Of a stretch of DNA of 20,000 nucleotides, positions 1 through 20,000 are shown in pieces. The stretch's first letter is position 1; each line of letters begins with the position of its first letter. The position numbers were made by a program, and so were the translations under genes. The stretch is from IMG/VR virus record IMGVR_UViG_3300037499_000085. One strand, given 5' to 3'. The stretch comes from an uncultured virus (IMG/VR IMGVR_UViG_3300037499_000085) (Duplodnaviria; Heunggongvirae; Uroviricota; Caudoviricetes). The notes under the pieces were generated by a model. It made no database searches, was not told the DNA's origin, and saw only the letters and a list, made by a program, of their open reading frames with translations.

Positions 1-1025
1 ATGGCGTCAGCAGCGGTCAGGCTGACCACACTGCCACCGACGGCCGCGACACCCGTGACGACGCCCTCGGGGTTCGGCGGAGTGCCGTTGCCGATGATGA
101 ACGCCGTGGCCTCTTCGGTGTCCTTGGCTTCGGCGAACATGGTCGCCAGCTCGCCGCGCATCTGCGACCAGTCCTGGTCGATCTCGAAGCTGAACGGGAC
201 GAAGCCCTGCACGCGAGACGGCGTGACGGTCGGCTGTGCAATCGTCGGCGCGTTGTCTCCGGCTTCAGCCGCTTCCGCCGCACGGGACACGGTGATCCCG
301 GCCGACGTGACGCCCTGCCACTGCTTGCCCACGATCTGGACCACGCGGGCGATCTGCCGGATCGGGTTGACCACTCCGGCGTCCGTGAGGATCACGGAGG
401 GGTCCAGGTTGAACGGGACCGCGAAACCGCCGGTCGTGGTCGCGCCGACGGCCAGCGCCGCACGCTCTTCGTTCGAGAGACCGTTCAGGGATCCCGCGAG
501 GGCCGCCTTGCCGAACGCCCGGTCGTACACCGCAGAGCCGGTCTGGAGGATGCCGCGCGCGAGGGTGCCGTCCTTGTCGTCCACCCGGCGAAGCAGCCGT
601 TCGATGTGGCCGCGCGTGGCGTCCTCGTCGTTGACCGAGTCGTAGTGGTTCATCTCGACGGCGCGGAGAGCGTTGTCCCGCATGGCGCGGGTCAGGTCGT
701 CCACGTTGCGCGCATCGCGGCGCAGGGCCGTGATGTCGTAGATGTTCTCTGCGGTGCGCTTCTTGATCACGTTGGGCGGGGAGAACGGCGTGCCGTCCTC
801 GGTTGAGCTGGAACCCGCCAGGGCCGCGAGACGCTGGGCACGCGCGTTGGCCGCCGCGATGCTCGCGGTGTGCTCCTCGTACTCCGCGCTGATCGAGTCC
901 CACTCGGTCTGCCGCTCCTCAGGGAGGACCGCGCCGTTGTACTCCGCGTCGAGTTCCTGGAGCCGGGTCCGGATCTCTGCCTGGCGCTGCTCGCGCTCAG
1001 ACACCGTCATGGTCAGCTCGTCCAT
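1..1025 (-). CDS. Major capsid protein (HK97 fold with N-terminal coiled-coil delta domain), internal in-frame start, partial
   Basis: AAGGAG 7 nt upstream of ATG 1025, in frame with 2399 (1374 nt = 458 codons). Begins MDELTMTVSEREQRQAEIRTRLQELDAEY (coiled coil), followed by HK97 capsid motifs. Confidence 0.8.
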   Translation of the reverse strand, partial: MDELTMTVSEREQRQAEIRTRLQELDAEYNGAVLPEERQTEWDSISAEYEEHTASIAAANARAQRLAALAGSSSTEDGTPFSPPNVIKKRTAENIYDITALRRDARNVDDLTRAMRDNALRAVEMNHYDSVNDEDATRGHIERLLRRVDDKDGTLARGILQTGSAVYDRAFGKAALAGSLNGLSNEERAALAVGATTTGGFAVPFNLDPSVILTDAGVVNPIRQIARVVQIVGKQWQGVTSAGITVSRAAEAAEAGDNAPTIAQPTVTPSRVQGFVPFSFEIDQDWSQMRGELATMFAEAKDTEEATAFIIGNGTPPNPEGVVTGVAAVGGSVVSLTAADA

Positions 1026-2399
1026 ACGAGCACTCCTTTGAACTGCCTCTGCCTTCGGGGGAGTTGGAGTGCTTACGCGGCTCCGAGGTACTGCGGGAGC
1101 GGCGGCTGCGGCCTTGGCCGGAGTGCCCTGCGCCGGAACGACCGGCGGGGTGGTCGTGCTCTTCTTCTCGTCGTCCGGGATAGAGATCCCGAACTTCTTC
1201 GCAGCGGCCTTGATCTTGTCCTTGATGGGACCAAGGTGCTCCGGGGAGTACTTGCCCGCGTTGTCCGGCTGGTTGATGTAGGACCATGCTGCCTGAACAT
1301 GATCCTTCGAGTCCAGCGGGTAGCGCTTCTTCTTGTCTTTCTGGTATCCGGGGTCAGCATACGGCACGTCACCGTAGGGCTTCGCCGGATCGGCCGCGCG
1401 AACCCATTCCACAGCCTCATCCGGGGTGTACCCGGACCCGAGCAGGGCGGTCAGGTAATCGGTGTGGGACCGGACGTCGTCCAGGGGGGTCTCCACCGGG
1501 GGCATGACCTCTGTTACCTGGTCCTCGGTGTACCCGGCGTCCACCAGGGCTATGACCACCTGGGACCGGGCGGTAAGAAGCGCGCACGCTCCGACACATC
1601 CGCAACCTTCACAGTGGCAGTACACCCCACGGGCGCACTCACAGTTTTCGGACCGGCCGGGCTCGTTGTCCACCTTGGCCAGCGCCCGCGCTGCTGCCAC
1701 CGTTTCGCGCGTCTCTCGTGCCGACCTGAGCGCCGTCTCGAACTCTTCCGGCCGCCGCCGCTTGAGCGCCTCGTAGTACTCATCGGTGGTCGACCGCAGA
1801 CCGGCCGACGACTCCGCGTTAGCGGGGAACATCGTCGGTCCGAACTCCATGACCTTGACTTCCTTCACGGTCCGCTCGGGGATCCCGTTCGGGTTGGAGC
1901 TGGAGCGCTCGGGCTCTTCGATCCACTCGTCCTGTAGGACCCGGAAGCGGAACGACGATCCGTACGCACCAGCTTCCAGCGCGGGCCGGAGGTCGCGCAC
2001 GTAGGACGTGTCAAGCAGCGGCACCTCGTACCGAGCGCCGTGGCCGTCCTCTTCCAGGACCCGGGGCACACCGAGGGGCTTGTCAGCCACTTGCGGGTCA
2101 TGGCCGTGTTCGAGGAGAACCTTGATCTTCTCGCCCGCGTTCTTCCGGGCCGCGTCGTCGTTGAAGGTCTTCTTGAACGCGCCGGACGCGATGCGCTCAA
2201 GGAACCGGCCCTCGAACTGCGAGTTGATCTCGTACCAATTGCCGAACGCCGAGAAGTGGCCTTCCATCACGTGGACGTCCGGGCCACCGTCCTTCTCCGC
2301 GCGTTCCAGGCGTACCTCGCCGAGATCCGACTGTGTACGGCATACCGGAACCGGAAGCCTGACAGGAGGACCCTCGATCGTCTCGATTTGATCGGTCAT
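1..2399 (-). CDS. Prohead protease (HK97-type) + Cys-rich segment + DUF6582-like domain + major capsid protein, one continuous ORF, 3' end outside the window
   Basis: Manual translation from ATG 2399 (ATGA overlap with the upstream ORF) has no stop to the window edge, which explains its absence from the ORF track. Protease motifs: MEGHFSAFGNWYEI, FLERIASGAFKKT, VLLEHGHD, YGSSFRFRV, EFGPTMFPA. Then KPYGDVPYADPGYQKDKKKRYPLD...AAWSYIN, then capsid motifs GGFAVPFNLDPSVIL, NPIRQIARV, QGFVPFSFEI. Confidence 0.9.
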   Translation of the reverse strand, partial: MTDQIETIEGPPVRLPVPVCRTQSDLGEVRLERAEKDGGPDVHVMEGHFSAFGNWYEINSQFEGRFLERIASGAFKKTFNDDAARKNAGEKIKVLLEHGHDPQVADKPLGVPRVLEEDGHGARYEVPLLDTSYVRDLRPALEAGAYGSSFRFRVLQDEWIEEPERSSSNPNGIPERTVKEVKVMEFGPTMFPANAESSAGLRSTTDEYYEALKRRRPEEFETALRSARETRETVAAARALAKVDNEPGRSENCECARGVYCHCEGCGCVGACALLTARSQVVIALVDAGYTEDQVTEVMPPVETPLDDVRSHTDYLTALLGSGYTPDEAVEWVRAADPAKPYGDVPYADPGYQKDKKKRYPLDSKDHVQAAWSYINQPDNAGKYSPEHLGPIKDKIKAAAKKFGISIPDDEKKSTTTPPVVPAQGTPAKAAAAAPAVPRSRVSTPTPPKAEAVQRSARMDELTMTVSEREQRQAEIRTRLQELDAEYNGAVLPEERQTEWDSISAEYEEHTASIAAANARAQRLAALAGSSSTEDGTPFSPPNVIKKRTAENIYDITALRRDARNVDDLTRAMRDNALRAVEMNHYDSVNDEDATRGHIERLLRRVDDKDGTLARGILQTGSAVYDRAFGKAALAGSLNGLSNEERAALAVGATTTGGFAVPFNLDPSVILTDAGVVNPIRQIARVVQIVGKQWQGVTSAGITVSRAAEAAEAGDNAPTIAQPTVTPSRVQGFVPFSFEIDQDWSQMRGELATMFAEAKDTEEATAFIIGNGTPPNPEGVVTGVAAVGGSVVSLTAADA

Positions 2400-2539
2400 G
2401 CTGCGCCCCCCTTCGGGGCCTGCTCGGACTGCGGGTCCTTGGATGACGGTAGCTGATCGGCTTTCTTCTCCGATCCCGGGGGTTTGATGTTCTTTCTATG
2501 GATCTTGATGTTGTCGGCCGCCCAGACGAATCGGTCCAT
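2396..2539 (-). CDS. 47-aa hypothetical protein (MDRFVWAADNIKIHRKNIKPPGSEKKADQLPSSKDPQSEQAPKGGAA)
   Basis: GGAG just upstream of ATG 2539. Fills the portal-protease gap. Its TGA overlaps the protease ATG (ATGA). Not in the ORF track, probably because of its size. Confidence 0.7.
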   Translation of the reverse strand: MDRFVWAADNIKIHRKNIKPPGSEKKADQLPSSKDPQSEQAPKGGAA

Positions 2540-2562
2540 GTCTCCGTGATCTTTCTTACTGG

Positions 2563-4578
2563 TCACAGGACCACCTCTACGTCGTATCCGTCATCGGTGA
2601 CGGCCGTCACCCGGTACGTCGTTCCGGGTGGCAGGATCCATTCGTCTTCGTTCCCGTGAGAATAGACCGAATAGACTTCCAGCACTTGAGTGCCCTTCGG
2701 CATCGTGATGTTCAGGGTGTCCCCCTTGGACCCTTCCCCGCGCATCATCGGAGCCATGGCGAAGAGATCCGCTATCGCTTCGTCCGTGGTGCTACTGGTG
2801 AAACCGCGATCATCGAACTCGTCTCCGACGTTCATGTCCGGGAGCTTGTTGCCACCCCGGAGAACGGTCGTATCTTCGGCCAGAGGTTTTTGGATATTGA
2901 TCAAGTCATTCAGTGCGCGGGCCGACTCCCTCTCCCCCTCCTCCGTCATGCCCTTCACCGGCCTGCCCTTCCGCAGGTAGGCGTTCACGGTCGGGGCATC
3001 TATGTAGTCCTCCAGCGCCTGAAGCTGCTCTTCTTCGGTGTAGTCGGCAGAGCCGAGAGAACCGCCACGAGGCGGACCCAGTTGACGCAGACCACCACGG
3101 CCCCGGTTCCCGGGGTGGAGTTTGTGGTACCCGGGGTCCCCCAGACTGCCGTGCCGTTCACTGGCCCTGCCCGGTGCTTTTGGGGTGTCGTCATCACCCG
3201 GCGGGAGTTCCTTCGGCTCTTCTCCGGGCGGAAGCTCCGGAGCACTGCCGTCAGGAGGTGTCTCCCCGTCGGGTGTCTCACCCGGAGCGAGCAACTGCAC
3301 CGAAACCAGGCCGGTGTGCTGGAGCAGCGTGACGTCACCGGCCGCCACAGCCTTCACAGACGATTCCGGAGTGAAACCACCCTGCACGAACTTGATCACG
3401 GATGCCGAGTTTTCCGCCATGATTTTGGCAGCTTCTAGCTGATCAGTGCGCAGGAACGCGATGTCCCGGTCGTCGTACCACAGACGTACGGACCGGCTCG
3501 ACGTAGGCATAGGAGTGATCGACTGGTAGGCAGCGGATACCGACTGCCACAAGGACCGGAGAGTCTTGTCCGCGAAAGATTCTTTCGCGCTCTTGTAGTT
3601 GCCCGAGTTGAGGCTCGACCCCTGCATGCCCTCGGAGAACCCGACCACCACGGACGGCACTCCGGCGGCGGCAGCGATACGTGTTTCTCCGCTTCCCTGC
3701 ACCGACTTGAAGTCCATCTGAATCATGTTCGCGCCGACGATACTGACGTCCGTGCCGCCACCGAGGTACATCGTTTTGTAGGCGTTTTCGATGCCCCCGT
3801 TGGACGCCTCGAAGGCTTCCATCAGCTCTAGGAACTGGGCTTTGGTAACGGTGTCCTTGACGGACACTGCCAGCTTGGGGGTGGCCGCGTTCGATACAAA
3901 CTTGGCCTTGTGATCGGTGTACGCCTTGTCAGCCTGAATCTCCCGGAGCACCGGCGTCAGCCACGACATGCCCCGGTACTGCGCTTCCGGGTCCGGGATG
4001 GGAGACCAGTGCGCCATTTCCTCGGGGAAGTAGATCTTCGGGGCACCGTTGTTGATGCCGCCGGGGTAATACGCGTACCCGACCACATCGGATTCAACGG
4101 CCTGGTCCGGCGGGGCGCTCAGCAAGATCTGTACCCAGTCCGGCCGGAGCCGTCGGAGCCGGTCCTTCTCACGCACCACGTAGTGATTCCCGGAGAGATC
4201 TGCGTCCTGAATCGCACGGGACAGAAGTTCACCGGTCGTGCCGTTCGGCCATGGGTTCTCCAGCAATGCCAGCGACGCCGATCCGAAAAGATCGCCCGGC
4301 CGTCCGTTCGTGATCCGCTGGAACTGGAACCGAGCCTGTGAGAACACCGATCGCCGTGCCTCCATACACGCGAACACGATGCCGTTGCTCTTGTACAGGC
4401 CGTGGATGTAGCCGAGAAAAGAATTCTCGATCGATTCGGTATCGTTCGAAGTGGTAGTGCCGGACAGCAGATAGCCGAGACCCTGGTAGGTCATTTGCTC
4501 GTACCATTCGGCCATGGAGATGACCGGGTCCCCGCGCTCTTCCGGCCGTCCGAGAAGGGACCGCCATAGCTTAGCCAT
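2563..4578 (-). CDS. HK97-family portal protein with C-terminal VIP2-like (R-S-E) ADP-ribosyltransferase domain
   Basis: Portal motifs VFACMEARRSVFS, LLENPWPNGT, GNHYV, RLRPDWV, YRGMSWL, ETRIAAAAGVPSVVVG, and position after TerL. A Pro/Glu/Gly linker leads to ALEDY...VNAYLR...VLRG...GFTSSTTD...LNITMPKG...NEDEWILPPGTTYRV. Confidence 0.9.
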   Translation of the reverse strand: MAKLWRSLLGRPEERGDPVISMAEWYEQMTYQGLGYLLSGTTTSNDTESIENSFLGYIHGLYKSNGIVFACMEARRSVFSQARFQFQRITNGRPGDLFGSASLALLENPWPNGTTGELLSRAIQDADLSGNHYVVREKDRLRRLRPDWVQILLSAPPDQAVESDVVGYAYYPGGINNGAPKIYFPEEMAHWSPIPDPEAQYRGMSWLTPVLREIQADKAYTDHKAKFVSNAATPKLAVSVKDTVTKAQFLELMEAFEASNGGIENAYKTMYLGGGTDVSIVGANMIQMDFKSVQGSGETRIAAAAGVPSVVVGFSEGMQGSSLNSGNYKSAKESFADKTLRSLWQSVSAAYQSITPMPTSSRSVRLWYDDRDIAFLRTDQLEAAKIMAENSASVIKFVQGGFTPESSVKAVAAGDVTLLQHTGLVSVQLLAPGETPDGETPPDGSAPELPPGEEPKELPPGDDDTPKAPGRASERHGSLGDPGYHKLHPGNRGRGGLRQLGPPRGGSLGSADYTEEEQLQALEDYIDAPTVNAYLRKGRPVKGMTEEGERESARALNDLINIQKPLAEDTTVLRGGNKLPDMNVGDEFDDRGFTSSTTDEAIADLFAMAPMMRGEGSKGDTLNITMPKGTQVLEVYSVYSHGNEDEWILPPGTTYRVTAVTDDGYDVEVVL

Positions 4579-4738
4579 CAGGCTTGTCCTCCTCGCGTTC
4601 GTCCACCAGTAGCGGCACGCCGATCAGGACCGAGAGACCAGTACCGAAGAGAGCCCACGGTCCGAAGATCCAGGTGAGTCCCGTCGCGATCATAGCAACC
4701 GAAATCAGAACGAAGATCAGGGCTTCACGATGAGTCAC
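4571..4738 (-). CDS. Small two-helix membrane protein (55 aa)
   Basis: GTG 4738 overlaps the TerL stop (GTGA). Hydrophobic segments ALIFVLISVAMIATGLTWIF and WALFGTGLSVLIGVPLLV. Similar genes commonly lie between terL and portal in actinophages. Confidence 0.7.
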   Translation of the reverse strand: MTHREALIFVLISVAMIATGLTWIFGPWALFGTGLSVLIGVPLLVDEREEDKPDG

Positions 4739-6375
4739 CTCGTCACCACCCACGGGGCAGTCGGCTCATGGTCACTCGATTTGGTCTGGAAGCCCCATAC
4801 CGCGAGTGTGGCTGCGACAAGCGGAGAAATGTCGGTCGTGGTGTTCTTGCGGTCCCATGCCCACAGTTCTGCGAGATCGCGCTTCGCCGCGCCGGAAACC
4901 GCAAGCGTCATGGGCAACTGATCCCGGTGCGCGAGTAGCTGGGGCTGACCATTCGTAGTCATGATCGCGGAACCGAACCACCCGCACGCTTGCGCGTAAT
5001 CCCGCGCCGTAGGGCATGTGACTTCCATGCCGCGCCGCTTCATCACACTGCCGTCCTTCTCAAGATCCTTGATCAGTGAACCCGCCTGACTGGCCCTGTC
5101 GATCACGATGGCACACGGATTCCAGCGTTCGATCAGCTCCTCCACACGGGCCACCACCCATCGGTCGCCCGGCCGGTGGTCCAGCTCGTCAGCGCCGGTG
5201 ATCTCGATATGCGCGAGGCCGTCCTGGTTGATACCGGCCACCACGATGCATGCATACCGCCGGTCCGGCGTCATGTCGATGGCGAAAGCGACCGGCGCGA
5301 CCGGCGACGAGGTGGGATCCGCGCAGGTTTTCCAGGCCGCTTCGCTGATCACAAGCCACGCGTCATCTTCCACCGGCCAGTCACCGAGACCGAGGCGCTC
5401 CCGGTCGAATTCCTCGGGGTCCATCTGCCGCTTCTCGGCCTCGATGTGCTCGAAGGACTGCTGTGCATCGTTCACACCGCCGATCCGGATACCCCATCCC
5501 GGATTGGCTTTGGCGTACGAGCGGATGAGTCGGTTGGTCTTCCGGATGATCTCTTCCTCAGTCATTCCGGGCCGGACCTTGAAACGCTTCTGGTCGTGCT
5601 CCTCGCAATTCTCGGGGCAGAACTGTGAGCACTCCTCCGCCGACCATTCCAGAAACGACACACGAGGTTCGCCGCGCATGCCGCGCCTCCGCAGCCTGCC
5701 GAGCGCGGTCGAGTGCTTCATACCGGCAGATCCCGCGTAGATCACCTGCGGGTTAGGAACAGCGGACAGGGTCGGGAGAATCGCGCCGACCGTGACGCCG
5801 CTGAGGATCATCGCTTCATTGAAGATCAGACAGTCGCACGTCCAGCCACGGCCGCCGCCCTCGGTGCGCGTACGGAAGCGCAACTCGCGCTTGACCCCGT
5901 CCCGGATGATCTCGAAACCTTCCTTGCCGTGGCTCCGGCTGACGCTGCCCTTGTGAGTGACGAGAAACCGGTCGAGATCCGGCGATGCCATGATCAGTTC
6001 TTCCACCCGCTGGAAGTGCCTCAGCGATGTGTCGAACAGGTGCGCCGAGTGGATGATCAGCTCGTCGTCTTCCGCGAGAAACAGGCCGAACAGCTCACGC
6101 GCTTCGAGGACTACGTCCTTGCCGTTCTGACGTCCGGCGATCAGCCCGAACTCCTTGGAAGCCCACCGGCCGTCATCCTGTACGCCAAGCAGCTCATCAA
6201 GCGCGAGGGCTTCCCACGGGTCCATGGTGAGGCCCGCCATTTCGGCAAGTTCGACAGCTTCCCGACCACGCGTACTGATCTTGGGCGGAACACAGTAGAC
6301 CCGGGGCGTCTGGTCCCCCATCTCGGGAAGAACGAGCCTCGGATCCCACGGGCTGATGTGATCAAGAAGAGCCAT
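4735..6375 (-). CDS. terL: Terminase large subunit
   Basis: Walker A region GRQNGKD, IIHSAH, FRTRTEGGGRG, Walker B LIFNEA, coupling motif YAGSA, nuclease AFAIDM and C-terminal DISPLVAAT. Lies directly upstream of the portal. Confidence 0.95.
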   Translation of the reverse strand: MALLDHISPWDPRLVLPEMGDQTPRVYCVPPKISTRGREAVELAEMAGLTMDPWEALALDELLGVQDDGRWASKEFGLIAGRQNGKDVVLEARELFGLFLAEDDELIIHSAHLFDTSLRHFQRVEELIMASPDLDRFLVTHKGSVSRSHGKEGFEIIRDGVKRELRFRTRTEGGGRGWTCDCLIFNEAMILSGVTVGAILPTLSAVPNPQVIYAGSAGMKHSTALGRLRRRGMRGEPRVSFLEWSAEECSQFCPENCEEHDQKRFKVRPGMTEEEIIRKTNRLIRSYAKANPGWGIRIGGVNDAQQSFEHIEAEKRQMDPEEFDRERLGLGDWPVEDDAWLVISEAAWKTCADPTSSPVAPVAFAIDMTPDRRYACIVVAGINQDGLAHIEITGADELDHRPGDRWVVARVEELIERWNPCAIVIDRASQAGSLIKDLEKDGSVMKRRGMEVTCPTARDYAQACGWFGSAIMTTNGQPQLLAHRDQLPMTLAVSGAAKRDLAELWAWDRKNTTTDISPLVAATLAVWGFQTKSSDHEPTAPWVVTR

Positions 6376-6821
6376 TACTGAACGCGCCTGCCCCGCCGAC
6401 GGCCGTTGCCGTCACGACGGGGTGCGCCCATGGATCCGGGCCGCCGAGCCGCCAGCTCGTCATACGCGGAAGCCGTGGCCGGATGCTCCGGCGCCTTCGA
6501 GGCGTCCACCTCTTCGATTCCCTGCGCCTTCATGATCTGCTTAACGAGCGACGAGGCCACCTCGACCGACCGGTTGTCGCCGTTGCTGGCCTTGACCCAT
6601 ACACCGGCCAGCAACCGGGAAAGCCGGGCCATGCTGAGCGATCGACTGGCCGCCGGAGACAGAGCGTCGACCGGATTCTCAGTGAGCGCCTGCTCGATAT
6701 CTCCGATGGCTTCTGCTCGGTCGGCGTAACCGCATTCCGTGGCGATCGACTCCCAGTCGACTCCCGCCAGAGCGAAGCCAAGGGCCCGCTTCCTGCGCCG
6801 CTGAAGCGCTTCAGTCTCCAT
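6375..6821 (-). CDS. terS: Probable terminase small subunit (N-terminal HTH)
   Basis: RRKRALGFALAGVDWESIATECGY HTH-like N-terminus, helical core, C-terminal YDELAARR motif, and TAATG coupling to terL. Confidence 0.7.
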   Translation of the reverse strand: METEALQRRRKRALGFALAGVDWESIATECGYADRAEAIGDIEQALTENPVDALSPAASRSLSMARLSRLLAGVWVKASNGDNRSVEVASSLVKQIMKAQGIEEVDASKAPEHPATASAYDELAARRPGSMGAPRRDGNGRRRGRRVQ

Positions 6822-7710
6822 CGCGCATCACCCCTTTGGTCCGTTCACGGTACGCGATGGCACGCTGGTTCTCGTCTGCCTCGCTGCCACACTTGGTCAT
6901 CGCGGCACGCATGTAGGCGACCAACGAGATCCGCTCTGCATCGCAGGTGTCGCAGAACCGTGTCCGGCGCGCACCGCACGCACAGATGATCGCAGTATTC
7001 CCGTGCCACTGGTGCGCGTCCATGAGGATCAAATCGCCGTCCTGGAGATCGACGCCTACCCGGTACTCCGGAAACACGAACCGGCCGCCGGTGTACGAAC
7101 CGCGCCGGATGACCCCGAGCGTGCTGAATCCCTTGTCAAGGTCGCCTTTGTCGGTGTGCACACCGGTCGGGTAGGTGTTGTTCACGGTGATGGTGGTGAA
7201 CGGCGTACCGGGTACCACCCAATCCTGATGCGTGGCGTTGATCTCTTCCATCTGCGCCTCGTACCGGTCCGGAACGTACTGATGCAGCTTCACGGCGATC
7301 TGTTGGAGCATCGGCTGCAACAGTTCCCACTCCGGCAGGTGCTTGCCGGTCCAGGCGGTGAGTCGGCAGTACGGGAACCTACGGCTCTCGTCCATGACCC
7401 CGAGGATATTGCTGGACACCCTCATGGCCCGGTTCTGCTTACCGACCACGGTCAGTTTCTTGGAGCCGCTGGCCATGGCCCGGTTGTCGGTCAGCTCGCC
7501 CCGGAAGGAGTGCAGTACGGCGTACTGTTCCGCGCTCACATGGTCCTTCAGAACCCCGGGGAGATAGACGCAGAGCAGCTTGCCGTCCGGCATGTAGACC
7601 CGGCTCGGGCCGGTAAGCAGGACGTTGAATGCATCGTCCCCGACCACCCGGCCGATCTTGGTATCCAGCTCTTCTGTGGACACCCGGGACCTGACCCTGA
7701 CACTGATCAT
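6811..7710 (-). CDS. TET/JBP-family 2OG-Fe(II) dioxygenase (5-methylpyrimidine hydroxylase)
   Basis: YCRLTAWT, TPFTTITVNN, HxD (HTDKGD), GGRFVFPEY, distal His (HQWHGNT) and 2OG-binding Arg (ERISLVAY, compare TET RISLVFY). Start placed at ATG 7710 by the ATGA overlap. Confidence 0.9.
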   Translation of the reverse strand: MISVRVRSRVSTEELDTKIGRVVGDDAFNVLLTGPSRVYMPDGKLLCVYLPGVLKDHVSAEQYAVLHSFRGELTDNRAMASGSKKLTVVGKQNRAMRVSSNILGVMDESRRFPYCRLTAWTGKHLPEWELLQPMLQQIAVKLHQYVPDRYEAQMEEINATHQDWVVPGTPFTTITVNNTYPTGVHTDKGDLDKGFSTLGVIRRGSYTGGRFVFPEYRVGVDLQDGDLILMDAHQWHGNTAIICACGARRTRFCDTCDAERISLVAYMRAAMTKCGSEADENQRAIAYRERTKGVMRDGD

Positions 7711-8708
7711 CGGTGCTTCACCTCGACGACCGGAAGTTCCCACTTCCGCCGGACCGGCGCCGTGAACGGTTCACCGAGCAGGGCGTCTTGGATGACTGCC
7801 TCGTCGCCGGTCCGGGGTTCTTCCATGGTGTTCTTGCCGGTGCGGTCCGGCAAGAGGCCGTTCCGGTAGGTGCGATGGGTGCAGCCCTGACACGGTGCGT
7901 AGTCCCGTCTGCCCGCGTACAACCGGCGCCGTGCCGCCTGGAACTCTTCGCCCTGCCACAGACCGGACAGCCGGATCCGCTTTACCGAACCGATCTTGTA
8001 GACACCTCGCCAGTCGTTGCAGCACAGGGCCACGTTGCCGTCCCACCGGACGCTGATCTCCCGGAAGGGAAGCGCGCACCGCTCACCGTTCCTCCGGTCG
8101 TCCAGCTCCCCCGCTGAACCAGCATGGTTGGACAGATGACTGTGGTTGCCGGTGTTCGCCTGACTGATGTCCTGGACGAGTACGAGGCGCCGTTCAGCGC
8201 CACGCGGCCGTCGGTGCGGGTTTCCTGCCGGGCCCCCCTGCGGGTACCGGTGCACCGTGACGCCGGGCAGGACGGTACTCAGGACCGCTTCCTCCGCCCG
8301 GTAGGGCCGGTAGTTGTCGACCGCGATGGTGTTCGCCCCGGCATCGAACAAGTCGGCCACGGCGGAGCGCCACCGGTCCAGCAACGGAATGCCGTTGGTC
8401 GTAACGAGCACCGGCCACGGACCGCGTTCGCGAAACGCAGAGACAAGCCTGGGAAGATCCTCGTTCATGGTGGGTTCGCCGTGCATGGCGAACTCGATGC
8501 GGGGATTCCACCCGGCGTCGGCGATGTCATCGGCGATCATGTCCGCCGTGTCCGGCGTCATGTACTTGTACGGGCCGCTGAGGTTGTCCCGGTCACCACT
8601 CTCGCGGATACCCCGGATGCCGCAGAAACCGCACCTGAGGTTGCAGCCCTCGGTCGCCTCGACCTGGACACTGTTGGGCGGATCTTGGGTGACTTGCGTG
8701 CGGGTCAT
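7707..8708 (-). CDS. Radical SAM enzyme with SPASM/twitch domain
   Basis: CxxxCxxC (CNLRCGFC), HGEPTM, VTTNG, and C-terminal CALPF...DGNVALCC...PCQGC. Start at ATG 8708 by the ATGA overlap, with GGAG upstream. Confidence 0.9.
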   Translation of the reverse strand: MTRTQVTQDPPNSVQVEATEGCNLRCGFCGIRGIRESGDRDNLSGPYKYMTPDTADMIADDIADAGWNPRIEFAMHGEPTMNEDLPRLVSAFRERGPWPVLVTTNGIPLLDRWRSAVADLFDAGANTIAVDNYRPYRAEEAVLSTVLPGVTVHRYPQGGPAGNPHRRPRGAERRLVLVQDISQANTGNHSHLSNHAGSAGELDDRRNGERCALPFREISVRWDGNVALCCNDWRGVYKIGSVKRIRLSGLWQGEEFQAARRRLYAGRRDYAPCQGCTHRTYRNGLLPDRTGKNTMEEPRTGDEAVIQDALLGEPFTAPVRRKWELPVVEVKHR

Positions 8709-9676
8709 ACCCACTCCTTGATCATGCGCTCCGCGATCATCTGTGCGTCGTGATCCCACAGGACGGGCCGGACGTCGTTGCCAGCGAGCAGCGGGCCCTT
8801 CAGCAGCTCGACCAGATCCTCCGCGTTGGCCACCGGGTGCGCATACGGAGCCATCTCGTCGAGCATGCTGTCCCCGGTCAACCACGCCTTGTTGATGACC
8901 AGTTGGGACCCGGCGTCGAGCGCTTCAAGAAAGGTGTACTGCGTCCCGCCGCCGTCCCCCTTGATCACACTGAGGTCCACCGCGTAGCTCGCGAACCGGG
9001 CCACCCGCACACCTGCCCACAAGCTGGACCGGTGCATGGGGCCGGTGTAGTACGTACGCCAGTCGGGGTCGAGCGCGTCGAGCTTGTGATGGGTGTACAG
9101 CCGGTTCTCGGCACCGTGAATGCGGATGCGGTGCTCCGGCGGAAGCGCGAGGTTGGCCATGACCATGAAATCGGTTCGCTTGTCCCAGTCGAGCCGGGCG
9201 AAGGACGCCGCATGGTACCGGCGCCCGGTACGAGGTGGCATGGCGCAACGTACGTACGGGTGCGGCATGTACCGGGCGTGCGGCAGGTGCCGGAGCATGG
9301 TCCGCCGGATGACCCACAGCGGAGCGCCGCCGTGGTCCACGGCGTCCCGCATTCCGCCCTTCAGCTCCGTAGGGTCATGGATGACAAGCGCCGCACCGGC
9401 GTCCCTGAGTTCGGCCGTCAGTTCCGGCCCTGCGGACTTGTCCACCGCAGTGATGATCATCCGGCCGCTACGGGCCAGGACGTCCAGTCCGGCGGCAGAC
9501 ATGTTCCGGTACTGCAACCCCATGCCGAAGTCGCGCTCATGGTTCTCGGTACGGTTGCCCTGCTTGACCAGGCTGACCGTGTGACCGGCTGCTCGCAGCC
9601 CACGGGCCAGATGCGCGGTGTAGCTGACCCACCCGCCCGTCACCGGCTTCGCCAAATAGGCCAGGGTGACGTTCAC
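8705..9676 (-). CDS. Glycosyltransferase, GT-B fold (TET-associated type)
   Basis: N-terminal GGWVSYTAHLARGLRAAGHTV, VIHDPTE, FARLDWDKR and GGGTQYTFLEALDAG resemble GT-B/GT4-type motifs. GTG 9676 overlaps the stop of the ParB-like gene. Confidence 0.75.
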   Translation of the reverse strand: MNVTLAYLAKPVTGGWVSYTAHLARGLRAAGHTVSLVKQGNRTENHERDFGMGLQYRNMSAAGLDVLARSGRMIITAVDKSAGPELTAELRDAGAALVIHDPTELKGGMRDAVDHGGAPLWVIRRTMLRHLPHARYMPHPYVRCAMPPRTGRRYHAASFARLDWDKRTDFMVMANLALPPEHRIRIHGAENRLYTHHKLDALDPDWRTYYTGPMHRSSLWAGVRVARFASYAVDLSVIKGDGGGTQYTFLEALDAGSQLVINKAWLTGDSMLDEMAPYAHPVANAEDLVELLKGPLLAGNDVRPVLWDHDAQMIAERMIKEWV

Positions 9677-10404
9677 TCGGCAGGCTCCTCGACCAGAACC
9701 TTGGTGCTCGGTTCTGCGGCGCATGAGCACTCGGACGCCAGAGCCACCGCAGCCACCCGAGCCGCGCGGAGTACGGTCTCCCCCTGGCTCAACTGCCCCC
9801 AGGATTCCCGGAGTTTGGTGATCAGCTTGCCCAGTTCGTCAGCCTGCTCGACCGGAAGCGCCAGGATGACGTCCCGGACGCCCCGGGATTCCATGGTGCG
9901 GGATTCCGGGTCTCCCTGTTCGCGGATGCGCTCCTCACGCTCCCCGATGTCGTCGTTGTACTCAGCTACCTCCGGCTCCCGGTATTCGGTGATCTCGGCT
10001 TCCTCGTACTTCGCGAGGATGCTGTCGACTTCCGCCTCGTCGTAGCCGATGCCGGTGTAGTCGTCCAGGCCGGAGAGGATCGCGGCGAGCGCCTGCTCGT
10101 CGTCCTCGGCGAGATCGCTGGACCGGTTGTCGACGATGTTGATCCGGCGCGCAGTGTCCTCGTCGCACTCGATGATCTCGCACCGGGCCTGAGCACCGCC
10201 CAGCTCGTCTATGGCGATCATGGTGTGGTTTCCCGCGAGCACCACCTGAGGCCCGTCCTTGATCTCCCGGACGATGAGCGACCGGTACTGGCCGTTCTTC
10301 ACGATGGACTCTTTGATCACGTCCACCCGGCCGCGCCGTGCGTTTCCGGGGAACGGGATGAGCTGGTCGAGCGGCAGCATTTCGGTTCGGAGGTAGCGGG
10401 TCAT
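9673..10404 (-). CDS. ParB/Srx-like N-terminal domain protein
   Basis: LPLDQLIPFPGNARRG...IKESIVKNGQYRSLIV...VLAGNHT...INIVDNRSSD, the phage ParB-like domain often associated with DNA-modification genes. Acidic C-terminal half. Confidence 0.85.
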   Translation of the reverse strand: MTRYLRTEMLPLDQLIPFPGNARRGRVDVIKESIVKNGQYRSLIVREIKDGPQVVLAGNHTMIAIDELGGAQARCEIIECDEDTARRINIVDNRSSDLAEDDEQALAAILSGLDDYTGIGYDEAEVDSILAKYEEAEITEYREPEVAEYNDDIGEREERIREQGDPESRTMESRGVRDVILALPVEQADELGKLITKLRESWGQLSQGETVLRAARVAAVALASECSCAAEPSTKVLVEEPAE

Positions 10405-11018
10405 ATGTCGGCGTCCTCAAGTTCGATCACGACGGCTCGGTCTTCCGCAGCTATGGTCGCACTTCGTTCGTCCGCCACCACGTACAGGACCCGGATCTCT
10501 GCATCGATCACTACGACTTCGCTGCTCGGTTCAACGGAATCGATCACGGCGTCGTACGCGGTGCCCGATCCGAATGCCGCGCCGGACACACCCTCGCTTG
10601 TGGCGTCCACTTCCGCGTTGTACGCGATGCCTGTGGCTGCGGCCGTACCGGCGGTGTACGACTGGCTAGGGCGGCCTTCAGGGTTGAAAGCCTCACCGGT
10701 GCCTGTCGCGGTGCCCGTGGTGGTCTGCACCGAAGCGTCGTAGGCCGTTCCGGTGCCGGTAGCTATGCCGGGCGTTGCCTCGAACGATGTGCCTGCCACG
10801 GCATCGAACGCCGTGCCGGTGCCGGTCGCCGTCTCCGGCGCAGCCTGCGACGCCGGTCCGGCCGTCGCGTCGAACGCTTCGCCGGTGCCGGTCGCCGTCT
10901 CCGGCGCAGCCTGCGCCGCCGGATCCGCCGTTGCGTCGAACGCCTCGCCGATGGCTTCCGCCGTACCGGCATCAGCTTCGGTTACCGCCTGAGCCTGGAA
11001 GAGGATCAGCAGAGACAC
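10401..11018 (-). CDS. Ala/Thr/Gly-rich repeat protein, putative virion fibre component
   Basis: GAGGAGG RBS before GTG. About 7 repeats of AxGxGxA(F/Y)(D/N)A. C-terminal repeated (I/V)xA(E/D)xR motif. Confidence 0.7.
   Translation of the reverse strand: MSLLILFQAQAVTEADAGTAEAIGEAFDATADPAAQAAPETATGTGEAFDATAGPASQAAPETATGTGTAFDAVAGTSFEATPGIATGTGTAYDASVQTTTGTATGTGEAFNPEGRPSQSYTAGTAAATGIAYNAEVDATSEGVSGAAFGSGTAYDAVIDSVEPSSEVVVIDAEIRVLYVVADERSATIAAEDRAVVIELEDADI
10815..10915. repeat. Intragenic direct repeat with 66-bp period (35-bp identical core)
   Basis: GCCGGTGCCGGTCGCCGTCTCCGGCGCAGCCTGCG at 10815 and 10881, encoding QAAPETATGTG twice. Confidence 0.9.
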
Positions 11019-11050
11019 GGCTTCCTCCTCGTCCGGGTCAGGTCAGGGCA

Positions 11051-12805
11051 TCAAACGTTCATGGGGTTGATCTCAATCTTGACCCCGATGTACGGAGCGC
11101 TAGCCGTAGCCACGGCTCCCGTGGGGAACGTGTTGGGTAGGGCTCCGGTGCCCTGGCCGGTCAGCCGGAACCCACTCGGAATGGATGCGGTAGTGGTGTA
11201 CGCGTTCCCGTTGGTCTGCACGTTGGGCATGACGAAGTTCGGGCCCTGGATGACCCGGAACGTATGGGCCTGGCCTACGGTGATCACCTTCATGGCAAGC
11301 CAGTACAAGCCCGGATCCATGTAGTGATTGATTGATCCGGTACCGCTGGTCGGAGAAAATTTCGGCCCTGCTGTTCCAGTCACGCTGAACGCTCCAGCCG
11401 CTGTTAGTTCGGTGACCAGATCCTTCGGGTACCCGTCCCACGCGATATCTTCGTACACCCCCCACCGGATGGTGGATGGGCTGACATTGTCCGTTGCTGC
11501 AAGTTGCATCGCGAACTGAGTCATCCGGTCCCGGGCATTAGTGATCCAGAACGGAATCGCCCACAAATCTTCAGCAACCGGGGTCGCAGCGGACGCCACT
11601 GTGTAATCAGCGGTGTACCAACGACCGCTGATGTGCGGACGCAGGATCCCACCGGCGCGCGGTGCTGACGGGTTGAGATTCTGTGTCGGGCTGTCCGATG
11701 TGGGGGTAAGCCGCCGCATGGCGCTTCGTATGGCGTCTGCGATGCGCGCTGCTCCGCGTTCGTCCGGGTGCAAGCCGTCCGAGCTGTACCAGATCTTCGC
11801 CAGCGCGGAGTCAATGTCGGCGATCTGCACCATGGAATCGAACTCGGAGACCAGCGCGCGAAGGTCCGCGTTCCAGGTGTCCACATCATCGTCACGAGAC
11901 GATTCGGTACCGGCCCACCCGGGATAGCTGTTCGTGTACCCGGTGGCGGTCAATTTGCTGATGTTGCACACAACGACCGGCGGGGGAACCTTCGATTCGA
12001 GCCACCAGCAGTCGAACATCACCGCGCCACCGGAATCCATGGCAGTCACTGTGCCGACGATGGTGTCTCCAGCGTTGGCCGACGTGAGGCCGGTTACCCG
12101 CTTGATGATCGGGCAGTGTGTAGCAGCGGCTGACGGCATGACGTCTGATGTGTTGGTCGTACCGGTGACCCCGGCCGTGCCGGACCACGTCACGGTGCCT
12201 GCCGCCGCACCTCCGGCCCCTACCAGGAGGATGCCGATCGGCTCGCCGTCGTAGTCCGCCGGGAGGGTCAGTGTGAAGAAATCGTCCGCGTCCGGCGTGC
12301 CGTCGATACACCAGTGAACTGAGTTGTTGGTCGTGTAGGCAACCGGAGCGATCTCACCAAATCCGGCGCCGTACGACGTGCGGGTACCCACCTGGAAGTT
12401 GTTCTCGTAGATCACCGACGCACGCCATATGCTGAGGGCCGTCCGCATGGCGTGAATGAACCCGGTCCTGATCTGCGTGGTGACGCCGGTCACGCCCATG
12501 TCGTTGATGCCGTAGCAGAGCACCATGGCCCCGCCCTCGGATACGTACGGGCCGCCGCGTTGCGGGCGGTTGGTGCGCTTGAGGATGCGCTCGTACCCGC
12601 CGGTGGAACTCCCCTCCGTGGTGATCCGGGCGCCGGACACCGCGAAGTTGTGCCAGTTCACCGTCTCGATGTCCAGGGATGCCCGGAACAAGGAATCGGA
12701 CCGGCCGGTCTGGAAGTACGTTCCGAAGCTGTAGTTCATGAACGAATGGCCGTAGACGGTCCAGAAGTCCGGGACCTGATATTCCTTGCGTGCTTCGAGT
12801 GGCAT
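11051..12805 (-). CDS. SGNH/GDSL hydrolase domain protein, probably virion-associated
   Basis: SGNH blocks: YGHS (I), NFAVSGA (II), YGIND (III), DGLHP (V). A beta-rich insert lies between blocks III and V, and there is a C-terminal beta domain (PGLYWLA). Confidence 0.8.
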   Translation of the reverse strand: MPLEARKEYQVPDFWTVYGHSFMNYSFGTYFQTGRSDSLFRASLDIETVNWHNFAVSGARITTEGSSTGGYERILKRTNRPQRGGPYVSEGGAMVLCYGINDMGVTGVTTQIRTGFIHAMRTALSIWRASVIYENNFQVGTRTSYGAGFGEIAPVAYTTNNSVHWCIDGTPDADDFFTLTLPADYDGEPIGILLVGAGGAAAGTVTWSGTAGVTGTTNTSDVMPSAAATHCPIIKRVTGLTSANAGDTIVGTVTAMDSGGAVMFDCWWLESKVPPPVVVCNISKLTATGYTNSYPGWAGTESSRDDDVDTWNADLRALVSEFDSMVQIADIDSALAKIWYSSDGLHPDERGAARIADAIRSAMRRLTPTSDSPTQNLNPSAPRAGGILRPHISGRWYTADYTVASAATPVAEDLWAIPFWITNARDRMTQFAMQLAATDNVSPSTIRWGVYEDIAWDGYPKDLVTELTAAGAFSVTGTAGPKFSPTSGTGSINHYMDPGLYWLAMKVITVGQAHTFRVIQGPNFVMPNVQTNGNAYTTTASIPSGFRLTGQGTGALPNTFPTGAVATASAPYIGVKIEINPMNV

Positions 12806-12811
12806 GAGTCC

Positions 12812-13204
12812 TCAACTCGCAGTGGCCAGGAGGGAATTCACGGTGCCGGTGCCGGTCGCCTGTCCGAGCATGGACACTGCGAGCTGCGCGAGCATCTGAG
12901 GAACTTCCCACCGGTCTCCGGCGTCCAGGTACCAATGATGCGTAGCCGACGTCGGAGCGGTCGCGTCGAACCGCAGGTACACCCGCACGTTGGACGAGTT
13001 GACGATCAGTAGAGAGACCCGGTTGGCGTCGGCCGCAATCTGCGACGTGCTCGCGGTCGTGCTCGGGGTCCAGGCGTTGATCGCCGCCGCTGCCGTGGCG
13101 TACGCCTGCCGGACCACCTGATCATGGTCACCCGCCGCCCGCACGAAGGAATTGATCTCCGTACCGGCACCAGCCGTGATCGCAACGTTACTGTCGGAGC
13201 CCAT
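12812..13204 (-). CDS. Hypothetical beta-rich protein, putative structural
   Basis: 130-aa ORF tiling the operon. The segment NRVSLLIVNSSNVRVYLRF suggests a small beta-sandwich. Confidence 0.65.
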   Translation of the reverse strand: MGSDSNVAITAGAGTEINSFVRAAGDHDQVVRQAYATAAAAINAWTPSTTASTSQIAADANRVSLLIVNSSNVRVYLRFDATAPTSATHHWYLDAGDRWEVPQMLAQLAVSMLGQATGTGTVNSLLATAS

Positions 13205-13217
13205 GATCAGTCAGCTC

Positions 13218-13721
13218 CTAGACCGTGATCCGGTAGACACCATTCGAGTTCCAGAGAATGCTGTAGGTACCTGCGGTCACACCAGTCGTGCCCCCGAAAT
13301 AGTTGAACGAGATACCTTGATCGGCGATACCGCCGGTTCCGGCCGTGGTGTCGTCGTCGTACACCAGGCACCCGTGGATGCCGGACATGGTGACCGTGGC
13401 GGAACCCACGATGTTGTCCGCATCGAACATGATCACACCGGATGACGGAGTGGTGAGCGTCTTGCTCGCAAGTGCCCTGCCACCTGCCACCCATTCGGAC
13501 GCACCGGTCACCTCGTCGGCCGTCAACCAGGTACCCGTGTTGTAGCCGGTGGACGTACGGGCGGCATTGCGGTCCGGGACCACGTCGTCATTGAACAGAG
13601 CAGCCTTCACCCCGTCGAGCACTAGACCGCCGTATCCAGCGGGCAGTACTCCGGCCGTCTGGCCATGGCCCATGCACGACCTGACCCACTCCCGGAAGAT
13701 CCTGCTGTCTGTCCAAGCCAT
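13218..13721 (-). CDS. Putative virion fibre subunit
   Basis: GGAG RBS. VKAALF...EVTG..WVAGGRAL...FDAD...GCLVYDD...YFGG pattern resembles small phage fibre proteins (recognised from memory). Confidence 0.65.
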   Translation of the reverse strand: MAWTDSRIFREWVRSCMGHGQTAGVLPAGYGGLVLDGVKAALFNDDVVPDRNAARTSTGYNTGTWLTADEVTGASEWVAGGRALASKTLTTPSSGVIMFDADNIVGSATVTMSGIHGCLVYDDDTTAGTGGIADQGISFNYFGGTTGVTAGTYSILWNSNGVYRITV

Positions 13722-13724
13722 AGC

Positions 13725-14042
13725 TCAGCTCCCGTATCCTCGCGCGGTTGGTACGTAGATCACCGCGTCGTTGCTGCCGTCCGGCCGGTTGACCGTCACA
13801 GACATGATGGGCCTGCCGTTGCCGTCGTACAGCACATCCTCACGCCCTACGTAGTCCTCGCGCTCTGTAGCAATCACCTGCGCCCCCGAGCCGACCGGCA
13901 CCATCGGAGTCGTCAGCCCGGCCAGTCCGGCGCAGTCGTGGTAGCGGTTCGGAACAGACGCCGGAGTCACGACCATCACGGTGCAATTGGGACATTCCCA
14001 CTGACGGGGAGGCGGTTCAAGATTGGCGATCACGTCGATCAC
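13725..14042 (-). CDS. Hypothetical protein with CxxC...HxC motif
   Basis: GTGA overlap with the upstream gene. WECPNC...YHDC is a possible Zn site. Confidence 0.7.
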   Translation of the reverse strand: MIDVIANLEPPPRQWECPNCTVMVVTPASVPNRYHDCAGLAGLTTPMVPVGSGAQVIATEREDYVGREDVLYDGNGRPIMSVTVNRPDGSNDAVIYVPTARGYGS

Positions 14043-15181
14043 TGTACCAACACGGTGCGAGGGTCGGCTTCGACCACATGGACACGTGCACCGACCACCC
14101 GAGTCTCACTGGTGAGCTGCATGGTCAAGGAAGACAGTGTGCCGGACAGTGCGCCTTCGATGCTCACGTTACCGGTCGCACTTCCGGTGATCTTGGACAG
14201 GTTGCCGATCAGTGATCCGGGCGCGGCCACACTGCCGTCGAGATCGCCAGTCACAGGTGCCAGGACTCCAGTCATCTCCGCGTTCACGGTCACTGACACG
14301 TCCACGTCTCCGGTGAGCGCGAGCAGAGCGCCGGTCATGGTGCCGGTGATGCTAGCTTCTGTGGTCACTTCCCCGGTGAGCGCGAGCAGAGTACCGGTCA
14401 GGGTGGCCCCCACCGTGGCCGTGACGTCCACCGAGCCAGTCAGCGGGGCGATGGTGCCGACCAGGGCGCCGGAAACCTCCAGGTCGCCGTCTGCGTCGCC
14501 CGTGACCGGTTCGAGCACGCCGACCAGCGATGCGTTGACCCGGGTAGTGCCGGACGCAGTACCAGTGACCACGGACAAGGTGCCGGACAGTTCACCGTCG
14601 ACCAGAACCTCCCCGAGGAAGCTCCCTGTCGAAGCTGTGATCACGGGAAGTGTGCCGTCCAGCACGTTGGTCCGGTTGGCGACAAAGAACCCGGTGATCG
14701 CGGGCAGGATGCCTACGAGAATGTCCGCCTCCACGTCGGCCGTGATGCTGCCGGTGAACGCGGGCAGCACACCAGGCATGGTTCCGGTGATACTAGCGTC
14801 TCCGGCCATGTCGCCTGTGAACGGGGTGAGTTCGCCGGGCAACGTACCTGCCACCAGAACGTCACCGGACGCGGTTCCGGTGACCACGCCGAGAGTGCCG
14901 GTCAAGGTGGTCCCCACCGTGACCGTGACGTCCACCGAACCGGTTAGTGGGGTGAGGGTGCCGACCAGGGCGCCGGAGGCCGTCACATCGCCTTCTGCGT
15001 CGCCCGTCAGCGGGAGCAGCACGCCGGTCATGGATACAGCGACGAACAGGGCACCGGTGGCCGCCCCGGTGACCGCACCGAGCACGCCGGTCAGCTCGCC
15101 GTCGACAGGGTCCGGTTCCCGCAGCGGATGAATGATCGTTGTGTACGCTCCGGCCGGTTGGCCGCGCCCGAGCCGGGTCAT
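14039..15181 (-). CDS. Long beta-repeat protein (about 16 x 21 aa), putative fibre rod
   Basis: Repeats of (L/M)xGxLxx(L/V/F/I)TG. An internal duplication has a 504-bp offset (CACCGTG at 14411 and 14915). C-terminus RVHVVEADPRTVLV. Confidence 0.75.
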   Translation of the reverse strand: MTRLGRGQPAGAYTTIIHPLREPDPVDGELTGVLGAVTGAATGALFVAVSMTGVLLPLTGDAEGDVTASGALVGTLTPLTGSVDVTVTVGTTLTGTLGVVTGTASGDVLVAGTLPGELTPFTGDMAGDASITGTMPGVLPAFTGSITADVEADILVGILPAITGFFVANRTNVLDGTLPVITASTGSFLGEVLVDGELSGTLSVVTGTASGTTRVNASLVGVLEPVTGDADGDLEVSGALVGTIAPLTGSVDVTATVGATLTGTLLALTGEVTTEASITGTMTGALLALTGDVDVSVTVNAEMTGVLAPVTGDLDGSVAAPGSLIGNLSKITGSATGNVSIEGALSGTLSSLTMQLTSETRVVGARVHVVEADPRTVLVQ

Positions 15182-15184
15182 GGG

Positions 15185-15682
15185 CTACACCTCGAACACG
15201 ATGTACGCGATGACCGTATAAGTAGCCTGTGTGGCGATCCGGAGCTGGGCGAACTTCCCGCCTTGCACGACGTAGTCCCGCCCGAGGGGGAACTGCTTCT
15301 CGTAGTGCTCGGTGGGATCCCCGAGAAATCCGGCGAACTGGCGCTCGGTCGTGTTGGTCGTGATCGCGCCGAGACCGAACCCGGTGGATCCGGTGCCCAT
15401 GGCCAGTGGGCATGTACGTGAGCTGTCGCCCACCGGCAGGATGGTGGCCGTACTGTGCGCCGTGGTCATCGTGCTGGCCGCACTGGCCTGCACCAAGGTG
15501 TACACCGTCTTGGCCGCCGGAGCCGTAGCCGACGACGACACGCCCCATTCAACCACTCGGAGATCGTTGCCGGACGCGGGCGCGAGCTGTATCGCGCACT
15601 TCGCTCCGGATGCGTACGACGTACCGGCCATGACGCCAGTCGTCGCGTCGATCGCACAGTTGTACGCCACGTAAAGAGTCAT
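15185..15682 (-). CDS. Hypothetical beta-rich protein, putative structural
   Basis: ATGA overlap, 165 aa, Ala/Thr/Gly-rich, tiles the operon. Confidence 0.65.
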   Translation of the reverse strand: MTLYVAYNCAIDATTGVMAGTSYASGAKCAIQLAPASGNDLRVVEWGVSSSATAPAAKTVYTLVQASAASTMTTAHSTATILPVGDSSRTCPLAMGTGSTGFGLGAITTNTTERQFAGFLGDPTEHYEKQFPLGRDYVVQGGKFAQLRIATQATYTVIAYIVFEV

Positions 15683-15945
15683 GCCGCCGCCGCCCCGTAC
15701 ACCATCATGTACGCCGCGTCACGGTTCGCACCGGCCGGAACGGTGATCGTGGTTCCGCTGACGGACATGCTCGCCGCCGCCGCGACCGTGGTCCCGATCA
15801 CCACTGCACGCTTCACCACAGAGAACTGCTCATGCACACCCATGGTGTCGCCGCCGGTCACGTCGAGCAGCGCGTACACCGCAGTACGGTCGGAGTCTCC
15901 AGACATCCACTTGACCGGAAACCTGTTCAGCGGAAGCTCAGCCAT
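15679..15945 (-). CDS. Small hypothetical protein, putative structural
   Basis: GAGG upstream, 88 aa, coupled to the next gene by ATGA. Confidence 0.65.
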   Translation of the reverse strand: MAELPLNRFPVKWMSGDSDRTAVYALLDVTGGDTMGVHEQFSVVKRAVVIGTTVAAAASMSVSGTTITVPAGANRDAAYMMVYGAAAA

Positions 15946-15958
15946 AGTTGATCACGCC

Positions 15959-16687
15959 TCACCATGTCGATGCACGGCGGACCGCCGTCGAATGAATCTT
16001 AGATGCACCTGCCCCGGAGGGTTCTTCCATGAGCGCTCCGGCCGCGAACACCCACCCAAGATTCGTGGTCCCGGTGGCCGTGAACGCCGGAGCAGTGCCG
16101 GTACCGAGCTGCTCCGTGAACAGGACCGCCGGTGTAGAGATGGTGGTGGTCGCCACCACCTCACCACGCTCGACCCAGCTCCCCCCGGGCCCGGCAGGGT
16201 CGAAATCCGTGCCGGTCCAGCTCCCAAGACACAGCCCGGCCAGGTGCAGCGCCATGTCCGACGCCTGCACGCCGGTGAGCGCGACCGAGGTGGCAGAGTT
16301 CGTGATCGCATTGGTACGGGACACCGTGGCCGAAGTACGGAACGGGTCACCGGTGGCGATGACGCCGGTGTACCGGAGCATGGCCATGGCCGCGTACTTG
16401 CCGTACGTGCCGTCGTTGCTCACGGTGTACGACGCCGGTTCTGACGACGCTCTGCGCCACAGCAGAGCCGTGGTCACGTCGTGGTTGTACGCGCCACCGT
16501 CCTGCACCCCGTTGTGCGACGCCTTCAGCGTGAAACCCGGGGCGGACACAGCCACTCCGGCCGACTCGGACACACAGATGCCTATCAGCAGCATGTCCCC
16601 ATCCGCTGTGCCAGAAGGCACGGCGAGGGAGTTGCTGGCCACGTTGTTGGCCGTGGCCGTGGTCGCACTGCCGAAAGCGATGGGCAC
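15959..16687 (-). CDS. Putative minor virion protein with two related beta-sandwich halves
   Basis: VPSGTADGDMLLI / LTGVQASDMALH internal similarity, LWRRASSEPASYT, and C-terminal AVRRASTW. Confidence 0.65.
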   Translation of the reverse strand: MPIAFGSATTATANNVASNSLAVPSGTADGDMLLIGICVSESAGVAVSAPGFTLKASHNGVQDGGAYNHDVTTALLWRRASSEPASYTVSNDGTYGKYAAMAMLRYTGVIATGDPFRTSATVSRTNAITNSATSVALTGVQASDMALHLAGLCLGSWTGTDFDPAGPGGSWVERGEVVATTTISTPAVLFTEQLGTGTAPAFTATGTTNLGWVFAAGALMEEPSGAGASKIHSTAVRRASTW

Positions 16688-16693
16688 CCGCGA

Positions 16694-17119
16694 TCAGACC
16701 CCACTCGGGACAGTCAGCGTACCGGCTGTTATGGACACGTCAACCCCGACGCTGATCGTTGTGGTGTTCAAGATCAAAGTAGTACTGGACGTGCCCACGT
16801 CGCCGTCGAGAATCGTGCCGATGTTGCCGGTGCCGACCGACTCCATACGGAAAAACGTCGCCGTACCGGCTGCCACACCTTCGGCGGTGCGGGGGGTACC
16901 TCCGAGGGTGATAGTTCCGCTGGACGATGTGCCGAACGCCGGGTCATCGAGGTCGAACGTGGCCAAGAGCGTGTTACCGGCCAGTGCGGTATCCGCCGTG
17001 GCAGGCTGGGTGCCGGAGTACAGCTTGATCGTGGCAGCATCATCACCACTGTTGATCGCGTCGTCCAGCGAGTCCCCGAGCCGGTTACGGGTTGCTCCTG
17101 AGAGCCGGAGGTTGGCCAT
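16694..17119 (-). CDS. Putative virion fibre subunit
   Basis: IKLYSGTQPATADTA..NTLLATF...AAGTATFFR...LDGDVG...LNTTTI pattern resembles small phage fibre proteins (recognised from memory). Confidence 0.7.
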   Translation of the reverse strand: MANLRLSGATRNRLGDSLDDAINSGDDAATIKLYSGTQPATADTALAGNTLLATFDLDDPAFGTSSSGTITLGGTPRTAEGVAAGTATFFRMESVGTGNIGTILDGDVGTSSTTLILNTTTISVGVDVSITAGTLTVPSGV

Positions 17120-17122
17120 GGG

Positions 17123-17482
17123 TCAATTCCCTTCGAGGCGCGTGCGCCTACGCACGACGACGATAGTGGCGGTGCCTGCGACCACGGTCAGGGCAGCCGC
17201 GCCGTACGCGCGGAGCGGGTGACGGTTGATCACGTCGGACACGCCGGTGTCCGCCAGTGCGGCGGTGTACTTCTCGTACGCGGCAGGCTCACCCGCGTTG
17301 TCCTCGCAACCGATGCCGTCGTTGTCGGCGTCCAGGCCGTCAGGGTCGTGGCCGTCCACGATGACGACCGGGGTCGCGAAATCGGCGCAGTTGAGATCAT
17401 CCACCGCGTACGCGACCGGTGCGCTCAGAACCGCCGCCGCCGCCGCGACCCCGGCCACTACCGCACATTGCTTGATCATCAT
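17123..17482 (-). CDS. Secreted Excalibur Ca-binding domain protein with LAxTG cell-wall sorting signal
   Basis: Signal peptide ending AYA, DLNCADF...DPDGLDADNDGIGCE (Excalibur), then LADTG, a hydrophobic helix and an RRR tail. Confidence 0.85.
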   Translation of the reverse strand: MMIKQCAVVAGVAAAAAVLSAPVAYAVDDLNCADFATPVVIVDGHDPDGLDADNDGIGCEDNAGEPAAYEKYTAALADTGVSDVINRHPLRAYGAAALTVVAGTATIVVVRRRTRLEGN

Positions 17483-17488
17483 CGATCC

Positions 17489-17780
17489 TTATCGGTTGGT
17501 CACCCTGATGGTGATCGTCCGTTCGTCGATCCGCCCGACGGACGTAGTGATCCGGTTGGCCACAGAATACGGCGTGCCCGGAGTCCCACCGGCCAACCAC
17601 ACGGTGGTCGAGGTGGCGCTGAAACTGTCGGAGTTCTTGACCAGACCGGCGGACACGGTGAACTCGGATTCCGTGATCGATTCCCCGTCGGCCAGCCAGT
17701 CCGTCCAGTCCCATCGATAATCGCCAGTCCAAGATCGCGTCAGGGTCCTTTATCCAGTCTGTGATCGTAGTCACTGGCAC
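17489..17780 (-). pseudogene. Frameshifted KDPD-type phage fibre-adaptor-like gene
   Basis: AGGAGGTGAT-GTG start gives WIKDPDAILD. The conserved-looking continuation RWDWTDWLADGESI...TTVWLAGGTPGTPYSVANRITTSVGRIDERTITIRVTNR-TAA is in the +1 frame. Removing 7 nt within 17713-17729 gives a 94-aa ORF ending 6 nt before the next gene. Confidence 0.75.
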
Positions 17781-17788
17781 ATCACCTC

Positions 17789-18004
17789 CTAGCGTCGGAG
17801 GTACTCCAACGCACGGAGCAACCTGTTTTGATCATCTTGGAACCCACCAAGGGCGATGTTACAGGGAGAGCAGAGCAGTCCCCGGACGCACCGGCCACAA
17901 CTGCGCTTGCCGGGACAGCACGAATGGTCGTGATCAACAGATAGGTTGCGAAGACGCCCGGACGGAGGTTGCCCACAGATCGCGCATACCCCGTACCCCG
18001 GCAA
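17789..18004 (-). CDS. Endonuclease VII domain protein, short and possibly a remnant
   Basis: CAIC...LSVDHDH...[18 protein letters not shown]...[11 protein letters not shown] start with weak RBS, and an in-frame stop at 18050-18052 with no better start. Confidence 0.75.
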
Positions 18005-18012
18005 CGAGTGAC

Positions 18013-18501
18013 CTAGCGCAGTCCGACCGGCAACGCCGTGGCGATGCCCTTACGGCCCAGACCGCCGAGCAGGTACACCAGGGTTCCGAGATGGGCGAGA
18101 CCATCACCGGGGTCCGCTACATCGACCGACAGGTACGGTCCGGCGGTCATCGCGTCGGACCGGACCTGGAACACGATGATCTGTTGCATTTCCGCCGTGC
18201 CGGTCACGGTGGCCCCGGCAGCCTGCCCGGTGCGCACCCACGCTTCGTCGTTGTCGAGCGTCGCCTCTGTTTTGGTCCAGAACTCCGTGACCACGGCGAG
18301 ATCCGCGCTGTCTCCGGACGTCACGGCGGTGTGCTGCCGCAGGGTGAGAACCGGGGGTTCGGCCGCGTCACCGGCACCGCCGATGTAGAGGACGGTCATG
18401 TACTCCACACCTTGCATGAGCTGCCGGGCACCCGTGTTGGCGCCCGTGGTGAGGAGAACGGGGGCGATGCCGATCGAGACATCGAAGTCACTTCCGAGCA
18501 T
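18013..18501 (-). CDS. Putative capsid decoration/cement-like protein
   Basis: GGAG RBS before ATG 18501 ([15 protein letters not shown]). LTLRQHTA...[21 protein letters not shown] resembles proteins I recall being encoded next to capsid genes in actinomycete prophages. Confidence 0.55.
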
Positions 18502-18795
18502 GATCCACTCCGGAGAGTCGGGGCGCGGGTCCGAGGTCACGAGAAGTGTACCGGCCACCTGTGCATAGGAACTGCATAGACCGTTTGAACCATTGTTGAT
18601 CTTCTAAAAGATCAGTCCTCTGACCAGCGAAAATGCTTTTGATCTCGATCCTGGAGAAAGGGTGTCCGGGCCGCAAAGGATCTCTTTAGGCGGACGCACA
18701 CGGACTTGGATCTCTTACGCGGCAGTAACTTGCACCCTCAGTAACATAAAACTACGTGCTGTTATTGCATAGCGATACCCGTCAGGACATAGCGA

Positions 18796-18826
18796 AGCCC
18801 CCGCCTCGAAGATCGAAACGGGGGCT
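18796..18826 (-). terminator. Stem-loop, probable intrinsic terminator after the HNH-HTH unit
   Basis: Minus strand AGCCCCCGTTTCGA-TCT-TCGAGGCGGGGGCT forms a 14-bp stem that is complete only on the minus strand (two G-U pairs). It lies about 45 nt after the stop at 18870. Confidence 0.7.
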
Positions 18827-18869
18827 CGTTGTGCTATTGGCACGGATCTTTACGGGGCGTTTATGACCC

Positions 18870-19034
18870 CTAGACAGGTATGCATCGCGGCTCCCGTATC
18901 CACTCGATGGGCGCCTCGTTGAGCAGCTCCCGGACAGTGGCCCGGTCGGCACCCATGTGTTCGGCGATGGCGTTCATGGACAGTCCTTGATCGTTGAGCA
19001 GGACGGCCCTGATGATCTTCACTTGCTCACTCAT
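18870..19034 (-). CDS. Small helix-turn-helix protein (54 aa)
   Basis: ATGA overlap with the HNH stop. QGLSMNAIAEHMGADRATVRELL is a typical HTH. Confidence 0.75.
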   Translation of the reverse strand: MSEQVKIIRAVLLNDQGLSMNAIAEHMGADRATVRELLNEAPIEWIREPRCIPV

Positions 19035-19759
19035 GATCTGCTCCTGTTGCCTTTGATGATGTTGCATCGGAGGTGCGCCAACTGGACGTTGACCCGTGTG
19101 TCAGGGCCACCCTTGGAGATCGGAATGATGTGGTCAATAGTCGGGCCCCGGAGGTTCCGGCCGGACAGCGTCATGTCCACCGGCTCTTCGCACAGACCGC
19201 AGATGAACCCGTCGCGCTCCGCGATCTCCTCCGTGGTGTAGCGCTCGGTGGGGAGGCCAAGCTTCAGCGCCTGTCGGCGCCGGTTCTTGTCACGCCAGAT
19301 TCGGTTTCTCGGTGCCCGGAACTCAGGAGTCAGCCGCCACGCTTCGAGACAAGGCTGACAACGAGGCACGTTGGCCGTGCTGCGCACATCCGTGCCGCAG
19401 CCCACGCATACGCGCGGCACCCTGGGGGTTGTGTCAACAGCCGTAGACCATGCCGCTTGGTAACACGTGCGCGAACAGTACTTTCGATCACTGGTCACCA
19501 TCTTCGTGAACACTCCGCTACAGCCCGCACACTCCGCATCTAGCCGTGGCTTCTTCCGGCACTCATGACACCGACGGCCGCCCTCGGGGACCGGGCCACG
19601 ATCTTCGATGCCCTTCCCACACCCACCGGCGCAAGCGACACGCGCCCGACCCGACTTCCTCGGAGGCATACCTTCTGCGCGCTTTTTGGCGTACCAGGCA
19701 CGAGAGTAAGCAGCTCGTTTCTCCTTCTCCGTCATATCCGATTTGATCTCCTTGTCCAT
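19031..19759 (-). CDS. HNH endonuclease with multiple N-terminal Zn-ribbon motifs
   Basis: C-terminal ERDGFICGLC...TIDHIIPISKGG...NVQLAHLRCNIIKG, with six upstream Cys pairs. Start placed at ATG 19759 (MDKEIK). Confidence 0.9.
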   Translation of the reverse strand: MDKEIKSDMTEKEKRAAYSRAWYAKKRAEGMPPRKSGRARVACAGGCGKGIEDRGPVPEGGRRCHECRKKPRLDAECAGCSGVFTKMVTSDRKYCSRTCYQAAWSTAVDTTPRVPRVCVGCGTDVRSTANVPRCQPCLEAWRLTPEFRAPRNRIWRDKNRRRQALKLGLPTERYTTEEIAERDGFICGLCEEPVDMTLSGRNLRGPTIDHIIPISKGGPDTRVNVQLAHLRCNIIKGNRSRS

Positions 19760-19800
19760 ACGCCAAGTGTACCGTAATGATTTGTAATTGCAGGTGCAAA
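19760..19800 (-). promoter_or_regulatory. Possible leaderless promoter of the HNH gene
   Basis: TACACT (19771-19766) lies 6 nt upstream of ATG 19759 with no SD, the geometry of actinobacterial leaderless genes. The -35 element is unclear. Confidence 0.45.
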
Positions 19801-19902
19801 GACGCAGGTAGATCGAGTTTGCTAGATCTTTTAGATGCAAAGACGATCTTTCGGGGCGCGTTTGCGATCTTGGTCCGAAGATCGATTTGCAGTGCAAAGA
19901 CG
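19795..19902 (+). repeat. Three perfect 10-bp direct repeats TGCAAAGACG
   Basis: Copies at 19795, 19836 and 19893 in an AT-rich, probably non-coding region. Confidence 0.9.
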
Positions 19903-20000
19903 GAAGTATAAATGATCATGCCTCTGACCTGCGACTTTAAGATTCTTTATGATCTTGTGGCTGACAGAAGATAGGCGGTTATTTGGGTGGCAGGGCGTCT

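Follow-up and report, generated by a model that had tools for sequence, protein, structure and literature searches.

Portal proteins are dodecamers whose C termini face the capsid interior. The ADP-ribosyltransferase (ART) Alt of phage T4 is a separate protein whose loading depends on a capsid-targeting sequence at the N terminus, which is cut off by the prohead protease. As described in PMC5512222, Alt is a head-packaged R-S-E-type ART that is delivered with the DNA and targets host-protein arginines. ARTs fused to MuF or to the portal are taken to be head-packaged and injected in the accounts of PMC9503650 and PMC5512222, and the MuF-VIP2 fusion of Microbacterium phage Percival is a predicted virion component according to PMC7302621. 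SPP1 gp7 is reported to be present in 1-2 copies, as quoted in PMC5576092, and in Bacteroidales every MuF toxin is reported in PMC11699363 to be followed by a small ORF with a proposed immunity role.

The window, meaning the whole stretch of 20,000 nucleotides analysed, contains one ORF of 671 amino acids on the minus strand (2563..4578) with no internal stop, which confirms the initial annotation of a portal body running without a stop into an ART domain (the span it gave, 2563-3290, corresponds to residues ~430-671 and the stop codon). The fusion protein is a complete HK97-type portal subunit followed by an unstructured tether and a VIP2/C3-like R-S-ExE ART (Table 1). Residues 68-352 match Pfam PF04860 Phage_portal with an E value of 3.2e-31 and 109.2 bits, above the cut-off of 39.1, PHROG 12 'portal protein' is matched at E 2.7e-39, and NCBIfam TIGR01537 portal_HK97 scores 57.3 bits against an equivalog cut-off of 112. 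Residues 1-~440 share 54-55% identity with the annotated portals of Rhodococcus phages Madraxi, Jflix2, REQ1, and Shagrat, and the portal core has a pLDDT of 80-95 in the full-length AF2 model (monomer). As expected of an HK97-type portal, the gene sits between those for the terminase large subunit and the prohead protease/capsid protein, in a head module with the order terminase, portal-ART, and protease-capsid, all on the minus strand. The protease-capsid gene is matched by the Pfam families Peptidase_S78 (E 4.7e-17), DUF6582 (E 3e-19), and Phage_capsid (E 9.8e-12) and by PHROG 10 and PHROG 80; DUF6582 was not found by name in the literature search.

Table 1. Features of the portal-ART locus in window coordinates
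Feature	Position	Strand	Residues, location or basis
Terminase large subunit	4735..6375	(-)	upstream neighbour; PHROG 9 E 1.4e-64, weak Pfam Terminase_6C
Portal body, HK97-type Phage_portal	3289..4578	(-)	residues 1-430; Pfam, PHROG, Rhodococcus phage portals
Pro/Glu/Asp/Gly-rich linker	3157..3288	(-)	residues 431-474; sequence composition
736-bp cargo block, absent from closest cargo-less relative L023	2461..3196	(-)	BLASTN
Conserved pre-ART motif region (RHGSLGDPGYHKLHPGNRGRGG...GGSLGS)	3049..3156	(-)	residues 475-510; alignment
VIP2/C3-like ADP-ribosyltransferase (ART) domain	2566..3048	(-)	residues 511-671; stop codon 2563-2565
R574, Arg of R-S-E triad, in VLRGG	2857..2859	(-)	aligned to YRG arginine of Vis/VIP2
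S595, Ser of S-T-S-like motif, in GFTSST	2794..2796	(-)	aligned to STS of Vis/VIP2
E644-D645-E646, ExE catalytic motif, in GNEDEWILPPG	2641..2649	(-)	aligned to ExE of Vis/VIP2
56-aa ORF, end = displaced portal tail	2396..2566	(-)	matches cargo-less portal C-terminus
Fused prohead protease (S78) + DUF6582 + major capsid protein	3..2399	(-)	downstream neighbour; runs off window

The C-terminal domain is, judged from sequence comparison and modelling, a VIP2/C3-like R-S-ExE ART and is presumably active as an enzyme. Its identity is settled by its homologs, the lone sequence being borderline. Pfam PF03496 ADPrib_exo_Tox covers residues 516-662 of the lone sequence with 22.6 bits against a cut-off of 23.4, the C-terminal 192 amino acids alone match no PHROG or NCBIfam family, a single-sequence PDB search with them gives nothing significant (only XopAI, E 0.58), and tblastn of the same region against 50,697 phage records finds only the hypothetical Orf14 of Gordonia phage GMA2 (E 4e-3). 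A representative search returns 434 ART homologs at E <= 1e-3, and PF03496 is present in 9 of 12 close homologs and in 62 of the 67 wider homologs scanned, which were taken from the 150 listed. The best PDB match of a profile of 23 homologs is Vis (4xzj, E 1.3e-18), a named NAD+--arginine ADP-ribosyltransferase, followed by VIP2 (1qs2, E 6.4e-17), and the profile also matches ExoT, C3larvin, and SpvB, the solved members spanning E 1.3e-18 to 1e-8. The AF2 model of the domain has a pLDDT of 89.4 and a pTM of 0.82, and Foldseek places it closest to the same fold, with VIP2 1qs2 at E 6.8e-10 (TM 0.57 normalised to the query), VIP2, C3bot1, CDTa, iota Ia, and ExoS/T all at probability 1.00, and 111 matches at E <= 1e-3. 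Model, Foldseek, and homolog profile agree on the ART first proposed for this region, a fold defined by N-terminal helices and a split beta-sandwich.

The R-S-E triad that had been read from VLRG, FTSST, and NEDE is located at R574, S595, and E644/E646, positions that align with Vis and VIP2. R574 is invariant in 12 of 12 sequences in one alignment (A1) and nearly invariant in the 23 sequences of another (A2), and S595, E644, and E646 are invariant in both. The four catalytic positions are intact here and are kept among relatives 30-70% identical.

Pfam finds no Phage_Mu_F domain in the fusion protein at E <= 1 and PF04233 is absent from the six frames of the nearest record (G001, 19.8 kb), so the earlier reading of a protein without MuF holds; the portal body, residues 1-~440, occupies the N-terminal part where MuF toxins carry MuF. 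That phage ARTs are more often found on MuF is also seen among the 67 scanned ART relatives, 12 of which carry Phage_Mu_F whereas a single one has a portal domain, and that protein (P0066, 1563 aa) combines portal, MuF, and ART. The nearest ART sequences (P0004-P0014, 63-69% identical) belong to carriers with weak MuF matches, 2 of 11 at E <= 0.01.

The Pro/Glu-rich linker and the His/Gly/Arg segment described initially are both present, the latter as RHGSLGDPGYHKLHPGNRGRGG (residues 475-496). Of the 32 positions from 443 to 474, 8 are P, 5 are E, 4 are D, and 4 are G. In the full-length AF2 model residues 442-510 have a pLDDT below 50 and no secondary structure, and in the domain model the pre-ART region is of low confidence (pLDDT 55-66). 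This predicted lack of structure fits the role of a tether, which would be ~80-90 residues long. Homology to the cargo-less relative (locus L023, portal P0164) stops within the linker, at the codon for G461. Directly C-terminal to the linker, ten residues are shared without exception by the 12 proteins aligned: H476, G477, G480, D481, P482, Y484, H488, P489, G490, and N491. A regular expression for this motif matches 44 of 283 collected proteins, in which the carriers are MuF-type, portal, stand-alone, or internal, and the motif always lies directly N-terminal to ART-like cargo. A motif between carrier and ART across several carriers would look like a common processing or loading element; since it always directly precedes the cargo, it may be an N-terminal element of the ART clade and not a release site. 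An Asp-Pro self-cleaving site was considered as its role and rejected, since D-P is replaced by R-P or E-P in many of the copies.

The boundaries of the cargo block are defined by BLASTN, in which L023 1-3342 corresponds to window 6538-3197 (94.6%) and L023 3345-4100 to 2460-1705 (95.2%); a MAFFT global alignment of the window with L023 misplaced the large gap. The block encodes residues 462-671, the stop codon, and the first 35 codons of a small ORF. C-rich repeats coding for PPG mark both sides: the left edge has CCGCCGGG, and CCCCCGGG lies ~15 nt inward from the right edge. The GC content of the block is 59.9% compared with 61.3% for the portal body, and composition gives no clear sign of a foreign origin. 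The small ORF of 56 amino acids has a GTG start overlapping the ART stop (GTGA) and a stop overlapping the protease-capsid start (ATGA). Its last 20 amino acids, DQLPSSKDPQSEQAPKGGAA, match the C terminus of the cargo-less portal P0164/L023, and its N-terminal part, DRFVWAADNIKIHRKN, resembles the start of a stand-alone second cargo gene in locus L024 (DKYTWAADEIVIHKKK) as well as the starts of stand-alone ART homologs; it matches no PHROG and no other family. On these sequence matches, the ancestral portal tail is now contained in the 56-aa ORF downstream of the ART.

The survey of portal relatives covered the best 120 of 4240. Within these best 120 of 4240, 21 have tails of 228-363 aa, of at least five kinds, and 95 have short tails. 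A count of portal+ART architectures, the check on the fusion suggested at the outset, finds ART or ART-like cargo of several types on 17 or more of these 120 portals, and no portal of this clade with such cargo in 50,697 deposited phage records. No record among the 50,697 covers at least 80% of P0001 (this fusion), P0254, P0174, or P0172; with no deposited portal of this clade carrying such cargo, there is no cultured example at hand. The portal of P0164 is 97% identical and has no cargo, ART or ART-like cargo is found, in addition to this phage, in L024 and L036 among the 79 IMG/VR loci whose tails are complete, and 19 of 19 relatives found in GTDB genomes are without a long tail. L024 has a frameshift close to the end of its fused ART, and the second, stand-alone cargo gene follows; the frameshift indicates that the cargo is dispensable, at least at times. 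In a second type of cargo, carried by sister portals, K-G-E stands where this ART has E-x-E. The ART occupies an exchangeable cargo block. In close relatives the portal is the same but bears either no cargo or a different ART-like one, and in this the cargo resembles the variable tip of a polymorphic effector.

The reading favored here, which is placed just on the probable side, is that the fusion is a genuine late gene, belonging to an uncultured Actinomycetota phage from sediment, and that the portal-ART is a virion-borne effector, freed by the head protease, ejected with the DNA, and acting on host arginines, with activity, copy number, cleavage, ejection, and targets all putative. Because portals are dodecameric with the C termini directed inward, up to 12 ART domains would be placed inside each procapsid, one per portal subunit, and loading would require neither a MuF adaptor nor a separate targeting signal. 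The next gene encodes the head maturation protease, which would cut in or near the conserved HGxxGDPGYxxxHPG region. Once free, the ART would exit together with the DNA and, like T4 Alt, ADP-ribosylate host-protein arginines as infection begins. A tether of ~80-90 residues is too short to span a tail, which would make cleavage a requirement for delivery. Packaging might be impeded by 12 folded domains placed where the portal channel opens into the head.

That the fusion is an assembly artefact, or a sequencing frameshift joining two separate genes, is extremely improbable. Contigs of three runs (X6, X7, and X9) break at 3210-3263, near the joint, which raised the suspicion of chimerism and could reflect co-occurring variants in the assembly graph; chimerism was rejected because a contig of another run (X8), one not flagged as a possible source of this DNA, spans 2679-3500 with no difference and bridges the joint, and because IMG/VR contigs L021 and L022 agree with the window. 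Their DNA is 99.2% and 99.8% identical to that of the window, the differences outside the cargo block numbering 55 and 14, and the 671-aa protein is the same in both, giving three independent IMG/VR assemblies that differ by SNPs; homologous full-length portal-ART fusions also occur in other assemblies from other sources. The fusion is genuine, and the assembly error that the initial annotation had allowed for is excluded as far as contigs can show. An ART that is real yet dead or decaying, carried as a recombination passenger and providing at most bulk inside the head, is very unlikely. The absence of cargo from the 95%-identical relative L023, the frameshift in L024, the score of the lone sequence under the Pfam cut-off, and the K-G-E replacement on sister portals would all suit such decay, but the four catalytic positions are intact and invariant among relatives 30-70% identical, the structure model is confident, and the three assemblies have no amino-acid change in the protein while having SNPs elsewhere.

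A functional ART could also remain covalently on the portal and never be injected. Its site of action would then be the producing cell or the portal vertex, and its targets might be host proteins late in infection, phage head or packaging proteins, or defence proteins sensing portal or terminase. The fusion is in frame and conserved, the cleavage site is only putative, and a long unstructured tether would let the domain reach partners around the vertex; PMC9503650 suggests that head-module ARTs may counter immunity aimed at the portal or terminase. The occurrence of the same ART clade on MuF-type carriers and in stand-alone head-module genes fits cargo better, however, and a prohead protease gene is adjacent, so that permanent attachment is considered unlikely, though it deserves weight. 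Less probable again is a prophage-borne polymorphic antibacterial toxin like the MuF toxins and Bxa. The cargo does vary between near-identical carriers, L024 has a cassette array of fused ART and stand-alone cargo gene, such variation and arrays are described as hallmarks of polymorphic toxins in PMC5576092 and PMC3482391, and a small ORF with overlapping stop and start directly follows the ART, comparable with the Bacteroidales MuF toxins. This ORF, however, is homologous to portal tails and to the N termini of cargo genes and not to immunity families, its last 20 residues are the old portal C terminus, and it has no PHROG match; a scan of 24 window ORFs revealed neither an ADP-ribosylhydrolase nor a macro domain, the window has no integrase or other sign of lysogeny, and the 19 relatives in GTDB genomes all lack a long tail.

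A wider proposal extends the favored reading of a packaged and released effector and is offered tentatively, as an idea with the odds against it. The inner end of the portal in this actinobacterial phage clade would be an exchangeable effector dock, in which units composed of an R-h-x-W peptide, the HGxxGxPGYxxxHP motif, and an ART-fold enzyme are exchanged, by recombination in Pro-rich linkers, among MuF-type carriers, portal tails, and the stand-alone genes situated between portal and protease. The head protease would release the enzyme at the His/Gly motif, and R-h-x-W would be the capsid-targeting signal of unfused copies, the two together forming a common loading-and-release code that is analogous but unrelated to the T4 capsid-targeting sequence. 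If the ART is packaged and released, a linker on the portal would suffice as a very simple way of loading a fixed number of effectors, and the system would be usable to study or engineer protein delivery by siphovirus-type capsids. The shared pre-ART motif is a concrete candidate site for proteolytic release, and the pair of cargo-bearing and cargo-less phages with ~95% DNA identity provides a ready comparison for the benefit of the enzyme to the phage.

Compared with the toxin family itself, the ART shares the fold and the R, S-T-S-like, and ExE residues of VIP2, C3, Vis, iota Ia, and CDTa (PF03496). Only 13-21% identity is found in the Foldseek alignments, and the ART here differs in lacking a secretion or translocation partner, in the extra conserved His/Gly motif in front of it, and in being part of a phage head-module gene. 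T4 Alt, to which the protein is likened by description, is a separate targeted protein, whereas loading here would be by covalent fusion to the portal. The MuF-ART fusions and MuF toxins, as presented in PMC5576092, PMC7302621 (Percival gp4, cluster EJ), and PMC11699363 (Bxa of a Bacteroides stercoris prophage), are alike in that a VIP2/C3-type ART ends a head-internal protein encoded in the packaging/head module, and the MuF polymorphic toxins also have variable C-terminal cargo on a conserved carrier, here on the portal. Unlike in these proteins, the carrier is the portal itself, with no MuF in the protein or in the 19.8 kb of G001, the expected copies would follow the portal (12) compared with 1-2 for SPP1 gp7 as given in PMC5576092, and no recognisable immunity gene is present, only the 56-aa ORF following the ART. 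The Microbacterium phages of clusters EA3, EA5, EA8, and EB are described in PMC7302621 as having a portal gene extended at its 3' end by a head-internal module; the module added there is MuF, whereas here it is the enzyme itself.

A further precedent is found in the portal-effector fusions and polyvalent proteins of Iyer et al. 2017 (PMC5512222) and Iyer et al. 2022 (PMC9503650). Here as there, an effector enzyme shares a polypeptide with a portal domain encoded in a head module, and these authors predict packaging and injection. Their statements, as given in these papers, are general and myovirus-centred, whereas the protein here is a minimal two-domain protein with an HK97-type portal from actinobacterial phages; one supplement of PMC9503650 does not contain the term 'portal'. 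The fusion had been singled out initially as unusual, which stands insofar as it is a rarer version of the head-protein-ART fusions but not further, as portal fusions of ARTs and effectors are already in print, and the conceptual gain is modest because effector or ART fusion to head proteins, portals included, has been published. A defined cargo indel and a shared pre-ART motif on portal fusions were not found described in the literature searched. Relative to these systems the present locus extends the known carriers of head-borne ARTs beyond MuF to include, in actinobacterial phages, the portal itself, and what is new is the 736-bp indel, the displaced tail in the 56-aa ORF, the variety of cargo, and the motif common to several carriers.

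P0001 is encoded by a single ORF of 671 aa, and the span to which the initial annotation drew attention (2563-3290) forms its last ~240 codons. The strings quoted there are all found in the protein, namely residues 475-496 (RHGSLGDPGYHKLHPGNRGRGG), VLRG containing R574, FTSST containing S595, and NEDE containing E644 and E646. Of the 32 residues 443-474, which lie in the linker behind the portal body, 8 are Pro, 5 are Glu, and Asp and Gly account for 4 each. The gene lies between those for the terminase large subunit and for a fused protease-capsid protein (P0003) of more than 799 aa, which continues past the window in G001, the nearest record. The protease-DUF6582-capsid arrangement is also seen in loci L023, L024 and other related loci, and passages of PMC7302621 mention protease-capsid fusions for Microbacterium phages. 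The window has a G+C content of 63.8%, its DNA is present in sediment metagenomes, and portal relatives occur in Streptomyces, Nonomuraea, Nocardioides and other Actinomycetota. A dioxygenase and a radical SAM/SPASM protein are encoded immediately upstream of the terminase genes, and the pair may constitute a DNA-base modification module.

Positions of the features in and around the portal-ADP-ribosyltransferase (ART) gene
Feature	Position	Strand	Remarks
Prohead protease (Peptidase_S78) + DUF6582 + major capsid protein, fused	3-2399	-	downstream of portal; Pfam; runs off window
56-aa ORF	2396..2566	-	between ART and protease-capsid gene
Cargo block	2461-3196	-	736 bp, missing from P0164/L023
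Portal-ART (P0001)	2563..4578	-	single ORF, 671 aa
Terminase large subunit	4735-6375	-	upstream of portal; PHROG 9, E 1.4e-64
Tet/JBP-type 2OG-Fe(II) dioxygenase	6811-7743	-	PF12851, E 1.3e-19
Radical SAM/SPASM protein	7707-8885	-	
ParB-like protein	9673-10404	-	PHROG 723, E 2.3e-42
HNH endonuclease	19031-19897	-	PF01844, E 3.4e-09

The N-terminal part is a portal protein, as initially proposed, with Pfam Phage_portal matching residues 68-352 (E 3.2e-31, 109.2 bits, cut-off 39.1) and PHROG 12 'portal protein' matching at E 2.7e-39. A tblastn search of 50,697 deposited phage records yields matches in 69, led by the Rhodococcus phages Madraxi, Jflix2, REQ1 and Shagrat (54-55% identity), all annotated as portal protein. 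Because these portals match only residues 1 to 433-441, the portal body is taken to end at approximately residue 430-440, the remainder being extra.

The C-terminal domain (residues 511-671) is an ART carrying the R-S-ExE set read from the sequence at the outset, an identity settled by its homologs, the lone sequence being borderline. Pfam ADPrib_exo_Tox matches residues 516-662 of P0001 alone with 22.6 bits (cut-off 23.4), and the isolated domain gives nothing significant in PHROGs, NCBIfam or a single-sequence PDB search. Residues 480-671 searched against 1.84 billion representative proteins give 434 matches at E <= 1e-3, 64 at <= 1e-10 and 7 at <= 1e-30; PF03496 is found at E <= 1e-4 in 62 of 67 relatives scanned with Pfam among the 150 matches listed (66 of <= 1300 aa in rank order, plus P0066). 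The profile of alignment A2, which joins the domain with 22 short homologs, matches the Vis toxin (4xzj, E 1.3e-18) and VIP2 (1qs2, 6.4e-17), and also the solved ARTs ExoT, C3larvin, SpvB, CDTa, iota Ia and C2-I. The AlphaFold2 model of residues 470-671 (mean pLDDT 89.4, pTM 0.82) gives 111 Foldseek matches in the PDB at E <= 1e-3, of which VIP2 ranks first (E 6.8e-10) and C3bot1, CDTa and iota Ia come next, each with probability 1.00. R574, S595 and E644/E646 line up with YRG, STS and ExE of Vis and VIP2; all four residues are invariant in a 12-sequence alignment, and in a 23-sequence alignment S595, E644 and E646 are invariant and R574 nearly so. The ExE form of ARTs is associated with arginine acceptors, and such an acceptor is consistent here with the name that the depositors gave to the top PDB match and with the matches to PF01129 'NAD:arginine ADP-ribosyltransferase' that occur in the ART relatives.

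The fusion is real, as the initial annotation had assumed. Two IMG/VR contigs from other metagenome assemblies, L021 and L022, align with the window over 7193 nt (55 differences) and 8578 nt (14 differences). In both, the cargo block is free of differences and the encoded 671-aa protein is identical. Contigs were also compared from four metagenome runs (X6-X9) not flagged as possible sources of the window DNA; the runs have a common habitat and partly the same year, making their full independence uncertain. One X8 contig spans 2679-3500 with zero differences and so connects the ART with the portal body across the linker. Contigs of X6, X7 and X9 end at 3210-3263, breaks that may reflect co-existing variants. 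As far as contigs can show, an assembly error is ruled out by L021, L022 and the bridging contig, and an artefact of assembly or sequencing is very improbable.

The absence of a MuF domain noted from the sequence is borne out by searches that were all empty: Phage_Mu_F is absent from P0001, P0002 and P0003 (Pfam, E <= 1) and from 21 other window ORFs scanned (E <= 1e-3), and PF04233 is absent in six frames of G001 (19,807 bp, estimated 47% complete). Of the ART relatives of similar length, the 11 closest (P0004-P0014; 637-721 aa, 63-69% identical) are non-portal proteins, two of which have weak Phage_Mu_F matches (best E 0.0025). In the wider set of 67 scanned relatives, a solid Phage_Mu_F domain is present in 12 and Phage_min_cap2 in one, and one, P0066 (1563 aa), combines portal, MuF and ART. 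By eye, the N-terminal ~200 residues of P0004-P0014 contain two conserved H-x-T/H-x-x-A-like strings (LHCTLFFLG and HICAAY), and this region, with no Pfam match at E <= 0.01, looks like a 2H phosphoesterase ahead of the weakly MuF-like part; 2H-MuF and 2H-portal fusions are mentioned in parts of PMC5512222. Several other relatives (P0019, P0021, P0024, P0026 and others) are 3000-4300 aa long with 6-10 separate stretches matching the ART domain, and presumably represent giant polyvalent proteins in which ART modules are repeated.

Cargo, here the domain after the portal body, varies among related portals. The whole-protein search, in which 8000 candidates were scored, gives 4240 portal relatives at E <= 1e-20. 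In the best 120 of these, the tail after the portal body is 228-363 aa in 21, 120-137 aa in 4 and shorter in 95, and at least 17 of the 120 have ART or ART-like tails. Those of P0165, P0166 and P0168 are of the window's type (phmmer E 1e-39, 8.7e-44 and 1.5e-37). Six tails of a second ART-like type (profile-profile probability 98.7% against A2, E 1.6e-16) have K-G-E at the position of E-x-E, six of a third type (~350 aa, no Pfam match) reach 92.6% (E 4.5e-7), and those of P0251 and P0254 pass Pfam PF03496 with 40.3 and 72.4 bits. Four long tails, of P0224, P0229, P0245 and P0270, fall outside the 17. In five of the 95 relatives with shorter tails (P0185, P0193, P0199, P0232, P0233; 822-857 aa), precomputed annotation places homing-endonuclease/intein-type domains (PF05204, PF14528) within the portal body. 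None of the 11 full-length fusions among the listed portal relatives derives from NCBI or UniRef, none of 19 related portals in GTDB species genomes has a tail of at least 200 aa, and none of the 50,697 deposited phage records covers >= 80% of P0001, P0254, P0174 or P0172. Among the best 80 IMG/VR loci, 79 have complete tails, 8 of at least 200 aa; 4 match the ART profile, two of these being the window's own phage.

The nearest relative by far is the cargo-less portal P0164 of locus L023 (protein 97% identical, flanking DNA 94.6% and 95.2%). Homology between the two ends at the G461 codon in the linker and restarts within the 56-aa ORF, whose GTG start overlaps the ART stop codon (GTGA) and whose stop overlaps the protease-capsid ATG (ATGA). 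This ORF has no family match; its last 20 residues, DQLPSSKDPQSEQAPKGGAA, are the C terminus of P0164. Each edge of the cargo block has PPG-coding C-rich repeats (CCGCCGGG at the left edge, CCCCCGGG ~15 nt inside the right edge), so that the event could be an insertion into the portal tail or a deletion removing the cargo. The PKGG codons of the ORF (GAAGGGGGG), 6 nt before the protease ATG, look like the ribosome-binding site of that gene, which may be why the displaced tail end is retained. The first 35 residues of the ORF include DRFVWAADNIKIHRKN and resemble the N termini of P0017, P0022 and other stand-alone ART homologs, as well as the start (DKYTWAADEIVIHKKK) of the second, stand-alone cargo gene of L024 (353 aa), in which the His/Gly motif and the third cargo type follow. 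L024 (4001-7136) has two cargo units in tandem ahead of the protease-capsid gene, the portal carrying a window-type ART frameshifted near its end. In L036, too, the portal-ART is followed by a second, cargo-like gene, and in L059 a portal with the third cargo type is followed by a small ORF, again ending KDPQ...APKGG, ahead of the protease gene.

The His/Gly motif (residues ~475-510), expressed as HG-x(1-4)-P-[GDS]-[YF]-x(2-5)-HP, matches 44 of 283 proteins compared: P0001 itself, all 11 closest, MuF-type ART relatives, 17 of the initial 149 proteins from the representative search and 15 of 120 portal relatives. It occurs on portals, on MuF-type proteins and on short stand-alone proteins, as well as internally in longer proteins, and every time it directly precedes ART-like cargo. 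The motif has pLDDT 55-66 in the domain model; in the full-length model the values fall below 50 over residues 442-510, which have no secondary structure, and reach 80-95 in the portal core. It is either a common release or loading element or a mere N-terminal extension of the ART clade. The DUF6582 part of the neighbouring P0003 (residues ~337-360) begins YADPGYQKDKKKRYP and shares DPGY with the pre-ART motif; its start string, YADPGYQKD(G/K)KKRYP, is conserved in 12 of 99 related loci, and DUF6582 is not mentioned in the literature searched.

P0001 joins a complete portal subunit, a long tether predicted to be disordered and an ART whose catalytic residues are all intact in one head-module protein, and the structural reading, a portal fused to an ART without MuF, is supported. 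Since portals are rings of 12 subunits with their C termini inside the capsid, each procapsid would be assembled with as many as 12 ART domains. The maturation protease of the adjacent gene would then cut in or near the His/Gly region, and the freed ART would exit with the DNA and modify arginines of host proteins early in infection. Cleavage would be needed for delivery because the 80-90 extended residues of the tether reach an estimated ~30 nm, far less than a siphovirus tail. Protease release, ejection and host modification by the putative enzyme are plausible.

An ART that stays tethered, acting in the producing cell or at the portal vertex, is unlikely. In its favour, the tether is long (~80-90 residues) and predicted to be disordered; against it, the protease is encoded next door. 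Less probable again is a polymorphic antibacterial toxin to which the small ORF would confer immunity. In favour of this, parts of PMC11699363 describe Bxa, a MuF-type prophage ART with two immunity proteins, and small ORFs after related toxins; against it, the small ORF here ends in the displaced portal tail. There is slighter chance still that the ART is a decaying passenger: for this speaks a related copy that is frameshifted, and against it the portal-ART protein of the window, which is unchanged in amino acids across three assemblies. Release and ejection of the ART remain the preferred reading.

A literature search, with most subscription journals outside its reach, came upon neither the cargo indel nor the His/Gly motif, and upon no account of an HK97-type actinophage portal with a polymorphic site for cargo. 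Passages of PMC7302621 describe MuF-VIP2 and portal-MuF fusions in Microbacterium phages, parts of PMC5576092 and PMC3482391 describe MuF polymorphic toxins, and parts of PMC5512222 report PBECR, 2H and InPase domains fused to portals. P0001 would work like the MuF toxins but falls outside that family, its defining MuF domain being missing, and it can be placed among the portal-effector fusions, a broader class that has already been named. To this known class are added a natural cargo-bearing/cargo-less pair, a displaced tail and a common pre-ART motif.

Follow-up and report, generated by a model that had tools for sequence, protein, structure and literature searches.

A ParB, glycosyltransferase, radical SAM, and TET/JBP gene cassette beside the terminase genes of an uncultured phage: a candidate DNA hypermodification operon

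The window, by which we mean the whole 20,000 nt stretch of DNA analyzed here, contains a compact cassette of four genes on the minus strand. These encode a ParB-like protein (nt. 9673–10404, 243 a.a, ATG start), a GT-B fold glycosyltransferase (GT; nt. 8705–9676, 323 a.a, GTG start), a BtrN-like twitch radical SAM enzyme (rSAM; nt. 7707–8708, 333 a.a, ATG start), and a TET/JBP-type 5-methylpyrimidine dioxygenase (nt. 6811–7710, 299 a.a, ATG start). A preliminary description of this DNA had noted a cassette joined by GTGA/ATGA overlaps, and direct reading of the junctions confirmed both the overlaps and the gene coordinates, with a GTGA between the ParB and GT genes (nt. 9676–9673) and an ATGA both between GT and rSAM (nt. 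8708–8705) and between rSAM and TET (nt. 7710–7707). Backing for the start codons comes from equally long homologues that cover the whole of the GT (P0121, 323 a.a, 100% coverage) and of the rSAM (P0001, 333 a.a, 100% coverage), and from the aligned N-termini of seven TETs. The same four genes occur in a cultured genome, on an Actinomadura rayongensis contig (L083), in the order rSAM ... ParB-GT-TET-terS-terL, and we propose that the phage is of a temperate type and high-GC (actinobacterial).

At the downstream end, the TET stop codon (nt. 6813–6811) lies in an 11 nt overlap with an ORF for a small HTH-like protein (minus strand, nt. 6375–6821, 148 a.a, ATG at nt. 6821), directly upstream of the large terminase subunit gene (terL; minus strand, nt. 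4735–6375, 546 a.a; phrog_9, E = 1.4e-64). The small ORF had been described as the small terminase subunit (terS); while the overlap with TET holds, the name itself derives solely from position, a match to the doubtfully labeled family phrog_645 (E = 1.3e-11), and Atlas neighbors that are viral HTH-like clusters, and the protein displayed no homology to the Terminase_4 terS of locus L002. Using an insensitive tblastn search with two queries, terL was found 3′ of TET in 9 of the 64 relatives with enough sequence. At the upstream end, a further ORF absent from the preliminary description (minus strand, nt. 10401–11018, 205 a.a) is joined to the ParB gene by an ATGA at nt. 10404–10401, again read in the sequence, and carries 22 a.a tandem repeats (66 nt repeat, 2.2 copies, 90% matches). 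This ORF had no match in Pfam, PHROG, or NCBIfam and no relative adjoining the cassette in the other loci compared, and probably lies outside the chemistry discussed below.

The ParB-like protein matched phrog_723 (E = 2.3e-42), and its profile (A5) aligned to the N-terminal domain of Spo0J/ParB/Noc proteins in the PDB (E = 5.4e-12) over profile positions 15–122 only; as a single sequence, it displayed no Pfam match at E ≤ 0.01. It shares 48–54% identity with the ParBs of TET cassettes of the kinase/amino-acid:DNA transferase (AADT) type. According to the available portion of a recent study, ParB activates one subclass of the thymine dioxygenases found in phages (O'Toole et al., PNAS 2026, PMC13229309). 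This refines the earlier view of ParB genes as companions of such loci, from mere companion to likely dioxygenase activator.

The dioxygenase itself is a clear member of the Tet_JBP family (Pfam, 70.5 bits against a cut-off of 34.9; E = 1.3e-19), and its motifs are intact as previously stated, with H185-x-D187, H236, and R260 invariant in an alignment of seven sequences. Among its 80 closest viral relatives (45–100% identity), ParB lies upstream in 67, a P-loop kinase (P-loop kinase 3) is present in 62, an AADT in 56, a PLP enzyme in 27, and an FAD enzyme in 14. Likened by residues and gene neighbors rather than by tree placement, the window TET resembles the ParB-dependent thymine dioxygenases of 5mYOX clade C1 (5mYOX176/ParB176), in that, from the available portion of PMC13229309, both have a TET/JBP enzyme with intact Fe/2OG residues, an adjoining ParB homologue with the N-terminal domain only, no C5-methyltransferase nearby, and a position ahead of the terminase genes. 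The company of kinase, AADT, and PLP/FAD enzymes kept by the closest relatives of the TET (up to 74% identity) is likewise that of clade C1 systems, and section 5 of the same source, as available, ties this ParB-dependent subclass to thymidine-hypermodification machinery. The window differs in its tailoring module, a GT-B enzyme and a BtrN-like rSAM, where the ParB-dependent systems in that source have kinase/AADT. Together, the ParB, kinase, and AADT company of the closest relatives points to the conversion of thymine to 5-hydroxymethyluracil (5hmU), and from these comparisons of sequence, thymine is the more likely base rather than 5mC.

A cytosine base, methylated to 5mC by a phage or host C5-methyltransferase, hydroxylated by TET to 5hmC, and then acted on by the GT and rSAM, is in our view unlikely. 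Phage TETs that act on 5mC alongside GTs are established (PMC8256090, available portion), and a C5-cytosine methylase lies directly after rSAM in the Actinomadura rayongensis prophage relative (L083, nt. 10970–11869; PF00145, E = 6e-57), with another in L084, so conversion of 5mC to 5hmC may occur in this lineage. However, no C5-methyltransferase was found in the window, which covers only part of the phage genome, or in any of five related viral records with both TET and rSAM (35–86% complete). The 5hmU-specific kinase and AADT genes beside the closest TET relatives also speak against cytosine, as do the ParB linkage, a mark of the thymine dioxygenase subclass in the available text of section 5 of PMC13229309, and the 5-hmdU-kinase-like gene (HMUDK) found at 66 of the best 80 of 200 rSAM loci.

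The GT has a confidently modeled GT-B fold (AF2, pLDDT 96.4), with Foldseek matches in the PDB to SenB, MshA, GtfA, and PimA at E values of 2e-9 to 2e-8, a range that also includes the T4 alpha-glucosyltransferase bound to HMU-DNA; in BFVD, phage DNA alpha-GTs and SP-15 GTs were matched. In sequence, it reached only a sub-threshold Pfam score (Glyco_transf_4, 15.8 bits against 28.5 needed), with no PHROG or NCBIfam match and none of its 763 homologues named. Among the best 80 of 287 GT-B relatives, 27 have a TET neighbor, mostly as ParB-TET-GT cassettes without rSAM, and only 8 have an rSAM nearby; the GT would thus be expected to function without the radical enzyme. A further 42 of these 80 have no DNA-modification marker nearby, some being on giant-virus contigs, and a GT-B fold does not by itself reveal the acceptor, which would suit a GT and rSAM that decorate a protein, the cell envelope, or a small molecule, with the adjacency of TET and ParB a coincidence. 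We regard this as very improbable, given that stop/start codon overlaps couple all four genes, that the same genes recur in another order in L083, and that rSAM loci are dominated by nucleotide and DNA-modification genes (a thymidylate-synthase homologue, HMUDK, TAGT, and DNA polymerase).

The rSAM showed Pfam matches to SPASM (45.2 bits, cut-off 21.5) and Radical_SAM (44.5 bits, cut-off 29.5). Its motifs also proved intact, with C22/C26/C29 (CxxxCxxC) and C211, C229, C230, C273, and C276 invariant in 42 sequences, and four twitch cysteines align to the auxiliary-cluster cysteines of BtrN, the 2-deoxy-scyllo-inosamine dehydrogenase of butirosin biosynthesis. The earlier designation as a BtrN-type twitch enzyme is upheld in both sequence and fold, where BtrN is by far the best match: the profile aligned to its core and twitch domain (E = 1e-17; next matches ~1e-4), and the AF2 model (pLDDT 93.4) matched BtrN structure 4m7t in Foldseek (E = 1.6e-15, target TM 0.81; next match 2.7e-7), followed later by the sugar/cyclitol enzymes SpeY, AbmM, BlsE, and DesII. 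Identity to BtrN is nevertheless only 16–18%. The phage protein has ~80 additional residues, together with conserved inserts and a C-terminal tail, and bears conserved motifs of its own (NPHRR and GNHxHLSNHAG), so its chemistry may differ from dehydrogenation. A tblastn search of 50,697 phage records from GenBank gave no match (E ≤ 1e-5), and we found no description of the family in the literature searched.

Genes within 5 kb were surveyed at the best 80 of 200 rSAM loci confirmed in IMG/VR, with neighbor clusters identified by Pfam/PHROG. A GT-like gene lies nearby in 75 of the 80, a raw count obtained with profiles derived from these very loci and uncorrected for how often GT genes occur at random loci, and 3 of the 5 loci without one are cut by contig ends beside rSAM. 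The GTs are of the TAGT (63), divergent TAGT-like (27), and window (GT-B, 22) types, all three of which occur in natural fusions to rSAM: P0243 (704 a.a) has an N-terminal window-type GT-B (36% identity, E = 2e-56) followed by rSAM (43% identity), P0245 joins a TAGT (PF20691) to rSAM, and P0073, P0241, and P0242 are TAGT-like fusions. With the GT mostly lacking rSAM and rSAM hardly ever lacking a GT, the radical enzyme looks like an add-on tailoring step. A source of 5-hydroxymethylpyrimidine is present at 70 of the 80 loci, as a thymidylate-synthase homologue in 64 and a TET in 6. Most rSAM homologues are accompanied, in place of TET, by a 5-hmdU-kinase-like gene and a thymidylate-synthase homologue.

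These data bear on what the rSAM acts on. One reading places its chemistry on the base, such as the conversion of 5-hydroxymethyl to formyl or other radical chemistry, with the GT working in parallel or afterwards. The enzyme anSME oxidizes Ser/Cys, and anSME-type and sactipeptide rSAMs appear among the weaker structural matches, but the far closer match to BtrN (1e-17 vs. 1e-4), the GT-like gene at nearly all rSAM loci, and the fusions with three GT types make this reading quite improbable, even with the precedent of phage M6 gp53, an rSAM whose direct substrate is a modified thymine within DNA (PMC8989533, available portion). A second reading has the rSAM tailor the nucleotide-sugar donor, with the GT then placing a pre-modified sugar on 5hmU. 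The characterized structural neighbors (BtrN, SpeY, DesII, BlsE, and AbmM) all use small molecules, so a role on the donor fits as well as one on a DNA-bound sugar; the fusions suit substrate channeling in whichever order; and the loci of some relatives hold further sugar enzymes (a cupin/mannose-6-P-isomerase-like protein and an FkbM methyltransferase). Given that no sugar-activating enzyme is encoded in the window and that pI values across the rSAM family are moderately basic (median 8.5; >8 in 28 of 42), a weak hint of nucleic-acid binding, we place donor tailoring as a minority possibility of some weight.

We consider it somewhat likelier to be right than wrong that the cassette is a post-replicative hypermodification operon with the steps set out below, and the hydroxylation, glycosylation, and radical tailoring logic set out in the preliminary description, with every gene call, finds support in comparative evidence. 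The TET, with its cognate ParB-like activator, would hydroxylate the thymine 5-methyl group in phage DNA to give 5hmU, as suggested by family membership and the gene company of its closest relatives. The GT would then use a host nucleotide-sugar to glycosylate that hydroxyl, yielding a base-J-like O-glycosyl-5hmU, a step suggested by its fold and the ParB-TET-GT cassettes of relatives. Finally, the rSAM would abstract hydrogen from the sugar, leading to oxidation of a hydroxyl to a ketone (a BtrN/SpeY-type dehydrogenation) or to epimerization, consistent with its nearest structure, near-obligate GT neighborhood, and GT-rSAM fusions; the placement of GT before rSAM is our proposal. That TET requires O2 and radical SAM clusters are O2-labile counts against this pathway. 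Hypermodification systems in phage DNA confer resistance to host nucleases, and the modified DNA here may do likewise. If the pathway is correct, the tailored glycosyl-5hmU would be a previously undescribed DNA base.

The first two steps proposed for the window match those of trypanosome base J (JBP and JGT), where hydroxylation is followed by O-glycosylation. The available portions of work on phage TET/5mYOX and GT clusters (Burke et al. 2021, PMC8256090; bioRxiv 10.1101/2023.12.21.572611) describe the same sequence of 5-methylpyrimidine hydroxylation and O-glycosylation, with a GT-A or GT-B enzyme and with ParB and terminase genes as common neighbors. Characterized clusters in these sources mostly start from 5mC, their sugar-tailoring enzymes (epimerases, cytidylyltransferases, and kinases) act on the donor, and the word "radical" does not occur in the available text of either. 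BtrN (PDB 4m7t/4m7s) and SpeY, both twitch radical SAM dehydrogenases, share with the window rSAM a CxxxCxxC core followed by a twitch domain; unlike BtrN, the window enzyme is phage-encoded and found in DNA-modification operons. In M6 phage, gp53 is a spore-photoproduct-lyase (SPL)-like radical SAM glycinyl-thymine isomerase in thymidine hypermodification and, as proposed for the window, an rSAM acting in 5hmU-based hypermodification once the first group is in place (Lee et al. 2021, PMC8989533, available portion). It belongs, however, to another rSAM family, without a SPASM or twitch domain, and its partners in that text are a kinase, an AADT, and a PLP enzyme with no GT, whereas the partner of the window rSAM is a GT.

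The real genes of the window, which has a G+C content of 58–69%, are carried on the minus strand, and all genes described here in the window lie on it. The first gene of the cassette, a ParB-like gene (nt. 9673–10404), was assigned via a PHROG match, the second, a glycosyltransferase (GT; nt. 8705–9676), via its predicted structure and a fold search, and the third and fourth, a radical SAM (rSAM; nt. 7707–8708) and a TET/JBP gene (nt. 6811–7710), via Pfam. The preliminary description had these four genes joined by short overlaps, and the junctions read in the sequence exactly as claimed (GTGA at nt. 9676–9673, ATGA at nt. 8708–8705, and ATGA at nt. 7710–7707), while the TET stop and the start of the following gene overlap by 11 nt (nt. 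6821–6811). The chosen start codons are backed by full-length database homologues of the same size (P0001, 333 a.a.; P0121, 323 a.a.) and by the aligned N-termini of seven TET proteins. A 205-a.a. repeat protein (nt. 10401–11018) is coupled to the ParB start by an ATGA at nt. 10404–10401; its 22-a.a. tandem repeat, encoded by 2.2 copies of a 66-nt unit (90% matches), is rich in T-G-T-G-x-A-F/Y-D, and the ORF had no family match. Further upstream lie a GDSL-like protein of 584 a.a. (nt. 11051–12805), structural-looking ORFs between nt. 19031 and 11051, a virion structural protein between the HNH and ParB genes (phrog_3758; nt. 16694–17119), and a gene for an HNH endonuclease (nt. 19031–19897) that also matched a MYND-like zinc finger and does not adjoin the terminase genes but lies ~12 kb upstream. 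The cassette gave no megablast match to GenBank phages, and an exact 41-base pattern from the window end retrieved nothing from metagenome contigs.

The rSAM had been guessed in the preliminary description to be a BtrN-type twitch enzyme, and BtrN was indeed the top match both by sequence profile and by fold. A profile of 42 family members matched BtrN at E = 1e-17, with the core and twitch regions aligned, and all other matches were at 1e-4 or worse. The cysteines of the CxxxCxxC motif (C22, C26, and C29) are invariant, a HGEP motif aligns with YGEP of BtrN at the position of the GGE-like SAM motif, and C211, C229/C230, C273, and C276 are in register with four cysteines of the BtrN twitch stretch, which we take to be ligands of its auxiliary cluster. 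A Foldseek search with the AF2 model (pLDDT 93.4) returned substrate-bound BtrN (4m7t; 1.6e-15, target TM 0.81), with sactipeptide enzymes, the twitch dehydrogenase SpeY (1.2e-6), anSME, AbmM, BlsE, and DesII as runners-up. All 19 NCBIfam matches were far under their cut-offs (the best equivalog, NF033640 N_Twi_rSAM, reached 44.6 bits where 170 are required), leaving the family without a curated model; given the profile and fold matches and the lack of any NCBIfam model near its cut-off, BtrN-type twitch is the best available description.

Twitch enzymes use four C-terminal cysteines to hold one auxiliary [4Fe-4S] cluster, whereas full SPASM enzymes hold two auxiliary clusters through a seven-cysteine motif. 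The SPASM family was matched by the window rSAM (45.2 bits), yet past the core it has five rather than seven conserved cysteines, in line with a twitch enzyme holding one cluster, and a full two-cluster SPASM enzyme was rejected. We also rejected a RiPP maturase, as there is no peptide context and the gene is linked to a GT instead. Dehydrogenases of the BtrN and SpeY type remove two electrons from a secondary alcohol of a sugar or cyclitol; the rSAM is like them in sequence and model and may catalyze a similar reaction.

The rSAM family is large, with 1064 proteins retained at E ≤ 1e-3 from 5207 candidates (named members occur in Actinomadura and Nocardiopsis) and 200 of 221 pattern matches confirmed in IMG/VR. 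It ranges from marine phages to actinophages and comprises >1000 proteins in the database, with no fewer than 200 contigs in IMG/VR; a tblastn search of 50,697 GenBank phage records gave no match. For the best 80 of the 200 loci, the neighbors were clustered, named with Pfam and PHROGs, and recounted with profiles; as these profiles derive from the same 80 loci, the counts hold for that set only. In 75 of the 80, a GT-like gene is located no more than 5 kb from the rSAM, comprising TAGT (a GT family; 63 loci), divergent TAGT-like genes (27), and the GT-B family of the window (22), with both kinds present in 12. Among the five loci lacking one, the IMG/VR record of the window itself (L001) ends inside its GT gene, and two others (L061 and L063) end beside the rSAM. 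A thymidylate synthase homologue is present in 64/80 loci and a 5-hmdU-DNA-kinase-like gene (HMUDK; PF18723) in 66/80, while TET occurs in only 6/80. Thus, of the linkage of rSAM with TET and GT that had been proposed, the GT part is borne out, and the TET part describes a minority. Taken together, the GT, thymidylate synthase, and kinase counts make the rSAM a regular member of GT-containing 5-hydroxymethylpyrimidine clusters. The families TAGT, HMUDK, and aGPT-Pplase were reportedly defined by Iyer et al. in 2013.

The TET-based loci are confined to the high-GC branch nearest the window (61–70% identity; L002–L005). Most of the other loci (L006–L080), which belong to low-GC phages that are probably marine, have the order 5-hmdU-kinase-like, (TAGT), rSAM, (GT-B), thymidylate synthase homologue, DNA polymerase A, and HD phosphatase, as seen at nt. 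5136–8956 of L060 and nt. 3225–9716 of L065. No amino-acid:DNA transferase (AADT) was found among their common neighbors. Extra sugar-type genes were noted among the kinase, GT, and rSAM genes, namely a cupin/mannose-6-phosphate-isomerase-like gene and a FkbM methyltransferase (L037, nt. 4522–4977; L065, nt. 6989–7717). Within the high-GC branch, a TAGT-like gene apparently lies antisense to the cassette (L002, nt. 8083–8823; L004, nt. 7898–8632; L005, nt. 5434–6168; all minus strand), where it overlaps a long, probably spurious ORF on the cassette strand. In the window, tblastn found no HMUDK, thymidylate synthase homologue, or TAGT at E ≤ 0.01.

In five database proteins, a GT is fused to the N-terminus of the rSAM. 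Three of these (P0073, P0241, and P0242) join to the rSAM a TAGT-like domain that is 47–52% identical to the separate genes of two surveyed loci (L003 and L053), and a fourth (P0245) carries a Pfam TAGT domain. The fifth (P0243; 704 a.a., 10 member sequences, NCBI source) spans the whole window GT with residues 1–342 (36% identity, E = 2e-56), and its C-terminal part shares 43% identity with the window rSAM. That the same rSAM is fused to GTs of three types, which are unrelated or related only distantly, argues for successive steps on one substrate. A complex prediction for the window GT and rSAM, run without controls, scored 0.01 against a mark of 0.32, a value that weighs neither for nor against binding. 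A sixth long form of the rSAM (P0244) was noted to have a Hint/intein-like insertion with a HNH-like segment just past the first cluster cysteines.

The GT itself matched no family library above threshold (including Pfam, PHROG, and NCBIfam), and was assigned from its AlphaFold model (pLDDT 96.4), which has a two-Rossmann GT-B fold. The top PDB matches were all GT-B enzymes, including SenB, MshA, PimA, and the T4 alpha-glucosyltransferase, the last of which (with HMU-DNA, ~1e-8) was no closer than SenB or MshA; in BFVD, the model matched phage DNA alpha-GTs and SP-15 GTs. Among the best 80 of 287 viral GT-B relatives, 27 adjoin a TET gene, typically as a compact ParB-TET-GT unit, and in one further locus the TET profile weakly matched a region of the opposite strand ~5.5 kb away from the GT. 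Only eight of the 80 occur with the rSAM, all of them also with thymidylate synthase homologues, and 42 have no DNA modification marker nearby, some of these on giant-virus contigs. By the context of the TET-linked relatives, the acceptor of the window GT may be a DNA 5-hydroxymethylpyrimidine. None of these 80 combine GT-B, TET, and rSAM, a combination seen only in the window, its own IMG/VR record, and a prophage-like contig of Actinomadura rayongensis DSM 102126 (L083). On giant-virus (GVMAG) contigs (L197, L201, L206, L209, L210, L212, and others), GT-B relatives of 33–38% identity were observed with no TET, rSAM, or thymidylate synthase markers nearby.

The TET protein scored 70.5 bits against Pfam Tet_JBP (cut-off 34.9), and the HxD...H iron ligands and the 2OG-binding arginine are present (H185-x-D187, H236, and R260, invariant in seven sequences). 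It matched 13 GenBank phage records by tblastn, all below 60% identity. The ParB matched a ParB-like PHROG (phrog_723, E = 2.3e-42), and a profile of 11 such ParBs matched solved Spo0J/ParB/Noc chains (5.4e-12) in the N-terminal domain only (positions 15–122); the absence of a profile match beyond these positions hints weakly that it may have no HTH. The best 80 of 104 viral TET relatives (45–100% identity) were surveyed, with kinase and AADT profiles built from Pfam-verified seeds over two iterations. ParB lies upstream in 67/80 of these loci, with a P-loop nucleotide kinase 3 in 62, AADT (PF18724) in 56, a PLP enzyme in 27, a TAGT-like GT in 15, a FAD enzyme in 14, and the rSAM in six. Machinery of this kinase/AADT/PLP/FAD type acts in thymidine hypermodification (Lee et al., PMC8989533), and O'Toole et al. 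(PMC13229309) describe both the activation of a T-dioxygenase by ParB on double-stranded DNA and the kinase/AADT-type company of this ParB-dependent subclass (5mYOX clade C1). For the window TET, the kinase and AADT counts serve as a proxy for membership of that clade, to which it would belong. The window ParB is 48–54% identical to the ParBs of kinase/AADT cassettes. Most TET relatives thus carry kinase and AADT tailoring genes, whereas the window phage carries GT-B and rSAM in the same ParB...TET frame, where this module replaces the usual kinase and AADT (with PLP/FAD) ahead of the packaging genes.

This company also bears on which base is modified. Neither a Pfam search of every long ORF nor tblastn revealed a C5-cytosine methyltransferase in the 20-kb window, and none was present in the five related viral records with TET and rSAM (records 35–86% complete); together with the kinase/AADT company of the relatives, this makes thymine to 5hmU the likelier first step, as judged from gene content. 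Cytosine is the less likely base, though the A. rayongensis contig, which encodes rSAM, ParB, GT-B, TET, terS, and terL, carries a C5-cytosine methylase (PF00145, E = 6e-57; nt. 10970–11869) immediately after its rSAM gene.

With thymine as the base, homology, gene context, and the fusions make a three-step pathway the most likely one. The TET enzyme with ParB would convert T to 5hmU, the GT-B enzyme would O-glycosylate it with a sugar from a host nucleotide sugar, and the BtrN-like rSAM would then abstract a hydrogen from the sugar to give a keto or epimerised sugar, the order of GT and rSAM and the identity of the sugar being hypothetical. The GT occurs without the rSAM and the rSAM almost never without a GT, a pattern expected of an optional tailoring enzyme. 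The rSAM might alternatively act on the donor sugar, or on the base itself. A radical SAM enzyme of the spore-photoproduct-lyase (SPL)-like kind does occur in thymidine hypermodification (PMC8989533); that enzyme, M6 gp53, is SPL-like whereas the window rSAM is a BtrN-like twitch protein, and a gp53-type isomerase was rejected, as SPL was missing from the sequence matches and the listed fold matches of the rSAM.

The TET/ParB/GT system is known, with ParB-activated T-dioxygenases (PMC13229309) and TET+GT clusters (PMC8256090; bioRxiv 10.1101/2023.12.21.572611) in print; the radical tailoring enzyme is its undescribed element. The word "radical" is absent from PMC8256090 and the bioRxiv paper, and "Radical SAM" occurs 0 times in the main text of PMC13229309 and, with "SPASM", is also absent from 12 of its supplementary files. 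A full-text literature search, which did not cover Iyer et al. 2013 or the bioRxiv supplements, returned no paper in which phage DNA glycosylation is linked to an rSAM of the BtrN-like, twitch, or SPASM kind. We tentatively propose, with somewhat less than even confidence, that the BtrN-like rSAM marks a widespread and undescribed branch of viral hypermodification, in which a sugar bound to 5hmU-DNA would be converted by a radical reaction to a keto, epimerised, or rearranged form, and which would here have been swapped into the ParB...TET–terminase frame in place of kinase/AADT. If true, a glycosylated DNA base would for the first time be the substrate of a radical SAM enzyme, at least one natural DNA base would be new, and DNA modification would gain a new reaction class, sugar editing. 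The swap of kinase and AADT for GT and rSAM also illustrates how tailoring modules recombine among phages. The proposal is open to direct test with the four-gene cassette, natural rSAM-less ParB-TET-GT comparators, natural GT-rSAM fusions, and a cultured Actinomadura with a related prophage.

Phage hypermodifications determine escape from restriction, CRISPR, and other nuclease defences, and are a source of epigenetic sequencing tools; the TET/ParB and TET/GT systems were elucidated only recently. In the window, the cassette is followed by a small HTH-like protein, the putative small terminase subunit (nt. 6375–6821), the large terminase subunit (nt. 4735–6375; phrog_9, 1.4e-64), the portal protein (nt. 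2563–4578; Pfam/PHROG), and a protease-capsid fusion (nt. 3–2399). The preliminary description had suggested that the modification is perhaps installed during packaging, for which gene order is the sole pointer; terL was found downstream of TET in 9/64 relative loci by an insensitive tblastn search with two terL queries. The C-terminal extension of the portal protein (residues 516–662) has a sub-threshold match to an ADP-ribosyltransferase (PF03496; 22.6 bits, with a cut-off at 23.4). In the protease-capsid ORF, one frame encodes a Peptidase_S78 prohead protease and DUF6582 together with the N-terminal portion of a HK97-type major capsid protein; the ORF continues past the window edge.
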